NCBI GenBank assembly: GCA_042216055.1
Contig: JBDGUH010000001.1
Coordinates: forward strand, 2,213 to 66,212
DNA: 64,000 nucleotides
Origin: Haloarculaceae archaeon
GTDB taxonomy: Archaea > Halobacteriota > Halobacteria > Halobacteriales > Haloarculaceae
Direction of reading: 5' to 3'
In this document: positions 1 through 64,000 of the stretch, piece by piece
How positions within the stretch are numbered: the stretch's first letter is position 1
Layout of the letters: the number at the start of each line of letters is the position of its first letter
Translations under genes and position numbers: made by a program
The notes under the pieces: model-generated
Seen by the model: only the letters and a program-made list of their open reading frames with translations
Databases searched by the model: none
Told to the model about the DNA's origin: nothing

Positions 1-258
1 GTCGTTCGTCACCGTCTAACTCCGTTCTCTCGGTACCCGACTGGTCGCAGCCGATCCGACACCTACCACGGTGACCGGCCAACGACTGCACTTCACGCAC
101 GCGAGCGTCGCATCCGGTTGGAATCGACACTATGAATCCATCAGTGAATCTGACCCCATCGGATAGCGTAGCTTCCCGCAAATGGGCAATATACTCCGTA
201 TAAATGGCCCCATATATACAGATAAGGCTTTTTATCCGTGAATCTGGGTTAGATTGAA

Positions 259-684
259 GTGGCAAGCACGTGTGAACCCGATATGGCCGTCGAGGACGCT
301 GACACCTCGCGAACGCGTGTTCAGACGTACGTGCCGGCATACCAGAAGGAAACCTGGCGCGAACACGCCGACGAACTGGACATGAGCCTGAGCGAATTCG
401 TCAGATCGATGGTACAGGCCGGGAGACAGGGGTTCGATGGCGAGACACGGGCGAATTCCGAGCAAGGCCGTTCGACCCCGTCTTCGAGCGACGACCCCCA
501 GGGGAAACCCCTCGAAGACCGGGTCATCGAGGTTCTCGACGACGGGGGATACTACGACTGGGACGAACTCGTGGCGGAACTCACCGACGGAATCGAAGAA
601 CGACTGGATTCGTCGCTCCGTGACCTCCAGGACGAAGGGCGCGTGACATACAGCGGCCGCAACGGGGGTTACACGCTCAAATGA
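259..684 (+). CDS. Ribbon-helix-helix (CopG-like) DNA-binding protein with C-terminal winged-helix-like domain
   Basis: N-terminal TRVQTYVPAYQKETWREHADELDMSLSEFVRSMVQ fits a beta-alpha-alpha RHH pattern. The C-terminal ~60 aa (VIEVLDDGGYYDWDELV...GRVTYSGRNGGYTL) looks wHTH-like. Its stop overlaps the integrase start (ATGA at 681-684). A TATA-like CTTTTTA lies at 228-234. The start could be GTG 259 or ATG 283. Confidence 0.6.
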   Translation: MASTCEPDMAVEDADTSRTRVQTYVPAYQKETWREHADELDMSLSEFVRSMVQAGRQGFDGETRANSEQGRSTPSSSDDPQGKPLEDRVIEVLDDGGYYDWDELVAELTDGIEERLDSSLRDLQDEGRVTYSGRNGGYTLK

Positions 685-1694
685 GTACCCGAGTCGATAC
701 GAACGCCCGCGAGGACCCGATCGCGTACTTCCTCGAGGACGTGACCTACCACGGGAAGACCGAACGCACGCGCCGGTACTACGAGCGCGTGTTGCGGGAC
801 TTCGAGGCGACGATCGACGTGCCCCTCTCCGAGGCGACCCATCGCCACTGTGTCGCCTACGTGCACGACCTCCGGCGGGACAAGAGCGAGAGCACCGTCG
901 CCACCTACGCGTCGTACCTCCACCGGTTTTACGCGTATATGACCCAGGTGGGTGCGTTCGGCGAGAACCCGATGACGCTGGTGATGGAGGAGATGGACGA
1001 GTCCGTCTCGACGGATCCGACGCGTCGTGACCTCTCGGTCCCCGAGATGCGCGAGTTCGTCGCGAGCCTGGGACATCCGCTCGAACGCGCCGTCGTCGTC
1101 ACACTCCTGAAAACGGGGCTGCGAGCCGGCGAGCTGTGTAATCTCGATCTCAGGGATCTCAATCTCGCAGGGGACGCCGTCAGCACGTCCCCACGGGGGG
1201 AGCTCTCGAACCGCGCCGACGCCCTGTTCGTCTCGGCGGCGCCCGCACGGGGAGAGACGTTCAACGGCGAGGAGCGGACGGCCTCGAACAAGCGCAAGCG
1301 CGACACGACAATCCCGGTCGACGACGAACTCGCCGATGTCCTGCGGTCCTGGCTCGCGATACGGCCGGACGCCCCCTCGCCGGCCGAGCCGTTGTTCGTC
1401 AGCACGCGCGACGGCTGGGGGCAGCGACTGACGCCCGACATGGTCCATCACCTCGTCGAACGACGGGCGCGGGAACGCGGCTGGTATCGCGACGGCGGCG
1501 GCCCGGGGGAGAACGTCACCCCCCACTACTTCCGGCACTTCTTTACGACGCATCTCCGCGATCGGACGGGTGACCGCGGGGTCGTGAAGTACCTCCGCGG
1601 GGACGTCGCCCAGGACGTCATCGACACGTACACCCACGAGTGGGGAAATCGGGTCCGAACCGTCTATCTCGAGAACATCTACGAACTGCGGTGA
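681..1694 (+). CDS. Tyrosine recombinase / phage-type integrase (XerC/D-like)
   Basis: Catalytic signature is present: LKTGLRAGELCNL (Arg), HYFRHFFTTHL (H-x-x-R) and a C-terminal DVIDTYTH (Tyr). The N-terminal SAM-like core-binding region (YYERVLRDFE...HCVAYVHDL) is also recognisable. Confidence 0.85.
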   Translation: MSTRVDTNAREDPIAYFLEDVTYHGKTERTRRYYERVLRDFEATIDVPLSEATHRHCVAYVHDLRRDKSESTVATYASYLHRFYAYMTQVGAFGENPMTLVMEEMDESVSTDPTRRDLSVPEMREFVASLGHPLERAVVVTLLKTGLRAGELCNLDLRDLNLAGDAVSTSPRGELSNRADALFVSAAPARGETFNGEERTASNKRKRDTTIPVDDELADVLRSWLAIRPDAPSPAEPLFVSTRDGWGQRLTPDMVHHLVERRARERGWYRDGGGPGENVTPHYFRHFFTTHLRDRTGDRGVVKYLRGDVAQDVIDTYTHEWGNRVRTVYLENIYELR

Positions 1695-1859
1695 CCGTTC
1701 CGATCGTCGGACAGACGACTCATACATCATATGTCGCTATATTCAATGCGCGGTCCCAGCAGTCCCGAATATGCAGGCTGAAACGGCGATCTGACCCGTC
1801 CTGACGCCTCTACCGACACATCAAAATATTTTCACAGTCGAACTACCAAGAAAATACTT

Positions 1860-3389
1860 GTGTTTTGATGGGTCGGCGAGAGTCCCCGATTACTCTGAAA
1901 ATCGAGATAAAACGAGTGCCGCGGCTACGGGAGGGCGAACCGGAGCGAAGAGTCAGTCACCCCAATCGAAGGAGGTACTCCTCCATACACCCGAGAAACT
2001 CGACGAACTCGATCACGGGATCGGCCGCCGGTTCGATTCCCACGTCCTTCTTCACGCGAAAGTCCACCAATTTCCACATCGAGTACGCCAACGCCGCGAA
2101 GCAGAAGTAGAACAGGTGCAGGCGGAACGACTTGGACTGCGTCGGCGCGAGGAACTTCTTGATCATCTCGTAGCTCTTCTCCTGCTGGCCCCGCCTACTG
2201 TATGGCTCCGTCCTCTCCACCGCCCGCCTCCTGTCGAGTCCGATCTCGTCTCGGACGTCCTTGTTCGTCGCGAACAGCACCGTCTTGTCCGGGTTCTGGA
2301 TGCTCGGCTTTGCGACGATGTTCGTCTTCGCATAGTCCCGTCCGACGCCTTCGATGGGGCCGAAGACGCCGTGATCTTGCTTGACCGCCACCTCGTTCTC
2401 CGTGGTGTCCAGCCAGCGTTTGAAGCGGACGTTCTTCGGGACGGACATCACGTAGTCAGACGGGGTCTCGTTCAGCGACCAGAGCCCGTCCGCCGAAAAG
2501 AAGCCGGCGTCCAGATACACGGTCTCGATCGACACCAGTTCCCGCGCCCGCCAGTACACTTCGCGGACGAGCGTGGCGTACGGGACACCCTTCGGGACGG
2601 GGCGCACAACGATCGGGATGCGGAAGTGCTGACCGACGATGTTCAGCGTGATGAACTTGTAGCACTTCGCGTCGCTGTCCTCGTCCTCCACGCCTTGGAC
2701 GAACTGTCCGGTCGCGTCATCGCCCAACTCCTCGAACATCTCACCGATGTCCTCGGCGGTCTCCTCTATCTTTTTGGGGTCGCCCGGTGCCTCGAGCGAC
2801 ACCATGTCGATGGCGGCCTCGACCGGGCGGTCGAACTCCACGTACTGCTTGATCTGCTCCATCAGCAGTTCGGAGATTTCGTCGTACATACGAACGGTCT
2901 CCGCCGGTTCGAGGTTCCTCGGGTAGAGGCGGAGCGTCTCGCCGACCGGTTTGCGATTCTCGTCCCCGGTCGGATCTGTGGCCAACCTGCAGGCAGCCCG
3001 CGCCGTCTTCCCGTCGGCACTCATCTCCGCCAGTACCTGCAGGAACGTCTCCATCGCGTACGTCGCGTTGTCCGCCCGGTCGAAGTCCCAGACCTCGGCC
3101 GCCATCTCGGCAGCCTCTTTCGCTCCCTCGTTGCGCTTGGACTTCTTGTGGCGGCTCTTGGTGGACGGTGAGGAGTCGCGCTTGTCGTCCGGCTCCAGCG
3201 AGTCCAGTCCCATCGGGTTGCCCTCGTCGTGGGCGATTTCGATGATCCGCTGGGCCTTGCGTTCGATCCAGTCGTTGAGATTCACGTCGATCTCGTCAAA
3301 GTCGAAGCGGTCGGTCTTCGCCCGAACTGAACCCTCTCGGCGATGCGTCCTCGGACGACCCACGAACCATCCCAGCAAGCACTGAAACC
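1860..3389 (-). mobile_element. ISH3-like (IS4 superfamily) insertion sequence; ends not resolved
   Basis: A single long transposase ORF fills the interval. It abuts a cas8b remnant on the right and an AT-richer spacer on the left. I could not identify clean terminal inverted repeats by eye, so the boundaries are approximate. Confidence 0.5.
1957..3378 (-). CDS. ISH3-family / IS4-type DDE transposase
   Basis: Motifs: [31 protein letters not shown] (DDE Asp region) and the C-terminal [17 protein letters not shown] (Y-x2-R-x3-E-x6-K type). The track start is a TTG; the true start may be internal. Confidence 0.8.
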
Positions 3390-3860
3390 ATGAGCGATAC
3401 GACCGACTTCAGCGACAGAGACGACCGACTCGCACAGTTCATCGACAACCACCCCGCCCTCGCCGAAGACGAGGAGCGCCGCGCTGCGTTCCTCCTCGGC
3501 GCTCTGGTCGGCCGCGTGGCCGCCTACCAGAGTCGCAACGGCATCTCCCGCACCGTCATCCGCCAGCATCCCATCGACGCAATGACGCGGCGGCGAATCT
3601 CCAGTACGCTCGGCAAGGTGCTGGACAAGAATGCACATTACTCGGACGACGACGAGAAGGCAGGACTACTGATGAACGACCGCTACCTCACGCGGCTGAA
3701 CGACATCGTAAACCGACGGCCGCCGGAGAAGTGGTCGCTCTCGACCGACGACCTCCGGATGCACTACGGCCTCGGCCTCACCTACGGGAAGAACGACGAT
3801 TCGCTCGACGACGCAGACGAGGACGAGGCGGCAGCAACCGAGAAACAGACTGACGACTGA
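3390..3860 (+). CDS. cas8b: Cas8b C-terminal remnant (Cas11b-like small-subunit region) of a type I-B system
   Basis: Lies immediately upstream of cas7-cas5-cas3, where cas8b belongs, but is only 156 aa. The helical [14 protein letters not shown]...[15 protein letters not shown]...[13 protein letters not shown] pattern resembles the Cas8b/Csh1 C-terminal region. It is followed by an acidic tail. The ORF begins 12 nt from the IS. Confidence 0.6.
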
Positions 3861-3891
3861 CCCCTCCGATCAACCAACCACACCACCAACG

Positions 3892-4926
3892 ATGACAGAG
3901 AACACCGACGATACGATTCAGAACCGCTCCGAAATCGCCTTCGTGATCGACGCCAAGGACACCAACCCCAACGGCGACCCGCTCACCGCCGACAACGAGC
4001 CGCGCATCGACCCCGTCACCGGGCAGTGCGTCGTCACCGACGTCCGACTCAAGCGGTACCTCCGCGACCAGCTCGTGGAGGACGGCCACGTCGTGCTGAT
4101 CGCCAACCCCAACGACGACGTGCTGACCCGCGAGGAGATGTACGACGCCGTCGAGGAGGAAATGGGCGTCAGCACCGAAGACGCGGAACCCGACGAACTC
4201 CTCGAGGCGTTCGTCGAGACCGCCGCCGACGTGCGGTACTTCGGGGCCACCATCTCGCTGGACACGGAGCTGGCAGACGACCTCCCCGACCAGTTCGAGG
4301 GGCCGGTGCAGTTCAACCACGGCCGCAGCTACCACGAGGTCGCCCGCAACACCGAGTCCAAGCAACTCGCCACCGTCATCGCCAACGAGGACGACAACGA
4401 GGAGGACGGCAAGAAGGATCAGGGCACGTTCGCCACGGACAACCGCATCAGCTACGGCGTCATCGGCTTCGGCGGCCGCATCAACGACAACGCCGCCGCG
4501 GACACTCGCCTCAGCGAGGAAGACGTCGAGCGGCTCGACACGCTCTGCTGGCGGGCGCTGAAGAACCAGACCGTCACCCGCTCGAAGGCCGGCCAGCAGC
4601 CCCGTCTCTACGTCCGCGTCGAGTACGAGCGCGACGGCTTCGAGATCGGACGGCTCAACGACCGCATCGGCGTGGCCAGCGACCTGCCCGAGGACGAGAT
4701 CCGGGGCACGGACGACTTCCACCTCGACGTCTCGGAACTCGTGACCGCGCTCGCCGACAACGAGGCCCGAATCGACACCGTCCACGTCACCGCCGACAGC
4801 GCGGTGGACTTCGCGCTCCCCGACGGCGAGACGGGCGACCGCGAGGCCTTCTACGCCGCCCTCGAGGACGCCCTCGGCGCCGAGGTGGTCGACGCCTACG
4901 ACGTGTACGAGCGGTACGCGAACTGA
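3892..4926 (+). CDS. cas7: Type I-B Cascade backbone subunit Cas7 (Csh2 type)
   Basis: N-terminal SEIAFVIDAKDTNPNGDPL...VVTDVRLKRYLRD is the classic Cas7/Csh2 signature. Position in the cas8b-cas7-cas5-cas3 order agrees. Confidence 0.9.
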   Translation: MTENTDDTIQNRSEIAFVIDAKDTNPNGDPLTADNEPRIDPVTGQCVVTDVRLKRYLRDQLVEDGHVVLIANPNDDVLTREEMYDAVEEEMGVSTEDAEPDELLEAFVETAADVRYFGATISLDTELADDLPDQFEGPVQFNHGRSYHEVARNTESKQLATVIANEDDNEEDGKKDQGTFATDNRISYGVIGFGGRINDNAAADTRLSEEDVERLDTLCWRALKNQTVTRSKAGQQPRLYVRVEYERDGFEIGRLNDRIGVASDLPEDEIRGTDDFHLDVSELVTALADNEARIDTVHVTADSAVDFALPDGETGDREAFYAALEDALGAEVVDAYDVYERYAN

Positions 4927-4950
4927 CATCGCCGTCCCATCTCTCCACAT

Positions 4951-5772
4951 ATGACGCAACAAGACCTCACCGACCACGCGTCCGATGGCGGCGACTCGTC
5001 GACCGCCCGGTACGTCCCCGACACCTGCATCGGGTTCGACGTGACCGCCGACTTCGCCCACTTCCGGAAGGTGGGCAACAACAGCGCCAAGCCCAGCTAT
5101 CGCGTCCCGCCGCGGACGACCGTCGCCGGCCTCCTTGCGGGTATCATGGGGATGCCGCGCGACAGCTACTACGACCTGTTCTCGCCATCTTCCTCCGCGG
5201 TCGCGGTCGTCCCGAAGGAGTTGCCCCACACGTACACGATGGGGATTACGACGGTCAACACGAAGGCCGACGACGCCATCCAGTACCTCCCACAGGAGCG
5301 TAGCTGGCACCACGGGGCGGAGATGCTGACCCCCGAGTCCTACGTGAAGTACGACCGCCAGCGCGACACCTACGAGATGCTTGTCGACCCCGTGTACCGC
5401 GTCTACGTCGCACTCGCCGACGAGGATGTCCACGACGAACTGCGGGAACGCCTCGAGGACTCGCGGTACCACTACTCGCCAGCACTCGGCCTCTCCGAGT
5501 GCATCGCGGACATCCGAGACGTGGACACCCACGCCGTCGAATCCACCACCACGGACGCCGTTGACTCCGCCGCGTACGACGACTCCGCGGTCGTTCCCAG
5601 ACCCGGCGTCACGGTCAAGCGCGAGCGGGCACCGCTCTACATGGAGGCGACCGACGGCGGACGACGGACGACCGCGTTCGGCAACATCACGTACGCAACC
5701 GGCGACGACCGCCTTCCTGTGGACGACTCCCGGGCGCACGCGGTCGGCGACCACGAAGTCGTCCTCTACTGA
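4951..5772 (+). CDS. cas5: Type I-B Cas5 (Cas5h type)
   Basis: FDVTADFAHFRKVGNNSAKPSYRVPPRTTVAGLLAGIMG matches the Cas5 N-terminal RAMP motif. Position between cas7 and cas3 agrees. Confidence 0.85.
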   Translation: MTQQDLTDHASDGGDSSTARYVPDTCIGFDVTADFAHFRKVGNNSAKPSYRVPPRTTVAGLLAGIMGMPRDSYYDLFSPSSSAVAVVPKELPHTYTMGITTVNTKADDAIQYLPQERSWHHGAEMLTPESYVKYDRQRDTYEMLVDPVYRVYVALADEDVHDELRERLEDSRYHYSPALGLSECIADIRDVDTHAVESTTTDAVDSAAYDDSAVVPRPGVTVKRERAPLYMEATDGGRRTTAFGNITYATGDDRLPVDDSRAHAVGDHEVVLY

Positions 5773-5782
5773 CACGCGAACC

Positions 5783-8371
5783 ATGACCTTCGAGCAGTAC
5801 ATCTCTCACCCAGCCAAGACCGACGACGGCGAGCCGACATTCCTCATCGGCGATGGGGGCCGGTTCGACGACGAGGGACACCTCCGGACGGTCGCCGACC
5901 GGATGGTCGAGGCCTGCCGCGGGCAGATGCTGGCCGACGGTACGCCGGCGGAGATAGTCGCGGAAGTGGTCGGTCTCACCCACGACTTCGCCAAGCTGAC
6001 CCGCTGGGCTCAGAAGCACCTCCGCGGCGAGCCCTTCCAGCACCCGGACGAGTACCGGTATCACGCCTTCCCGGGCGCCCTCGTCGCCCTCTACTGTCTA
6101 CTGGAGTGCCGCGACGAGGTCGGCGATTACGCGGCCGAGGTGGCCACGCTCGTCGTCGCGGGCCACCACGATACGCAGTCGCCACCGGAGCCGTCCAAGT
6201 TGGCGGAGAACTACGGACGAACCACCGCCGAAGTCCGAGAGACGTACGAGCGCATCAACGAGCAGTTCGACGACATCGGCGACGAGGTGCCGGATCGGGC
6301 CGACCGTGTCATCCGGGCGGCGACCGACGGTGCGGGGTCGTGGGATGACTTCCGCAAGTGGCACGACGACCGCGCGGAACCAATCGACGGCGCCCACGAC
6401 CATCTGGTGTACTTCGCCCGAATGGGAAAGAGAGACGCCGGAGTTGGCTACTACGGTGACGTGGTTCGACTCTGGACGGCACTCAAACTGGCCGACCAGA
6501 CCGCCGCGAGTGGGCTCGAAGACGACGACATCGGCGGGACGCTCCCCGACCGAAAGGCCCTCGACCAACACGTCGACGACCTCGACGAGGGAGAGGGCGT
6601 ACTGGCGGAACTCAACTGCCTCCGCGACCGGGCCCGAAAAGACGCGACGGAGAACGTCGAGGGCCTCGTCGAGTCCGACGACGTGGGCCTGATCACGCTT
6701 CCGACCGGATTCGGCAAGACGTACGCCGGGCTCTCTGCAGGCCTCCGAGCGGCCAACCTCAGCGACAGCAGACTGGTGTACGTCCTTCCCTACACGAGCA
6801 TTCTCGACCAGACCGCGAGCGAGATCCAGTCCGTCTTCGGCGTCAGTCCCTACAGCAAGGCGTTCACCCTCCACCACCACCTCTCGAACACCTACACCGG
6901 CCTCGGCGACCACTACACGGACGCCGACATCGGCCGCTCGCCGGGCGCTCTCCACGCGGAGTCGTGGCTGAGTGGGCTCACCCTTACCACCACCGTCCAG
7001 CTATTCGAGTCGCTCGCCGCCCCGACGGCGCGACAGGCGACCCGCGTGCCGTCTCTCCGCGAGTCCGTCGTCGTGATCGACGAGCCGCAGGCCATCCCCG
7101 AGGACTGGTGGCAGATCGTCCCCGCGCTCGTCGAGCTGCTCGTCGACACCTACGACGCCACCGTGATCCTGATGACGGCGACACAGCCCGGCCTCGTCAA
7201 GTACGGGTCGGACGAACTCACCACGCGAGAACTCACCGACGACACCGACCAGTACACGGACTTCCTCGCCGCCCATCCGAGGGTTACCTACCGACTGCAC
7301 GACACCGTCCGGACAGATCTGGGCGACGAGTACGCGACGCTCGACTATCCCACCGCTGGCGGTCGACTGTCCGAGGCGGCGGAAGACGGACGGGACGCCC
7401 TCGCCGTCTGCAACACGCGGGCGAGTGCCGAAGAACTCTACCGGTACGTCACGCCAATGGCGGGTGTGGGGGAGAAGGAACCGGTCGAACTCGGCCAACT
7501 CCTCCACGAGTACGTGGACGAGACCGGCGAGTTGCCGAGTGCCGTGGAACTTCGGCGACTCGCACTCGATGCCGTGGCCGAGCGGGACGCCGACACCGTC
7601 TACGCGTTCCTCTCGGGCGACGTGCGCCCCGACGACCGCCAACTGCTCATCGACGCCCTCTACGACGATGATGCGGGCGGCGAGGACGACCCCGCCCCGC
7701 TCCTCGACGGCGGCGAGTCGGTCGTCCTCGTCTCCACGAGCGTCGTCGAGGCCGGCGTCGACGTGAGCTTCGACACCGTGTTCCGCGACTACGCGCCCAT
7801 TCCCAACATCGTCCAGTCCGGCGGCCGGTGCAACCGTTCGTTCGGCGGCGAGACCGGCGACGTGGTCGTCTGGCGGCTTGCCGAGCCCGAGGACGGAAAC
7901 GCCATCCCCTCGCTGGTGATTCACGGCGGCGACGGCGGCGACGCCTTGCCGCTCCTCCGAGAGACCGGCCACGTCCTGCGTCATCACGCCGAAGACGGCT
8001 GCATCGACGAGTCGACGATGGTCTCCGACACCGTGGGCGAGTTCTACGAGTCGCTGTTCGACGGGGAGCTGGATCCCGGCGACGAGCGGCTCGCAGACGC
8101 CGTCTCTTCGGCGTCGATGTCCGAGTTGGAGGGCGAACACATGATCGAGGAGATCGAGGACTACGAGGACGTGGTCGCCTGCCTCACCGAGGAGGAGCGT
8201 GCCGACCTGCTCGGCGGCGATCTGGACGCGGGCGACGTCGGAAGGCATCCGGGGGCACAGGTCAACACCGACCCCGACGGGTGGGCAGAGGAAGTCACGG
8301 TCGGAAACTCGCGGTATCTGCTGGTGGACGCCCGAGATTCTTCCTACCACCCCGTGTTCGGCGTTCGATGA
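5783..8371 (+). CDS. cas3: Cas3 HD nuclease / SF2 helicase
   Basis: HD region: LTHDFAKLT, VVAGHHD. Helicase motif I: LPTGFGKTYAG. Motif II: VVVIDEPQ. Later SF2 motifs: LMTATQP, STSVVEAGVD, QSGGRCNR. I chose ATG 5783, in frame with the longer track ORF 5381..8371, because the upstream part overlaps cas5. Confidence 0.85.
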   Translation: MTFEQYISHPAKTDDGEPTFLIGDGGRFDDEGHLRTVADRMVEACRGQMLADGTPAEIVAEVVGLTHDFAKLTRWAQKHLRGEPFQHPDEYRYHAFPGALVALYCLLECRDEVGDYAAEVATLVVAGHHDTQSPPEPSKLAENYGRTTAEVRETYERINEQFDDIGDEVPDRADRVIRAATDGAGSWDDFRKWHDDRAEPIDGAHDHLVYFARMGKRDAGVGYYGDVVRLWTALKLADQTAASGLEDDDIGGTLPDRKALDQHVDDLDEGEGVLAELNCLRDRARKDATENVEGLVESDDVGLITLPTGFGKTYAGLSAGLRAANLSDSRLVYVLPYTSILDQTASEIQSVFGVSPYSKAFTLHHHLSNTYTGLGDHYTDADIGRSPGALHAESWLSGLTLTTTVQLFESLAAPTARQATRVPSLRESVVVIDEPQAIPEDWWQIVPALVELLVDTYDATVILMTATQPGLVKYGSDELTTRELTDDTDQYTDFLAAHPRVTYRLHDTVRTDLGDEYATLDYPTAGGRLSEAAEDGRDALAVCNTRASAEELYRYVTPMAGVGEKEPVELGQLLHEYVDETGELPSAVELRRLALDAVAERDADTVYAFLSGDVRPDDRQLLIDALYDDDAGGEDDPAPLLDGGESVVLVSTSVVEAGVDVSFDTVFRDYAPIPNIVQSGGRCNRSFGGETGDVVVWRLAEPEDGNAIPSLVIHGGDGGDALPLLRETGHVLRHHAEDGCIDESTMVSDTVGEFYESLFDGELDPGDERLADAVSSASMSELEGEHMIEEIEDYEDVVACLTEEERADLLGGDLDAGDVGRHPGAQVNTDPDGWAEEVTVGNSRYLLVDARDSSYHPVFGVR

Positions 8372-8381
8372 GCGGGTTATC

Positions 8382-9092
8382 TCAAATCCTCACCAGTAGC
8401 GGCAAATGATCGCTTGCGTCGATCCAGTCGTCGTACCCGCCGACCGTGACCTCTGTCTCCTGCTCGATTCGGTGGTCGGGTACGAACGCGTAGTCGATGT
8501 GGTAGGGCCGATCCTCCTTCTTGTGCATGTGGAACGTCGCCACCGCCTCCTCGCCGAACTCGTCACCACGCATCGCGTGGTACGCGCTGCGCAGTCCGTT
8601 CTCGTTCAACGCCGCTCGTACGTCGGCGAAGTCGCCGCAGAGCGGACTATTCGGTGACTCGTCCCACATCACGTTCCAATTGAAGTCGCCGGCGACGACC
8701 GTGTCCTCGTCGATTAGTTCGGGGTGGGTTTCGAGGGCGGTGTGGAGTTGTCCGATGTAGCGTTGCCGCGGGTTCTCCTCGTTGGTCATCGCCCACACGG
8801 CGAGAACGTCCACGGCATCGGTTTCGACGTGGAGGAAGTGGTCGGCCTCGGTGATTTCCGTAGTATTCGAGATGGTGATGTCAGCTCGTGTGAAGACACC
8901 GAGGCCCTTGTGCGGGTCGTCGCCAGTCCATCGCCAGTCCGTCCACGCCGACCAGTCGCCCTTCTCCGCGGGATGCTCGCACTCGGGCACGACCGCGATG
9001 TCTGGTTCGAGGTCAAGGAGTTCGTGCTGCTTTCGGCGGAACGCCTGATTGCAGTTCCACGTGGCCAATCGTATCGAAGCGGCCTCCACCAT
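8382..9092 (-). CDS. Endonuclease/exonuclease/phosphatase (EEP, DNase I-like) family protein
   Basis: EEP landmarks: LATWNCN near the N-terminus, VPECE, VVAGDFNW, and C-terminal IDASDHLPLLV. Convergent with cas3, with only 10 nt between the stops. Visibly lower GC than its neighbours. Confidence 0.75.
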   Translation of the reverse strand: MVEAASIRLATWNCNQAFRRKQHELLDLEPDIAVVPECEHPAEKGDWSAWTDWRWTGDDPHKGLGVFTRADITISNTTEITEADHFLHVETDAVDVLAVWAMTNEENPRQRYIGQLHTALETHPELIDEDTVVAGDFNWNVMWDESPNSPLCGDFADVRAALNENGLRSAYHAMRGDEFGEEAVATFHMHKKEDRPYHIDYAFVPDHRIEQETEVTVGGYDDWIDASDHLPLLVRI

Positions 9093-9133
9093 CTAAATGA
9101 ATTGTTCTCCCACAGCTTGGTTTTCAGCCTGCC

Positions 9134-9541
9134 CTATCTCATCTCTGGTAGCTGTGTTCGCATGCCGTTGAGGTACTCCGACTCGTCTGACGGAGGCCAA
9201 TCCGCCGCCTTCGAGAAGAGCTTGTCTGCCATCTCATCAATCTCTTCCAAGATGTCGTCGTTCGGTTCTCCTGACTCATTTTTACGATAGACGTAGTTGA
9301 GCTGGACGAGTTCGCACAGCTGAAACTCAGAGACGTATAGCGAGACGACTCGCCAGTCGCTATACCGAATCTGTTTCAGGTGGTCGTAGCCCGTGTAGTC
9401 CTTCTCGAAAAGCGTTCTAACATCTTCGACCCGCTCCTTCTCCTCCCGGAGGTGATCAATAAGATTCTGTGCGTCGCTCGGGTCGTACTGCTTGGATAAC
9501 TTGTTCAGAAACCCGTCAGAAATGACGTAGCAAATCCGCAT
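9134..9541 (-). CDS. RelE/ParE-superfamily-like toxin candidate with acidic C-terminal extension
   Basis: The pattern ICYVISDGFLNKLSK...(helices)...KQIRYSDWRVVSLYV...LVQLNYVYRKNE resembles the RelE/ParE beta-alpha-alpha-beta-beta-beta core (compare xRxRxGDYRxIYxx...HR). Markedly AT-rich. A small acidic ORF lies 15 nt upstream. Confidence 0.45.
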   Translation of the reverse strand: MRICYVISDGFLNKLSKQYDPSDAQNLIDHLREEKERVEDVRTLFEKDYTGYDHLKQIRYSDWRVVSLYVSEFQLCELVQLNYVYRKNESGEPNDDILEEIDEMADKLFSKAADWPPSDESEYLNGMRTQLPEMR

Positions 9542-9556
9542 TCGACCGTCCAGAGG

Positions 9557-9718
9557 TTACTCCGACAGGCGGTCGTCCGCGTCGTCAAGGGTGTGGAAGT
9601 CTCCGTTCTTGAGTTCTTCAGGGGTGACAACCCAGTCTTCCCCGTCGTACTCATCGGCGTCAAACTCACCCGCCTCGTCGTCCCCCTCGGCATCCGACGA
9701 CCGCGTGGTTTTGCTCAT
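9557..9718 (-). CDS. Small acidic protein (53 aa), antitoxin candidate; below the ORF-track length cut-off
   Basis: Hand translation from ATG 9718: MSKTTRSSDAEGDDEAGEFDADEYDGEDWVVTPEELKNGDFHTLDDADDRLSE, stop TAA at 9557-9559. A palindromic TATA-like ATATATAT at 9741-9750 is centred about 27 nt upstream of the ATG, which fits a leaderless haloarchaeal mRNA. Confidence 0.5.
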   Translation of the reverse strand: MSKTTRSSDAEGDDEAGEFDADEYDGEDWVVTPEELKNGDFHTLDDADDRLSE

Positions 9719-9740
9719 ATCTACCATTCGTGGCCGCGGT

Positions 9741-9750
9741 CATATATATC
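9741..9750 (-). promoter_or_regulatory. TATA-box-like element for the minus-strand acidic-ORF / RelE-like / EEP cassette
   Basis: CATATATATC is centred about 27 nt from ATG 9718. Because it is palindromic it could also fire toward the CRISPR array. Confidence 0.4.
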
Positions 9751-9933
9751 CTTGCCAGCGGTTCACCAGTAGCGTCTGGGCACGATGCTGATGCCCGCTT
9801 CACCTACTAGGTCTAGTGGTTTGGCATCTCTTGAGATGCTGTAGACGCTGTCGATCCCGTGGGTGTGAGGGGTATTGGAGGTCGACCGCGTCGAAGCCCT
9901 CGAGCCAGAGGCGGTGATGCCGTAATGGCGACG

Positions 9934-10159
9934 GTTAAAGACGAACCCTCGTGGGGTCGAAGCAGGACTACGTGGCGAACAACAGGATCGACGTGACCGT
10001 TACAGACGAACCCTCGTGGGGTCGAAGCCAACACCGGGTTGATCAACCTCGGCGCGATGAGGTAGTTACAGACGAACCCTCGTGGGGTCGAAGCGCGATG
10101 CTGCCGGAGGTCGATCTCGACGAACCGGCGTTTCAGATGAACCCTTACCGAGTCGGGGG
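9934..10159 (+). CRISPR. Type I-B CRISPR mini-array: 3 intact 30-nt repeats, 3 spacers, 1 degenerate terminal repeat
   Basis: Repeats at 9934-9963 (GTTAAAGACGAACCCTCGTGGGGTCGAAGC), 9999-10028 and 10065-10094 (GTTACAGACGAACCCTCGTGGGGTCGAAGC). Degenerate repeat at 10130-10159 (GTTTCAGATGAACCCTTACCGAGTCGGGGG, about 20/30 matches). Spacers are 35, 36 and 35 nt. The repeat resembles the haloarchaeal I-B repeat ending in ...GAAGC, which implies plus-strand transcription. Confidence 0.9.
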
Positions 10160-10433
10160 TTCAGAATCACGACAGGTTCTGCGACTTCGAATAGCCACGC
10201 CACCGTATATGTCAAACTGCCGAGTTATCGTGGTGAGGCGAAGAGCGACTGCTGCATAATCTGTGAAATTCGGGACTGGGGCGCGGTCGATCTCGACCTG
10301 CGAATCCGTCGTCACTCTAGCGAGGCTCACAGTGTCGCGGGTCTTCACGGCCGTTGCGGTGCCCGGCGCAAACGAGGCCTGCTCTCTCAGCGGGCTGGAA
10401 ATACTCGGACTAGTCTCGCAGTCGGCCCGACGA

Positions 10434-11735
10434 TCAGTACGGCCAATCGCCGGTGATCCGCATGCCCTCGGCGAGCCCCTCATCCTCTAGCTGGGCGGCG
10501 ATCTCTTCGGGATCGCGGTGCGGGACCGTCACGTCGTCGCCCGCGAGGTGGACGACGAGTTCGGTCAGCAGGATCGCCTGCTCGCGCAGCGTCCGGGACT
10601 CCAGTTTGTCGAGCGTGTCGGCGCGGGTATGCCCCCATCCGCGTCCCGTCTCGCCCGTCTCGCTCGAGACGTGATAGCCCGGCACCCCCCACTGGACGTA
10701 CGGCCAGTGGTCGCTGTGGGGTCCGAGCGTGGGACTCGTCTCGATCGGGTGGCCGAGCCGTCCGGCGACCGTCTCGGCGGCCGCTGCGAGTTCCGGAAAG
10801 CCGTGGGTGGTCAACGAGAGGGTCCGACCGCGGACGGCGCCGTCGTTGTTGACGACGGCCACCACGTCGTCGTGATCGCGGCGGGCGGCGTCGTGGTTCG
10901 AGCCCACGAGACCGACCTCCTCGGCGCCGTACGCCAGGAAGTGAACCCGGGTGTCGAGTTCGTCCTCGCGGGCGGCGAGCGCGCGGGCCATCTCGACGAC
11001 CAGGGCGGTGCCGGCGCCGTTGTCGCCGGCGCCCTCCGCGATGTCGTGGGCGTCGACGTGACTGGTCACGAGGATTTCCGCCTCGGTGTCCGGGCCGAGA
11101 TCGGCGTGGACGTTCTGGCTGGTCGCGTCGTGGACCTCGGCGTCGACGGAGACGGAGATCTCCTCGCCCGACCACCGCCGGGCGAGTCGCGCGCCGACCT
11201 CCTTCGAGACGCCGACGGCGGGGATCTCCCCGATCGGCGCCCCCTCGGTCCCAACGCTGCCCGTCGGGGCGAGACAGCCCTCGACGTGGTTGCGGAAGAC
11301 GAACCCGGCGGCGCCCGCCTCGACGGCGTGGTAGTACTTCTCCCGGCGGTGGAGGAAGCGATCGTACCAGTCGGGGACGTCGCTGGCGGCCATCACGATC
11401 GCCCCCTCCAGGTCGGCCTCGAAGTCCCGCGGAAGCCCGTAGCCAACGTCGACGAGTTCGCCCGTGGCTTCGCCGGCGGGACTGCGCGGGAGCGCGATAC
11501 ACTCCTGGGTCGTGTCGCCGGCCGCGATGCTGGCGTCGCCCCGCGTCCAGCCCTGAATGTCGAAGGGCTCGAGGCGGGCGTCGCGCGCCCCCGCCTCCGC
11601 GAGGGCCGCCCGGGTCGCCTCCGCCGCCCGTCGCTCGCCCTCGCTGCCGGCCATGCGGTCGCCGATGTCGACCAGCGTCTCGAGGTGACGCCAGCCGGTG
11701 TCGCTCGTGAACGTGTCGCCGATCCAGTCTGCCAT
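10434..11735 (-). CDS. M28-family metallopeptidase (aminopeptidase)
   Basis: Motifs: HLETLVDIGDRMAGSEGERRAAE, VTSHVDAHDI.EGAGDNGAG, FLAYGAEEVGLVGS, SDHWPY. These are typical M28 zinc ligand blocks. Start taken at ATG 11735. Confidence 0.8.
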   Translation of the reverse strand: MADWIGDTFTSDTGWRHLETLVDIGDRMAGSEGERRAAEATRAALAEAGARDARLEPFDIQGWTRGDASIAAGDTTQECIALPRSPAGEATGELVDVGYGLPRDFEADLEGAIVMAASDVPDWYDRFLHRREKYYHAVEAGAAGFVFRNHVEGCLAPTGSVGTEGAPIGEIPAVGVSKEVGARLARRWSGEEISVSVDAEVHDATSQNVHADLGPDTEAEILVTSHVDAHDIAEGAGDNGAGTALVVEMARALAAREDELDTRVHFLAYGAEEVGLVGSNHDAARRDHDDVVAVVNNDGAVRGRTLSLTTHGFPELAAAAETVAGRLGHPIETSPTLGPHSDHWPYVQWGVPGYHVSSETGETGRGWGHTRADTLDKLESRTLREQAILLTELVVHLAGDDVTVPHRDPEEIAAQLEDEGLAEGMRITGDWPY

Positions 11736-11910
11736 GTCCACACGGGCGGCCGGCACCACCAAAAGCCTCCGGGCGTCCCCCCGGAAAGGGGAGTGCCGTC
11801 CGCGGGGAGCCAGGGTCCCCGGGTACCCGTCGCAAGCCGGAAGCTACGACTGGAACGGGTAAAAGCGTGGCGCAGGTAGCTTTTAGACCGCACGTCAGGT
11901 AGTGACTAGC

Positions 11911-12483
11911 ATGAACAGGGACGTCTCAGTGCGGGAGGTGATGAACGAGGAGTTCGTCGGGGCGAGTGAATCTGACGGACTCCTCGAAACGGTCGACCTG
12001 TGGCTCCAGGAGGGTGCCGCGGCGGTCGTGGTGCTGCGTGGCAACGAGGCCGTCGGCGTCCTCACAGAGCGCGACGTGCTGGGGTTGCTCGTCGCGGGGC
12101 CGGACCCGGAGCGGGCGACGGTCGGGGACGCCATGACGGCGTCGGTCCCGACCATCGGCCCCGACAGGACGCTCTCGGCGGCCCGCGACCGGATGGCTTC
12201 GCAGGCACTCGACTGGCTGGTCGTCACGGCCGGCGACGGACCGCTGGGCGTCGTCACCGAACACGACATCCTCACGGCCGCGGCGCTGGGGACCGAGACG
12301 GCCAGCGAGGGCACCCGAGAGCGGGCAGTCGCCGCCGGGGCCGCGATGACCGAGGACGCCGGCGAGGCGTCCGCGACCGAGGGGTTCGAGGATCAGGGGA
12401 TCTGTGAGGTCTGTGGCTCGCTGTCCCGAGACCTGAGCGCGTTCAACGGGCAGTTGCTGTGTGCCGACTGCCGGGACGTCTGA
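11911..12483 (+). CDS. CBS-domain pair protein with C-terminal zinc ribbon
   Basis: Two CBS-like units (VREVMNEEFV...GVLTERDVL; VGDAMTASVPTI...GVVTEHDIL). C-terminal CEVCG...CADC motif. Confidence 0.7.
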   Translation: MNRDVSVREVMNEEFVGASESDGLLETVDLWLQEGAAAVVVLRGNEAVGVLTERDVLGLLVAGPDPERATVGDAMTASVPTIGPDRTLSAARDRMASQALDWLVVTAGDGPLGVVTEHDILTAAALGTETASEGTRERAVAAGAAMTEDAGEASATEGFEDQGICEVCGSLSRDLSAFNGQLLCADCRDV

Positions 12484-12563
12484 TCCTGCGGCCGTCACGC
12501 GGGCCGTCGGGAGTCTCCCCGCCGGGAGTCTCCCCGCTGGGAGTAACAGGCTCGCCGGGAGTA

Positions 12564-13493
12564 TCAGGCCCGCCGGAGGTGTTCGCAGTCCCCCGCAGCG
12601 ACGGTCACGCGCTCCCCGTCGACGTCGATCACGAGCGAGCCGGGAAACGTCACGTCGACCGCTTCGCCCTCGACGGTCCGGTCGCCCGCCGTGACCCGGA
12701 CGCGTCGACCGAGCGTGCTCGCGTACTCGCGCCACACGTCGAGCACCGCGTCGGGGTCGTCCCGGAGGTCGTCGAACGCCTCGAGCAGGCGCTGGACCAG
12801 GACTCGTCGGTCGACCGGGTCCCCGCGTTCGGCCTGCAGACTCGTCGCCGGCCGCTCGGCCGGCAGGTCCCAGGGATCGAGGTTGGCGTTGAGGCCGACG
12901 CCGACGATCACCCACTCGACGCGGTCGGCCTCGCCCTCCATCTCCGTGAGGATTCCCGCGAGCTTTCGGTCCCCGACCAGCAGGTCGTTGGGCCACTTGA
13001 TCGTCGCTGGCACCCCGGCCTCGCGGACGGCCCGCGCCGCGGCGACCGCGGCCGCGAGAGTGAACACGGGCGCGTGTGCGGTGGGCACGTCGGGCCGGAA
13101 GAGGATCGACAGCCAGACGCCGCCCGACGGCGAGGCCCACGCCCGGTCGAGGCGGCCCCGCCCCCCGGTCTGCCGGTCGGCCACGACGACCACGTCCCCG
13201 GCCCCCGTCCCGGCCAGTTCGCGGGCCCGCGCGTTCGTGCTGCCGATCTCGTCGTGATACTCGACCGCGAAGGGCGCCTCGAGGCCGTAGGCCAGCGCCG
13301 CCTCGCCGTAGGCGGGGACCGACCGGACGGCGTAGCCGTCGGCGCCGCTCTCGATCTCGAAACCGGCCTCCCGCAGCGCCTCGACGTGCTTCCAGACGGC
13401 GGCCCGCGACACCCCCAGTTCGTCGGCGAGTGCCGTCCCGGTGACCGGCCCGTCCGCGAGCGCGTCGAGGACGCGCCTGCGCGTCTCCTGCAT
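12564..13493 (-). CDS. birA: Biotin-[acetyl-CoA-carboxylase] ligase / biotin operon repressor BirA
   Basis: N-terminal wHTH (VTGTALADELGVSRAAVWKHVEALREAGF). Ligase motifs GRGRLDRAW and KWPNDLL. Confidence 0.85.
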   Translation of the reverse strand: MQETRRRVLDALADGPVTGTALADELGVSRAAVWKHVEALREAGFEIESGADGYAVRSVPAYGEAALAYGLEAPFAVEYHDEIGSTNARARELAGTGAGDVVVVADRQTGGRGRLDRAWASPSGGVWLSILFRPDVPTAHAPVFTLAAAVAAARAVREAGVPATIKWPNDLLVGDRKLAGILTEMEGEADRVEWVIVGVGLNANLDPWDLPAERPATSLQAERGDPVDRRVLVQRLLEAFDDLRDDPDAVLDVWREYASTLGRRVRVTAGDRTVEGEAVDVTFPGSLVIDVDGERVTVAAGDCEHLRRA

Positions 13494-13530
13494 ACCGGCA
13501 CTCGGTGTGCACGGGTGGTAAGTCCCCCGT

Positions 13531-14925
13531 TCACTCCTCGGGAACGGGCAGGCTGACGGTGATTCGGTTCCCGCCCGACTCGCGCGTCCCGAAGGCCACG
13601 TCGCCGCCCGAGAGGTCGATCACCCAGTACACCAGCCAGAGGCCGATCCCGCTGCTGTGGTACAGTTCGGAGATCTCACGGGCCTCCGTTAGGACCCGGT
13701 ACTCGCTCTCGGGGATCGGCGGGCAGTCGTCCTCGACGACCACCGACGCGCTGTCGGCCTCGCGCTCGATGCGAAGCGTGACGGTCGGCGTCCCACCCTC
13801 GTGGTGTTCGATCGCGTTCTCGACCAGTTCGGTCAGCGCCGCTTCGATCTCAGGGAGCGTCCGTACCTGCATCGACGGTGGCACCGCCGTTTCGACAGTC
13901 GCGTCCGGGTACCGTCCCCGAACGTCAGCCGCGACGCGACGTGCCACCTCGGCGACGTCGATCGTCCGGAGCTGTCGCGGACCCGTCAGCAGGTCGATCG
14001 TCTGTCGCTCCTTCTCGGCCTTCTCGAGGAGGCTTTCCCCGACGCGCTGGATCGTTTCGGCTCTCGTCTCGACGTCCTCGTCGCCGTCGGCGAGCAGTTC
14101 CACCTGTCCGAGGATCGTCTGGAGGTCGTTGCGGAGGTTGTGGCGCAACAGCGTGTCGAGCACCGCGAGCTGCCGGCGCTGGCGGCGCTTGTCCGTCACG
14201 TCACGCGAGAAGCCGGCGACACGGACGACCTCGCCGTCCTCGCGGATGGGTTCGCCCTGGACCCACACCCACCGCTCGAAGTTGCTCCCGGGATCGACCC
14301 GGTACTCGATGTCGATGGGGTCGCCGGCCGAGAGCCGCTCCATCACCGCTTCGACCCGCGGTACGTCCGCCGGGTGGACACACTCGAGGAATGCGACGGG
14401 GTCCTCGAGCACCTCCTCGCGCGGCCGGCCGTACACATCCTCGAACGCGGCGTTCAGGAACAGCGTCTCCTCCCAGGCGGCGTCGAACATCCAGAGGACG
14501 TCCCGGGCGGCGGCGGCGATCTCCTCGCGGCGCTGCCGGGCCTCCTCGCGGCGCTCCTCTGCGCGGACCCGGTCGGTAATGTCACGCGAACTGACGACGT
14601 AGCCCTCGCCCCCCTCGAGCACGTGATTCGACATCCGGCTCTCCAGCCAGACCCACGAGTCGTCAGTGGCCCGGTACCGGTAGGTGACGACCAGGTCCGC
14701 CTCCTCGTCGGCCCCGATCACGCGCTCGAAGCTTCTCCGGACCCGCTCGCGGTCGTCCGGATGGACCAGCGCGAACGCGTCTTCCCCCACGAGCGTGTCT
14801 GGATCGTACCCGAGAATACGTTCCGCCGCGTCGTTGACGTACTGGAATCGGCCATCCGAGCCGATCACGGCGATCTTGTCCGTCGCGTGATCGAGCAACG
14901 ACCGCGCGGCGTCCCCGTCGACCAT
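13531..14925 (-). CDS. Cytoplasmic sensor histidine kinase with two PAS domains
   Basis: Two PAS units (IGSDGRFQYVNDAAERILGY...; LFLNAAFEDVYGR...). H-box LLRHNLRNDL. HATPase_c G-boxes (DDCPPIP, GIGLWLV). Confidence 0.8.
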   Translation of the reverse strand: MVDGDAARSLLDHATDKIAVIGSDGRFQYVNDAAERILGYDPDTLVGEDAFALVHPDDRERVRRSFERVIGADEEADLVVTYRYRATDDSWVWLESRMSNHVLEGGEGYVVSSRDITDRVRAEERREEARQRREEIAAAARDVLWMFDAAWEETLFLNAAFEDVYGRPREEVLEDPVAFLECVHPADVPRVEAVMERLSAGDPIDIEYRVDPGSNFERWVWVQGEPIREDGEVVRVAGFSRDVTDKRRQRRQLAVLDTLLRHNLRNDLQTILGQVELLADGDEDVETRAETIQRVGESLLEKAEKERQTIDLLTGPRQLRTIDVAEVARRVAADVRGRYPDATVETAVPPSMQVRTLPEIEAALTELVENAIEHHEGGTPTVTLRIEREADSASVVVEDDCPPIPESEYRVLTEAREISELYHSSGIGLWLVYWVIDLSGGDVAFGTRESGGNRITVSLPVPEE

Positions 14926-14974
14926 CTACACCCCCTTTCGCGGGCACCGGGGTAAGTGTAGTGGCCGGGCGCTG

Positions 14975-16813
14975 TCACCCGATCACGAACAGGAGGTCGC
15001 CCATGTCGACTGACTCGCCCTCGGCGACGGCCACCTCGTTGACGGCGCCGGCCCGCTCGGCCACGACGTCGTTTTCCATCTTCATCGCCTCGAGCACGCA
15101 GAGCACGTCGCCGGCCTCGACCTCGTCGCCCTCGCTGACCTCGACCGAGAGGATGGTCCCCTGCATCTCGGCGGTGACCTCGTCGCCCTCGGCGGAACTG
15201 GAGCCGCCGCTGCCCGAGGACCCACCGGACGGGCCGGCCGCGGCCGGGCGCCCCGGCTGTCCGTCACCGCCCTGTTCGACCTGGATGGGCGGGGCGCCCC
15301 GCTCCTCCAGGTCGACCTCGAAGCGCTTGCCGTTGACCTCGACAGTGAACTCTCGTTCGACGACCTCTTCGTCCTCCCCGCCGGCGGATTCGGCCCCGAC
15401 TCCCCACCGCTCCTGGGCGGCGTCGATCCGCTCGGGGTCGAGGTCCTCGTCGAGGTACTTCGTGGTGTGCCGACCGGCGACGAACGCGTCGTCGGTGAGC
15501 ATCAGCCGGTGAAACGGGATGATCGTGGGGAACCCCCGGATGTCGTACTCCCCGAGAGCGCGCTTCCCGCGGGCGATACACTCCGTGCGATCCTCGCCCC
15601 GGGTGACGAGCTTCGCGATCATCGAGTCGTAGTCGGTGACGAGGTCGTCGCCCTGGCGGGGGGCGTCGTCGACGCGGACGCCGATGCCGCCCGGCGGGTC
15701 GTACACCTCGAACTCGCCGCCGGTCGCCGGCGCGAAGTCGTTGGCGGCGTTCTCCGCGTTGATCCGAAACTCCATCGCGTGCCCGTCGAGTTCGACCTCG
15801 TCCTGCTCGAAGGTGATCTCCTCGCCGTCCGCGACCCTGAGCTGCCACTTCACGATGTCGATGTCGGTGAGCTCCTCGGTGACGGTGTGTTCGACCTGGA
15901 TGCGGGTGTTCACCTCGAGGAAGAAGAAGTCGGCGTCCGCGTCGAGCAGGCCCTCCTCGTTGCGGTCCTCGTCCTCGACGAGGAACTCGAAGGTGCCGGC
16001 GTTGTAGTAGTCCCCGGCCTCGGCTCCCCGCCGTGCGGCCTCCCCGATCTTCTCCCGGAGTTCGTCGGTGAGCGCGGGACTGGGCGCCTCCTCGATGACC
16101 TTCTGCTGGCGGCGCTGCAGCGAGCAGTCCCGCTCGCCCAGGTGGCGGACGTTGCCGTGCTTGTCCGCGAGGATCTGCACCTCGATGTGTCGGGGGTTGT
16201 CGAGGAAGCGCTCGAGATACACCGAAGCGTTCGAGAAGTACGCTTCCCCCTCGCGCTTCGCGGTCTCGAGTTGCTCCTCGGCGTCCTCGGGGCCCTCGAC
16301 GACCTCCTGGCCCATCCCGCCGCCCCCGCCCTCGGCCTTGATGAGGACCGGGAAGCCGTGTTCCTCCCCGAACTCCCGGACCTGTTCGGGGTCCTCGACG
16401 GGTTCGGTCGTCCCCGGGACGATGGGCACGTCGGCGTCCCGCATCACCTGGCGAGCGTGGGTCTTCTCGCCGAGGCGCTCCATCGCGTCGCTGGCGGGGC
16501 CGATCCACGTGATCCCGTCGACTTCCTCGACGCGGGCGGCGAACGCGGCGTTCTCCGCGAGGAAGCCGTATCCGGGGTGGATCGCGTCGGCGTCGGCCTT
16601 CCTGGCGGCCTCGACGATCGCCTCCTGGTCGTTGTAGGAGTCGGCGGCCCGCGCCGGGCCGACGTTGTAGGCTTCGTCGGCGTAGCGGACGTGCCCCGAG
16701 TGCTTGTCGGCCTCGGAGTAGACGGCGACGGTTCCCACGTCGAGCTCCTCGCAGGCCCGCATCACGCGGACCGCGATCTCGCCGCGGTTGGCGACGAGAA
16801 CCTTGTCGAACAT
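14975..16813 (-). CDS. pccA: Biotin-dependent acyl-CoA carboxylase alpha subunit (biotin carboxylase + BCCP)
   Basis: [20 protein letters not shown] start. ATP-grasp motifs. C-terminal biotinyl domain with VLEAMKMEN. Start taken at ATG 16813. Confidence 0.9.
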
Positions 16814-16978
16814 ATCCCTCCATACCGCCAGTCCCACCATAAAACTATGCGGAGTGTCGACTGCGTGCCACGTCTCTGTGGTGCGATCCTGCCCCGTGGC
16901 GGTGCCCCAGCGCCCAGTTCTCGTGAGCGATAATCTCCCCGGTATTTTTATGCGACGTGACAGTGAACCTCACGCTCG

Positions 16979-18169
16979 ATGAGCACCGGTCTGCAGGGCC
17001 AGCGCGCGGACGCGCTCGAACTCGCCCACCACTACGTCGGCGGCGACGGCGCGGCGGCGCTCGGCGCGCTCCTCGACGGCTTCAGGCAGCGCCACGGAGG
17101 GATCGCCGTCGAGGAGACCCAGTACGACAGCCACCGTCTTCAGATCAAGAGCAGGATCCTCCGCAGCGACCCGCCCGACGTGTGGACCGGCTGGCCCGGC
17201 GGCGAGATAGAGGGCTACGTCGACGCCAACACGGTCGCGGACATCACCGATCTCTGGGAGGAGTCGGACATGCTCGACCAGTACCGCCCCGTCGTCGCCG
17301 ACGCCTCCCGCGTCGACGGAGACCTGTACGCCGTCCCGGTGACGATCCACCGGATCAACGACCTCTACGTTCACGCCGACCGCGCGAGCGAACTCGGCGT
17401 GGACCCGACCGACGCGAGCGATCCAGCCGAACTGGCGTCATTGCTGGAGTCCGCGACCGCCGGCACCGACGCGCCGGGGATCCTCCTCCCTATGTCCGAT
17501 CCGTTTCCGGTCCTCCAGCTGTGGGAGGTGTCGCTGCTGGGCCGGCAGGACCATCGAACCTTCCAGGCGATCACCGACGGCAACGCGGCGGCCAACCGGT
17601 CGGCTATCGCCGACGCCCTCGAGCAGGTCACCGCGTTCGCCGACCTCGCGCCCGACGAGTCGCTGTACGACGACCTGACCGACGCCAACGCCGAGTTCGT
17701 CGACGGCGAGGTTCCAGTGTACCCGCAGGGCGACTGGGCCGCCGGCGTGTTCGTCGAGGAGACGGGTTTCGAGTTCGAACGGGAGTGGCACCGGGTCCCG
17801 TTCCCGGGCACCGAGTCGATGTACGCCGTCGTGATGGACGCGTTCATCCCGTCGGCCGAGTCGGACAGCGCGGCCCTCGAGACGTTCCTGCAGTACGTCG
17901 GCTCCGCCGACGCCCAGGAGCGGTTCGCCCGGAACAAGGGGTCGATCCCGCCGCGCAAGGACGCCTCGATGGACGGTTTCAGCGACTTCGGGCGCGATCA
18001 GTACCGGGACCTCGACCGATCGCGCGAGCAGCCACAGTCGATCACGCACGGCCTGAGCGTCACGCCGGCCCAGCTCGTCGACCTGAAGAGCGCGATGGCG
18101 CAGTTCGTCGACCACTGGGACGTGGAGGCCACCACGAACGAGCTGATCGACGTGTTCGACGGGGACTAG
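16979..18169 (+). CDS. ABC-transporter solute-binding-protein-like protein (family 1) lacking a signal peptide
   Basis: [27 protein letters not shown]...[13 protein letters not shown] matches the mature N-terminus of sugar-type SBPs. There is no Tat/Sec signal or lipobox before it and no permease or ATPase genes adjacent. TATA-like ATTTTTA at 16944-16950. Confidence 0.6.
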
Positions 18170-18438
18170 TACCGATCGGTTCTCCCGGCGGCGCTCCAGG
18201 AGTCCGTCGGGGCGTCCTCGGGCACTCTGACGCTCCGCTTTTGCGTTTGCTCGACGCGGCCGGCGAACGTCCATTCCCGACCCGCCCACGCGCGGGTCTC
18301 GCCCGCGCTCGCCGCCGCGGCGGCCGCTCGCTCGCGGTCCCGGAGGTGGGCCGCGATGGCGCTCGCGACGGCCGCCGCCTCCGCCTCGCTCGCGGTCGGG
18401 AGTCGCGCCGCGAATGCCGTCGGATCGATCGGCGTCAC
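18166..18438 (-). CDS. pccX: Small carboxylase-associated protein (PccX-like)
   Basis: 90-aa Ala-rich ORF whose start overlaps the pccB stop by 4 nt. As I recall, a small subunit encoded downstream of pccB is described for Haloferax mediterranei propionyl-CoA carboxylase. Confidence 0.55.
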
Positions 18439-19985
18439 AGCGGGATGTTCCCGTGCTTGCGGTCGGGCCCGTCGACCCGCTTCGATCGGAGCAGGTTCAG
18501 GTCGTCGATCAGTCGCGGCCGGGTCTCGGCCGGTTCGATCACGTCGTCGACGAAGCCCCGCCGGGCCGCCACGTAGGGGTTGGCGAAGGCGTCGCGGTAC
18601 TCCTCGATCAGTTCCTCGCGGCGGGCCGGAACGTCCTCGGCGGACTCGAGTTCGTCGTCGTAGAGGACGTTCACCGCGCCCTGGGGTCCCATCACCGCGA
18701 TCTCGGCGGTCGGCCAGGCGTAGTTGACGTCGGCGCCGACGTGCTTCGAGGCCATCACGTCGTAGGCGCCGCCGTAGGCCTTTCGGGTGATGACCGTCGC
18801 TAGCGGTACCGTCGCCTCGGAGTAGGCGTACAGCAGTTTCGCGCCGTGGGCGATGATCGCGTTTCGCTCCTGGTCCTTCCCGGGCATGAACCCCGGCACG
18901 TCGACGAACGTGACGATGGGGAGGTTGAAGGCGTCACAGAAGCGGACGAACCGGGCGGCCTTCCGCGAGGCGTCGATGTCGAGCGTGCCGGCGTTGACCC
19001 GTGGCTGGTTGCCCACGACGCCGACCGCGTGGCCGTCCAGGCGCGCGAACCCGACGACGACGTTGCGGGCAAACCCCTCGGCCACCTCGAAGAAGGAATC
19101 CTCGTCCAGGACGCCCGCGATCACGTCCGTCACGTCGTAGGGCTTCTGCGGGGCGTCCGGCACGACGTCGATGAGGCCCTCGTCGCGGCGCTCGGGGTCG
19201 TCCCAGGGCTCGACGCGGGGCGGGTCCGCGACGTTGTTCTGCGGGAGAAACGACAGGAGGTAGCGCACCTCGTCCATCGCGGCCTTCTCGTCGGCGGCGG
19301 TGAAGTGGGCGACCCCCGACTCCGTCGCGTGGGTCCGCGCGCCGCCGAGTTCGTCGAAGCCCACCTCCTCGCCCGTGACCGTCTCGATCACGTCGGGGCC
19401 GGTGATGAACATGTGGCTGGTGTCCTCGACCATGTAGACGAAGTCGGTGATCGCCGGGGAGTACACCGCGCCGCCGGCACAGGGCCCCATCACGATCGAG
19501 ATCTGGGGGACGACGCCGCTGGCCCGCTGGTTGCGGTGGAAGATCTCGGCGTACCCCGCGAGCGCGTCGATCCCCTCCTGGATGCGGGCGCCCGCGGAGT
19601 CGTTCAGGCCGACGATGGGCGCGCCCACTTCGACGGCGCGGTCCATCACCTTGCACACCTTCTGGGCGAAGGCCTCGCCGAGCGACCCCCCCAGGACGGT
19701 GAAGTCGTGGGCGAAGACGAACACCGTCCGCCCGGCGACCTCGCCTTTCCCGGTGACGACGCCGTCGCCCGGGATCTCCCGCTCGGCCATGTCGAAGTTC
19801 GTCGAGCGGTGCTCGCGCAACTGATCGATCTCCGTGAACGTGCCGTCGTCGAGGAAGTACTCGATGCGCTCGCGGGCCGTGAGCTTCCCCCGCTCGTGCT
19901 GGGCCTCGATGCGCTCCTCCCCGCCGCCTTCGGCCGCGCGCGCCTTGCGCTCGCGCAGGTCCTCGATGTCCTCGTCGCGGCTCAC
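18435..19985 (-). CDS. pccB: Propionyl-CoA carboxylase beta chain / methylmalonyl-CoA carboxyltransferase
   Basis: [51 protein letters not shown]. These are canonical carboxyltransferase blocks. Confidence 0.9.
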
Positions 19986-20051
19986 GACTGCTCACTCCCG
20001 GGCCGATCCATGGCCGGTCGGACGGGAGGCTCGGAAAAAAGCGTTACCGCT

Positions 20052-21092
20052 CTACGGGGTGATCACCGCTCGCCCCTCGATCTCGCGGCGTTCGAGGCGC
20101 TCGGCGACGTCGTTGACCGCCTCGAGGTCGTACCGGGAGGTGTGTAACGCCACCTCGTCGTCCGCGACCAACGCCAGCAGTTCCTGGAGTTCGGTGTACC
20201 GCCCGACGATGTTGCCCACGAAGGAGAACTCGCCGTTGACCATCGCCTGGGCCGGTTCGTGGACGTGGCCGCCGTAGCCGATGATGTGGTGATCGCCGCC
20301 CGCAGCCGTGATGTCCGGCGCGTACGCAGTGGTCACGTCCGCGCCGACGAAGTCGAGCACCTGCGCGGCCCCGACGCCGTCGGTCACGTCCGCGACGAAC
20401 GACGGCACGTCCACCGTCTCGGGGTTGACGGTGTGGTCCGCGCCGAGTTCCTCGGCCAGGTCCAGGGCAGCGTCCTTGAGGTCGACGGCCGTGATCCTGG
20501 CGGCGCTCATCGCCTCGACGCACTGCAGGCCGATGTGACCGAGACCGCCGACGCCGACGATCACGGCGTGGTCGCCGGGATTCAGTTCCCGGACGGCCTT
20601 CTTCGCGGCGTGGTAAGCCGTGATCCCGGCGTCGGCGTGGGGCGCGATGTCGATGGGTTCGACGCCGTCGGGCAGCGGGATCACCGCCCGCTCGTTCGTC
20701 AGCATGTAGTCCGCGAACCCGCCGTCGGTCGTCAGGCCGTTGAACTGCTGGCGCTCGCAGTACATCGTCTCGCCGAGGCGACAGGGCCGGCAGGTCCCGC
20801 AGGTCTGGACGGGGTGACAGATGACGGCGTCGCCCTCCGAGACGACCGTCACCTCCTCGCCCGTCTCGACGACGCGGCCGGCGTTCTCGTGACCGAGCGT
20901 CATCGGCAGGGGCTGATCGACGTACTCGGCCCACATCCCCTCGATGATGTGGTTGTCTGTCTGACACCAGCCGGCGCCCTCGACCTCGATGACGACTTCG
21001 TCGGACCGGGAGACTGTCGGTCGGTCAACCTCTTCGATGGTGAGGCCGTGGCTCATCTCGTCGGTGTACTCGTTGAGTCGCGCTGCGCGCAT
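20052..21092 (-). CDS. Zinc-dependent alcohol dehydrogenase family oxidoreductase
   Basis: GWCQTDNHIIEG and GHENAG (catalytic Zn). CGTCRPCRLGETMYC (structural Zn). VGVGGLGH (Rossmann). Start at ATG 21092. Confidence 0.85.
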   Translation of the reverse strand: MRAARLNEYTDEMSHGLTIEEVDRPTVSRSDEVVIEVEGAGWCQTDNHIIEGMWAEYVDQPLPMTLGHENAGRVVETGEEVTVVSEGDAVICHPVQTCGTCRPCRLGETMYCERQQFNGLTTDGGFADYMLTNERAVIPLPDGVEPIDIAPHADAGITAYHAAKKAVRELNPGDHAVIVGVGGLGHIGLQCVEAMSAARITAVDLKDAALDLAEELGADHTVNPETVDVPSFVADVTDGVGAAQVLDFVGADVTTAYAPDITAAGGDHHIIGYGGHVHEPAQAMVNGEFSFVGNIVGRYTELQELLALVADDEVALHTSRYDLEAVNDVAERLERREIEGRAVITP

Positions 21093-21285
21093 GTCTGTGT
21101 CTACCTTCGCCGGGACGTTGAAAGTTATCAAGGGCTACACGGACCGTCACGGACCGTAAGTGCGACCTACATTCGAGGACCCCACGCTGGGCCCGGCCCG
21201 ACCGCGAACCGCCGGAGTTTTGCCGCCCAGTCGCCTCACTTGGCCCGTGCAGAACGTCACGGCGCGCCTGTCGAACCCGTTCGAC

Positions 21286-21873
21286 ATGGACCCCGGCTGT
21301 GAGCCCGCGGTCCTGGGCTACGGCGACGCGAACGCCCACTTCCACGTGATCGGCGACCGCCCGGCCGTCCACGGCGGCGCCGACTCGGGGTTCCCGTTCA
21401 CGGATCGTCAGGCCAGCGAGCGTCTGCAGCGCGCCCTCGTCGACGGCGGCCTACTCGAGGCGGCCGGGGCGCCACCGACCGTCGACCGGACCTTCCTCTC
21501 GTATCTGTACCCCTGTGTCACCGAGGGGACGCCGACCGAGGCCGAGTACGACCGCCTGGAGCCCCTGTTCGACGCCGAACTCCGGGCGGTGACCGCCCAC
21601 GTCCTACTGCCGGTCGGGGAGCGCGCCACCCGGCACGTCCTCGAGCACTACACCGCCACGTCCGCCGACGGGGTCGCGGTCGAGGCCAGCCACGCGACGG
21701 AGGTGCAAAGCGGCGGGTGGCTCGTCTATCCGATCAGGGACCCTGCCGACTGGACCGACCGGGACGAGCGCCGCCTCGTGACGGCCCTGCGGGACCTGCT
21801 GGCCTCCGATTACAGACGCGAGGCCGACCTCGGGCGCTTCCTCCACGGTGGCGACTCGTACTTCGTGCGGTAG
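21286..21873 (+). CDS. Uracil-DNA glycosylase superfamily protein
   Basis: GYGDANAHFHVIGDRP resembles UDG family 4/5 motif A. Size and the later HATEVQ region are compatible. The start is uncertain (ATG 21286, GTG 21247 or the track start 21160). Confidence 0.55.
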   Translation: MDPGCEPAVLGYGDANAHFHVIGDRPAVHGGADSGFPFTDRQASERLQRALVDGGLLEAAGAPPTVDRTFLSYLYPCVTEGTPTEAEYDRLEPLFDAELRAVTAHVLLPVGERATRHVLEHYTATSADGVAVEASHATEVQSGGWLVYPIRDPADWTDRDERRLVTALRDLLASDYRREADLGRFLHGGDSYFVR

Positions 21874-21953
21874 TCCGGCGCGGCGACCGCCCGTCGTCCG
21901 TATCGGACACAGCAAATCAGCGCCGCCTGTCGTCCGTGCACTTCCGGAAACCG

Positions 21954-23270
21954 TCAGTCGGCGCTTCCCGCCGATCCGGCCGCGTCCTGTGGCCCGCCGC
22001 CGGTCCCGTCGGTCCCCGGGCCGACGCCGCTCTCGCCCCACTCCCGGACGTACCGAATTCGCTCCGGGATGGGCGGGTGATCGTAGTGGAACCGCTCGTA
22101 CCAGGGATGGGGGAACAGTTCGGCCAGGTTCTCGGCCGCGAGGTTCGAGAGCGCGCCGGCCATGGGCTCGCTCCCGACGGTCTCGACGGCGAACCGGTCG
22201 GCCTGGCGCTCGAAGCGCAGCGACAGGAGGTTCGACAGCGGCGCCGTCAGCTGGTAGACCTGGCCGACCACGACGAACGCGAGCAGGGCGCCGGCCTCGG
22301 TCGCGTCCGGCGGCATTCCGAACGTCGCGTACAGCGGCGTCCAGGCCACGAGTGCGCCCAGGGCGGCGAAAATTACGAGAAACTGGAGCGCGCCGAGCGC
22401 GACGAACTTCCAGATGTGTCCCTTCTTCCAGTGGGCCAGTTCGTGCGCGAGGACGCCCTGGACCTCGGCCGGGGCCATCCCCTCGATCAGCGTGTCGTAG
22501 AGGACGACGCGCTTGGCCGGGCCGAAGCCGACGAAGAAGGCGTTGGTGTGAGAAGAGCGCCGCGAGGCGTCCATCTCGTAGACCTGCTCGCAGGTGAAGC
22601 CCGCCCGGTCGAACACCGCCTCGACCGCCCTGCGCAGGTCGCCCTCCTCCAGCGGCGCGAACTCGTAGAACAGCGGGTAGACGACCCGCGGGAGCAGCAC
22701 CTGCAGCCCGACCAGCAGGGCAACGGCCAGCGCCCACCCGGCGAGCCACCACAGCGGCGTCGCCCCGACGAACCAGAACAGCACGGCGCTGACCGGAAGC
22801 GCGATGACGAGCGTCACGGCCGTCCCGACGACGAGGTCCCGGAGCCACAGCGCCGGGGTCTGGTTGTTGAACCCGAACGTCTCCTCGACGACGAACGTCT
22901 CGAATAGGTCGAAGGGGACGGCGACGAGTCGGTAGGCCAGCAGCGCTCCCGCGACGAGGATCACGCCCCGGGCCAGCGGCGGGAGGCCGGTCGAACCGAG
23001 CGCCCGGACGAGGTCCCCGTAGAGGCCCCCGTACAGGACCAGCAGGACGCCGGCGAGCAGGACCCACGACCGGAGCAGCGCCGTCCCGGTGGTCGCGCGC
23101 TGGTAGTCGAGCAGTTCGTCGACGTCCTCGACGCCCAGCCGTTGCTCGACCCACTCCCGCTCTCCCGGGAGGACCCGCTCCTCGTGGCGGCGATTGAGTA
23201 TCGCCAGCGCCGTCATGAACAGGTCGGTGCCCGCGAGAGCCGCGAACACCACCCCAGCGACCAGTAGCAT
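21954..23270 (-). CDS. M48-family zinc metallopeptidase (Ste24/HtpX-like), multi-pass membrane
   Basis: HELAHWKKGH (HExxH). Several hydrophobic segments. C-terminal HPWYERFHYDHPP typical of Ste24-type proteases. Confidence 0.8.
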   Translation of the reverse strand: MLLVAGVVFAALAGTDLFMTALAILNRRHEERVLPGEREWVEQRLGVEDVDELLDYQRATTGTALLRSWVLLAGVLLVLYGGLYGDLVRALGSTGLPPLARGVILVAGALLAYRLVAVPFDLFETFVVEETFGFNNQTPALWLRDLVVGTAVTLVIALPVSAVLFWFVGATPLWWLAGWALAVALLVGLQVLLPRVVYPLFYEFAPLEEGDLRRAVEAVFDRAGFTCEQVYEMDASRRSSHTNAFFVGFGPAKRVVLYDTLIEGMAPAEVQGVLAHELAHWKKGHIWKFVALGALQFLVIFAALGALVAWTPLYATFGMPPDATEAGALLAFVVVGQVYQLTAPLSNLLSLRFERQADRFAVETVGSEPMAGALSNLAAENLAELFPHPWYERFHYDHPPIPERIRYVREWGESGVGPGTDGTGGGPQDAAGSAGSAD

Positions 23271-23344
23271 GAGGAGACGGTCCGTGGGGGAGCGAAAAGT
23301 AGCTTGCCCCGCGGCGACGGCCGGCGTGGGGCGTTCCGGGCCGC

Positions 23345-24055
23345 CTACGCTTTCCCGTACACCGGCACCGCGGCGCCGCTCGTGACGCTCGCGCCGTCCG
23401 AGCAGAGGAACATGATCATCTCGGCGATGTCCTCAGGGTCGACCCACCTGTCGTGGTCGGCGCCGGGCATCATCTCGCGGTTCATCGGCGTGTCGATGAC
23501 GCTTGGCATCACGGCGTTCGCGCGGACGACGCCCTCGTTCTCCGCGGCGATGGACTCCGTGAGCAGGCGCACGCCGGCCTTCGTCGCGCGATACACCGCG
23601 TCGCCCTCGCCGCCCTCGAGCGAGGACCGGGCCGACACCGAGACGATGGCCCCCTCGCTCTCCCGGAGGTGGGGAAGGGCGTGCTTGGAGGCCAGGAACG
23701 CCGTCTTGAGGTTCACGTCGAACAGGAAGTCGAACGTGTCCACGCTCGTCTCGTGGACCGGGTCCCCGCCGCGCCAGGTGCCCGCGATGTTACAGAGGTG
23801 CTCGAGTTCACCGTGGTCGTCGACCACGGCCTCGACCACGCGCTGTACCTCCGTTTCGTCGGTGAAATCGCCCTGATAGAACTCCACGATGTCGTCGTCA
23901 TCCAGCAGGAAGTCCTCGCTGTCGGGGTCGACGATGTCGGCGCCACATACCGTCGCGCCGGCCGCGTCGAACGCGCGGGCGACGGCGCTCCCGAGCGCGC
24001 CCCCGACGCCGGTCACCAGTACCACGTCGCCCTCGAAGTCGAACTCGACCGTCAT
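23345..24055 (-). CDS. Short-chain dehydrogenase/reductase (SDR)
   Basis: VVLVTGVGGALG (TGxxxGxG) and YRATKAG (YxxxK). Confidence 0.85.
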   Translation of the reverse strand: MTVEFDFEGDVVLVTGVGGALGSAVARAFDAAGATVCGADIVDPDSEDFLLDDDDIVEFYQGDFTDETEVQRVVEAVVDDHGELEHLCNIAGTWRGGDPVHETSVDTFDFLFDVNLKTAFLASKHALPHLRESEGAIVSVSARSSLEGGEGDAVYRATKAGVRLLTESIAAENEGVVRANAVMPSVIDTPMNREMMPGADHDRWVDPEDIAEMIMFLCSDGASVTSGAAVPVYGKA

Positions 24056-24172
24056 ACCCCAGGAGTCGAACGCGTCCCGGATAAATGTAGGCGGCGCGAC
24101 AGCGCTGGCCCTCCCCGGGATCGGTCGGCGCCGGCCACGGGATCGATCCCATCGTTCACCCCTGTCGTCCGG

Positions 24173-25228
24173 CTACGGGCGGAAACCGACGCTCGACCCG
24201 GCGCCGATGGTCGATCCCGTGGCGAGGAGCATCGCGCCCCCCGTCAGCAGGACCGCGCCGCGGGCGGTGCCGCGGTACTCGACGGTGACGGTCGATCCGT
24301 GCCTGGAGACCTCCGTCGACTGGATCGCCGATGCGAACTCGTCGCCCCACGAGACCCCGTTCCCGAGATAGCGCGGGGCGAGTTGCACGACGTTCGAGAG
24401 GATCGTCCGCAACCGGTCCGCAGCGTCGCGCGAGGCGACCGCAAACGACGCCGAGAGGTGATAGCCGTCGCCCGAGCGGCCCATGGACCCGTAGGCACGC
24501 TGGATCCGCCGGAGCGGGCCGACGTTGAAGGACCCGCCGGTCGCCGCTGCGGGCAGCATCGAGGCGGGAACGGTCGTCGAGAACCTGGCGTACCGGCCCG
24601 ACGTCTCCGTGAAGCCCTGGCGTACCGGACCCGAGACGGCGTCGGCCTCGCCCCGTCGCACGTCGATGGCGCCTTCGACGAGCGACCGTCGGCCGACGGC
24701 GAACGCGCCGTCCCCGAGCGAGGTGAGGACGCCCGTTCGCTCGCTGCCCGCCTGGACGTACAGCGTCCGCCCGCCGTACGATTCCTGCTGGAAGCGCGTG
24801 TCGGTCCGCCGGCGGAGCGCTCCGAGGAGCGCGGACTCGCGCCACCCCGTCCGGAGGACGAGGGCCGCCCGCGGCGTCTCCTCGTAGCGGCCGAACGCGA
24901 GCGCCGACTTCGCCCGGCGGGGGTCGAGCCCCCAGCCACGCTGGAGGGCGTCGAGTTCCCCCTCTACCGTCGGCGACCCGCCGGCGGGCGTCGCGGTCGC
25001 GAGCAACCGGTTCGCGGCGTCCCTGAGCGACGCGTCCCCCAGCAGCGACGCCACGTCGACGTGCGCGACGAAGTCGGACCCGGCCGGAACGCCGTCGAGC
25101 GGGGACGGTCCCCCGCCGTCGCCGCCCGACAGGAATCCGTTACAGCCCGCGAGGGCCGTCAGGACACCGGCGGCGGCGAGTCCGCCCGCCGATCGGACGA
25201 GACCGCGACGTGACAGCCCTCGATCCAT
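24173..25228 (-). CDS. Tat-type lipoprotein of unknown function
   Basis: MDRGLSRRGLVRSAGGLAAAGVLTALAGC has a twin-arginine signal plus lipobox. No recognisable catalytic motif. Confidence 0.6.
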   Translation of the reverse strand: MDRGLSRRGLVRSAGGLAAAGVLTALAGCNGFLSGGDGGGPSPLDGVPAGSDFVAHVDVASLLGDASLRDAANRLLATATPAGGSPTVEGELDALQRGWGLDPRRAKSALAFGRYEETPRAALVLRTGWRESALLGALRRRTDTRFQQESYGGRTLYVQAGSERTGVLTSLGDGAFAVGRRSLVEGAIDVRRGEADAVSGPVRQGFTETSGRYARFSTTVPASMLPAAATGGSFNVGPLRRIQRAYGSMGRSGDGYHLSASFAVASRDAADRLRTILSNVVQLAPRYLGNGVSWGDEFASAIQSTEVSRHGSTVTVEYRGTARGAVLLTGGAMLLATGSTIGAGSSVGFRP

Positions 25229-25298
25229 CGTGTGCAGCGTCCGCCACGACGACCCTTAACTGCTCTGGCGCTCCGGCGCCCACGCGGGCCTCGTGCCG

Positions 25299-25985
25299 TC
25301 ACTCGCCCCAGTAGTACCGTGGGCCGAGGACGAGGTAGGCGACGGCGGCGACGAGCAGCACCCGGGGGAACACTCGAGCGAACCGGGTCGGGACGAGGAT
25401 GGCGAGCGCCTGGACGACGCCGAGCGCGAGCGCGTCACGGGCGAGGAGGCCCGGGTAGGGCCAGGGAGCGACCATCAGCGGCGACAGGAGAACCGTCGCC
25501 GCGAGGATGGCCGCCGCCGGCCCGACGCCCGCGAGATAGCCCGCCGCCAGGATTGTCGCCGCGAGGGTGTTCGGGATTCCCGGGCGGGCGTCGCCGTCCT
25601 CGACGTGGACGGTGTAGAGGACGGTGCGGACGACCGAGAGGACGACGAACAGGGCGGGAACGGCGAGGCCGACGGCCAGGAGCGGCCAGTTGGCGGCACC
25701 GAGGCCGCCGTACTCGACGCGGAACACGCCGTAGACGAGCAGGGCCGGCGTCGCGCCAAAGGACACCACGTCGGTCACCGAGTCCAGCAGGGGGCCGACG
25801 GCCGTGTTGCCGGCTTTCCGGGCGACGATGCCGTCGAGGCCGTCGGCGACGGCCGCGAGGAGGAGGAGGCGGGCCGCCAGACCGGGGTCGGTGAACGCGA
25901 CCACGGCGGCGACGAACCCGACGACCGCGTTGACGAGCGTGATCCCGTCGGCGACACCGAGCCGTCGTCGCACCTGCAGGCCCAT
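25299..25985 (-). CDS. CDP-alcohol phosphatidyltransferase (archaetidylserine-synthase-like)
   Basis: DGLDGIVARKAGNTAVGPLLDSVTDVV matches D-G-x2-A-R-x8-G-x3-D-x3-D. Multi-pass membrane. Start at ATG 25985. Confidence 0.8.
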   Translation of the reverse strand: MGLQVRRRLGVADGITLVNAVVGFVAAVVAFTDPGLAARLLLLAAVADGLDGIVARKAGNTAVGPLLDSVTDVVSFGATPALLVYGVFRVEYGGLGAANWPLLAVGLAVPALFVVLSVVRTVLYTVHVEDGDARPGIPNTLAATILAAGYLAGVGPAAAILAATVLLSPLMVAPWPYPGLLARDALALGVVQALAILVPTRFARVFPRVLLVAAVAYLVLGPRYYWGE

Positions 25986-26031
25986 GCCTGCCCCCTCGGT
26001 GAGGGGGCACATCAAAACTCCGAAACGGCCA

Positions 26032-26697
26032 CTACTGTTCCCTGGTCGGATCGATCCAGAACCGCGCCGCCGTCACGAACGATCCGACGAGCAGGAGGAG
26101 CAGTTGCCACCCCGAGCGGACGACCGGGAACACGCGCTCGACGTCGGCGGGCTCGGGCCCCTGCTGGGGATCGACCCCGGTGCTGATGTGGACCTGCTGG
26201 GAGCTACCGAAGGAGTGTGGATGGGGGCCGCCCTGCGTCGCGTTCTGGGTGTGTCGCGAGAGGTCGACGAACGTCTGGACGATGCCGTGTTTGTTCGACA
26301 GTTCGATCTTGCCGTTGATGACCCAGAACTGGTCGTGGAGCGGCCACAGCGGATTCACGCCCCCGGTGAACAGGTCCAGTCCGATGGCGGCGACGGCAAA
26401 GCAGAAGATCGACACCCAGGCGATCCTGACGCCGCGCCACCCCCAGCGCCCCCGGATCAGCCCATCGCCGGGCCGATGCTCGTCGACTGCGAGCAATGCT
26501 GCAGCGAGGGCCGGTATCAGAAACGTGTGAAACGCCGTGCGATGCCCGAACGTGAAAAACAGGCCGACGAACGCGTCGAGGTCGGGGATGGCGGTGACGC
26601 CGAGCACCACCAGCAGTGACCGCCGGTCGAAGGCCCCGCCCAGCAGTACGGCGGCGATCATCCCGGCGAACGCGAGGTGGACCAGCGACGATGGCAT
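26032..26697 (-). CDS. Membrane-bound metal-dependent hydrolase (YdjM/DUF457-like)
   Basis: MPSSLVHLAFAG...IPDLDAFVG...GHRTAFHTFL pattern with 4-5 TM segments. Confidence 0.6.
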   Translation of the reverse strand: MPSSLVHLAFAGMIAAVLLGGAFDRRSLLVVLGVTAIPDLDAFVGLFFTFGHRTAFHTFLIPALAAALLAVDEHRPGDGLIRGRWGWRGVRIAWVSIFCFAVAAIGLDLFTGGVNPLWPLHDQFWVINGKIELSNKHGIVQTFVDLSRHTQNATQGGPHPHSFGSSQQVHISTGVDPQQGPEPADVERVFPVVRSGWQLLLLLVGSFVTAARFWIDPTREQ

Positions 26698-26918
26698 GGG
26701 TTAGCAAACGCGAGCAGGGGAATCAACCTTGTGGTGGGTGACATTCGAAGTCCACCGCGAGAGCCGGCCAACGATGCCACCAGCACCGAACGTGCCGTCG
26801 CCGGAAACTTATAAATACGTTCCGACACCTGCTAGTCGGTACCGCGAGTCATGAACAGCAAGGTGGTGGCGGGGCTTTGGGCGGCCCCGACAGACGGTGG
26901 TGTGGTGGTGAGGGGACC

Positions 26919-27464
26919 GTGAGTAGCGGCAACGACGCCCGCAGGCGCGTCACGGAACGTCTCCAGGTAGACCCCGGAACGCAGGCACTCGTGTCGCTGC
27001 GATCGATGGACGACCTGCTCGAATTGCTCCCTCCCGAGGCGTTCCGGAATCTCCTGTTCGTCTCGACCGAGACGCCCGCGGACGTGGAGGGGACGCTCCG
27101 CGAACGAGGAGCGGACCCCTCCGCGGTCGGCCTGTTACCCGTCTCGGGGGCGACGACCGAGTACGATGGCCCGCTGTCCGTCGCCGAACCGGTCGTCCCG
27201 GACGACCTGACGGGGCTGAGCATCCAGTTCACGGCCGCGCTCGACGCGCTTACACCGGGGCGGGGATGGGTGTGTTTCGACTCCCTCAACGTCTTCCTGC
27301 TGTACGCGACCGAGAACCGCACCCAGCGCTTCTTCGACCACGCCGTCACGCGCGCCCGAGAACGGAACCTCTGTGGCGTTTACGGCGTGGTCAGGGAGGC
27401 GATGGACGACCGGGCCTACGAGCGACTGCGACGCGGCTTCGGCGCCGAAATCGATCGTCGCTGA
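26919..27464 (+). CDS. Conserved haloarchaeal hypothetical protein (possibly an inactive KaiC/RecA-like fold)
   Basis: NLLFVSTETPADVEGTLRERG...GWVCFDSLNVFLLY resembles KaiC-like strand order without a Walker A motif. The start is ambiguous (TTG 26877 or GTG 26919). The TGA stop at 27462-27464 doubles as the MITE target-site duplication. Confidence 0.45.
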   Translation: MSSGNDARRRVTERLQVDPGTQALVSLRSMDDLLELLPPEAFRNLLFVSTETPADVEGTLRERGADPSAVGLLPVSGATTEYDGPLSVAEPVVPDDLTGLSIQFTAALDALTPGRGWVCFDSLNVFLLYATENRTQRFFDHAVTRARERNLCGVYGVVREAMDDRAYERLRRGFGAEIDRR

Positions 27465-27544
27465 TACGGATCATTGAGACCCTGTACCGATCCGACCACA
27501 CGACGTCGTGCGATCGAGACGGGAGTGAATCGCAGTAACCCGTA
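27465..27544. mobile_element. 80-nt palindromic MITE, copy A (flanked by TGA/TGA)
   Basis: TACGGATCATTGAGAC...CGATCGAGACGGGAGTGAATCGCAGTAACCCGTA. Has terminal inverted repeats and a central hairpin. 3-bp direct repeats lie at 27462-27464 and 27545-27547. Confidence 0.8.
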
Positions 27545-27591
27545 TGAAACGGTCTCTCGCGAGATAGCGCCGAAACGGCCCCGCTCGCCGT

Positions 27592-28662
27592 TCAGTCGTA
27601 GCGAACGCGGCCGTCGTCGGTCACGTCCGTCACGGTCCCCTCGGGCGCGAACGTCGTCGCGACCATCGAGGACTCGATCGTGTCGCCGCCGTCGAGTACG
27701 TCGATGGTGCCGTTCTCGCGCTGGGCGTCGGGGATCGTGTTGCCGGGGTAGGCCGTCGTCGGTTCGATGCCGGCGGTGTAGTTGCGCCCCCAGAACGGCG
27801 CCTCGTTGGCCCCGCCGAAACACTGCCAGTACCACAGCGTCTCGAACGGGTCGACCGGCCAGGTGAGCGCGAATCCCAGATCGAGATCGGGGTTCCGGAC
27901 GGCGTACCACCCGTCCGCGAGTTCCGTGCCGTACACCATGTCGAGATACCCCTTCTCGGGCAGCACCGAGAGGTCGACCGCGTCCCCGTCGGTGCCGGGG
28001 GCGTTCGGCCACTCGAAGAAGCTATCGCCCGCGAGGCGGGCGGTGTCGGCGTCCGGGCCGTAGGTGTCGACGTAGGCCCGCTCGATCGGCGCGTCCAGGC
28101 GAGACCCCGGTGCGGCCAGCGGTTCGCCGAGCGCGAGATGGTGCTGCCAGATGTACTCCAAGTCGACCTCGCTGAGATTGGTGATCGACTCGTCGATCTC
28201 GAGGCGGGACGCGTCCGCGGGGAGCGTCAGTTCGCGGGTCACGTCGAAGGGGTAACGCCGCAGTTCGGTCGACAGTTCAAGCGCCACGGCCTCGTCGTCG
28301 TCGCGGGTGATCTCGGCGTCCCAGGGGAGGAGCGCGCTCTCGCCGTGGTGGTCGTAGTGGTTGCCGGGAAAGTCCATCCCACCCGCGCCAGCGATCGGGA
28401 GGTTCACCTGCCAGCCCCCCGGATAGAAGTCGTTCCAGGACAGCTCAGTCGTCGGGATCCGCCGCTCGGCCGGCGGCACCCAGTCGTGGTCGGCGTGCCA
28501 GAGCACGTCCACGTCCGTGCGCTTGTCCCTGAACTCGACGATGTCCCCGCCCTTGCCCGGGAGCACCGTGAGACGGAGGTGTCGGTTCTCCAGGATCGCG
28601 GCCTCGACCCCCTTGTAGGTGTAGTCCGTCGAGATCCGCGGGCGATCGTTCCAGTAGCTCAT
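27592..28662 (-). CDS. Aldose-1-epimerase-like (galactose mutarotase fold, DUF4432-like) protein
   Basis: ILENRHLRLTVLPGKGGDIVEFRDK...DVLWH...YPGGWQ...HGES pattern. The assignment is by resemblance only. Confidence 0.5.
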   Translation of the reverse strand: MSYWNDRPRISTDYTYKGVEAAILENRHLRLTVLPGKGGDIVEFRDKRTDVDVLWHADHDWVPPAERRIPTTELSWNDFYPGGWQVNLPIAGAGGMDFPGNHYDHHGESALLPWDAEITRDDDEAVALELSTELRRYPFDVTRELTLPADASRLEIDESITNLSEVDLEYIWQHHLALGEPLAAPGSRLDAPIERAYVDTYGPDADTARLAGDSFFEWPNAPGTDGDAVDLSVLPEKGYLDMVYGTELADGWYAVRNPDLDLGFALTWPVDPFETLWYWQCFGGANEAPFWGRNYTAGIEPTTAYPGNTIPDAQRENGTIDVLDGGDTIESSMVATTFAPEGTVTDVTDDGRVRYD

Positions 28663-28790
28663 ACGTCTTCCTCCGCTCGCTGATATTTAAGGCTCCCTCC
28701 TGCGGCAGGCGGGACGTGGACGGCACGGGGCGGCGGAGACCTGTGGGCGCAGGAAAACTTATACGTCGCTGGTAGGGATCACTTACCAGT

Positions 28791-29972
28791 ATGGCGAAGC
28801 TATCGACGGACGTGAACCGTCCGTACCTCCCGGAGCAGGGGGCGACGGTGAGCGCCGAGATCGAAGTCGAGGCACCGCCACAGGAGGACCCGGTCGACAG
28901 ACACGTGGCGCTGTGTATCGACGCCAGCGGATCGATGTCCGGGGCGAAGATCCAGCGCGCCCGCGACGGGGCGGAGTGGGTGTTCGGACTGCTCTCCCCG
29001 GACGACTACGTGAGCGTCGTGGCGTTCGACGACGGCCCCGAGATACTGCTGCCCGCGACGCGATGGGGCGACATCGACCGATCGGAGGCCGCCGCGCGGA
29101 TCGACCGGCTCACCGCCGGCGGCGGCACCGACATGTACAGCGGCCTCGACGCCGCCCGCGATTCGCTGGCCGAACTCCCGATGGCGGCCTCGACCGTCCG
29201 GCGGATCCTCCTGCTCTCGGACGGGAAGGACAACCACCGCGGCCCCTCGGAGTTCGAGGTACTCGCCCGCGACATCGACGCCGACGGCATCCGCATCAAG
29301 TCCGCCGGCATCGGGTCGGACTACAACGAGCACACCATCCGGACGCTCGGAACGACCGCACGCGGGGAGTGGACCCACCTCTCGGCGGCGGGCGACATCG
29401 AGCAGTTCTTCGGCGAGGCCGTCGAGCAGGCGGGGACCGTCGTGGCGCCGGACGCGACGCTCGCACTCGACGTGGCGCCCGGCGTCGAAGTCAGCGACGT
29501 CTACCGGGCCCGTCCCCAGACCCAGGAGGTCGATCCGGACTGGCAGGACAACAGCGCCGTCATCCAGTTGCCGGACCTGCTGGATCGCCAGACCCAGAAG
29601 GTCGTGCTCAAGCTACAGGCGCCGCCACGGGCGGTCGGCGAGTCGGTGACGCTGGCGGACGTGACTCTCTCCGCGCGGGGAGAGACGGCGCGCGGTGCCA
29701 TCACCGTCGAGTACAGCGACGACCCGACGGAACTGGCCGAGGACCGCGAGGACGTGTCGATGGCCCACCGCGAGACGGTCATCAAGACGGAACTCGGCAA
29801 GGGCAACGTCGAGACGGCCGAGACGCAACTCGAGACGATGGCCGCGGTCCACGGCGAGCAGACCCAGGTCGTCCAGGAGATGGAACGGGAGACCCAGCTC
29901 GTCAAGGAGGGCGGCCGCGAGGAGCAGAGCCGCGCGACGAAGGTCGTGACCGACGAGGGCGTCCAGCAGTGA
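28791..29972 (+). CDS. von Willebrand factor type A (vWA) domain protein
   Basis: MIDAS motif LCIDASGSMSG, then VSVVAFDD, GGGTDMYSGL and ILLLSDGKDN. The C-terminal ~170 aa have no recognisable domain. Confidence 0.85.
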   Translation: MAKLSTDVNRPYLPEQGATVSAEIEVEAPPQEDPVDRHVALCIDASGSMSGAKIQRARDGAEWVFGLLSPDDYVSVVAFDDGPEILLPATRWGDIDRSEAAARIDRLTAGGGTDMYSGLDAARDSLAELPMAASTVRRILLLSDGKDNHRGPSEFEVLARDIDADGIRIKSAGIGSDYNEHTIRTLGTTARGEWTHLSAAGDIEQFFGEAVEQAGTVVAPDATLALDVAPGVEVSDVYRARPQTQEVDPDWQDNSAVIQLPDLLDRQTQKVVLKLQAPPRAVGESVTLADVTLSARGETARGAITVEYSDDPTELAEDREDVSMAHRETVIKTELGKGNVETAETQLETMAAVHGEQTQVVQEMERETQLVKEGGREEQSRATKVVTDEGVQQ

Positions 29973-29991
29973 TCCCCCCGGGAGGGCACGC

Positions 29992-31230
29992 GTGAGCGCA
30001 CAACCGGAGACCGGTGACCTGGTGGCCGACCGCTACAAACTCGAGGAGCCGGTCGGCGAGGGCGGGTTCGCCAGGGCCTACCGCGCGCTGGACGTCCACA
30101 GCGGCGGGACGGTCGCCGTCAAGTATCCCAACTACGAGGGCTCGAGCAACGACGCCGACGTGATCGAGCAGTACTTCCTGAAGGAGGCCGAGACCCTCGA
30201 GAAGATCCGGGCGGCCGGCGGCCACCCGAACGTGATGGACCTGATCGAGCGCGGGGACGACGGCGGCACGCCGGTGCTGGTCGTGGAGTTCGTCGACGGC
30301 TACGAACTGGACGAGGCCCTGGACGCGGTGGGGACGGCGACGGACGACGAACAGGTCCGGGAGGTCGGGATCGGCCTCGCCGACGCGATGTCGTTCCTCC
30401 ACGAGAACGAGATCGTCTACCGCGACCTGAAGCCGGACAACGTGATGCTGACCGAACCCGAGGGCGACGAGGTGGCCCGCCCGGTCCTGATCGATTTCAA
30501 CACCGCGACCGGGTTCCAGGGCGGCGCGGCCGAGGACTCGAGCACGACGATCCTCGGGCCGTACAAGCCCCCGGAGGTGACCGACGCGAGCGGGTTCGAC
30601 GGCCATCAGGGCCCCTGGTCTGACGTCTACTCCATCGGGAAGATCCTCCTCTTTCTCCTGCGCGGGAACGTGCCGAAGATGGACGGCGTCGACCCGCGGG
30701 ACTTCGGTGCTGACTGTGCGCCCTACCTCGCCGAGATCGTCGAGCGCGCGACGACGGCCGACCCCGATGAGCGCTACAGCAACGCGACGGTACTGCGTGA
30801 CGTGCTCGAGCGCAGGGACGCCGAACCGCCGGCTCGCGCGACGTTGAAACACGTACAGGGGGACCGTACCCACGAGATCGAACCGGGGGCGACGATCGGG
30901 CGTGCGGGCGCGGCCGGTCCGCGCGCGTCGATCACGGTCGCGGACCCGCAGGGAGAGCACATCTCCTCGGTACAGGTCCAGTTCGACACGGACCCGGACG
31001 GCGACTGGGTGCTGAGAGACCGCAGCGTCAACGGAACCTACGTGTTCCGGGACGGTCGGTGGCAGCGCGTCCTCTGTGACGCGGGGCGCCAGCGCCTGCG
31101 AGACGGGGCCAAGGACCCGACCGACCAGCACGGTGACGCCCCGCCGGAGTCGCTGCGACTCTCGGACGGGGACATCATCGCACTCGTCGATCAGACCTAC
31201 GGGGTCAGCTTCGAGTTCAGGGAGGACTGA
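29992..31230 (+). CDS. Hanks-type Ser/Thr protein kinase with C-terminal FHA domain
   Basis: GEGGFARAY...VAVK (subdomains I and II), YRDLKPDNVML (VIb), DFNTA, SIGKIL. The C-terminal part (ATIGRAG...SSVQVQF...RDRSVNGTYV) is FHA-like. GTG start. Confidence 0.85.
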   Translation: MSAQPETGDLVADRYKLEEPVGEGGFARAYRALDVHSGGTVAVKYPNYEGSSNDADVIEQYFLKEAETLEKIRAAGGHPNVMDLIERGDDGGTPVLVVEFVDGYELDEALDAVGTATDDEQVREVGIGLADAMSFLHENEIVYRDLKPDNVMLTEPEGDEVARPVLIDFNTATGFQGGAAEDSSTTILGPYKPPEVTDASGFDGHQGPWSDVYSIGKILLFLLRGNVPKMDGVDPRDFGADCAPYLAEIVERATTADPDERYSNATVLRDVLERRDAEPPARATLKHVQGDRTHEIEPGATIGRAGAAGPRASITVADPQGEHISSVQVQFDTDPDGDWVLRDRSVNGTYVFRDGRWQRVLCDAGRQRLRDGAKDPTDQHGDAPPESLRLSDGDIIALVDQTYGVSFEFRED

Positions 31231-31231
31231 G

Positions 31232-32749
31232 ATGCGATACAGCACGAACTACGACGTCGGCGAGCGGAAGCGAGAGGACGGCATCAACGAGGACAGCATC
31301 GCGCTGGCGGTGTTCGAGCAGGGCCACCGCGAGGGCTACCGGGGGGAGGACCGACCGCTCGGTGACCGCCCGCCGGACGCCGCCGTGGCGAACGACGACG
31401 CCCAGGCGGGCGAGAGCGCGACGGCGGAGCCCGCAGCGAACGACGACCGGACACGTGACCGGGACGAGAAATCGCCGGACGACGGCGAGGTGCGCGCCGA
31501 CGAAGCGGTGCCCGCCGAGCAGGGATGGCACGCCGAGGACAGGTCGGACGACGAAGACGTGGACGGGGTGGACGTCGAAGACGAGGACGAAAGGGACGCC
31601 GAAGCCGAGGACGGGGTAGACGCCGAAGCCGAGGACGGTGCGGACGCTGAAGACGTGGGCGGAGCGAACGCCAAAGACGAGAACGGATCGGACGCTGAAG
31701 ACGTGGGCGGAGCGAACGCCAAAGACGAGAACGGAGCGGACGCCGAAGACGAGAACGGAGCGGACGCCGGGGATGAGAACGAGGTGGCGGCCGACACCGT
31801 CGACGAGAATGCCCGGACAGCGCCGCTGAACCGTTCCGGGGCCGCGTTCGCCCTGGCGGACGGCGCGGGCGGACACGAGGCGGGGGACGCCGCCTCGTAT
31901 ATCGCGTCTGCCGTCGCCGTCGAGGAACTGGCGTCCGTGGCCGTGCGAGCCACGCGGACCGACCCCCAAGGGTTCGACCTGCCGGAGGGCGTCCCGGCCC
32001 CCGAACGGTCGACCGACGAGGAGATGCAGGGGGCCGTCGAGCGCGCGGTCGTCGCCGCCCACCGCCGCGTCCTCGAGTACGCCGCGAGCGAGGGAACCCC
32101 CGCGTACACGACGATCGTCGCGGGCGTCGTCGCGGACGGTCGCCTCCACTACGGGTGGGTCGGCGACAGCCGGGCCTACGTCGTCAACCGCGAGCGGGGC
32201 GATCTGGCGCTGCTGACCAAAGACCACGCCGTCGTCGAGGAACTCGCCGACGCCGGCGAGGTCGACGAGGTCGAGGCACACGTCCACCCGCGGGGCAACG
32301 AGATCACGCGGGCGGTCGGCGGTGCCGGCGACGCCGATCCCGAGACGGCGGCGGTCCCGGTCGAGACGGCGTCCGTGCCGCTGTACGCCGAGGACGTGCT
32401 GGTGGTCACGAGCGACGGCCTGATCGACGCCCAGACCGACGCGCCGTCGCTGTACGAGGAGTACCGCGAAGCGGGCCGCGACGAGGCGGCCGCCGAGACC
32501 GTCCTCGAGAAGGTCGTCACGGACGCGCAGGTACGTGACCTCGTGCTCTCGGCGTCGACGCTCGACGAACTGGTCGACGACGCGGTCGAACTGGCGAACG
32601 ACCGCGGCGGGAAGGACAACGTCTCGATCCTGGCGCTGTCCGCGCCGTCCGCGCCACCCACCCCCGCCGACGGCGGTCTCCCGACCAGGGCCGCCGACCC
32701 CGACGTCCCCCTCGAGGAACGCGAGACGGTGCTCGTTCCCGAGAAGTGA
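31232..32749 (+). CDS. PP2C-family Ser/Thr phosphatase with a large acidic repeat insertion
   Basis: NEDSIALAVF, ALADGAGGHEAGDAAS, VGDSRAYVV, VVTSDGL and GGKDNVSILAL are PP2C motifs. A ~190-aa D/E/A/G-rich segment separates motifs 1 and 2. ATG lies 1 nt after the kinase stop. Confidence 0.85.
   Translation: MRYSTNYDVGERKREDGINEDSIALAVFEQGHREGYRGEDRPLGDRPPDAAVANDDAQAGESATAEPAANDDRTRDRDEKSPDDGEVRADEAVPAEQGWHAEDRSDDEDVDGVDVEDEDERDAEAEDGVDAEAEDGADAEDVGGANAKDENGSDAEDVGGANAKDENGADAEDENGADAGDENEVAADTVDENARTAPLNRSGAAFALADGAGGHEAGDAASYIASAVAVEELASVAVRATRTDPQGFDLPEGVPAPERSTDEEMQGAVERAVVAAHRRVLEYAASEGTPAYTTIVAGVVADGRLHYGWVGDSRAYVVNRERGDLALLTKDHAVVEELADAGEVDEVEAHVHPRGNEITRAVGGAGDADPETAAVPVETASVPLYAEDVLVVTSDGLIDAQTDAPSLYEEYREAGRDEAAAETVLEKVVTDAQVRDLVLSASTLDELVDDAVELANDRGGKDNVSILALSAPSAPPTPADGGLPTRAADPDVPLEERETVLVPEK
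31643..31738 (+). repeat. Near-perfect 2 x 48-bp tandem repeat inside the PP2C acidic insert
   Basis: GACGCTGAAGACGTGGGCGGAGCGAACGCCAAAGACGAGAACGGA(T/G)CG occurs twice in a row (31643-31690 and 31691-31738). Related 24-bp units follow. Confidence 0.9.
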
Positions 32750-32851
32750 CGCGCTGGCTGTTGATACCCCCGGAAAGCGTTTCGTAACCTGTCCTGTTAC
32801 CTTGCAATAACTATTTTCTACCCCGCAGGTGAACTACGCGAACGAAACACA

Positions 32852-34114
32852 ATGTCAGAATCAACGACCGACACGCAGGTGGAGTGTCTCGTGTGTGGGG
32901 AATCGTTCGATCCGACTGAGGCTGGGGGTTGGTGTACGAACCCGGAGTGTGGCGAATGGCGCTACGAGGGGCCGGAGGTGCCCCAGCCCGACGACGCCGC
33001 CGACGATAGTGCGGCGGACGTCGCGGACGAGGGCGACGCGGATCTCGAATCCGACGAGGACGGACCGCTCGGCGACCTGACCGACGCTGATCTCGAGGAA
33101 GGGAGCGGGGACGCCGACGCGTCAGCCGGCGACGACCGAGGGGACGGCATCGACGCCGACGCCAACGGGGAGGCGGACGCCGAAGACAGTCCTAAAGAGG
33201 ACGCCGGTGACATGGACGGTGCCGACGCCAGCGCTGAAGCAGACGCCGACGGCGTGGCCAGTCCCGAAGGCGGAGCCGTGGCCGACGACATGAACACCGA
33301 TTCCGACGTGGACGCCGCCGGGACGGCCGGCGACGACGCCGGGATGGCCCCCGATGCGACAGGTGGAGACGCGGCTTCTACTGACGAAGATGCGACTTCT
33401 ACTGACGAGAACGCGGCTTCCACTGACGAAGAGGCGACGCCCGCCGACGAGGCCCCCTCGGCGGACGCGGAACGGGAAGCCGCGACGGAGGCCCCCTCGG
33501 ACGGGGAGACGGGGGAGGGCGAGACGATCGACTGTCCGGACTGTGGGGCGTCGCTCGCGCCGGACGTGAACTTCTGCTCGCAGTGCGGGACCGACGTCTC
33601 GGACCTCCCGATCGAGGGGCTGTCGGCCTGTCCGTCCTGTGGCGCCGACGTGGACGACGACGACAACTTCTGTGCGAGTTGCGGCGAGGACCTGGCCGCC
33701 CGCCGCGAGGACGATGCGGGGGAGACGGCGCCCGAAGGAACGAGCCCGGAGGACGACGAAGTGGCCCCCGCAGCCGGTGAGGCGGGGGCGACGACCGAGG
33801 CCGAAGACCTGCCCGAGTCGCTCGTGCTCGAGGTCCGCGGCGGCGAGATCGACGTGAGCGACGGCGACGCCGTGGGAAAGCAGGTCCGGACGGCCATCAC
33901 GGACGCCGGCGGCTCCGAGGAGGAGGCGCTGAAAGTCCACCGCGAGCACGTCCGGATCGTCCGGGAGTCGGACGGCTTCTACGTCGTCGACCTGGGTGAC
34001 AACCCGACGAACGTCGCCGGACAGCGGCTCACCAAGGGCGAGCGAGCGAAGATCGAGCGCGGAGACACAATCTCGCTGTCCGGGGTCGCCACGCTGACGG
34101 TCCGGTATCCCTGA
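32852..34114 (+). CDS. Zinc-ribbon / acidic linker / double zinc-ribbon / FHA-domain protein
   Basis: N-terminal CLVCG...CTNPEC. Long D/A/E-rich linker. DCPDCG...CSQCG and CPSCG...CASCG. The C-terminal FHA-like fold is VGKQVR...HREHVRIV...NPTNVAGQRL. Confidence 0.75.
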   Translation: MSESTTDTQVECLVCGESFDPTEAGGWCTNPECGEWRYEGPEVPQPDDAADDSAADVADEGDADLESDEDGPLGDLTDADLEEGSGDADASAGDDRGDGIDADANGEADAEDSPKEDAGDMDGADASAEADADGVASPEGGAVADDMNTDSDVDAAGTAGDDAGMAPDATGGDAASTDEDATSTDENAASTDEEATPADEAPSADAEREAATEAPSDGETGEGETIDCPDCGASLAPDVNFCSQCGTDVSDLPIEGLSACPSCGADVDDDDNFCASCGEDLAARREDDAGETAPEGTSPEDDEVAPAAGEAGATTEAEDLPESLVLEVRGGEIDVSDGDAVGKQVRTAITDAGGSEEEALKVHREHVRIVRESDGFYVVDLGDNPTNVAGQRLTKGERAKIERGDTISLSGVATLTVRYP

Positions 34115-34163
34115 TACGAATTCTTGCGAGTTCCTCCTCGCCGGTCGAGAAACAGTTAAGGTA
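34115..34163. mobile_element. Degenerate, internally deleted MITE-like remnant directly after a TGA stop
   Basis: TACGAATTCTTGCGAG matches the MITE left end at about 13/16 positions. CGGTCGAGAAAC resembles the conserved CGGTCGAGACGG core. The right end is unclear. Confidence 0.35.
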
Positions 34164-34188
34164 CGTGCTGGGGCTAGTTGCGTCCGAG

Positions 34189-35286
34189 ATGGCAGACCGG
34201 GACGCCGGGAAGTCGATCGTCGACACCCTCCGCCTCGTCGGGTCGGCGGAGCGGTGGGTCGTGCGCGACGCGGTGCTCGGGTACGTGCTGTTCGCGGCCT
34301 GGTTCGCCGTGACGGGAACGGCGCTGGGCAGCGTCGTCGATTCCCTCGGGCGGAAGCCCCTGCTGGCGGTGCTCGCCGTCCTGTGGCTCGTTCTCCCGGG
34401 CGTCGTCGTCGCGTGGCGCGTCTTCGACGGCGTCACCAACCTCCGCGGGAACGTCGACGGCGCCTACCGGTCCGACCGACCGGGACTGTTGCTCGTGATC
34501 CCCCTCGTCGTGGTCGCGGCAGGGATCGGGGCTGCACGCCTGCTCGGCCCGAGCAGTCCGGTCGCGGCCGCCGTGCTCTCCGTCGGTGCCGTCGCAGTCC
34601 TGGTTCGGACGGTCGCCTACGGCCTGCGCGTCTACTCGTTTTCCCGGCCGTACCTTCTCCGCGCGGTCGCCTTCGTCAGCGGGTGCGGGTTCGCCGCGGG
34701 AGTGATCCTCCAGGTGCTGGCCGTCACCGGCCGCTGGGGACTGGTCCCCGCGGCCTCGGGGCTCGGGCCGTCGACGCTCGCGAGGGCTGTTCCCCTCGGG
34801 CCGCTGACGGTGCCGCCGGTCCCCTGGGCCGTCGTCGTGGCGAGCGTGGGCCCGCCGCTCGCCTATCTCGCGGTGCAACTCCCGGTCAGCGCCGTCGTCC
34901 GGTGGCGGTCGCCCGTCCTCGATCCGGCCGAAGTCCGGGCGGGCCAGCGCGTGCCGGCGACCGCGACCGTCCGGACGGGCGCCGCCGGACGCGAGAGCGA
35001 ACACGGCCCAACGGACGGCGGCGCGGGTGAGGACCATGATGCCGACGAGGCCGGCGACGAGGGAGGAATTCAGCCTGGGTCGAGTGGCACACGAGTGTTC
35101 CAACCGGACGCCGACGGCGACGACGGGGGGTCGCCGCTCGGCGAGGACACCGACGTGTTTCGGCCGGGAGACGGGGACGAGACCGCACAGAGCGGGTCGT
35201 GTCCGGCCTGTGGACGGGCGGTCGACGGCGACGACGCGTTCTGTCCGACCTGTGGTATCCCGCTTCAGGAGGAGACGAGTTCGTAG
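34189..35286 (+). CDS. Multi-pass membrane protein with C-terminal zinc ribbon
   Basis: About 7 hydrophobic segments, an acidic linker, then CPACG...CPTCG. Start is ATG 34189 (GTG 34165 is also possible). Confidence 0.6.
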   Translation: MADRDAGKSIVDTLRLVGSAERWVVRDAVLGYVLFAAWFAVTGTALGSVVDSLGRKPLLAVLAVLWLVLPGVVVAWRVFDGVTNLRGNVDGAYRSDRPGLLLVIPLVVVAAGIGAARLLGPSSPVAAAVLSVGAVAVLVRTVAYGLRVYSFSRPYLLRAVAFVSGCGFAAGVILQVLAVTGRWGLVPAASGLGPSTLARAVPLGPLTVPPVPWAVVVASVGPPLAYLAVQLPVSAVVRWRSPVLDPAEVRAGQRVPATATVRTGAAGRESEHGPTDGGAGEDHDADEAGDEGGIQPGSSGTRVFQPDADGDDGGSPLGEDTDVFRPGDGDETAQSGSCPACGRAVDGDDAFCPTCGIPLQEETSS

Positions 35287-35690
35287 CTGTGCTCGCTCAT
35301 CTCGTCCTCGACGAAGACGAACACCCGTCCGTCGAGCGTCTCGTGATCGACGGCCACCTCGGCGCGTAACTGTCCGCCCCTGACCGTGACGCCGGGGAAC
35401 AGTTCGTCCTCCTCGCCGTCCGCGAGGACGACGCGTCCGACGCCCGTGTCCTCGAGGATCTCGTCGGCGGTTTTCAGGTCGTTGACGTACACGAGCACGC
35501 CCTGCGTCTCGGAGGCGTCGGTGACGAGCACGTGGACCTCCTTGCCGGGCGGGGTCGTGAGGCACCCCTCGGTCCGTTCGGGCACGCCGTGGTAGAAGAC
35601 CTGCCGACCGTCGGTGTACTCGACGGCCACCCCGTCCTCCGTGAGTTCGATGCCGACGGTGGCCGGCGGGACGTCGTTGCGGTTGGACAT
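35265..35690 (-). CDS. Conserved haloarchaeal hypothetical protein
   Basis: Compact acidic ORF with coding-like composition starting at ATG 35690. No recognisable motif. Confidence 0.5.
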   Translation of the reverse strand: MSNRNDVPPATVGIELTEDGVAVEYTDGRQVFYHGVPERTEGCLTTPPGKEVHVLVTDASETQGVLVYVNDLKTADEILEDTGVGRVVLADGEEDELFPGVTVRGGQLRAEVAVDHETLDGRVFVFVEDEMSEHSYELVSS

Positions 35691-35776
35691 GCCGAGTCGT
35701 TCGGGGTCCCGTGTCAAAAGCGGCCCGTCTCGGGTCGCCGGTGGCCGCTCGACGTGCACGTCAGATGTGTCCGCGG

Positions 35777-37420
35777 TTACCCACTATCCGCGGCCGGGAG
35801 GTGGACGATCGCGACGCCCTCGTCGGCTTCGAAGGCGAGTTCGCCGCGTGACTTCTCGACGATCCAGCGCACGAGGAACAGGCCGATGCCGGTGCCGTGA
35901 TTCAGTTTCCCCTCGTCGCCGGACCTGACGGCGTCGATTTCGGTCGCGGGGATCCCGGGGCCGTTGTCCCGTATCCGGACGGTCACGCGATCCGCGTGGC
36001 GCGTCACGTCGACGCTGACGCGGGGTTCTGTGGCGTCGTTGTGGACGACGCCGTTCTCGAGGAGGTTCTCCACTGCCTCGTCGAGAAAGGGACTGGCGCG
36101 CGCCGGCGCGACGGACGGCGCGTCGACCTCGAAGGTCGCGTCCGGGAACCGCTCCTCGAGGGCGTCGACGCGGTCGCGCACGACCGCGGCCGCGTCGATC
36201 CGGCGACGCTCGTCGCCCCTGTCGACGACCGACTCGACGACTCGCGCCTTCGCGCTCATCTCGACGACGCGTTCGCCGGTCCGACGGATCGTCTCGGCCT
36301 GCTCGCTGATCGGTCCGTCGGTCGACTCGATGATGTCGTTCGCGTGTCCCGTGACGACGGTCATCTGGTTGCGGAGGTTGTGCCTGAGAAACCGGCTCGT
36401 GACGCGTTTCAACAGGTCGAGTTCGCGTTCGCGCTCCGTGAGATCGGTGATATCGCGCAGGACGAGCAGGTGGCCCGGGGCCGCCTCTCCCCCCAGGTCC
36501 GAGGCCCGGAGATCGAAATGGACCGCGTGTCCCTCGCGTTCGATGGCGACCTCGCCGGCGCTGTCCTCGGACAGGCGTTCCAGGAGGTCGACGCCGTACA
36601 GCGCTTCCGTGGTCTCGCCGAACGGATCGCAGTCACAGAGGCGTCGCGCGGCAGGATTGCAGTCGATGACGCGGCCGTCGCCGTCCAGCGCGAGCACGGG
36701 ATCGTCCATCTCCTCGATGATCCGGTCGCGCGCCACCGGTCCCAGGTCGAGAAACTCCTGGCGGAAGACGGCGTAGGTGAAGGCGGCCCCCGTCACCGCG
36801 AACGAGAGCGGCGCCAGGTCGAACCGCGGGCCCAGCAGGAAGAACGCGAGGTTACTGAGGACCGGCGCGATCACTCCGACGAGCAGCGGGACGATCTGGG
36901 CGCGGTAGAAACGCTGGGACCGGTAGGTCGTCACGAGGAGCAACACCACCACGCCCGCCGTCACCAGATACGAGTACGCGACGGTCCCCCAGAACGCCGG
37001 GCCGTAGGACAGCGTGGCGGGCGTCCCGGGCGTCGTCGCCGGGTCCCAGATCAGGCCGTGCGCGTGGTTCGTCCAGACGAGGGCGTTGACGACGATCGGT
37101 TCGACGAGCAACGCGGCGACCGTTCGCCACCCCACGAGGTCGGACCGGCCGACGTACTCGAGGCCGAACAGGACGAGAAAGAAGACGGCCAGCGTGATAC
37201 CGAGGAAGGTCGCCTTCCGCCAGAACATTGCCGCCGCGGGGTCGGTCGCGGTCCAGGAGAAAAACGTCGCCAGCAGCCACCACGACGCCGCGAGCATCGT
37301 TCCGGCGAGCGGCCGCGTCCCGCGCTTGGGGCGATTGTGCCAGGCGACGCCGGCCAGCGCCAGCGACGCCGCGGTCGCCACGGCGAGGGCGAACCGGTAC
37401 GCGGTCAGGGCCGAGACCAT
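35777..37420 (-). CDS. Membrane sensor histidine kinase (N-terminal 7TM-type domain, PAS, HisKA, HATPase_c)
   Basis: Six to seven N-terminal TM helices. PAS (LALDGDGRVIDCNPAARRL). H-box FLRHNLRNQM. G-boxes (RDNGPGIP, GTGIGLFLV). Confidence 0.8.
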   Translation of the reverse strand: MVSALTAYRFALAVATAASLALAGVAWHNRPKRGTRPLAGTMLAASWWLLATFFSWTATDPAAAMFWRKATFLGITLAVFFLVLFGLEYVGRSDLVGWRTVAALLVEPIVVNALVWTNHAHGLIWDPATTPGTPATLSYGPAFWGTVAYSYLVTAGVVVLLLVTTYRSQRFYRAQIVPLLVGVIAPVLSNLAFFLLGPRFDLAPLSFAVTGAAFTYAVFRQEFLDLGPVARDRIIEEMDDPVLALDGDGRVIDCNPAARRLCDCDPFGETTEALYGVDLLERLSEDSAGEVAIEREGHAVHFDLRASDLGGEAAPGHLLVLRDITDLTERERELDLLKRVTSRFLRHNLRNQMTVVTGHANDIIESTDGPISEQAETIRRTGERVVEMSAKARVVESVVDRGDERRRIDAAAVVRDRVDALEERFPDATFEVDAPSVAPARASPFLDEAVENLLENGVVHNDATEPRVSVDVTRHADRVTVRIRDNGPGIPATEIDAVRSGDEGKLNHGTGIGLFLVRWIVEKSRGELAFEADEGVAIVHLPAADSG

Positions 37421-37532
37421 CGTCGACACGCTCGTATGGGGGCCGTAAAACGTTGGTGACGCCCGCAACTCACCTGTGGCGCCCGCCTGACGACCGCCAC
37501 AGGTAAATACGGGCGTGCGGGAGAATCACTCG

Positions 37533-38393
37533 ATGGAGGGACAGGCGCGCGCACCGGCCGCGGGGACGGTGCTGAACGCACTGGCGACGGGCCACGGGGC
37601 GGCGTTCGCCATCGACGAGTACACCACCGCGACGGTGTCGCTCTCGGGCGACGCGGACGGCGTCGACGGGGCTGTTGCGGACGCGCCCGACGCGGACACG
37701 CGGCTGATCGAGACCTGCGTCGAGTACGTCCTCGACGCACACGGCGGGCCGGACGTGACCGGTGGAACGGTCCGGACCGAGAGCGAGGTCCCGATGGCCT
37801 CCGGGCTGAAGAGTTCGAGCGCCGCGGCGAACGCGGCCGTGATGGCGACGCTCGACGCCCTCGATGCAACCGACGCGATGACCCGGGAGGACATGGCCCG
37901 CCTCGGAGTGGTCGCCGCCCGGGACGTGGGCGTCACCGTCACGGGCGCGTTCGACGACGCCTCGGCGTCGATGCTGGGCGGCGTCACCGTCACCGACAAC
38001 GAGCACGACGACCTGCTGGCCCACGAGACCGTCGAGTGGGACGTGCTCGTCTGGACGCCCCCGGAACGGGCTTTCAGCGCCGACGCCGAGGTAGAGCGCT
38101 GCCGGCAGATCGCGCCGGTGGCCCGCCTCGTCGAGGACCTGGCGCTCGACGGCCAGTACGAGCGCGCGATGACCGTCAACGGGCTGGCCTTTTGTGCCGC
38201 GCTCGGCTTCGACCCCGAACCGGCCGTCGAGGCGCTGACGAGCGTCGAGGGCGTCTCGCTGTCGGGCACCGGCCCCTCGTTCGTCGCCGTCGGCGACGCC
38301 GACGCGCTCGCGGCCGTCCGCGAGCGCTGGGACGACCGGGCCGGCAGGACGCTGTCCACCACGACACAGACGGAGGGAACACGACCGCTATGA
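37533..38393 (+). CDS. aroK: Archaeal GHMP-type shikimate kinase
   Basis: PMASGLKSSSAAANA is the GHMP motif. Size, overall pattern and translational coupling to chorismate mutase agree. Confidence 0.8.
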   Translation: MEGQARAPAAGTVLNALATGHGAAFAIDEYTTATVSLSGDADGVDGAVADAPDADTRLIETCVEYVLDAHGGPDVTGGTVRTESEVPMASGLKSSSAAANAAVMATLDALDATDAMTREDMARLGVVAARDVGVTVTGAFDDASASMLGGVTVTDNEHDDLLAHETVEWDVLVWTPPERAFSADAEVERCRQIAPVARLVEDLALDGQYERAMTVNGLAFCAALGFDPEPAVEALTSVEGVSLSGTGPSFVAVGDADALAAVRERWDDRAGRTLSTTTQTEGTRPL

Positions 38394-38677
38394 GCACGAA
38401 CCCCGACGAGATGGAACTCGAGGAACTCCGCGAGGAGATCCGGAGCATCGACCGCGAGATCGTCGAACTGATCGCCCGGCGTACCTACGTCGCCGACACC
38501 ATCGCCGAGGTGAAGGCCGAGCAGGGCCTGCCGACGACCGACGAGCAGCAGGAACAGCAGGTCATGGACCGGGCCGGTGAGAACGCAACGCGCTTCGACG
38601 TCGACGCCAACCTCGTGAAGGCCATCTTCCGGCTGCTGATCGAACTGAACAAGGTCGAGCAGCGTGAGAGCAGGTAA
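38390..38677 (+). CDS. Chorismate mutase (AroQ class)
   Basis: LEELREEIRSIDREIVELIARR...KAEQGLP...DEQQEQQVM is typical AroQ. The ATG overlaps the aroK stop (ATGA). Confidence 0.8.
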   Translation: MSTNPDEMELEELREEIRSIDREIVELIARRTYVADTIAEVKAEQGLPTTDEQQEQQVMDRAGENATRFDVDANLVKAIFRLLIELNKVEQRESR

Positions 38678-38910
38678 CCGATACCGGGCGTTTCAGAGCC
38701 GCTACTATCGTCCGGGGTGCTCATTCTTCTTCCGGTAACTGCTCTTTCGATTCGGATTCGTTGAAAAACGCCATCGCCTCTCCCGGTGGCTCCGAACTGC
38801 TATCCGCAGACCCATTTCTTGCTCACGGTCGACACAGTGGCCAGTGTATTTTGTACAGAGAGGTTTGACCACCGAAAGACACAGTATCCTGCGTACACAC
38901 AGTTTCTTGT

Positions 38911-39141
38911 ATGCCAACGATCACGGTCAACGTCGACGACGAACTCAAGAAGCGAATGGAAAAGCACCCAGAGATCAACTGGAGTGAGGTCACGCGACAG
39001 GCGATCCAAGAGAAAATCGAGTCGCTCGAAGTGATGGACGAGCTTACGTCCAATAGCGAACTCACCGAAAGTGACGTCGCCAAAATCGCTGACAAAATCA
39101 ACGAAAGCGCACGCAAACGCGTCGAAGAAGAATCGGAGTAG
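38911..39141 (+). CDS. vapB: VapB-like antitoxin
   Basis: MPTITVNVDDELKKRMEKHPEINWSEVTRQAIQEKI has an RHH/antitoxin-like N-terminus. It lies 9 nt upstream of a PIN gene in an AT-rich patch. Confidence 0.6.
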   Translation: MPTITVNVDDELKKRMEKHPEINWSEVTRQAIQEKIESLEVMDELTSNSELTESDVAKIADKINESARKRVEEESE

Positions 39142-39150
39142 TCTCGACTG

Positions 39151-39660
39151 ATGATGCTGGTCGTCGATGCCAACGTCGTCATCTCCGCACTCATTGCAGA
39201 CTCGAAAACTCGCGAACTCATCGTTACGCTCGAACCCAATCTCTTGACGCCCGAGTTCGTCCATGACGAAATCGGGAACTACGAGGAGCTGATCCTCGAG
39301 AAGTCAGGGATGACTCCTGATCGGGTCGCACAGTTTATCGAACTCCTGTTTCATACGGATTATTGCGACTGTTTACCGGTCCGACCGCACGGCTCCGTGC
39401 GGTCGAGACGGGAATGACTCGCAATAATCCGTATCAGTACATCGAAGACGTTCCCGCAGGCGAGTTCTATCCGTATCTCGAGGATGCCGACGCGGCAATC
39501 GGCGACATTGATCCCGACGACGTGTTGTACGTCGCGTGCGCTCATGCTACCGATGCAGATATCTGGAGCGCCGATTCCGATTTCGAGGAACAGAATCTTG
39601 TCGACGCCCACACGACGAGTGACGTGGTCGAGTCGTTCGACACGCTCTATTCAATCCAAG
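39151..39660 (+). pseudogene. vapC: PIN-domain (VapC-like) toxin gene disrupted by an 80-nt MITE
   Basis: The N-terminal part MMLVVDANVVISALI...EFVHDEI... is in frame 1 up to 39353. The C-terminal part QYIEDVP...ACAHATDADIWSADSDFEE... is in another frame after 39436. Removing 39354-39436 (element plus one TCA) fuses them in frame. The 3' end is uncertain because no in-frame stop occurs before 40805. Confidence 0.7.
39354..39433. mobile_element. 80-nt palindromic MITE, copy B (flanked by TCA/TCA)
   Basis: TACGGATTATTGCGA...TCGCAATAATCCGTA is a perfect 15-bp terminal inverted repeat. The central hairpin is CGACCGCACGG-CT-CCGTGCGGTCG. Direct TCA repeats lie at 39351-39353 and 39434-39436. Confidence 0.85.
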
Positions 39661-39707
39661 CAACGGCCTGTGACTCTCCCTCGATCGAACTAGTCGCTAT
39701 ATCGTCC

Positions 39708-40733
39708 CTAGTACCCGCCGTCGTCCACCGCAGTCGGCGTCGCGGTCGCCTCGTCGGTCTCCTCGTCCGACTCCGCCTCGCGGATCGGTCGGCCACGCGG
39801 GTCGAGTACCCGCCAGACGCCGTCGACTCCCTGCCCGTACGCGTCGCCCGGTTCGTCGTCGCTCTGGAACCCGTACAGCGGCCAGCCATTGGCGGCGACC
39901 TGAACCCCGTCGTCGTCGCGCTCGAACGTCGACAGCGCCGCCTCGACGCCGTCGCCGGCGGTCGGTGTCCCGTCGACAGTCAGCGGGGGCCAGGCCGTCG
40001 CACAGCCACCCGTACAACTGCTCCGGGCTGCGCCGCGCGTGTCGTCCTCGAACACGTACAGCGTCATCCCATGGGCGTCGACGAGGATCTGGCCGTACTC
40101 GTCGTGATCGCGGACCCGGACCGTCGCCGGCGTCTCGGTCGTCGTCGTCGGGGTCGCCGTGGTCTCGGGGCGCTTGGGCGTGCCGTCGGGTCCGAGCACC
40201 CACCAGTTGTCGCCGACGCCCTGGCCGTTCGCGTCGCCGGGTTCCCCGTCGGAGCCGAAGTAGTACAGCGGCCAGCCGCCGGCCGTGACCTGGGTCGATC
40301 CGTCGAGGCGCTCGAACGTGTCGAGTTCGGCCGCGACGCCGTCGCCGGCGACCGGCGTGCCGTCGACAGTCAGCGGGGGCCAGGCTCCCGCACAGCCGCC
40401 CGTGCAGGCGCTCTCGTGGGCGCCGTGAGTGTCGCTGTCGAACATGTACAGCGTCAGGCCGTCCGGTCCGACGAGGAGGGGGCCCAGGTCGGGATGGTCC
40501 CGAACGCGGACGGTCGCCGCGGAGGAGGGCGTGGCCGTCCTCGACTCGGTCGAGGGGGACGTGGACGTCGCCGACTCGGTCGGCGAAGGGGGCTCCGTCG
40601 GAGGGGCCATCCGATCCGCGGAGTCCGTGGTCGTCGGGGTCCCGTCGCCTTCGCCGTCGCCGGTACACCCGGCCAGCGCGAACGCCAGAGCCGAGGTGGC
40701 GGTGCCGAGCAGCGCGCGTCGTGTGGGCGGCAT
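39708..40733 (-). CDS. Tat lipoprotein with two tandem copies of a conserved secreted repeat (COG4315-like)
   Basis: Signal RRALLGTATSALAFALAGC. A Thr/Ser/Pro linker. Two ~110-aa repeats, each with VRVRDH...LY.F..D......C.GGCA.AWPPLTV...GWPLY.F..D. Confidence 0.75.
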   Translation of the reverse strand: MPPTRRALLGTATSALAFALAGCTGDGEGDGTPTTTDSADRMAPPTEPPSPTESATSTSPSTESRTATPSSAATVRVRDHPDLGPLLVGPDGLTLYMFDSDTHGAHESACTGGCAGAWPPLTVDGTPVAGDGVAAELDTFERLDGSTQVTAGGWPLYYFGSDGEPGDANGQGVGDNWWVLGPDGTPKRPETTATPTTTTETPATVRVRDHDEYGQILVDAHGMTLYVFEDDTRGAARSSCTGGCATAWPPLTVDGTPTAGDGVEAALSTFERDDDGVQVAANGWPLYGFQSDDEPGDAYGQGVDGVWRVLDPRGRPIREAESDEETDEATATPTAVDDGGY

Positions 40734-40796
40734 GCCGGGACGACGCGAGGAGACAGAAAAGGCGTTTTCCGAACTCGGTCCGAATTTCGTCCGGGA

Positions 40797-41099
40797 TCAG
40801 ACTAGAGTCAGCCGCGCGAGCACGAGCAGCGCAATCAGTTCCAGGCCGCAGAGCAGCGTCATGCCTATCTGTGCCCCGGTCGTGGTTCCCTGGAACCAGC
40901 CGACGAACACCGGATCGAGGACGTAGAAGTACAGCCACAGGAGGTTCTCGATCAGCAGGAAGGCACCGATCGTCAGGAACCCGAAGGTGTGACTGGCACC
41001 GTGCTCCCGGTATCGGCGGAGCCAGACGCTCCCCAGGACCAGGAGGACGACCACGTTCGCGCCGGCCGCGAGGCGCGCCACGGTCAGCCAGGCACTCAT
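40797..41099 (-). CDS. Small membrane protein (3 TM)
   Basis: Three clear hydrophobic helices. Lies immediately downstream of an ArsR-type regulator gene on the same strand. Confidence 0.55.
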   Translation of the reverse strand: MSAWLTVARLAAGANVVVLLVLGSVWLRRYREHGASHTFGFLTIGAFLLIENLLWLYFYVLDPVFVGWFQGTTTGAQIGMTLLCGLELIALLVLARLTLV

Positions 41100-41154
41100 C
41101 GTCCGTTCACTCCCGTCCGTAGCCTCTTAGTCGCTGTCCAAACTTCGTCCGAAC

Positions 41155-41442
41155 TCATGAGTCCTCCGTGTCGACGGTGTCGAGAATCTCCTCGAGGGTC
41201 TCGCGGTGGGCCTCCACGCGGTCGGTCAGCAGGTACACCGCCCCGTAGTCGTCGCCGGAGCTCTCGACGATGCCGTTCTCGGTCATCACGTCGAGGTGGT
41301 GGCGAATCGTCGTGTAGTCCACGTCCAGGGCGTCCGCGAGCTGGTTGGGGTTGCGCGGGCGTTCCTCCAGCGCCCGGACGATGCGCACCCTGGTCGGCGC
41401 GCCGCGGGAACTGGCGAGCAGGTGCCAGAGTGCGCCCTCCAT
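41155..41442 (-). CDS. ArsR-family winged-helix transcription regulator
   Basis: RVRIVRALEERPRNPNQLADALDVDYTTIRHHLDVMTENGIV is a typical ArsR HTH. Start at ATG 41442. Confidence 0.75.
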   Translation of the reverse strand: MEGALWHLLASSRGAPTRVRIVRALEERPRNPNQLADALDVDYTTIRHHLDVMTENGIVESSGDDYGAVYLLTDRVEAHRETLEEILDTVDTEDS

Positions 41443-41522
41443 CGCTCCCCCGTTCTCCGCGGACTGACGTAAACGTCGGGGGCGCTGCCCGTTCACACGC
41501 GTGGATCCCGCGAGCCTGGTCG

Positions 41523-42314
41523 CTACTCGACGGGATAGACGTCGGCGAGGCCGTCGAGCGCCTCGTGATGCTCGGTGGTGTGCGGTGCGGTCAGCGGAGA
41601 GACGCTGACCCGCCCGTCGACGACTGCCCGGCGATCCGTCCCCTCAGGGTCGGGCACGTCGCCCGCCGCCATGCGCTCCCAGATGCGGTCGTGAAGGCTG
41701 ACGATGCCGTCGTCGCGCTCGGCGTCCATCTCGTAGTACGTCGAGGGGCGAGTGACGGCCATCCCGGCCGGGCCCCACTCCGCGACGGGGGCGTTGACGT
41801 TGAGGTAGTCACAGCGGTCGAACACGCCGGCCTCGAGCGCGTTGGCTGCCAGATAGCGTGTCGCGCGCGTCGCCTCGGCGTAGCTGTCGTAGTCGGCCTC
41901 CACGTTCGCGAACGCGGCGTCCTCCCTGACCGGGATGTACATCGAGACGGCGATGGCGGGCACGTCGAAGAACGTGGCCTCGACGGCGGCGCTCACGGTC
42001 CCCGACCGCCCCAGGACGTACGCCCCGAGGTTCGCGCCGCGATTGCAGCCGGCGACGACGAGGTCGGCGTCCGGAACGAGCGATTCGAGGCCGGCGACAA
42101 CGCAGTCCGCCGGCGTCCCCGCGACGGCGTAGCCCAGTTCGTGCTCCCTGACGGGGACCTCGTTCGAGATGGCCCGGCCGACGGCGCTCTGGTCGTCCTC
42201 CGGCGCGACCGCGACCACCTCGCCCACGTCAGCGAGCGCGTCGTACACTGCCCGGAAGCCGACGCTCTCGATGCCGTCGTCGTTGGTCAGCAGGATGACC
42301 GGCTCCTCGCCCAT
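41523..42314 (-). CDS. surE: 5'/3'-nucleotidase SurE
   Basis: ILLTNDDGIES start motif and GCNRGANLG. Start at ATG 42314. Confidence 0.85.
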   Translation of the reverse strand: MGEEPVILLTNDDGIESVGFRAVYDALADVGEVVAVAPEDDQSAVGRAISNEVPVREHELGYAVAGTPADCVVAGLESLVPDADLVVAGCNRGANLGAYVLGRSGTVSAAVEATFFDVPAIAVSMYIPVREDAAFANVEADYDSYAEATRATRYLAANALEAGVFDRCDYLNVNAPVAEWGPAGMAVTRPSTYYEMDAERDDGIVSLHDRIWERMAAGDVPDPEGTDRRAVVDGRVSVSPLTAPHTTEHHEALDGLADVYPVE

Positions 42315-42392
42315 ACGGTCCCTGTGGGGAGGGCGGAGAAAAGCCCACCGGCGAGCCACCGACGCCGGTCGGGCACGGGTCGTCCCGTCGGG

Positions 42393-43808
42393 TCACGTCG
42401 GAGCGACGTCGACCACCGTCTCGCCGTCCACGACCACGTTGTACGCGCCCTCGTCGTCGTTCCAGAGGACGAGCGCGTTCTCGAACACGAGGAGGTCGCC
42501 GTAGTCCGCCCCCTCGAGGCCGTCGTTCAGCGCCGAGCGCTCGGTCAGCACCGCGTAGTGGTCGATCCGCTGACTGCCGTCGCCCAGGAGATAGAGCGGG
42601 TTGGCGTCGGCCCCGGCGAGGTCGTGGCTGAGCTTGATCGCCAGCAGGTTCACCCGGTCGGTGACGTAGTCGTCGGCGTCGGCCATCCGGGCGTACCGGG
42701 AACGGTCCCCGCGTGCCCCGATGGCCGTCTCGCCGTCCATCGTCAGCAGGGAGTAGGCGTACTGCACGTCGGCGTTGACGAACTCGCCCGATTCGTGATC
42801 GGGTCCCCCGGCCGTCTCGTCGAGGCGCGACTGGAACGGGGGTACCTCGATATCGGGCCTCACGTCGAACGACCAGCACTCGCTCTCGGGGGCCATGTTC
42901 GGCCAGAGGCGCACCGTCGGCGCGTACACCGTCGCCGGGCCGTCGTCGGCGACGGCCCGCTCTACCGTCCGGAGTCCGGTCGCAGTGTTGCGATCCGCGG
43001 GTTCGATCGCGACGGCGGTGCCCGCCGGGGCGAGCGCCGACAGGTAGCGCTCGAGTGTCTCTGCGGGGGCGTCGAGTTCGTTCAGGACGTTCGCGAACAG
43101 GAGGAGGTCGTACTCGCCGTCGGGGTCGAACGCCTCCGCCGTCTCCCGGTGGATCGTCGCGTGGACGTTCCGACCGGCCCCCGCGAGGAGGGTCTCGCAG
43201 ACGTCGGCGGCGGCGCTCGGTTCGACAGCGTGGTACTCGACCAGGGCGTCCTCGGGGAGCAGGTCGAGCAGGCCGAGAGCGGGGCCGCCGACGCCGGCGC
43301 CCACGTCGAGCACGCGCAGTCGGGCGGGAACGCGATCCGCGCGGACGAGGTCGCCGAGCACGTACTGGGCGGCGGCGTAGGTGGCCGGGAGGTGATAGAC
43401 TGCGTAGCCCAGCGCAGTCAGGCGGTCGTACTCGACGCTCGCCCGGTCGAGGTAGCGGGCCTTCACCTCGCGGACCCGCTCGCGGAGGCGGTCGCCGCTC
43501 TCGCCCCGGTGCCAGTCGGGTCCGAACGCGTCGACGAGCAGGTCCTCGACGGCCCGGACGTGGGCCGGCGGGAGTCGCTCGACCCCGTCGAAGGCCACCG
43601 CGACGGGGTCGAGCGACGCCGGTTCGAAGGTCCCGTCCCCGCGTTCGATCAGGTCGAGTTCCGGCGCGAGTTCCCGGAGGACCTGCCGGACGGCGGCAGG
43701 GTGGGGCTGCCCCTCGACGTACTCGTGGATCTCGTCGGGATCGATGGGCCTGACCTCCCGCAGGTAGCGGGCGTTGTCCCGGACCTGTTCGCGCTGGTCG
43801 GCGTTCAT
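42393..43808 (-). CDS. SAM-dependent methyltransferase, Rsm22-like
   Basis: VLDVGAGVGGPALG (motif I) and LLLFANVLNEL. I chose the internal ATG 43808 of the artefactual 1150-aa track ORF. Confidence 0.65.
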   Translation of the reverse strand: MNADQREQVRDNARYLREVRPIDPDEIHEYVEGQPHPAAVRQVLRELAPELDLIERGDGTFEPASLDPVAVAFDGVERLPPAHVRAVEDLLVDAFGPDWHRGESGDRLRERVREVKARYLDRASVEYDRLTALGYAVYHLPATYAAAQYVLGDLVRADRVPARLRVLDVGAGVGGPALGLLDLLPEDALVEYHAVEPSAAADVCETLLAGAGRNVHATIHRETAEAFDPDGEYDLLLFANVLNELDAPAETLERYLSALAPAGTAVAIEPADRNTATGLRTVERAVADDGPATVYAPTVRLWPNMAPESECWSFDVRPDIEVPPFQSRLDETAGGPDHESGEFVNADVQYAYSLLTMDGETAIGARGDRSRYARMADADDYVTDRVNLLAIKLSHDLAGADANPLYLLGDGSQRIDHYAVLTERSALNDGLEGADYGDLLVFENALVLWNDDEGAYNVVVDGETVVDVAPT

Positions 43809-44533
43809 CGGAGGCGCTCGTAGAGGTCCGCGAACGTCTCCGGGTCCGCGTCGGCGATCTCTCGTGCGGCCGCGGCCACGTCCTCGGCCCCCTCGAAGGC
43901 GTGCTGGATGTCGGCGTACACGCGGGCCTCGCCGCCGGTGACCTGCTCGACGAGGTCCACGAGGCCGGCCGAGATGGGCGTGTGAAACGCCGGCGGCACG
44001 TCCTCGGCGGCGAGGGCGAAGGCCAGCACGGCCGCGTGGGCCCGCGCCTGGACGGTCCGCATGGCCTCGTCGTGCTCGTCGGCGGTCGTCTCGAACACCT
44101 CGTTCCCACGCTCGGCGAGGCGCTCGCGGATCGTCTCCGTCACCGGGCCGTCCTCGTCGACGACGGCCGCGACGTTCCCCGGCGCGTTCTCGGGCGCGAA
44201 CAGCGGGTGGAGGCTCATCCGCTCGCGGTCGGGCGCGTTCGCCCGCATCGCGGCGATCGGTTCGGCCATGCTGCCGGTCACGTCCACCAGCGCCCGCCGG
44301 GCGCGGTCCGCGTACTCCTCGATGACGGCCGCCGCCGCGGGGATCGGCACCGCGACACAGACCGCGTCGAACGTCTCTTCTGTTCCGGGTTCGACCTGAC
44401 GGCCGTCGTGGGCCCGGGCAGCGGCTTCGGCGGCCGCCGGATCGGCGTCGACGAACGCGACGTCGTCGTCGGCCGCGACGCTGTCGGCGAACCACCGTCC
44501 CATCGTTCCGGCCCCGACGACGAGGAACTCCAT
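43805..44533 (-). CDS. tyrA: Prephenate dehydrogenase
   Basis: MEFLVVGAGTMGRWFA (Rossmann), VDVTGSM, HPLF.P. Its stop overlaps the downstream methyltransferase start by 4 nt. Confidence 0.7.
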   Translation of the reverse strand: MEFLVVGAGTMGRWFADSVAADDDVAFVDADPAAAEAAARAHDGRQVEPGTEETFDAVCVAVPIPAAAAVIEEYADRARRALVDVTGSMAEPIAAMRANAPDRERMSLHPLFAPENAPGNVAAVVDEDGPVTETIRERLAERGNEVFETTADEHDEAMRTVQARAHAAVLAFALAAEDVPPAFHTPISAGLVDLVEQVTGGEARVYADIQHAFEGAEDVAAAAREIADADPETFADLYERLR

Positions 44534-44738
44534 CGGGCGCCCGTAGCCCGGCCCCGCCCAAAAGCCGTTCGGTCGCCGCGATCCCGTCTTCGGTGCGACG
44601 CCCGATCGACTGGCCGCTACGGCGCAGTCTGGGGGATGTGGACGACTGACGACACGGACGTAGACGCGCGTCGAGTCGACCGAGAGCGGTCGGGATGGGG
44701 TGTAAACGCTTATCAGGGGCCGTCCACTTCCCAGAGCC

Positions 44739-45512
44739 ATGAAACGTGTCCGCTTCCGGGACTCCGCCGGCAACGTGAGGGGCGGCCGGTGGACCGTCGA
44801 GGACGGCGAGCCAAAGGTCACGGCCGCCGCCGGGCCGTACGGCCGGATCGCCTTCGGTGACGAGAGCTACGCCCCCGAGGAGGTCGACGTGCTCCCCCCC
44901 TGTGAGCCGACCAAGATCGTCTGTGTCGGCCTGAACTACCGGGATCACGCCGAGGAGCAGGACTCGGAACTGCCCGAGCGCCCGCTCCTCTTTCTCAAGC
45001 CGCCCAACGCCGTCGCCAGCCACGACAAGCGGCTGACGCTGTTGCCCGACAAGGAGCGCATCGACTACGAGGCCGAACTCGGCGTCGTGATCGGCGAGCA
45101 GTGCAAGAACGTCGACGCCGACGGCGCGATGGACGTGGTCGCGGGGTTCACCTGTGTCAACGACATCTCGAACCGCGACGACCAGCGCGTCGAGCAAAAC
45201 TGGGTGCGGGGCAAGGCCTTCGACAACTCCGGGCCCATCGGTCCGCTGGTCGCGACCCCGGAACACGTCCCCGAGGACGCGAGCATCGAACTCCGCCTGA
45301 ACGGCGAGACGCGCCAGTCCTCGACCCGGGACAACATGATCTTCACCGTTCCCGAACTGATCGAGGAGATCACCGCCTACATGACGCTGGAACCGGGCGA
45401 CGTGATCGCGACGGGCACGCCCGCCGGCGTCGGACCGCTCTCGAACGGCGACACGGTCGAGGTCGACATCGAGGGCGTCGGGACGCTCCGGAACACGATC
45501 CGGATCCCCTGA
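44739..45512 (+). CDS. Fumarylacetoacetate hydrolase family protein
   Basis: KIVCVGLNYRDHAEE, YEAELGVVIG, GFTCVNDISNRD, PGDVIATGTPAGVG. The TGA stop at 45510-45512 is also the MITE target-site duplication. Confidence 0.85.
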   Translation: MKRVRFRDSAGNVRGGRWTVEDGEPKVTAAAGPYGRIAFGDESYAPEEVDVLPPCEPTKIVCVGLNYRDHAEEQDSELPERPLLFLKPPNAVASHDKRLTLLPDKERIDYEAELGVVIGEQCKNVDADGAMDVVAGFTCVNDISNRDDQRVEQNWVRGKAFDNSGPIGPLVATPEHVPEDASIELRLNGETRQSSTRDNMIFTVPELIEEITAYMTLEPGDVIATGTPAGVGPLSNGDTVEVDIEGVGTLRNTIRIP

Positions 45513-45592
45513 TACGGATTCTTGTGACTCGTTACCGGTCCGACCGAACGCCGTCGTACGGTCGAGACGGGAGTGACTCGCAATAATTCGTA
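45513..45592. mobile_element. 80-nt palindromic MITE, copy C (flanked by TGA/TGA)
   Basis: TACGGATTCTTGTGAC...CGGTCGAGACGGGAGTGACTCGCAATAATTCGTA. Direct TGA repeats lie at 45510-45512 and 45593-45595. Confidence 0.85.
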
Positions 45593-45595
45593 TGA

Positions 45596-45611
45596 TACGG
45601 ATTCCTGGGAC
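45596..45611. repeat. Solo MITE left-end fragment abutting copy C
   Basis: TACGGATTCCTGGGAC matches the left end of copy C (TACGGATTCTTGTGAC) at 14/16 positions. It starts right after the right-hand TGA. Confidence 0.5.
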
Positions 45612-45636
45612 TAGTGGGCCCGTTTCGCGGTTGCCG

Positions 45637-45894
45637 TCACTTCCGCAGGCCGTTGTAGAGTCGGGCGAACAGGTAGCCGCCGACGAGGCCGTCGAGGAAC
45701 GCCCATACGGCGCCGGCGACCAGGCCGGACAGGGACTCGTCGTACCCGCGATAGACGTCCGCGAGGAGTCGTTGCCACCGTCGTCCCCATCCGATTCGGG
45801 CCGTGATGCCGAGGACCACCACCGCACCGGACCAGAGGAGGGCACAGGCGACGCCGAACGCGCGACTGTCGAGGGAAGGTGTCTCGCTCGCCAT
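45637..45894 (-). CDS. Small membrane protein (2-3 TM)
   Basis: ATG 45894. Hydrophobic segments AFGVACALLWSGAVVVLGI and LVAGAVWAFLDGLVGGYLFA. Confidence 0.5.
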   Translation of the reverse strand: MASETPSLDSRAFGVACALLWSGAVVVLGITARIGWGRRWQRLLADVYRGYDESLSGLVAGAVWAFLDGLVGGYLFARLYNGLRK

Positions 45895-45946
45895 GCTCGA
45901 CAGTACGGTTCGGAGGTGCATAATACTCCGGTCGGGAGTCGCTACG

Positions 45947-46912
45947 TCAGGGTCGATTCCGTGACCCCCGGAGGCGACGGTAGAGTGGCCGGAACGCGAT
46001 GCGGCGGGCCGCTTCGGTGACGACGACCGTGGCAACCACGAGCAGCGTCCCGAGGACGAGAAGCGCCTGGGCGGGCGAGAGGCCGGCCGCGAGAAGGGCC
46101 CGCGGGTCGTTCCACACCCAGGTGATCGCCGCGAACGACTCGTCGGGGAGGCTGACCGCGCTGCTGAGGACCAGGAGACCGGCCGCGATGCCGACCATCC
46201 GCACGACGGTGACGGCGTAGTGCTTCGCGCGTCCCGGGTGCTCGCGGATCCACCGACGACGCCACCAGAGGATGGCCCCGACGAGACACAGGAGGGCGAT
46301 CTCGATAGCGACGACCTGGGGATGGGTTTCGACGTACTGGAGATTCACCAGCAGGACGGCCGCGATCCCCTGGAGGGCGGTGCGGACGACCGACCCGGAA
46401 CGCTCCCCGGCGTACACGAGGTAGGTCAGCGCGACGTTGAACAGGAGCGACCCCGCCGCCGAGTAGATCACGAACCGCCGCAGGTCCATGCCCGCCGCGC
46501 CCGCCGGGACGGAGATGAGCGACCGGACGACCGGGAGCAGACGCCCCCAGAAGACACTCGTCTCGCCCCACCGCCGGAACCACCGTTGCCACCGATCGAG
46601 ACTCGACTCGGAGACGTGGACGTACCGCCCGTACCGCTCGAGCAGGCGCGTGCTGTTCTCGCCGAAGACGCGGTAGGCCACGACGCTCCCGACCGTCGCC
46701 CCGGCGGTCGCGACGACGACGAACGCGAGGAAGGTGAGCGGCCCCCGGACCAGCAGCGCGGCCGCGAACGGCACGACGACCTCGCTCGGGACGAAGTGCA
46801 AGAGCAGCGAGGTCTCGAGCAGCATGTACGCGAACACGGCCACCAGTCCGTAGGCCCGGATCAGGTGCAGGACCGTCCGCTGGACGGCGTCGAGTGTCGC
46901 CGCGGGGGTCAT
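45947..46912 (-). CDS. DedA/SNARE-associated family membrane protein with extra C-terminal TM region
   Basis: The pattern FAYMLLETSLLLHFVPSEVVVPFAA...RWGETSVFWGRLLPVVRSLISVPAG is typical DedA. Confidence 0.7.
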   Translation of the reverse strand: MTPAATLDAVQRTVLHLIRAYGLVAVFAYMLLETSLLLHFVPSEVVVPFAAALLVRGPLTFLAFVVVATAGATVGSVVAYRVFGENSTRLLERYGRYVHVSESSLDRWQRWFRRWGETSVFWGRLLPVVRSLISVPAGAAGMDLRRFVIYSAAGSLLFNVALTYLVYAGERSGSVVRTALQGIAAVLLVNLQYVETHPQVVAIEIALLCLVGAILWWRRRWIREHPGRAKHYAVTVVRMVGIAAGLLVLSSAVSLPDESFAAITWVWNDPRALLAAGLSPAQALLVLGTLLVVATVVVTEAARRIAFRPLYRRLRGSRNRP

Positions 46913-47406
46913 CCGTGGGGGGCGTCGTCGCTGTGGTCGTCGCTCGTTGCGAACCGGAACCGGACCGCTGCGATGCCCCCGAACTGGTCAGTCGAGGCGC
47001 GCCGCCCGCCCCGAACTCCGAGCAGTCGGCCCATCGCCCGGTGTTGCTCGAAGTACTCACGGAGCGCGGTCGCCCGCTCGCGTCCCTCGAGCAGTTCGCC
47101 GGTCGCCGGCCGGGCGGTCCCCCGGTACCAGACGGTGCAGTCCCGCGGCGAGGCGAAGTTGTGCCACCAGATGCTCTCCCGCTCGGGGGTAACGACGATC
47201 AACACCCCCTCCCGTCGCGCGTACGCGACCGGCGTGGTGTAGCGCCGTCCCGTGTGTCGCCCCTCGTAGGAGAGCAAGGCGAGCCAGCGACTCGCGGGCC
47301 AGTGGAGCGGCGACCGGAGCAGCGCCCGGAACATCGGGTTGAACACCCGCTGCTCGGCCGCCCGCTGGAGCCCGGAGACCCGAACGCCGGCGCCGTCGGT
47401 ACCCAT
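46909..47406 (-). CDS. DUF385-like / deazaflavin-dependent nitroreductase-family protein
   Basis: FNPMFRALLRSPLHWP...LSYEGRHTGRRYTTPVAYARREGVLIVV...WWHNF resembles the split beta-barrel PNPOx-like family. Confidence 0.5.
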   Translation of the reverse strand: MGTDGAGVRVSGLQRAAEQRVFNPMFRALLRSPLHWPASRWLALLSYEGRHTGRRYTTPVAYARREGVLIVVTPERESIWWHNFASPRDCTVWYRGTARPATGELLEGRERATALREYFEQHRAMGRLLGVRGGRRASTDQFGGIAAVRFRFATSDDHSDDAPHG

Positions 47407-47433
47407 CACGTCGGGGTAGGGCGGCGAGGCTCG

Positions 47434-47484
47434 TAAGTGGGGCGGTCACTCGCATCGGACAGGAGTGACTCGCACTGGTCCGTA
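47434..47484. mobile_element. Degenerate, internally deleted MITE copy D
   Basis: The right part GGAGTGACTCGCACTGGTCCGTA followed by TCA matches the MITE right end. The left part is poorly conserved and the central hairpin is missing. Confidence 0.4.
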
Positions 47485-47504
47485 TCAGAGGGTGAGGGCG
47501 TACA

Positions 47505-47711
47505 TCAACCCGATCCCCCCGAGGAACGCCCCCAGTTGGAGGCGAGGCCGACGACGAAGGCGGGGATCAGTCCCAGCAGGCGACCGACGACCGTATTGAT
47601 CAGCCCCAGGGCCGCGTACCCGGCGTGGGCGACGCCGTACTGGCGGTAGAGACGCCAGACCGGATGCGGGTCCCGCTGGTGGAGGGCGGAGGACGCCGCG
47701 TCGCGGACCAT
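47505..47711 (-). pseudogene. Possible N-terminal fragment of an ABC exporter permease
   Basis: HPVWRLYRQYGVAHAGYAALGLINTVVGRLLGLIPAFVVGLA resembles the first TM helix region of ABC exporter fusion proteins. The ORF stops after about 68 aa, 20 nt from MITE copy D. Confidence 0.3.
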
Positions 47712-47867
47712 GCCACCTGTTGGGGGCGGGACCGTATCACTCTGTGGACAGGCGGTGACAATAACACTGTTTGGGCCCGTATCGGGACGAACAGACCGAC
47801 GAGTGACGCCGGTCACATCCCCGCGAGTATCGTCTCACCCGCTGTCGCGAATGGAGACCCGCTACTG

Positions 47868-48950
47868 ATGCGCGAAGCCCCGCCGCCAACGACTGCAGAC
47901 CGTCCATCTGCCCCCGGCGATCGTGGACCTAAGCAGACGACTCGCCCCTCCTGGCTCCTGATCGTCGGCAGTCTCGCCGTCGCCCTCGTCCTGTTGGCCG
48001 TCCTCGTCTCCGTCGTCGGGGTCGGCGACGTGTTCGCCACGCTCGCCTCGGCGAACCGGGTCGCACTCGTCGGGCTTCTCGTCCTCGCGCTCCTGTGGAT
48101 ACTCGCCTGGGGCTATTCGCTGTTTCTGGTGCTCCGTGCGCTGGCCGTCCCCGCTTCGATCGCCCGCTCGTTTCTGCTGTACGCCGTGATGCTGTTCGTC
48201 GGCACTATCGTTCCGTTCTCGGTGATCGGCGCCGAGCCCATCGCGGCGATGATCGTCGCCCGCCGGGGCGGGACGACCTACGAACGGGGGCTCGCTGCGG
48301 TCGCGAGCGTCGGCGTCCTCAACTACCTGCCGGCGCCCGTCCTCGCGGTCGTCGGGCTGGCGTATTTCGTCGCCACGGCGACGCTCGGCCTCCGGACAGA
48401 ACTCTCCGTCCTCTCGCTGCTCGCCGTCACGCTGCTGGTGCTCGTCGCGGGCGTGCTCGCCTGGCGCTACCGACACCGCCTCTCGGTGGCGTTGCTCGCG
48501 GCGGTCACCGTGATCGAACGGCCCCTCGCACGTCGCCTCCCGGGCGTCCGGCTCCCGGATCCCGAACACCTCGCTTGCCGGGCCGAGGCGGTCGTCGAGT
48601 CGATCGACCGGATCGCCGCCGACCGGCGTCTCCTCCTCGTCGGGGCCTGCACGTCGGTCGCCGGCTGGCTGTCGCTCGCGGTCGCGCTCTGGCTGTCGCT
48701 GTGGGCCGTCGGCGCGGGGGTGACGCTCGGGTCGACCCTGTTCGTCGTCCCGCTGGCGACCGTCACCGACTTCGTCCCGCTCCCCGGCGGCGTCGGCAGC
48801 GTCGACGCGGCGCTGGTCCTCCTCGTCGTCGCTGCGACGGGTGTGCCGGCCGCGACGGCGACCGCCGCCGTCCTCGTCTACCGGGCCGCCACCCTGTTAC
48901 TCCCGCTGCTCGTCGGCGGCGTCGCCGCGCTGGCGCTACAGTTCACCTGA
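47868..48950 (+). CDS. UPF0104 / lysylphosphatidylglycerol-synthase-TM-region-like (flippase-like) membrane protein
   Basis: About 8 TM helices, with LLVLALLWILAWGYSL...DFVPLPGGVGSVDAAL typical of this family. Start at ATG 47868. Confidence 0.6.
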   Translation: MREAPPPTTADRPSAPGDRGPKQTTRPSWLLIVGSLAVALVLLAVLVSVVGVGDVFATLASANRVALVGLLVLALLWILAWGYSLFLVLRALAVPASIARSFLLYAVMLFVGTIVPFSVIGAEPIAAMIVARRGGTTYERGLAAVASVGVLNYLPAPVLAVVGLAYFVATATLGLRTELSVLSLLAVTLLVLVAGVLAWRYRHRLSVALLAAVTVIERPLARRLPGVRLPDPEHLACRAEAVVESIDRIAADRRLLLVGACTSVAGWLSLAVALWLSLWAVGAGVTLGSTLFVVPLATVTDFVPLPGGVGSVDAALVLLVVAATGVPAATATAAVLVYRAATLLLPLLVGGVAALALQFT

Positions 48951-49024
48951 TTCCCGAATCGGACGCGCGACCCGTCGAGCGAGGGCCGGCGAACTACTTT
49001 GAACGCTCCCGTCGAACCTGGCGT

Positions 49025-49990
49025 ATGCGCCGCGATAGCCCTCCACACGGAGAGCGCGGTGAATCCGTCGACGGGTACGACGTGACGACCTGGGAGCCCC
49101 GGACGCGCCTGGACCGGTTCTCGGTCGCCCTCGAGGGACTGCTGCGCGCACACGTCGGCGACTTCCTCGTCGCGCTCTCCCTGTTGCTCCTGCTCGTCCA
49201 GCTCGTCCTCGGCGGCTTCGTCCTGCTCAGGGAGCCCGGACTGGACGTGCTCACGGTCCTCTCCATCGTGCCGGCGTTCCTGCTTTTCGCCGGGATCTGG
49301 GCGCTCGATCCCACGGGGCACGAACCGCTCCGTCCGGTCGCGATCACGTTCCTGCTCGGCGTCCTGTTCGCCGGGTTCGCGGCGCTCCTGAACACGGCGC
49401 TGCGACCGGGCTTCCAGTTGCTCCCGATCGTGGGGCTGGGACTGTTCTTCTTTCTCGTCGTCGGCCCCCTCGAAGAGTCGGTCAAGGTGCTCGCGGTCCG
49501 TGTCGGGGCCTACCGGAGCCCCTCGTTCGATTCGGTGATCGACGGGATGGTGTACGGAGCGGCCGCGGGGCTCGGGTTCGCGACCATCGAGAACTCGGTG
49601 TACATCACCCGCGAGTTCCTCGCGGTCGCCCAACCGGGGTCGGTGATCGCCACGCCCGATCAGGTGCGAGCGGCGATCGCGACGGCCGCCCAGCGCTCCT
49701 TCGTCGGCCCCGGACACGTCCTGTACTCCTCGATCTCGGGCTACTATCTCGGTCTCGCGAAGTTCAATCCGGAGCGGTTCGGCCCCATCGTCCTCAAGGG
49801 CGTGCTCATCGCCGCGTTCGCCCACGCAGTCTACGACGCGATCGCCGGGTACGCCGGCCTCGCGGGCCTCGCGTTCGTGGTCTACGTCGTCCTCTTCGAC
49901 GGGGTCGTCCTCGCCTACCTGTATCGGAAGCTGACGCGCTATCGCCGGGTCGCCGCCCCGGCCAGTGGCAGCGAGGGGTCGGGCGCGTGA
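49025..49990 (+). CDS. PrsW-family intramembrane protease
   Basis: Motifs GPLEESVK, GLGFATIEN and FAHAVYD in a multi-pass membrane protein. Start at ATG 49025. Confidence 0.75.
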   Translation: MRRDSPPHGERGESVDGYDVTTWEPRTRLDRFSVALEGLLRAHVGDFLVALSLLLLLVQLVLGGFVLLREPGLDVLTVLSIVPAFLLFAGIWALDPTGHEPLRPVAITFLLGVLFAGFAALLNTALRPGFQLLPIVGLGLFFFLVVGPLEESVKVLAVRVGAYRSPSFDSVIDGMVYGAAAGLGFATIENSVYITREFLAVAQPGSVIATPDQVRAAIATAAQRSFVGPGHVLYSSISGYYLGLAKFNPERFGPIVLKGVLIAAFAHAVYDAIAGYAGLAGLAFVVYVVLFDGVVLAYLYRKLTRYRRVAAPASGSEGSGA

Positions 49991-50068
49991 ACGCCCGCAC
50001 CGAACGGGACCCCGCGGGTCGCCGAGCCGTGCCATAGCTTTATCAGCGCCCCGCCGCTCGCGGCGACC

Positions 50069-51298
50069 ATGGAAATCGCAGAGGTCGAGGTGATACCGGT
50101 CGCGCACCGCGAACCGCCGCTGCGCAACTCCTGGGGCGCACACAGCGAACTCGCGGCCCGGACGCTCGTCCGCCTGACGACCCGGGACGGCCTCGTGGGG
50201 ATCAGCGAGACGTACGGCGACCCCGACGTCGTCCGGACGCTCAGGGGCGCGACGGACCTGCTGGAGGGCGCGAACCCCCACGAGCGTCGCCCCCTCCGCC
50301 TGCGCCTGCAGGACGACATGGCCTACGGCGCGCTAGAGGTGGCGATGTACGACCTGCTGGGCAAGGAGGCCGGCGAACCCGTCCACGCGCTGCTGGGCGG
50401 GCAGGTCCGCGACGAGGTGGAGTACTCGGGCTATCTGTTCTACAAGGGGGCCGACTCGGACCCGGAGACGGCCGCCATCACGCCACAGGAGGTACTGAGC
50501 CCCGAGGCGATGGTCGAGGAGGCCCGCGAGTTCCGCGAGAAACACGGCTTCGAGGTGCTGAAGCTGAAAGGCGGCGTGCTCCCGCCCGAGGAGGAACTGC
50601 GCACCCTCGAGTTGCTCGCCGCGGAGTTCGGCCGGGACACGCCGCTGCGCATCGACCCCAACGGCGCCTGGAGCGTCGAGACGGCCATCGATCTGGCGAA
50701 GCAACTCCGCGAGATGGACCTGCGCCTCGAGTTCCTCGAGGACCCCGTGCCGTCGATGCACGCCCACGCGAAGCTGAAGCGCCACGTCGATTACCCTGTG
50801 GCGACCAACATGTTCGTCACCGACTTCGACGCGGTGGCGCCCGCGATGGACCCGCCGGCCGTCGACGTCATCCTCTCCGATCACCACTACTGGGGGGGCT
50901 TCGACGGCAACCTCCAGCTAGATCAGGTGGCGCGCACGTTCGACCTCGGGGTGGGGATGCACTCGAACTCCCACCTGGGCGTGAGCATGGCCGCGATGAC
51001 CCACGTCGCGGCGGCGATGCCGGCGGTCCGGTACGCCTGTGACACCCACTACCCGTGGATGGCCGACGACGTGATCGCGGACCCGCCGGTCGAGATCAGC
51101 GACGGCACCGTCGACGTCCCCGACGACCCGGGCCTGGGCGTCGAACTCGACGAGGACCGCGTCGAGCGGATGCACGAGCGCTTCGAGGACAGCGAGACGC
51201 TCGGGTACTCCTCGGTGGGGTCGATGGCCGCCGCCTACGCCGACGCGATGGACGACCAGCGCGAGGGGCTGTGGCTGCCGGACAAGCCCATCTGGTAG
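50069..51298 (+). CDS. Enolase-superfamily enzyme (mandelate racemase / glucarate-dehydratase-like)
   Basis: N-terminal capping domain (VIPVAHREPPL...VGISETYGD). Barrel with LKLKGG, RIDPNGAW and LEDP metal-ligand blocks. Confidence 0.75.
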   Translation: MEIAEVEVIPVAHREPPLRNSWGAHSELAARTLVRLTTRDGLVGISETYGDPDVVRTLRGATDLLEGANPHERRPLRLRLQDDMAYGALEVAMYDLLGKEAGEPVHALLGGQVRDEVEYSGYLFYKGADSDPETAAITPQEVLSPEAMVEEAREFREKHGFEVLKLKGGVLPPEEELRTLELLAAEFGRDTPLRIDPNGAWSVETAIDLAKQLREMDLRLEFLEDPVPSMHAHAKLKRHVDYPVATNMFVTDFDAVAPAMDPPAVDVILSDHHYWGGFDGNLQLDQVARTFDLGVGMHSNSHLGVSMAAMTHVAAAMPAVRYACDTHYPWMADDVIADPPVEISDGTVDVPDDPGLGVELDEDRVERMHERFEDSETLGYSSVGSMAAAYADAMDDQREGLWLPDKPIW

Positions 51299-51306
51299 CC
51301 GCGGCG

Positions 51307-51915
51307 CTAGCGGTCCCGTTCGTCCAGATTCGGCAGGCTGCCCGCGTACTCCGCGTTCATCACCTGTATCGAGAAGATCCGCAGGCGGTCGTACAATTCT
51401 TGCTCGCTCTCGTAGGACACCACGGTCGCGTCCCAGCGCCGCGAGAGCGCGTCGATCATCGCGCTCCGGACGCCGGACTCGTGAACGAACACGACACGCT
51501 CCTCGGTCTGCCCTCCGAGGGCCTCAAGAACTGATCCCGTCTCGATCCCGACGCCGAGGTTCCTGCCGACCCGGGGCGCGACCAGGGCGACGACGTTGCT
51601 CGCCCGCGCGAAGCCGATGCTCTGGCTGGCGGCATCCATCTCCGCCAGCGGAACGTCGGCGTCGATGGCCAGAAACGCGTTGAGTCCGGCCTCCTCGCGC
51701 AGTCGGTCCCGCGTCCGTTCCAGCAGCGCCAGCACGTCCTCGTGTCGGTACTCCCCGACGGCGTCCGCGTCCCACTCGTCGATCGGTGCGTCCTCGACCG
51801 ACAGTTCGTCGGGGACCACGTCCGTCGGGTCGAACCCCTCGTAGGGCCCCATCAGATACACGAGAAACCGGCGGTACCGCACCGGATCGAGTGTCTCGAC
51901 GAGGTGGTCCCGCAT
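51307..51915 (-). CDS. Hypothetical protein with nucleoside-2-deoxyribosyltransferase-like (NDT/TIR-like Rossmannoid) motif pattern
   Basis: FLVYLMGPY near the N-terminus. SNVVALVAPRVGRNLGVGIETGSVLE resembles the NDT pattern (YLAGP ... D/S-x-vv-al ... G-t-x-x-E-x-G). The assignment is inferential. Confidence 0.35.
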   Translation of the reverse strand: MRDHLVETLDPVRYRRFLVYLMGPYEGFDPTDVVPDELSVEDAPIDEWDADAVGEYRHEDVLALLERTRDRLREEAGLNAFLAIDADVPLAEMDAASQSIGFARASNVVALVAPRVGRNLGVGIETGSVLEALGGQTEERVVFVHESGVRSAMIDALSRRWDATVVSYESEQELYDRLRIFSIQVMNAEYAGSLPNLDERDR

Positions 51916-52012
51916 GGCCGACGGGTTCGACCTGTCCACACTTAAGGTACGGTATTTTCAACAGTCACTGACTCGACAACGACTAAGTGCGACGACGCCG
52001 TTCGTCCACACG

Positions 52013-52408
52013 ATGGCAGACGCCACGGACCGGGACGGCGGGCGCCGCATCGAGTTGCCGGAGCCGTTGCTGCCGGAGGACAGCCTGCTCGACCTCTCGG
52101 AGTACCTGGCGATGCAGCGGACCATCGCCAACGAGACCCGGTTCCGTATCCTGCGGACGCTGTCGCGCAACGGCGATCTGAGCGCGACCCAGTTGCGCGA
52201 CGCGCTCGAGGTGCCGGCCAACAACCTCCACTATCATCTCGGGGAACTCGTCGACGCCGGCCTGATCCAGAACCGCAAGCGTTCCGAACCCGACAGGGAC
52301 GGCCTGTACTCGTACTACCGCGTGAGCCCGCTCGGGGAAGCGATGCTCGAACACGGGGTCGAGGAGTTGCTGCGCCGCGAGCGGGCGTTCCTGGAACGAT
52401 ACGCCTGA
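52013..52408 (+). CDS. ArsR-family winged-helix transcription regulator
   Basis: ANETRFRILRTLSRNGDLSATQLRDALEVPANNLHYHLGELVDAGLI. Start at ATG 52013. Confidence 0.75.
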   Translation: MADATDRDGGRRIELPEPLLPEDSLLDLSEYLAMQRTIANETRFRILRTLSRNGDLSATQLRDALEVPANNLHYHLGELVDAGLIQNRKRSEPDRDGLYSYYRVSPLGEAMLEHGVEELLRRERAFLERYA

Positions 52409-52438
52409 CGCTGCCCGCTGGACTCGTGACAGTCCCCA

Positions 52439-53263
52439 TCAAGCGGGCGGTTCGTCGTACTCGTGCCCACCGTCCAGCGGCCGGTAGCCGATCACCTCGC
52501 GTGCGTGTGAGATGTCGAACCACCGCCCGGCGTTGGCGCTGACGCCGTTGAACACGTCGAAGCCCGGTTCGTCGTAATCGAGACAGCAGGCCACCAGTTG
52601 CGCGAGGTCCCGCCGGGACTGCCAGAGCGCCTTCATCCGGCGGACAGTCGTGTGGTAGGCCTCGCTCCCGCGCTCGATCTCGTCCTCGGCGACCTGCCGC
52701 TCGGCGTCCCCGTAGGGGTGGTCCCATTCGGCCTCGCGGGTCGCGCCGATGCGCAGCGCGTGGAACTGCTCGATCCCGTCGTCGTACAGTTCGACGTACT
52801 GGCGGCCCAGGTGCTCCCCGAAGGCCTTGCTGGTCCCGTAGAAGGAGTCCGGCCGGACCGGGTCCGTGTGATCGAGTCGCAGCCCGAACCCGGGCTCGTA
52901 GATCTCGGGCCGGTAGTCGAGTTCGTACATGCCCTGCGTGTGATTCGAGGAGGCGAACACCACCTGCTCGACGCCGGCCTCGCGGGCGGCCCGCAGGACG
53001 TTCGCGGTGCCGACGACGTTGTCCTCGAGGATCTCCGGCCAGGGCGCCTCGACGACCGGGCGGGCCGCGAGGTGGACCACCGCGTCGACGCCGTCGAACG
53101 CGGGCCTGATCGCCTCGTAGTCGCTCACGTCGCCGACGTGGCTCTCGTAGCCGTCGTACGCCGCGGGCGGATCGGCCCTGTCGAGGAGGACGAACTCCCG
53201 GTCCAGGTGATCGAGGATGGCGGTGCCGACCCGGCCGTAGGCCCCGGTGACGAGAACGCGCAT
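52439..53263 (-). CDS. NAD-dependent epimerase/dehydratase family protein
   Basis: MRVLVTGAYGRVG (Rossmann) and YGTSKAFGE (YxxxK). Confidence 0.8.
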   Translation of the reverse strand: MRVLVTGAYGRVGTAILDHLDREFVLLDRADPPAAYDGYESHVGDVSDYEAIRPAFDGVDAVVHLAARPVVEAPWPEILEDNVVGTANVLRAAREAGVEQVVFASSNHTQGMYELDYRPEIYEPGFGLRLDHTDPVRPDSFYGTSKAFGEHLGRQYVELYDDGIEQFHALRIGATREAEWDHPYGDAERQVAEDEIERGSEAYHTTVRRMKALWQSRRDLAQLVACCLDYDEPGFDVFNGVSANAGRWFDISHAREVIGYRPLDGGHEYDEPPA

Positions 53264-53327
53264 GGGTGGCCTGGGAGCGGCCCCCTCAAGAAGCTACCGT
53301 CCGGCGGGGCGACCGCTCGCGTCCGAA

Positions 53328-54248
53328 TCACAGCGACGCGTCGCGCACGGCGTCGATCCCGTCCTCGAGGCGTTCGCGGTCCGCGGGCGCGAGACCCACC
53401 AGCGGCGGCCGCACCGGTCCGCCGGCGGCGCCGACGTAGTCCAGCCCCTCCTTGACGACGGGGACGTTGTTGGCCGCCGCGAGATCGCCGTCGGGCCCGG
53501 ACTCCGCGCGCAGGTCCTCGAGGGGGCGCAGGAGGTCGCGGATCCGGCGGGCCCGTGCCCACTCGCCGTCAGCCAGCGCGTCCCGGAGCGCGAGCGTCGC
53601 ATCGGGGAGGACGTTGCCGATGCCGGTGGTGAACCCCGACGCTCCCTCGGCCGCGAACGCGGGGGCGTACCGCTCCGCGATGCCGTTGATCCAGGTGACC
53701 TCGCCCCCGTCGGCGACCGCGCCCGCGAACGCGGCGAGGTCGCCGTCGGCCCACTTCACGCCGACGACGTTCTCGTGGGTCGAGACCGCCGCGACGACCG
53801 ACGCCGGCAGGTCGTCGCCGCGCTTGTAGACGACCACCGGGAGCGCCGACCGATCGGCAATCCGCCGGTAGTACGTTTCGAGCCCCCGCTCGTGCTTGTA
53901 GGGGTGGGACGGGTGCATCACCATCACCGCGTCCGCGCCGGCGTCGCGGTAGGTGTCCGCGAGCGAGCAGACCGTGGCGACGTTCCCGCCCGCGCCCGCG
54001 ACCACGGCGGCGTCCGCGTCGACGGCCCCCGCGGTCGATTCCACGGCCGTCACCCGCTCGTCGTCGGTCAGCGCGTAGTACTCGCCCGTGTTGCCACAGG
54101 GGACGAACAGCCGGGCACCGGCCGCCGAGAGCCGCTCCGCGTTGCTCGCGACCGCTGCCGCGTCGACCGACTCGCCGTCCGCGGTGAACGGCGTGGGAGT
54201 GGTAAACGCCACGTCCGCCAGCGCCGACCGCAGTGCTGGGACATCCAT
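53328..54248 (-). CDS. DapA-family lyase (dihydrodipicolinate synthase / 5-dehydro-4-deoxyglucarate-dehydratase-like)
   Basis: TTPTPFTADG, CGNTGEYYALT, PVVVYKR, VVGVKWADG (Schiff-base Lys region). I chose ATG 54248 within a longer artefactual ORF. Confidence 0.7.
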   Translation of the reverse strand: MDVPALRSALADVAFTTPTPFTADGESVDAAAVASNAERLSAAGARLFVPCGNTGEYYALTDDERVTAVESTAGAVDADAAVVAGAGGNVATVCSLADTYRDAGADAVMVMHPSHPYKHERGLETYYRRIADRSALPVVVYKRGDDLPASVVAAVSTHENVVGVKWADGDLAAFAGAVADGGEVTWINGIAERYAPAFAAEGASGFTTGIGNVLPDATLALRDALADGEWARARRIRDLLRPLEDLRAESGPDGDLAAANNVPVVKEGLDYVGAAGGPVRPPLVGLAPADRERLEDGIDAVRDASL

Positions 54249-54353
54249 GCGACGGGACGAGGTCGGCGGCGGGTAAAAGGTTGCGGGCCGGCACAGCTTC
54301 AGGGGGCGAAACTCCGGGACCCCTTTATCCGGGCGGCGAGACGAGGGAGAGAC

Positions 54354-55001
54354 ATGGCACGACGAGAACGCCTCGCCGTCGGCATCGCGGTCGTCGCGGT
54401 CACCGCTGTTGCCAGTATCGCCACCGCCCCCGACCTCCCGGCCCGCCTGGTCACCCACTGGGGGGCCCGGGGACAGGCCAACGGGACGCTCTCGAAACCG
54501 CTCGCGCTGGCGTTCGGTCCGGCCCTCGCGATCGGACTGGTGCTCCTGTTCGAGGCGCTCCCGCTGATCGATCCGCTGGGCGAGAACATCGCCGCCCTCG
54601 AGTCCTACTACGACCTCCTCGCGTCGGTCGTCGTCGGCCTCATCGGCTACGTCCACCTGCTGTTGCTGGCGGTCAACCTCGGCTACGGGATCGGCGTCGG
54701 GCAGGCGCTGTCGCCGGCGCTCGCCGTGGTCTACTACGTCGCCGGCGTCGTGATGACGGAGGTCGATCGCAACTGGTTCCTGGGCATCCGGACGCCCTGG
54801 ACGCTCAGCGACGACGCCGTGTGGGACCACACCCAAGAGCGCGGCGGGCAACTGTTCAAGGTGGCCGGCCTGCTGGCCCTGGGCGGGGTGGTCTTCCCCG
54901 AGTACCTGCTGTATTTCGCCGTCGGGCCCGCCGTCCTCGTCTCGCTGTACGCGACCGCCTTCTCCTATTTCGACTACCGCCGGCGCCACGCCGATGGATG
55001 A
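54354..55001 (+). CDS. SdpI/YhfL-family membrane protein (DUF1648 + SdpI)
   Basis: LPARLVTHWGARGQANG, then four TM helices with NWFLGIRTPWTLSDD.VW typical of SdpI. Start at ATG 54354. Confidence 0.7.
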   Translation: MARRERLAVGIAVVAVTAVASIATAPDLPARLVTHWGARGQANGTLSKPLALAFGPALAIGLVLLFEALPLIDPLGENIAALESYYDLLASVVVGLIGYVHLLLLAVNLGYGIGVGQALSPALAVVYYVAGVVMTEVDRNWFLGIRTPWTLSDDAVWDHTQERGGQLFKVAGLLALGGVVFPEYLLYFAVGPAVLVSLYATAFSYFDYRRRHADG

Positions 55002-55049
55002 CGGGCCGGATGACAAGGCCTAAGTTTAGGCTTGCCTAATCCGGGCGCG

Positions 55050-56672
55050 ATGGAGCGGACGCCGTCCGACCGAGCGGACGTCTGTGTCGTGGGCGCCGGG
55101 CCCGCGGGGTCGCTGATCGCCCACCGCCTCGCGGCGGCGGGCCACGCCGTCGTCGTCCTCGAGGCCGGGCCGCGCTTCGACGACGCGGACTTCGAGCGCC
55201 GCATGGAGCGGTCGATCCGGCCCGGGGAGGAGGACGTGTGGGGGATGGGCGGCAAGCGCGACGCCTACTCTGCCTCCGGCGAGCGGTCCTACCCGCTCAA
55301 CGCCGCCCGCGTGAAGGGCGTCGGCGGGTCGACGCTGCACTGGCAGGGGATGGTGATGCGCCTCCACGAGGCCGACTTCGCGGGGACCCACGCCAACGAG
55401 GACCCGGCCTGGCCCCTCGAGTACGCGGACCTGCGCCCCTACTACGCCGAGGCGGAGCGCGCGCTCGGTGTCGCGGGCGCCGACGACAACCCCTTCGCCC
55501 CGCCCCGCGAGGAGCCCTACCCGATGCCGGCGTTCCCGCCCTCCTACAGCGACTCGCTGTTTGCGAGGGCCTGCGAGCAGTTAGGTATCGCCACCCACTC
55601 GGTGCCCAACGCCCGCAACTCCGAGGCCTACGACGGCCGGAGCGCCTGCGTGGGCTTTGGCACCTGTCAGCCGGTGTGTCCCTCGGGCGCGAAGTACGAC
55701 GCCTCGGTCCACGCGACGGACGCCGAGAACGAGGGCGCCCGCGTGATCGATCGGGCGCCCGTCCAGCGGCTCGAAACCGACGGCGGGGGACGGGTCGAGG
55801 CGGCCGTCTACGCCGTCCCCGACGGGACCGAGCACCGCCAGCGCGCCCGCGAGTTCGTCCTCGCCGCCGGCGGCGTCGAGACCCCGCGCCTCCTGTTGCT
55901 CTCCCGGTCGCCCGACCACCCCGACGGCCTCGCCAACGGGTCGGGAGCAGTCGGTCGATACTTCATGGACCACCTGTTTGCCGGCGTCGGCGGCCTGCTC
56001 GACCGGCGGACTCGCCAGAACCACGTCGGCTTTCTCACCAGCGAGAGCCACCAGTTCTACGACGACCCCGGGCGCCCGGTGGAGCGCGACGGCGAGACGG
56101 TCGTCCCGGCGGCCGACGGGCCCCTGTCGCCGATCAAGCTCGAGTTCTTCAACTACGCGGGCCCCTCGCCCGTCGAACTGGCCCTGACCGGCGACGAGTG
56201 GGGCGACGACCTGCTCTCGGAGCTGCGCGAGGCCTACGGCCACAGCATCGCCATGGGCGGCCTGGTGGGACAGCCCCCGCGGGCCGCGAACCGCGTGGCG
56301 CTCGACCCCAGTCGGACCGACGACCACGGGAACCCCGTCCCCGACGTGCAGTGGTCGCTCGGCCCGCGCGTGCGCCGCTCCATCGAGCGCGCCAACGCCG
56401 TCCAGCGGGCAGTCCTCGACGAACTGGGCGCCGACGTGACCTGGACCGCGGGCCCCGAGAACACCGGCCCCGCCTACCACCACATGGGGACGACACGGAT
56501 GGGGACCGACCCCGACGAGAGCGTCGTGACCCCGCGCCTGCTGACCCACGACGTGTCGAACCTCTGGATCGCGTCCTCGAGCGTCTTCCCGGCGGCGGGG
56601 TCGATGAACCCCACGCTCACCATCGCGGCGCTGGCGCTGCGCTGTGCCGATCACGTCGCGGAACGGCTCTGA
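55050..56672 (+). CDS. GMC-family FAD-dependent oxidoreductase
   Basis: DVCVVGAGPAGSLIAHRLA..GH.VVVLEAG (FAD motif). GGSTLHWQG. C-terminal HHMGTTRMG...SSVFP. Confidence 0.8.
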   Translation: MERTPSDRADVCVVGAGPAGSLIAHRLAAAGHAVVVLEAGPRFDDADFERRMERSIRPGEEDVWGMGGKRDAYSASGERSYPLNAARVKGVGGSTLHWQGMVMRLHEADFAGTHANEDPAWPLEYADLRPYYAEAERALGVAGADDNPFAPPREEPYPMPAFPPSYSDSLFARACEQLGIATHSVPNARNSEAYDGRSACVGFGTCQPVCPSGAKYDASVHATDAENEGARVIDRAPVQRLETDGGGRVEAAVYAVPDGTEHRQRAREFVLAAGGVETPRLLLLSRSPDHPDGLANGSGAVGRYFMDHLFAGVGGLLDRRTRQNHVGFLTSESHQFYDDPGRPVERDGETVVPAADGPLSPIKLEFFNYAGPSPVELALTGDEWGDDLLSELREAYGHSIAMGGLVGQPPRAANRVALDPSRTDDHGNPVPDVQWSLGPRVRRSIERANAVQRAVLDELGADVTWTAGPENTGPAYHHMGTTRMGTDPDESVVTPRLLTHDVSNLWIASSSVFPAAGSMNPTLTIAALALRCADHVAERL

Positions 56673-56737
56673 TTCGCTCTCGGTCGTTCGTCACGGACCG
56701 TCGCTCACGTCGCCGCGCGGCAGGTCGCGGTGAGCGC

Positions 56738-57187
56738 TCAGAACCCGACGATGGCCCCCGCGTCGATCAGCAGGAGGACGGCCACCACCGACGCCGCGTA
56801 GAAGAACGGCCGCGCTTGGCGGGCGGGCTCGCGGACCTTCTGCTGGTCGAAGCCGTCCGCGAGTCTGCTCGCGCCCACCTCGACGAGGCCGCCCAGCGCC
56901 AGCCACAGGACGATCATCGCGATGACGAGATACCCCTTCGTCGTGCTCGTGAGCGCGCCCCCGCCGTACTTCACCCCGGCGAGATAGCCCCCGGTGAGCA
57001 GCAGGAACACGGCGCTCGTCCGGGAGACGGTCTTGAGTCGGCCGGTGATCGCTGACAGCGTCCCGGCGGAACTCGTGCCGTCGGCCGCCGTCGGCAGGAC
57101 GGCCCAGGTCACGAACAGGACGCTTCCGGTCCAGAGCCCGGCGAACAGGAGATGCACGGCGTACACGCCACCCTCGACTGCTGACAT
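56738..57187 (-). CDS. Membrane protein (4 TM), unknown function
   Basis: Four hydrophobic helices. Start at ATG 57187, 44 nt downstream of the CheC-like gene. Confidence 0.5.
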   Translation of the reverse strand: MSAVEGGVYAVHLLFAGLWTGSVLFVTWAVLPTAADGTSSAGTLSAITGRLKTVSRTSAVFLLLTGGYLAGVKYGGGALTSTTKGYLVIAMIVLWLALGGLVEVGASRLADGFDQQKVREPARQARPFFYAASVVAVLLLIDAGAIVGF

Positions 57188-57231
57188 GGGTGACCCGTTG
57201 GACTGGCGGCGCTTGAAGGCTGTGGAACCGG

Positions 57232-57927
57232 TCACTCTCCGTCGAAGACGAACTCCGGGTCGGCCTCGGTGTCCATCTCCAGTTCCGTCACGTCCTCGCG
57301 GGGGGCCGGCGACGGATCGTCACCCCCGGAATCGAGTTCCAGCTGGTCGATCAGGTGGACGAACGATCCCGGATCCGGCACGAGGAAGATCCGGAGTTTG
57401 AACGCCACGTTCGACTCCTCCACGTCGACGACGGAGTCGAGTACGATGGAGGTGGCGTCACGGCGGACGTGCGACAGCGTCTCTGCTGCGATTGTCTCGG
57501 CCTCCTCACGGAAGAGGTCCGGCGACGTGAAGTCGATGGTCGTCTGGAGTGTGTTGGCGATGCCGTCGATGAACCCCGACGCGAGGATGTTGGTCGACTC
57601 CTCGAGCGCGCTGCGGTGCATTTGATTGAACTCCCCCTCGACGGCGTTGTTGGTGAGCAGGCCGGCCATCTCGGCGGCCGTCGGCTCCGAGAACGTGATG
57701 AGAAACACCCCGTATGGTGACTCCGTGAGCGTGACGCTGGCCCCCCAGAGCCGCCCCGCGCCCATCTCCGTCGCGATGTCGTCTGGCTGGAGGAAAGAGA
57801 TGGTCTTGATGTCGACGTTCGCGTCGACGCCGGCCAGCGTCTCCAGCGATCCGACGACGTTCTCTGCCCCGTCCTCGATCAGGTCGTTGATGACGGTCAG
57901 CTTCCGCACGTCGACCAACAACGGCAT
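57232..57927 (-). CDS. CheC-like protein
   Basis: SALEESTN followed by 22 residues and then P matches the CheC phosphatase motif [D/S]-x3-E-x2-N-x22-P exactly in the second half. The first half is degenerate. Acidic C-terminal tail. Confidence 0.6.
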   Translation of the reverse strand: MPLLVDVRKLTVINDLIEDGAENVVGSLETLAGVDANVDIKTISFLQPDDIATEMGAGRLWGASVTLTESPYGVFLITFSEPTAAEMAGLLTNNAVEGEFNQMHRSALEESTNILASGFIDGIANTLQTTIDFTSPDLFREEAETIAAETLSHVRRDATSIVLDSVVDVEESNVAFKLRIFLVPDPGSFVHLIDQLELDSGGDDPSPAPREDVTELEMDTEADPEFVFDGE

Positions 57928-58055
57928 GTCATCCGTATGTCACCCGACCGTTTGATAGGTGTTTCGGCGGTCGGGGAGCAGGACGGCGGTTCGACCGCGC
58001 CACGCCGTCACACGAGGTGGGCACGCTTATGTCCCGGCGTCCGCTTGGTCCGGCC

Positions 58056-59129
58056 ATGGAACCACGGGACCTGTCGGCGCACGCCGTCTACCGCGCCGGT
58101 CGCGGGATCGAGGAGGTCGCCCGCGAACTGGGACTGGACCCCGAGGAGCTGGTGAAGGTGGCCTCCAACGAGAACATGTACGGCCCGAGTCCGGCGGCCG
58201 TCGAGGCGATCCGGGAGTCGGCCCGGCGGATGCACGCCTACCCGAAGGCCTCCCACGCCGACCTGGTGGCGCGACTGGCCGCCGAGTGGGACCTCGCCGC
58301 AGAGCAGGTGTGGCTGGCGCCCGGCGCCGACGGTGCGATCGATTACCTCCACCGGGCGATGCTCGCGCCGGGCGACGCGGTGCTGGTCCCCGATCCGGGC
58401 TTTGCCTACTACCCGATGAGCGCCCGGTATCACCACGGGACCGTCCGCGAGTACGCGCTCTCGAAGGCCGACGACTTCGCCCAGACGCCCGAGACGGTGC
58501 TCGACGCCTACGAGGGCGAGCGGGTGGTCTACCTGACGAGCCCGCACAACCCCACCGGGAGCGAGGTGGCCCTCGAGGGCGTGGCCGCCATCGCCGACCG
58601 CGTCGACGAGCAGACGCTGGTGGTCGTCGACGAGGCCTACGGCGAGTTCACCGATGCACCGAGCGCCCGCCGCCTGCTCGCGGAGCGCGAGAACGTGGCC
58701 GTCCTCCGCACGTTCTCGAAGGCCTACGGGCTGGCGGGGGTCCGCCTGGGCTACGCGCTCGTCCCCGAGGCGTGGGCCGACGCCTACGCCCGGATCAACA
58801 CGCCGTTCTCGGCGAGCGAACTGGCCTGCCGGGCCGGCCTCGCCGCGCTCGACGACGAGGAGCACGTCCGGCGCTCCGTGGAGACGGCCCGCTGGGCCCG
58901 CCAGTACTACCGCGAGGAACTGGACGCCCCCACCTGGGAGAGCGGCGGCAACTTCGTGCTGGCGGAGGTGGGCGACGCCAGCGCCGTCGCCGAGGCGACA
59001 GAGCGGGAAGGGGTGATCGTCCGCGACTGTTCGAGTTTCGGCCTCCCGGCCTGCGTCCGCGTGACCTGCGGGACCCGCGAGGGCTCCCGCCGGGCCGTCG
59101 CGGTTCTCAACGAGGTGATCGCGGAGTGA
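58056..59129 (+). CDS. hisC: Histidinol-phosphate aminotransferase
   Basis: LASNENMYGPSP, TSPHNPTG, and FSKAYGLAGVRLGY (PLP Lys). Start at ATG 58056 (58029 is also possible). Confidence 0.85.
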   Translation: MEPRDLSAHAVYRAGRGIEEVARELGLDPEELVKVASNENMYGPSPAAVEAIRESARRMHAYPKASHADLVARLAAEWDLAAEQVWLAPGADGAIDYLHRAMLAPGDAVLVPDPGFAYYPMSARYHHGTVREYALSKADDFAQTPETVLDAYEGERVVYLTSPHNPTGSEVALEGVAAIADRVDEQTLVVVDEAYGEFTDAPSARRLLAERENVAVLRTFSKAYGLAGVRLGYALVPEAWADAYARINTPFSASELACRAGLAALDDEEHVRRSVETARWARQYYREELDAPTWESGGNFVLAEVGDASAVAEATEREGVIVRDCSSFGLPACVRVTCGTREGSRRAVAVLNEVIAE

Positions 59130-59632
59130 GAGTCGCCGTCACCGGCACCCCCGGTACGGGGAAGACGACCGCGACCGAGCGGCTGGACACGGACCTCGAG
59201 GTGATCCACCTCAACGAGGTGATCCGAGAGCGAGATTTCGACACGGGCGTCGACGAGGAGCGTGACACGCTGATCGCGGACCTCGAGGCGGTGGCCGACT
59301 GGCTCGCGGACCGCGAGGACGTGCTCGTCGAGTCCCACCTGGCCCACCACTTTGCGGCCGACCGCGTGATCGTCCTGCGGGCCCACCCCGAGGCGATCGA
59401 GCAGCGTCTCACGGACCGGGGAGAACCGGCGGCGACCGCCGGGGAGAACGCCGAGAGCGAGGCGCTGGACGTGATCCTCGCGGGGGCGGTCGAGGAACAC
59501 GGCGAGGGGAGCGTCTACGAGATCGACACCACGGACCGCTCGCCCGACGAGGTGGCCGCCGAGATCGCGCGCGTGATCGCCGGCGAGCGCGACCCGTCGG
59601 CCGGCACCGTCTCCTTCGTCGACTGGCTATGA
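59126..59632 (+). CDS. Adenylate-kinase-like NTPase (AK6/Fap7 type)
   Basis: VAVTGTPGTGKTT (P-loop), about 168 aa. GTG start overlaps the hisC stop (GTGA). Confidence 0.7.
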   Translation: MRVAVTGTPGTGKTTATERLDTDLEVIHLNEVIRERDFDTGVDEERDTLIADLEAVADWLADREDVLVESHLAHHFAADRVIVLRAHPEAIEQRLTDRGEPAATAGENAESEALDVILAGAVEEHGEGSVYEIDTTDRSPDEVAAEIARVIAGERDPSAGTVSFVDWL

Positions 59633-60240
59633 CCCTCGATCGACTCCGCCCCCTGGCCGATCGCCTGCTCGATCCGTTCGTCGCCGGGGCCAAGCGCGTC
59701 GGCCTGACGCCCAACGGGACGAGCGTGCTCGCGTTCGCGTGCGCGCTCGGCGCCGGCGGCGCGTTCGCGCTCGCGGGGTCCCGGCCCGCCGCGTACCTCG
59801 CGGGCGCCCTGCTGGTGTTCGTCAACGGCTGGCTCGATCTGCTCGACGGCGCGCTGGCGCGGGAACTCGACGTGGCCTCGTCCGGCGGCGACCTGCTCGA
59901 TCACGTCCTCGACCGGTACGCCGACATCGCCCTCATCGTGGGTCTCGCGGCCGGCGTTGCCCGCTACGACCTGGGCCTGGCGGCGGTGACGGGCGTGCTG
60001 ATGACTTCCTACCTGGGCACGCAGGCCGAGGCGGTCGGCCTCGAACGCGTGTACGGCGGCCTCGTCGGCCGGGCGGACCGCCTCGCGCTCATCGGGGCGA
60101 CCGCCGTGCTCGCGTTCGCCCTCGCGTCGCCGCTCGCGCTCGGCCTCGGGGTGGTCGGCTGGCTGCTCGTCGTCCTCGCGGTGGTCGGTCACCTGACCGC
60201 GATCCAGCGGTTCTACTACTCGATGCGGGCGCTTGACTGA
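59629..60240 (+). CDS. CDP-alcohol phosphatidyltransferase (archaetidylinositol-phosphate-synthase-like)
   Basis: LDLLDGALARE...GGDLLDHVLDRYAD matches DG-x2-AR...G-x3-D-x3-D. The ATG overlaps the upstream stop. Confidence 0.8.
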   Translation: MTLDRLRPLADRLLDPFVAGAKRVGLTPNGTSVLAFACALGAGGAFALAGSRPAAYLAGALLVFVNGWLDLLDGALARELDVASSGGDLLDHVLDRYADIALIVGLAAGVARYDLGLAAVTGVLMTSYLGTQAEAVGLERVYGGLVGRADRLALIGATAVLAFALASPLALGLGVVGWLLVVLAVVGHLTAIQRFYYSMRALD

Positions 60241-60355
60241 CGCGGACCTGGGTCGCTGGCGACCGTGATAGGCGGCCGCTCGCGTGACCACGAGGGAGTG
60301 CCGCGACCGTGACCGCGGCGTGCGATTTATGCCCCGCCACGTCGAACCCGGAGGC

Positions 60356-60889
60356 ATGGTACAGTGCGAGATGTGCGGGAAGGACGTGGCGTCTCCGAAT
60401 CGGGTCAAAATCGAGGGCGCCGAACTCGACGTCTGCGACGAGTGTACGGACTTCGGGACCGAGGTCCAGACCGAGGACAGTTCGAGCACGTCCACGAAGT
60501 ACTCCACGAGTTCCAGCGGATCGTCGGGGTCCTCCGGGGGCACGAGCGGCGGCAGTTCCTCGTCGAGCAGCGGTGGGGGTCGGCGCCGGGACATGTTCGA
60601 CGAGATGGACGAACTGGCACAGGACTACGGCGACCGCATCCGCCAGGGGCGCGAGTCACAGGGACTCAGCCAGGAGGAACTCGCCAACAAGATCAACGAG
60701 AAGGCGAGCCGGATCCGCAAACTCGAGCGCGGCGACGTGCTCCCGAGCGACGAGGAGCAGCGCGAACTCGAGCACGCGCTGGGCGTCGACCTGAGCGCCG
60801 GCGCCGCGAGCGACGAGGACGCCGAGTGGGAGGGCGGCAGTTCCAGCGGCGAGTACACGCTCGGCGACGTCGTCAAGCGGAAGGACTAG
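60356..60889 (+). CDS. mbf1: Archaeal multiprotein-bridging factor 1 (zinc ribbon + HTH_3)
   Basis: CEMCG...CDEC zinc ribbon, Ser/Gly linker, then IRQGRESQGLSQEELANKINEKASRIRKLERG (Cro/C1 HTH). Confidence 0.85.
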   Translation: MVQCEMCGKDVASPNRVKIEGAELDVCDECTDFGTEVQTEDSSSTSTKYSTSSSGSSGSSGGTSGGSSSSSSGGGRRRDMFDEMDELAQDYGDRIRQGRESQGLSQEELANKINEKASRIRKLERGDVLPSDEEQRELEHALGVDLSAGAASDEDAEWEGGSSSGEYTLGDVVKRKD

Positions 60890-61458
60890 AGGCGCAGGCT
60901 CTCGTTCTCGAGGTCGAGTTCCTCGGCGATCCGTTCGACGGTCGCTTCGAGGTCGTCGATGTCCTTCTGGAGGGACTGGAACCAGTCGCTGTCCTCGAGT
61001 TCCGATCGGGGCTTCTCGACGGCGAGGACGTTGCGCTGGACCTTCTTCGTCGTCAGGTCGCGCACGCTGCGAGTGTAGGCGTCCAGCAGGCACAATCGGT
61101 CGACCGTCTCCCGGAGTTCGTCCCGGGTCACCGGCTTGACGAGGTAGTCGTCGACGCCGAGGCCGATCACGTCGAAGTCGGGGCTCGTCCCGGTGACGAG
61201 CGCGACCCGACACCCGAGGTCGCGTTCGCCGATGGCCGCGAGCACCTCGTTGCCGGACTGGTCCGGCATCCGCCGGTCGAGGACGACGACGTCGATGGCC
61301 GGCGAGAGGCGGTCGAGCGCCTCGGCGCCGCCGTAGGCCGTCAGCGTCTCGTACTCCTCGAGGTACTCCGCGTAGAGGTCCGCGAGGTGACGCTCGTCGT
61401 CGACGACGAGCACGGTGGCGTCCTCGCTTCCGTCCATCACGGTGGAGGGTGTTTCCAT
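60886..61458 (-). CDS. Response regulator with HalX C-terminal domain
   Basis: VLVVDDE...VVVLDRRMPDQSG...DDYLVKP receiver domain. The coiled C-terminal region is typical of HalX. Confidence 0.8.
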   Translation of the reverse strand: METPSTVMDGSEDATVLVVDDERHLADLYAEYLEEYETLTAYGGAEALDRLSPAIDVVVLDRRMPDQSGNEVLAAIGERDLGCRVALVTGTSPDFDVIGLGVDDYLVKPVTRDELRETVDRLCLLDAYTRSVRDLTTKKVQRNVLAVEKPRSELEDSDWFQSLQKDIDDLEATVERIAEELDLENESLRL

Positions 61459-61570
61459 TTGTTCCCCTTAACCGCATCGAACGGGCGCGCCGTCGGTCGC
61501 CGGAGCCGTCAACGGCGACGCACGGACCTGTCACAAAACGTATTTCCCGCGGCCGCTCGCAGGTGCGGGC

Positions 61571-62218
61571 ATGTTCGTTCTGGTGAACCTGAAGGCGTAC
61601 CCGTGCGATCCGATCGAAGTCGCCGCCGCCGCTCGCGACGTCGCCGAGGACAGCGGCGTCCGCGTCGCGGTCGCACCCCAGACCGCCCACCTCGAGGCCG
61701 TCGCCGAGACGGGCGTCGAGACGTGGGCCCAGCACGTCAGCCCCGTCGAGCAGGGCAGCCACACCGGCAGCACGCTCGCGGAGGCGGCCGCTGACGCCGG
61801 CGCCGTCGGGACGCTGCTCAACCACTCCGAGAAGCGCCTGAAACTCGCCGACATCGACGGCGCGCTCGACGCGGCCGAGCGGACGGGCCTCGAGACCATC
61901 GTCTGTGCCAACAACCCCGCACAGATCGGGGCCGCGGCCGCGCTCGGACCGGACGCCGTCGCCGTCGAACCCCCGGCGCTGATCGGCACCGGGACGCCCG
62001 TCAGTCAGGCCGACCCCGACGTGGTAACGGGGGCCGTCGAGGCGGCCGCCGCCGTCGATCCCGCCGTCGACGTGCTGTGCGGCGCGGGCATCTCGACCGG
62101 CGACGACGTGGTCGCGGCGGGCGATCTCGGCGCGTCGGGCGTCCTGCTCGCCTCGGGCGTCGCGAAGGCCGACGACCCGCGAGCGGCGCTCGAGGACCTG
62201 GTCGCGCCCCTCGAGTGA
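61571..62218 (+). CDS. tpiA: Triosephosphate isomerase (archaeal short type)
   Basis: [31 protein letters not shown]. Confidence 0.85.
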
Positions 62219-62249
62219 TCGGCCCGGCGCTCGTTTCGCGTGACGCCCG

Positions 62250-64000
62250 TCAGGACAGCGGCGCCGTGGACTCGATCGTCAGACCGGTCGTCGCCCCGTC
62301 GGTGCCGACGGCGTACCGCCCGGCCGGCACCACCCGCTGGCCGTCGGCGTCGACGCCGCCCGCCGTGACGGCCAGCGCGTCGAGGTCGAGCGATACCGTG
62401 ACCGTCGTCTCCCCGCCGGCCTCGACGTGTCCCCGCTCGAACCCGATCACCTGTCTGACCGGCGGGATCACGGGACTCTCCGAGACGTCTGCCGTGTTGT
62501 CGTAGTCGGCGTAGACGATCACCGGCGCGTCGCTCGCCACGTCGCTCTCGTTGCGCACCGTGACCGACGCCGTGAGGTCGTCCGCGTCGCCGTAGTCAGA
62601 CACCGACCGCGCCGACAGCGACACGTCCCGGTGGTCGAGCGCGGCGTAGGACCCGCCGGCCCCGAACGGGAACAGCGGCGCGTCCGCCCCGCTCTCCCCG
62701 CCCGGCGTCCGCTGGAAGATCACGTCCGGGATCTGGCCCGTCGAGCGGGGCCAGGTGAAGGGCAGTCGCCCCGCGGGCGACACCTCGCCGAACAGCGCCC
62801 GCGCGACGGCCGTGCCGCCCTCGCTCCCGGGGTAGTAGGCCATGAGCGCGGCGTCGAGGTCCGCGAACAGGTCGGGGCTGCCGCGGGGACGCCCGGCGAC
62901 GAACACGCCGACCGTCGCGGCGTCGCTCTCCGCGAGCGTCGCCACGAGGTCGCGCTGGCCCGCCGGGAGCGAGAGGTCGTCGATGTCGCCCTGTCCCTCC
63001 GAGTAGGCCCCCTCGCCGACGGCCGCGACAGCCACGTCGGCGGCGGCGGCCGCGTCCGCGACCGCCGACCGGTTCGATAGCTCCTGGGGGTCGGTCTCGA
63101 CGAACGTCACGTCGACGCCGTCGGGCGCGACCGACGCGATGCCCTCCCTGATCGTGGTCGTCTCGGGGGCGGCGTCCGGGTTCGTCACGCCCTGCCAGGC
63201 GGTCGTCCACCCGCCCAGTTGCCGCCGGACGGAGTCGGCGTTCGGGCCGGTCACCAGCACCGACGCGTCGGACTCGAGCGGGAGCGTCCCGTCGTTTTGC
63301 AGGAGCGTCAGCGACTCCTCGGCGGCGCGTCGCGCCAGCCGGCGGTCCGCCGGTCGGACGGTGTCGGTGTGGCGCTCGACCGGGACGACCGCGCTCTCGA
63401 ACAGGCCGAGGTCGGCCTTGACCCGGAGGACCCGCCGGACGGCCTGGTCGAGGCGGTCCTCGCTGACGGTGCCCGACTCGACGAGTGACCGGAGGGCCGA
63501 CTGGTACTGCCGGATCTGGTCGGCGTGGGGCGCCATGTACACGTCGACGCCGGCGTTGACGACGGCGCCGACCGCCTCCTCGATCGAGGACGTGTACTCG
63601 TGCAGGGAGAGCAGGCGGTGGATGTCCGACCAGTCCGAGACGACGAGGCCGTCGAACTCCCAGCGGTCCCGGAGGACGGTCGTCAGCAGCCACTCCGAGG
63701 CGTGGGCGGGCACGCCGTTGACCGATCCGCTGTTCGCCATCACCGTCTCCGCGCCGGCGTCGACCCCGGCGCGATAGGGCGGCAAGATCACGTCGCGGAG
63801 GCGCCGGACGGACGCGTCGGCCGGTTCGCGGTCGTTCCCGGTCTCGGGGACCGAGTAGCCCGCGAAGTGCTTCACCGTCGCGCCGATCCGCTTGCGCCCG
63901 TCGACCTGGCGCTCGTATCCCTCGACCATCGCGTCGACGAACGACCCGGCGACGTGGGGGTCCTCGCTGAACGTCTCGTAGTAGCGCCCCCAGCGCGGAT
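62250..64000 (-). CDS. Glycoside hydrolase family 3 (beta-glucosidase-like); N-terminus lies beyond the window
   Basis: KHFAGYS, VVSDWSDI (nucleophile Asp region), and a C-terminal FnIII-like domain. The reading frame is open to the window edge. Confidence 0.8.
   Translation of the reverse strand, partial: PRWGRYYETFSEDPHVAGSFVDAMVEGYERQVDGRKRIGATVKHFAGYSVPETGNDREPADASVRRLRDVILPPYRAGVDAGAETVMANSGSVNGVPAHASEWLLTTVLRDRWEFDGLVVSDWSDIHRLLSLHEYTSSIEEAVGAVVNAGVDVYMAPHADQIRQYQSALRSLVESGTVSEDRLDQAVRRVLRVKADLGLFESAVVPVERHTDTVRPADRRLARRAAEESLTLLQNDGTLPLESDASVLVTGPNADSVRRQLGGWTTAWQGVTNPDAAPETTTIREGIASVAPDGVDVTFVETDPQELSNRSAVADAAAAADVAVAAVGEGAYSEGQGDIDDLSLPAGQRDLVATLAESDAATVGVFVAGRPRGSPDLFADLDAALMAYYPGSEGGTAVARALFGEVSPAGRLPFTWPRSTGQIPDVIFQRTPGGESGADAPLFPFGAGGSYAALDHRDVSLSARSVSDYGDADDLTASVTVRNESDVASDAPVIVYADYDNTADVSESPVIPPVRQVIGFERGHVEAGGETTVTVSLDLDALAVTAGGVDADGQRVVPAGRYAVGTDGATTGLTIESTAPLS

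Follow-up and report, generated by a model that had tools for sequence, protein, structure and literature searches.

In complete haloarchaeal type I-B CRISPR-Cas loci, the slot after cas3 is occupied by cas4-cas1-cas2. Such loci can reportedly contain an addiction element of their own: Li et al. are said to have found in 2021 that CreTA RNA toxin-antitoxin (TA) modules safeguard haloarchaeal type I-B cas genes, CreTA being reportedly a Cascade-dependent RNA pair between cas6 and cas8. A further kind of haloarchaeal type I-B locus does without the adaptation genes. These adaptation-deficient ('proviral') modules are effector-only, without cas1, cas2 and cas4, are flanked by arrays and move between genera; a plasmid of Halobacterium sp. 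GSL-19 is a published example (Naki & Gophna 2025; PMC12596717). The main text of PMC12596717 makes no mention of an EEP gene or of TA pairs in the modules.

The window, the whole 64,000-nt stretch of DNA analysed here, carries a module which is, judged by its gene content, of this adaptation-deficient kind. It is ordered cas8b remnant-cas7-cas5-cas3-EEP-TA-leader-array (Table 1). Like the published modules it is effector-only, and no cas1, cas2 or cas4 was found between cas3 and the leader; it has an array, relatives in several genera and an integrase at the island edge. In contrast to the published modules, this copy is degraded, with cas6 absent, cas8b truncated and three repeats. The original prediction, made from the letters alone, had placed a cassette of three co-oriented genes in the cas4-cas1-cas2 slot, and this was borne out. 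ORF calls returned the same coordinates, the shared minus strand and gaps of 41 nt (EEP/135-aa) and 15 nt (135-aa/53-aa). cas7, cas5 and cas3 are read on the plus strand, the EEP stop codon follows 10 nt past the end of cas3, and all three genes lie between cas3 and the CRISPR leader and array. The leader and three-repeat array directly after the cassette are absent from the original prediction.

Table 1. Features of the module and its borders in the window.
Feature	Position	Strand	Basis or remark
ISH3-family transposase gene	1957-3378	-	NCBIfam NF033541, E 7.5e-21, under the family cut-off
cas8b C-terminal remnant	3390-3860	+	NCBIfam Csh1, C-terminal part only
cas7	3892-4926	+	Pfam/NCBIfam
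cas5	4951-5772	+	Pfam/NCBIfam
cas3 (HD and helicase)	5801-8371	+	Pfam and NCBIfam matches; convergent with the EEP gene
EEP nuclease (predicted), 236 aa	8382-9092	-	Pfam PF03372
TA unit, apparently mobile, 633 nt (promoter and both small genes)	9132-9764	-	Nucleotide homology to L001 and L002
135-aa putative toxin, predicted RelE/ParE fold	9134-9541	-	AF2 model and Foldseek
53-aa putative antitoxin	9557-9718	-	ORF call
TATA-like box GATATATAT	9742-9750	-	Precedes the ATG at 9718 by about 28 nt
CRISPR leader remnant	about 9815-9933	+	Homologous to leader-side array flanks of L003, L008, L057 and L063
Mini CRISPR array, 3 repeats GTTACAGACGAACCCTCGTGGGGTCGAAGC, 2 spacers	9934-10094	+	Rfam RF01337 (CRISPR-DR24)
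Conserved trailer and module boundary, ending at motif CCAGTCCCGAATTTCACAGATTATGCA (10253-10279)	10095-10279	-	

The cassette had also been described as clearly lower in GC than its surroundings. This applied chiefly to the two small genes: GC is 0.515 in the 135-aa gene and 0.543 across the 633-nt unit, compared with 0.616 in EEP, 0.67 in the cas genes and 0.70–0.72 in the chromosome. dN/dS was low throughout (EEP, 0.15–0.28; 135-aa gene, 0.04; 53-aa gene, 0.07–0.16), which indicates purifying selection on each of the three genes.

The assignment of the 236-aa protein as an EEP (DNase I-like) nuclease was upheld by a full-domain match to PF03372 (28.4 bits at a cut-off of 24.5; profile positions 1–225 of 225). 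When the profile of the EEP family was searched against the PDB, LINE-1 endonuclease was the best match (E 2e-8), followed by ExoIII; these matches are weak, with E about 1e-8. The catalytic set N13, E39, D136, N138, D228 and H229 is conserved. The protein shares with the APE1/ExoIII/LINE-1 endonuclease branch the full-length PF03372 match, the N/E/D/N/D/H set and the best PDB matches. It is nevertheless only weakly matched by these enzymes and belongs to a distinct family of about 230 aa with the N-terminus WNCNQAFR and the motif GDFNWN, spread patchily over Halobacteria, Methanosarcina, Bacillota and Asgard archaea; homologues of EEP number ~1,090. We predict EEP to be a DNA nuclease of the APE/ExoIII/LINE-1-EN-like kind that depends on metal ions and whose active site is intact. 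Its homology to the other loci starts at 9070, where the usual ATG is an ATA in the window; an upstream ATG at 9092 is available as start in place of the lost one.

Profile searches, which had been suggested together with the original prediction, gave nothing for either small protein. The 135-aa protein had no match in Pfam (E ≤ 10), NCBIfam and PADLOC (E ≤ 1) or a PDB profile search (E ≤ 10), and no family match was found for the 53-aa protein in Pfam, NCBIfam and PADLOC. The RelE/ParE-like character ascribed to the 135-aa protein was supported by structure prediction. An AF2 model from an 11-sequence alignment reached a pLDDT of 88.5 and a pTM of 0.81 with the topology b-a-a-b-b-b and two additional C-terminal helices (about residues 95–126). 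The fold call comes from this single model; an earlier 5-sequence alignment had given a pLDDT of 40, and the divergent members added since came from searching exhaustively with a profile and from a third round of homologue searching. In Foldseek against the PDB, the top ~40 matches were all RelE, HigB2, YafQ, ParE or YoeB, with probabilities up to 1.00 and target-normalised TM scores of 0.5–0.82 (for instance RelE1 9g12_B, E 1.9e-4, and RelE 2khe, TM 0.82), and among the matches in BFVD is a 'cytotoxic translational repressor'.

The b-a-a-b-b-b core of the model can be laid over the structures of RelE, HigB2, YafQ and ParE. In contrast to the toxins of this superfamily, the protein resembles no known family at the level of sequence profiles and adds a conserved 40-residue two-helix extension (EPN..DIL..ID...DWPP.EES.YL). 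Y49, Q57, R64, L81, Y85, K87 and P93 are invariant in the family, and Y49, Q57, R64, Y85 and K87 lie on or beside the sheet of the model. R64 (in DWR, strand 3) and Y85/K87 (after strand 4) are located at what we take to be the positions of the catalytic residues in RelE-type RNases, so that their placing may be RelE-like. The family is small, with 12 members among 5.8e9 proteins, all from hypersaline samples. On the evidence of the model, the family has a RelE/ParE fold; it had not been classified before and comes with a hyperacidic mini-partner.

This partner, the 53-aa protein, contains 20 D+E and 4 K+R with a pI of 4.05; an alternative in-frame ATG at 9727 would extend it to 56 aa. Its counterparts in L001 and L002 are 85–87% identical. 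Among the full-length 135-aa relatives examined (window, L001, L002, L070/71, L072 and L073), a small ORF of 47–63 aa was found 14–99 nt upstream in all, and the pairing is kept across family members which are 25–87% identical. The ORF is acidic in the window, L001, L002, L070 and L072, while that of L073 (47 aa) is known from its length alone; in L070 and L072, upstream of divergent relatives, it has the motif VVTPEEL-x-GDF-x-TLDD. This is in line with the TA-like pair originally proposed. As in archaeal RelBE and other type II systems, the small gene precedes the toxin gene. In contrast to type II systems, the partner in this family is hyperacidic and without RHH, HTH or AbrB domain, which would not account for type II-style autoregulation. 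PaaA2 is a small antitoxin without DNA-binding domain that neutralises ParE2, and the 53-aa protein resembles it in this respect. The TATA-like box is located at a distance from the ATG known for haloarchaeal promoters, and the block GGCAAGGATATATATG at the promoter is kept in L001 and L002. Judged by this spacing, transcription would begin at the 53-aa ORF itself and give a leaderless mRNA.

The promoter and both small genes form a unit of 633 nt with 80–82% nucleotide identity to L001 (7639-8271) and L002 (4965-5588); its ends are sharp, and the sequences flanking it are unrelated. The L002 copy has a 109-nt direct repeat on either side and a frameshifted toxin gene; truncated copies are present in P0006 and P0128. 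Given the same sharp boundaries in three unrelated contexts together with the repeat-flanked, frameshifted and partial copies, the unit is mobile as far as nucleotide comparison can tell. RelE/ParE type II systems are likewise mobile, and their toxin genes often decay. Unlike in L002, neither direct repeats nor a target-site duplication are evident at the insertion in the window. Compared with L057, the insertion took the place of about 85 nt between the leader and EEP. By these alignments, the 633-nt unit is the sole local addition.

EEP was compared across 17 non-redundant related loci, namely the group with 60–89% identity (≥70% in all except L068). In ten of them, it is convergent with cas3 (window, L003, L004, L007, L008, L021, L057, L058/59, L063 and L074); these are related modules and not independent events. 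EEP is flanked by CRISPR repeats or the boundary motif in three more (L009, L061/62 and L010). In L003, L004, L007, L008, L057-L059 and L063, EEP adjoins cas3 without the RelE-like pair; in the cas3-linked loci other than the window, the slot upstream of EEP either has no gene or is taken by another two-gene pair. Window Cas3 is 88–90% identical to those of L007, L008, L021, L059 and the GSL-19 plasmid; on the latter (pGSL19_54.9), the values are 88.8% for Cas3, 94.8% for Cas7 and 86.5% for Cas5. No cas1, cas2 or cas4 was found between cas3 and the leader or past cas6 in the EEP-cas3 loci, including L003, L007, L008, L057, L063 and L074. At the level of gene order, these comparisons demonstrate the linkage of EEP and cas3 and show the lack of cas4-cas1-cas2 to be a property of the whole module lineage and not a local deletion.

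The borders of the module are well marked. Homology to L057, L008, L021, L001 and L010 starts sharply at the boundary motif, and on the other side cas8b homology to intact loci starts at a synteny breakpoint at 3336. Here, the transposase gene occupies the place expected for cas6 and the 5' portion of cas8b; its codon-position GC pattern (1957-3378) fits a minus-strand coding gene. The window copy is thus decaying, with cas6 gone and cas8b cut by the ISH3-family transposase gene. DUF5805 and a tyrosine integrase follow at 259-1694 and the island runs past the window start. No tRNA or second copy of the boundary motif, as markers of att sites, was found within the window. No viral hallmark genes were found with the module, the two spacers had no exact matches in IMG/VR, and scans of IMG/VR viral contigs for EEP, the 135-aa protein, the repeat core and the boundary motif found no relatives. 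Because these IMG/VR scans were empty, the label 'provirus' cannot be transferred to the window.

The locus is explained best, and with somewhat more confidence than doubt, by a standing EEP component of the module lineage and an inserted mobile TA unit. EEP stands tail-to-tail with cas3 in the place of cas4-cas1-cas2, and the 633-nt type II TA unit would have been inserted into the ~100-nt spacer between the leader and the EEP start. The insertion would have taken away the native start of EEP (ATG to ATA), and EEP is probably read from the upstream ATG on the TA transcript; co-transcription of the TA genes and EEP as well as any role of EEP are presumed here. The 53-aa peptide may bind and neutralise the RelE-like protein as PaaA2 does with ParE2. 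If the unit were lost or silenced, the freed toxin could halt growth, most likely by ribosome-dependent mRNA cleavage, and carriers would thus be addicted to this DNA. Toxicity, neutralisation and target of the pair are suggested by the predicted fold and by analogy. Like CreTA, the pair would be an addiction element inside a haloarchaeal I-B locus, possibly stabilising it. It differs from CreTA as a protein pair which adjoins the leader and is independently mobile, and it did not prevent the loss of cas6 and cas8b.

The leader-proximal slot apparently gathers different TA-like pairs. Three unrelated two-gene pairs are co-oriented upstream of EEP with gaps of 41 nt (window), 9 nt (L003) and 18 nt (L008). 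A DUF7342 and TumE-like pair lies beside EEP in L003 and L069, and a pair of a wHTH DUF7437 protein and a 187-aa protein in L008, L060 and L064. The 162-aa protein of L003 is only called TumE-like because it is distantly similar to the 148-aa protein of L005 (33% identity over 60 residues), whose TumE assignment is a precomputed Pfam match and was not reproduced by our own hmmscan (E ≤ 0.1). For the 187-aa protein of L008, the label 'PIN-like' goes back to distant similarity (21% identity, E 3e-7) with a protein of L063 whose own PIN match is below threshold.

Other explanations were weighed against the insertion of a TA unit beside a standing EEP gene. The original prediction had considered a fragment of a mobile element that deleted the adaptation genes, i.e. 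a local event which brought the three genes and removed cas4-cas1-cas2. The mosaic region with IS and integrase nearby and its low GC would fit. However, window 3336-9070 is collinear at 88–92% nucleotide identity with L007, L008, L021 and L059, none of which has cas4-cas1-cas2. These collinear junctions contradict a local deletion of cas4-cas1-cas2, and the arrangement therefore predates this genome. Moreover, at least 10 loci, spread over several genera and with the published adaptation-deficient module among them, have a cas3/EEP junction without these genes. The proposal is hardly credible. Alternatively, the three genes could be one tripartite defence or addiction unit, in which an exchangeable regulator or sensor pair is combined with EEP as the constant effector. 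The three pairs 9–41 nt upstream of EEP speak for it, as do the wHTH gene, the 187-aa gene and EEP, which move as a common unit of ~2.03 kb (L008, L060 and L064, with differing flanks), the recurrence of TumE-like and EEP genes in L003 and L069, and the window EEP, which is without its usual ATG and reliant on upstream sequence. Close pairs and a moving triad would fit functional coupling as well as an insertion hot spot. Against such a unit, EEP is missing from each of the five other contexts of the RelE-like pair (L001, L002, L070, L072 and L073), and outside the window the 633-nt unit has no cas genes beside it either. EEP, in turn, stands without any upstream gene in L007, L057, L058/59, L063, L009, L010, L061 and L065. 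In L063, two arrays enclose a homologous wHTH/PIN-like pair, which is encoded on the other strand and apart from EEP, and none of the three proteins matches a PADLOC model. We consider a tripartite unit unlikely. The three genes are adjacent and co-oriented in the window as first described, but they are no fixed cassette, since pair and EEP each occur apart. All in all, the original observation was confirmed with respect to the RelE/ParE fold, the pairing, the EEP call and the slot, while a fixed cassette and a local deletion were not.

EEP might also be a true CRISPR-Cas accessory which processes Cas3-made DNA ends or prespacers for adaptation in trans; an accessory role would account for its position in the adaptation slot. 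The ten cas3-adjoining loci and the CRISPR remnants in three more agree with this, and so do the DNA-nuclease-type active site and a dN/dS similar to that of cas3. EEP is furthermore kept at 87–89% identity with two effector cassettes that share only 31–41% (Cas3, Cas5 and Cas7). Yet cas6 on the opposite flank is also conserved (~95%) between the two effector variants, and the shared EEP may therefore only mark a conserved frame around a swapped interior. EEP was neither retained wherever the module is intact nor linked to it family-wide: it is fragmented on the GSL-19 plasmid (L074) and 5'-truncated in L021, both with intact cas genes, and members with ≤55% identity (Halorussus, Methanosarcina and Bacillota) have cupin and HEAT-repeat neighbours and no cas link. 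It has also survived in the absence of cas genes in L009, L010, L060, L064 and L065-67, and its transcription is convergent to the cas operon. An accessory function is accordingly improbable in our estimation, and our best guess for EEP is cargo, a nuclease that works on its own in DNA repair or degradation and is not a required part of the Cas machinery. It is likewise quite doubtful that EEP and its upstream pair are a new CRISPR-coupled effector arm that came in place of the adaptation genes in mobile I-B modules of haloarchaea. If this were true, the EEP arm could provide a backup DNA-degrading or abortive-infection output, or an end-processing nuclease enabling spacers acquired in trans.

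With a standing EEP gene and an inserted TA unit, the locus is a modest extension of the module type described in 2025, whose non-cas content is not treated in the main text of PMC12596717. Should EEP work with the CRISPR machinery, it would represent a new accessory function; if not, the locus would still illustrate clearly how addiction modules and cargo genes build up in mobile CRISPR islands. The module frame could be defined as boundary motif, trailer, array, leader, variable TA slot, EEP and cas3 through cas6, and within it a predicted APE/L1-EN-like nuclease travels with the modules across genera and two very different effector cassettes.

Complete haloarchaeal type I-B loci carry cas4-cas1-cas2 between cas3 and the leader. 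In the window (GC 0.69, haloarchaeal in character), leader and array come directly past three minus-strand genes for an EEP nuclease (PF03372, 236 aa), a 135-aa and a 53-aa protein. The three genes therefore fill exactly the cas3-leader interval, in the cas4-cas1-cas2 slot named in the original prediction, which made no mention of leader or array. The positions and intergenic gaps of 41 and 15 nt it gave agreed with the ORFs found. Their description as AT-rich applied mainly to the two small genes (GC 0.515 for the 135-aa and 0.605 for the 53-aa gene), but not to EEP (0.616); the cas genes have a GC of 0.67 and the chromosome right of the locus 0.70-0.72. A 24-nt tandem repeat at 31534-31769 (9.8 copies, 77% matches) is probably coding and unrelated to the cassette.

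Features of the CRISPR-Cas locus and its left neighbourhood in the window
Feature	Position	Strand	Remark
DUF5805 and tyrosine integrase genes	259-1694	+	left edge of lower-GC island
ISH3-family transposase gene	1957-3378	-	adjoins cas8b remnant
C-terminal cas8b remnant	3390-3860	+	
cas7	3892-4926	+	
cas5	4951-5772	+	
cas3	5801-8371	+	
EEP	8382-9092	-	ORF; stop 10 nt past cas3 end
135-aa ORF	9134-9541	-	
53-aa ORF	9557-9718	-	alternative in-frame ATG at 9727 gives 56 aa
CRISPR leader remnant	about 9815-9933		
Three-repeat CRISPR array	9934-10094	+	Rfam CRISPR-DR24
Motif CCAGTCCCGAATTTCACAGATTATGCA	10253-10279	-	single copy; no second copy in the window

The EEP family comprised 1,090 matches, haloarchaeal for the most part, with conserved catalytic residues. 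The best matches of its profile in the PDB were LINE-1 endonuclease and ExoIII. Close relatives (60-89% identity, at least 70% except in locus L068) were drawn from protein-database look-ups, GTDB genomes, JGI metagenomes and PLSDB and gave 17 non-redundant loci (L numbers denote loci from other sequence records). EEP was tail-to-tail with cas3 in ten of them (window, L003, L004, L007, L008, L021, L057, L058/59, L063, L074). It was accompanied by CRISPR repeats without cas genes in L009 and L061/62, by the module boundary motif only in L010, and by no CRISPR trace in L060, L064, L065/66 and L067. Relatives of at most 55% identity (Halorussus, Methanosarcina, Bacillota) were located away from cas genes. 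In all cas-linked EEP loci, cas4, cas1 and cas2 were absent both from the cas3-array interval and past cas6. On these comparisons, the EEP gene appears to belong to the CRISPR module rather than to the TA pair.

The proposal that a mobile fragment deleted cas4-cas1-cas2 at this site was not borne out. Window 3336-9070 was collinear with L007 (Natrinema hispanicum CDM_6), L008, L021 and L059 at 88-92% nucleotide identity and therefore, the cas3/EEP junction is inherited and not a local deletion. In the L003/L057/L063 group, Cas3, Cas5 and Cas7 were just 31-41% identical to those of the window, while EEP on one flank was still 87-89% identical and cas6 on the other about 95% identical to cas6 of window-type loci. 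The effector interior seems to have been exchanged within this conserved frame. On the Halobacterium sp. GSL-19 plasmid pGSL19_54.9 (L074), only fragments of EEP (11934-12237), absent from the record's annotation, were found beside an intact cas3, and the array reaches right up to them. EEP of L021 is 5'-truncated. The cas genes of both loci are intact despite the broken EEP, and the module would not strictly require it. EEP can probably be considered a conserved APE-like nuclease gene and a frequent yet dispensable passenger of adaptation-less I-B modules; any CRISPR-related role of the nuclease would be conjectural.

Adaptation-deficient type I-B modules were described in haloarchaeal proviruses and the GSL-19 plasmid, together with the proposal that spacer acquisition is 'outsourced' in them (Naki & Gophna 2025, PMC12596717). 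Cas3, Cas7 and Cas5 of the window share 89%, 95% and 87% identity with their counterparts on this plasmid, which places the window's module in this lineage. EEP nuclease and toxins do not occur in the main text of that paper, nor do phosphatase and toxin in the main text of a 2018 preprint surveying CRISPR-linked genes. No evidence of a proviral context for the window came from IMG/VR, which had nothing related to EEP, the 135-aa protein, either spacer, the repeat or the boundary motif. The module class is already known; the putative RelE/ParE-fold TA family is new.

The two small genes lie within a unit (9132-9764) with 80-82% nucleotide identity to L001 7639-8271 and L002 4965-5588. All three copies have sharp ends and unrelated flanks. 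The three genes adjoin in the window, but the idea of a single cassette does not extend beyond it: the TA unit has neither EEP nor a cas gene nearby in L001 and L002. The L002 unit is bracketed by two copies (4790-4898 and 5610-5718, 92% identical) of a 109-nt direct repeat, the duplicated 3' end of a DUF5518 gene. Its toxin gene is frameshifted, and shortened toxin fragments occur in two further protein records (P0006, P0128). In L001, ~100 nt separate the unit from what is left (45 nt) of the CRISPR-module trailer also present in the window.

The content of the leader-EEP slot differs among loci. L007, L057, L058/59 and L063 have nothing in it. L003 has DUF7342 (wHTH) and a TumE-like 162-aa gene there, the latter also found in the slot of L069, and L008, L060 and L064 have a DUF7437 wHTH together with a 187-aa gene. 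The RelE-like pair fills the slot in the window only; L075 is alike but belongs to the same strain (100% identical). With L057 as reference, a leader-EEP stretch of about 85 nt has given way to the TA unit with short flanks. At the position of the usual EEP ATG, the window reads ATA; another ATG in frame lies 21 nt upstream. The wHTH, the 187-aa gene and EEP form a roughly 2.03-kb unit common to L008, L060 and L064 with differing flanks, and this triad points to functional coupling of pair and EEP. Against coupling, L063 has a homologous wHTH/PIN-like pair set apart from EEP, on the opposite strand and with an array on either side, and in L057, L061/62 and L009 the distance between DUF7342/TumE pairs and EEP is 1.4-7 kb. 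Both findings point to mere accumulation of TA-like pairs in this zone.

Neither small protein had matches in sequence libraries (Pfam, NCBIfam, PADLOC, PDB profile search). For the 135-aa family, six matches each were obtained with a word-indexed search (5.8e9 proteins) and an exhaustive HMMER profile search (1.84e9 representatives), and 12 members once the profile took in divergent sequences. An AF2 model from a 5-sequence alignment reached a pLDDT of only 40, while 11 sequences gave a confident model (pLDDT 88.5, pTM 0.81). It consists of a strand (3-7), helices 9-18 and 21-37, strands 55-60, 63-70 and 77-86, and C-terminal helices 95-112 and 117-126. With Foldseek against the PDB, the top ~40 ranks were RelE/ParE-superfamily toxins, among them M. 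tuberculosis RelE1 (E 1.9e-4), T. thermophilus RelE (target-normalised TM 0.82), HigB2, M. jannaschii RelE, YafQ, ParE2, YoeB and the Cami1 RelE domain; a few BFVD matches were likewise of RelE/ParE type. Support for the RelE/ParE fold originally guessed hence comes from predicted structure rather than from sequence.

An ORF of 47-63 aa was present just 5' of every full-length family member examinable (L001, L002, L070/71, L072, L073). It is acidic with the motif VVTPEEL-x-GDF-x-TLDD in the sequences checked, which did not include that of L073. A conserved GGCAAGGATATATATG block provides a TATA-like box ~28 nt upstream of the 53-aa gene's ATG at 9718; in haloarchaea, such spacing fits leaderless mRNA, and a leaderless transcript is consistent with it here. 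As modelled, the pair would constitute a new, very small, independently mobile RelE/ParE-fold TA family inserted next to the EEP gene at this locus. Toxicity and neutralisation would be expected of it, and it may be co-transcribed with EEP.

Decay is evident in the window's copy of the module: it lacks cas6, its cas8b breaks off at about 3336 with the C-terminal third left (3336-3860), and the array is down to three repeats. With cas6 absent and cas8b cut, the I-B effector module would be non-functional on its own. The lower-GC island probably extends past the window start. Homology among otherwise unrelated loci begins at motif CCAGTCCCGAATTTCACAGATTATGCA, which also occurs in L001 (7504-7527), L008 (5493-5516), L021 (9788-9811), L057 (9506-9529) and L010 (~9850) and looks like the end of a mobile CRISPR module.

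In L009 (Haloferax elongans), three CRISPR repeats (9735-9894) lie directly upstream of EEP and a DUF6176 gene and one degenerate repeat (11246-11275) downstream, with cas genes absent nearby; the two genes are seemingly enclosed in a broken array. In L065, L066 and L067, a tRNA-like 3' end (GGTTCAAATCC...) precedes the EEP start by about 100-150 nt, which suggests that an element with EEP at its edge has integrated at a tRNA gene. In the 19-repeat array of L003 (18-1297), many repeats have degenerated (65-100% identity to the reference copy), in keeping with an array no longer renewed. The arrays of L008 (44 repeats) and L063 (15 perfect repeats) are seemingly well maintained.

Follow-up and report, generated by a model that had tools for sequence, protein, structure and literature searches.

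Does the palindromic 80-nt sequence that stands at three places in a 64,000-nt stretch of contig JBDGUH010000001.1 of a Haloarculaceae archaeon (hereafter the window) represent mobile DNA, or is it a structure that belongs to the ends of genes? The first-pass annotation read it as a possible non-autonomous transposon with inverted repeats. The restoration of a PIN-domain gene when one copy is removed, empty sites at orthologous loci and consistent target-site duplications all support that reading, and we are confident that these repeats form a very small (69-80 nt) non-coding family of the MITE type, spread across the class Halobacteria.

Three copies of the element in the window

Copies A (27465..27544), B (39354..39433) and C (45513..45592), given here on the + strand, are each exactly 80 nt long. 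All begin with TACGGAT, end with (C/T)CGTA and contain an invariant TCGAGACGGGA. Copy B is the best preserved, with a terminal inverted repeat that is perfect over its first 15 positions and matches at 17 of 20. Ungapped pairwise identities were 65/80 (A-B), 64/80 (A-C) and 69/80 (B-C), that is, 80-86%. Each copy is flanked by the same three bases in the same orientation, TGA/TGA (A), TCA/TCA (B) and TGA/TGA (C). In all these points, including the range of identities estimated earlier, our results agree with the first-pass annotation. Repeat finding placed the three copies in one family, a 33-nt probe had 0 expected chance matches (100 shuffles) and a profile built from unrelated copies elsewhere matched the window copies with E values of 3e-18 to 3e-15, so that a chance origin is excluded (nhmmer gave E = 2.8e-15 for copy A and 6.4e-16 for copy C). 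An assembly from an independent read set (Logan SRR28304477) contains this DNA together with the element.

Profile search found no further copies in the window beyond these three and a remnant of 17 nt. This remnant, TACGGATTCCTGGGACT (45596..45612, + strand), follows directly after the right TGA of copy C and corresponds to another left end: it matches about 14 of the 15 conserved left-repeat positions of the window copies, and the similarity ends after some 17 nt. We infer that the element probably inserted twice into the same TGA and that the older copy was later truncated.

The predicted fold of copy B is a near-perfect rod (-51.4 kcal/mol, z = -8.3). That of copy C is weaker (-37.2 kcal/mol, z = -4.1), and copy A folds well on the minus strand only (z = -4.0 versus -1.2 on the plus strand). 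No Rfam family reached its gathering threshold for the element, the only match around copy B being MIR4380, a plant miRNA hairpin model, with 24 bits against a gathering score of 83. The only Rfam matches at gathering level in the window were CRISPR repeats.

Insertion of copy B into a PIN-domain gene

Copy B lies inside a coding sequence. The ORF at 39151-39417 encodes the beginning of a PIN-domain protein, whose remainder is carried by the ORF that continues out of the element. Alignment with homologs delimits a 5' part of the disrupted gene at 39151..39353 (residues 1-67) and a 3' part at 39437..39647, both on the + strand. The two TCA triplets of the duplication are at 39351..39353 and 39434..39436 (+ strand). 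Joining position 39353 to 39437, which removes the 80 nt plus one TCA (83 nt), restores the reading frame together with the motif LLFQYI, the ancestral sequence being CTG TTT CAG TAC (L F Q Y); if both TCA triplets are kept the result is LLFHQYI. LLFQYI is invariant in the alignment, and the version with the extra His is found in no homolog. Since only the removal of 80 nt and one TCA gives back LLFQYI, the duplication is exactly 3 bp. Rejoined in this way, the protein shares 84-85% identity with its closest 138-aa haloarchaeal homologs over 97% of its length, and 78-85% with the members of the aligned set. This 138-aa family is found throughout Halobacteria (756 matches) and the gene is uninterrupted in hundreds of relatives. 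Judged by frame and homology, the insertion of copy B is proven. The conserved stop codon position (39648-39650) now reads TAT and the stop is lost, so the disrupted gene looks as a decaying pseudogene would.

Two other readings of this locus were considered and rejected. A duplication of TA, as produced by IS630-like elements, would require the empty site to have 5 additional nt and to be out of frame, in conflict with LLFQYI. An archaeal bulge-helix-bulge intron does not agree with an outer helix that lies wholly within the element, nor with flanks that differ between copies, nor with the loss of the PIN stop codon.

Copies A and C stand at stop codons

The first-pass annotation had missed that, in copies A and C alike, the left TGA also ends the upstream gene as its stop codon, a pattern that turned out to hold for most of the family. 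Copy A is located in the 127-nt spacer that separates two convergent genes, 27006-27464(+) and 27592-28662(-). The first of these (GC3 0.84) belongs to the DUF7504 family (PF24336), and its stop codon at 27462..27464 is at the same time the left TGA of the element; the second TGA is found at 27545..27547, also on the + strand. A 100% identical DUF7504 protein adjoins the same element in the Logan assembly. Copy C follows a gene of the fumarylacetoacetate-hydrolase (FAH) family (44739..45512, + strand; PF01557; GC3 0.94), with its stop at 45510..45512 serving as the left TGA. The right TGA (45593..45595, + strand) is also the left flank of the remnant. A 100% identical protein labelled 'MAG: Haloarculaceae archaeon' appears among the FAH homologs.

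Nearly all of the listed orthologs of the two proteins have the same length as the window genes (152 aa for DUF7504; 257 aa for FAH, among 120 matches listed). The DUF7504 loci L056 and L057 end in CGC TGA, and the FAH loci L045 and L047 in CCC TGA, none of them carrying the element. Orthologs thus share the stop codons without the element, indicating that the stops predate insertions A and C and that the elements arrived in this lineage. Together with the uninterrupted PIN genes, empty sites exist for all three window copies. The element is located at the ends of many haloarchaeal genes and within at least one. For annotation, recognising it explains split genes such as the PIN one and odd 3' spacers.

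Distribution and structure of the family

We looked for the element in metagenomes and plasmids, where 36 distinct copies were examined, 34 of them with ends that could be scored. BLAST against plasmids gave a divergent copy in Haloarcula rara, flanked by TGA/TGA, that revealed which positions are conserved. The metagenomes were scanned with the pattern TACGGA N14 TACCGNTCCGACC; 26 stretches were returned, 14 with true copies of a second subfamily, and profile searches added more copies on the same metagenome contigs. With a subfamily consensus as query, a single plasmid BLAST search gave 77 places in 26 plasmid records, up to a maximum of 18 places on one replicon of 1.6 Mb. Species of Natrinema and Natribaculum are among those with 9-18 places on a replicon. 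A scan of genome contigs with TCCGACC N12-20 TCGAGACGGGANTGA, a pattern based on the window subfamily and too strict, returned only 4 chance matches, all bacterial, the source genome itself being outside that collection. The pattern scan of viral contigs gave 0 matches, and BLAST against phages only chance matches in E. coli phages.

The copies come from at least 12 haloarchaeal genera (Haloarcula, Natrinema, Natribaculum, Natronorubrum, Halomarina, Haloterrigena, Halomontanus, Halococcus, Halapricum, Salinibaculum, Halomicrobium, Natrialba and Natronococcus) and at least three families, Haloarculaceae, Natrialbaceae and Halococcaceae. In none of the annotated records inspected was the element an annotated feature. 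Many copies are old and eroded, as are those of the window with their 80-86% identity and those of Halomontanus rarus with decayed ends.

Copies range from 69 to 80 nt, one variant being as short as 69 nt, and have no coding capacity. The outer terminal repeat of about 28 nt is common to all of them, with the family consensus TACGG(A/T)C(Y)GCTGTAACGATTTACCG and the version TACGGATTNTTGNGAC in the window subfamily, and between the repeats lies a GC-rich central hairpin that differs by subfamily. The idea that the rod-like fold is kept by compensating changes was borne out by an alignment of 25 copies, in which Watson-Crick or G-U pairs make up 92.6% of the pair cells, as against 21-47% in slid controls. 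The 13 pairs of the outer helix are 93% paired, and 13 of 20 pairs have changed on both sides; none of 500 shuffles came up to this. In the outer helix such compensation is expected, since one transposase must bind both ends, and its occurrence in the central hairpin shows that the palindromy itself is maintained.

The target-site duplication

Beyond the window the 3-bp direct flanks are consistent; with the empty sites described above, both tests by which the first-pass annotation could have been refuted were passed. They are identical in 26 of the 34 scorable copies (15 TGA, 10 TCA and 1 TAA), and seven further copies differ at one flank base. The two triplets of a copy co-vary, and TGA is never combined with TCA within one scorable copy. 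The TAA/TAA copy (L054) comes from Natrinema thermotolerans, where that TAA is the stop with which tpiA ends. Of the duplication proposed earlier, T(G/C)A, the length and the T-N-A form therefore hold, and the restriction to G or C at the middle base does not; the rule is T-N-A. TGA and TCA are one site read on opposite strands, so the element inserts in either orientation into one kind of target, which often has C at -1 and G at +1. Of the copies on stops, 14 have one orientation with respect to the gene and 8 the other (p = 0.29). Both orientations are what a symmetric target would give, and the figures argue against selection for a strand-specific RNA signal.

Stop codons, target choice and alternative explanations

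The duplicated triplet is exactly a stop codon in 22 of the 36 copies, as judged from annotation and from ORF and GC3 evidence, and the other 14 are off any recognisable stop. In nine cases a PGAP-annotated CDS ends exactly on the triplet (L034, L035, L036, L037, L038, L048, L051, L052 and L054). The products are an ArsR regulator, a pyridoxamine-phosphate oxidase, a rubredoxin-like protein, a universal stress protein, a PHP-domain protein, a cation:proton antiporter, a VOC-family protein, a low-molecular-weight phosphatase and the triose-phosphate isomerase. In the remaining cases it is a long ORF with high GC3 that ends on the triplet. Insertion at a stop rebuilds the stop and leaves the protein unchanged, which would account for most surviving copies standing on the stop codons of flanking genes. 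Duplicating the stop triplet is thus a simple route to a neutral insertion.

How much of this pattern is due to the enzyme and how much to selection is a matter of weighing. The element might insert at any TNA, insertions into genes and promoters being purged, and the stops would then be, in compact GC-rich genomes, most of the TNA sites left in the tolerated 3' spacers. The short convergent spacers, as reconstructed, measure 50 nt for A, 47 nt for C and 55 nt for L036 and have the two flanking stops as their only TSA (TGA/TCA) sites, so that site availability alone does produce part of the pattern; copy B, inserted into a coding sequence, and the copies off stops also fit this idea. Longer spacers show the same choice, however, with the stop used among 12 TSA sites at L034, among 11 at L037 and as one of 2 at L038, the joint probability over six cases being 0.004. 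Against the 12% share that stops have among the non-coding TSA sites of the window, a null derived from rough, approximate gene calls that overestimate intergenic space, 22/36 gives a binomial p = 4e-12, and even a generous null of 29% (3' spacers only) leaves p = 6e-5. Moreover, GAC precedes the stop in 12 of the 22 stop insertions versus 4 of the 45 TGA-ending genes of the window (p = 7e-8). Selection on stops cannot yield such an excess, and sequence beyond the triplet, approximately GAC|TNA|G, is probably recognised by the enzyme. Unrestricted insertion at TNA followed by purging is consequently a possibility to which we give limited credit, and the sequence context points to a GAC|TNA|G preference combined with selection. 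The family is a concrete, testable system in which the effects of target choice on the distribution of a transposon can be told apart from those of purifying selection.

The same evidence bears on two explanations that do without a duplicating transposon. The element could be a relic of the IS200/IS605 type (a 'PATE'), mobilised in single-stranded form by a Y1 (HUH) transposase and placed 3' of a short target, with the right triplet belonging to the element. Haloarchaea have IS605-type elements, and derivatives of them without a transposase, in great abundance (PMC3119063), and the strong hairpin and short specific target would suit them. PATEs, however, have subterminal hairpins, no terminal repeats and no target duplication (PMC3119063). 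Here the inverted repeats extend to the very termini, the co-variation of the left and right triplets in 26 copies, never mixed, fits a duplication and not a fixed end, and with respect to one target strand the element is inserted either way round. With terminal repeats and a true duplication the element is not an IS605-type relic, an origin that we consider very improbable. A vertically inherited 3'-UTR structure, such as an mRNA-stabilising hairpin or a transcription terminator, would account for the position of most copies directly after stop codons and for the compensated rod fold. The latter is expected anyway at terminal repeats bound by one transposase, and the copies follow unrelated genes of different families, in both orientations. 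The terminator scan was empty at the three window copies with regard to a hairpin-plus-T-run signature, the longest T run inside the element being TTT. It is the orthologous loci without the element and the copy inside the PIN gene that decide the matter: as an origin, a 3'-UTR structure is already refuted, and we consider it very improbable. In a secondary role, some copies may possibly have been co-opted as 3'-end hairpins of the preceding mRNAs.

Mobilisation

Returning to the mobile, non-autonomous element, its features suggest a cut-and-paste mechanism with a transposase probably of the DDE type. An enzyme supplied in trans would bind both element ends and make cuts staggered by three bases at T-N-A, with GAC|TGA|G as the preferred context; the element would be joined in either orientation and gap repair would duplicate the T-N-A. 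Codon bias, which would place C, often as GAC (Asp), just before TGA and TAA stop codons, may then bring the target and the stop together.

The first-pass annotation saw no transposase with matching ends in the window, and our scan for pairs of terminal inverted repeats found none there either. No autonomous element with these ends was detected in about 60 loci by the same scan, or in 300 kb of the Halomontanus rarus plasmid NZ_CP119800.1; this plasmid has 7 matching places, and the 300-kb stretch, which has no annotated transposase, contains four recognisable copies besides some fragments. The partial BLAST matches to the terminal repeats that could have been a parent IS (H77, H79 and H80) were further short or eroded copies, and the ends of an IS630-type pseudogene next to the copy at L035 are unrelated. 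Without an autonomous partner, the link to a parent IS that defines a MITE is missing. Duplications of 3 bp are made by none of the canonical IS types in the published Haloquadratum table (PMC3119063), and on these grounds a transposase type not recognised so far in haloarchaea might move the family. Its GAC|TNA|G specificity might have evolved precisely so that the duplication rebuilds the stop, a 'silent landing'; we regard this scenario as a whole as rather unlikely. If true, it would account for the persistence of an 80-nt element, in few copies, in almost all lineages of haloarchaea.

Comparison with known elements

Duplication of T-N-A is a property of IS5 (IS1031 and ISL2 groups), of the eukaryotic PIF/Harbinger elements and of Tc4/Tc5 in the Tc1/IS630 superfamily. 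PIF/Harbinger and the Tourist MITEs insert at TTA/TAA within CWCTTAGWG, and Tc4/Tc5 at CTNAG. The element described here is similar to them in the T-N-A duplication, the partly palindromic target and the insertion in either orientation, a likeness of target features only; no similarity of the ends to those of these groups was shown, and no transposase of the IS5, PIF/Harbinger or Tc4/Tc5 type was found beside or around any of the copies. Bacteria have rod-forming MITEs, such as Correia/NEMIS (Neisseria), ERIC and RUP, which are likewise short, palindromic and non-autonomous, are frequently found at the ends of genes and are transcribed together with them; several elements of this kind have no known active parent. 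They differ from the archaeal T-N-A element in being bacterial and in having mostly TA duplications, and we know of no rule by which their duplication coincides with a stop codon.

With the MITEs already catalogued in haloarchaea, MITEHsal1-14 of Halobacterium salinarum (PMC7002104) and HqIRS35-39 of Haloquadratum walsbyi (PMC3119063), our element shares the lack of coding sequence, the terminal inverted repeats, the target duplications and the occurrence in several dispersed copies that sometimes disrupt genes (PMC7002104, PMC3119063). Those MITEs are larger (118-416 nt versus 69-80 nt), produce duplications of 6-10 bp in place of 3-bp T-N-A, are confined to one species each, whereas this element is found across many genera, and are tied to a parent IS of the ISH4, ISH8, ISH9, ISH11 or Tn5 types, whereas no parent was found here.

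The small mobile repeats (SMR) of Haloquadratum, whose mobilisation has been called enigmatic (PMC3119063), are the only entries of this size in the published Haloquadratum table and also have prominent terminal inverted repeats. Those of the SMRs are described as having no relation to a known transposon; for the element here, no related transposon was found in the window, the loci and the plasmid stretch examined. One of them, the SMR-B HqIRS41, is 79-80 bp long with an inverted terminal repeat of 17/21 and is known only from strain C23 (PMC3119063). SMRs reportedly lack a target duplication and are mainly inserted in other mobile elements (PMC3119063), whereas the element found here has 3-bp duplications. 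One may speculate that a 3-bp duplication was perhaps overlooked in the original SMR description. Our search of the open literature turned up no account of an 80-nt haloarchaeal element that duplicates 3 bp and, as far as the literature searched shows, this is a new MITE family, apparently among the smallest transposable elements known in archaea.

Variant copies of the element

Outside the window the element was found in several versions that differ in flanks and length. In Natrinema thermotolerans (CP031304.1) one copy, located at positions 599-690 of the retrieved locus L054, is flanked by TAA/TAA and lies where tpiA ends with a TAA stop codon. This is the only duplication other than TGA or TCA among the copies seen, and it widens the target rule to T-N-A. 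The metagenome contig Ga0207718_100261 contains a 129-nt copy (L013, 7469-7597) that is flanked by TCA/TCA and whose ends are intact. About 49 additional nucleotides are found in its centre; these could represent either a longer variant of the element or an insertion into it. Natronorubrum bangense (NZ_CP031309.1) carries a 69-nt variant with a shorter and different central hairpin (L048, 2502-2570), also flanked by TCA/TCA; according to the annotation, a cation:proton antiporter gene has its stop codon at the right TCA.

An unannotated and frameshifted pseudogene of an IS630-family transposase was detected in Natribaculum luteum (NZ_CP095398.1; L035, about 1400-2290) ~120 nt away from a copy of the element. 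The ends of this pseudogene showed no resemblance to the terminal repeats of the element.

Insertion sites of copies B and C

Immediately adjacent to the right TGA of copy C there is what appears to be the remnant of a fourth copy, a truncated left end (45596-45612), suggesting two insertions in succession at the same stop codon. A chance resemblance is still conceivable, because the orthologous locus that lacks the element (L045) has a weakly similar sequence, TTCGGTTTCT, at the corresponding place.

The PIN-domain gene split by copy B has TAT at 39648-39650, where all homologs have a stop codon, and beyond this point the frame continues antisense to the adjoining lipoprotein gene. The lost stop fits gene decay following the disruption. 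In Rfam, copy B (39349-39442) matched the plant microRNA precursor model MIR4380 with a sub-threshold 24 bits versus a gathering score of 83; this is a generic likeness between long hairpins, biologically meaningless here.

Other repeats in the window

The minus-strand gene at 39708-40733, whose product is secreted or lipoprotein-like with two repeated domains, contains a direct duplication of 300 nt (39803-40102 and 40193-40492, 73% identity). Long runs of GAC/GAA/GAG-rich tandem repeats of 24 and 21 nt are found at 31462-31829 and 33348-33451, and probably code for an acidic repeat protein. Finally, three CRISPR repeats spaced by 65-66 nt (9934-10094) match the Rfam family CRISPR-DR24 with 36.7-41.7 bits, and are either the edge of a larger array or a very short one.
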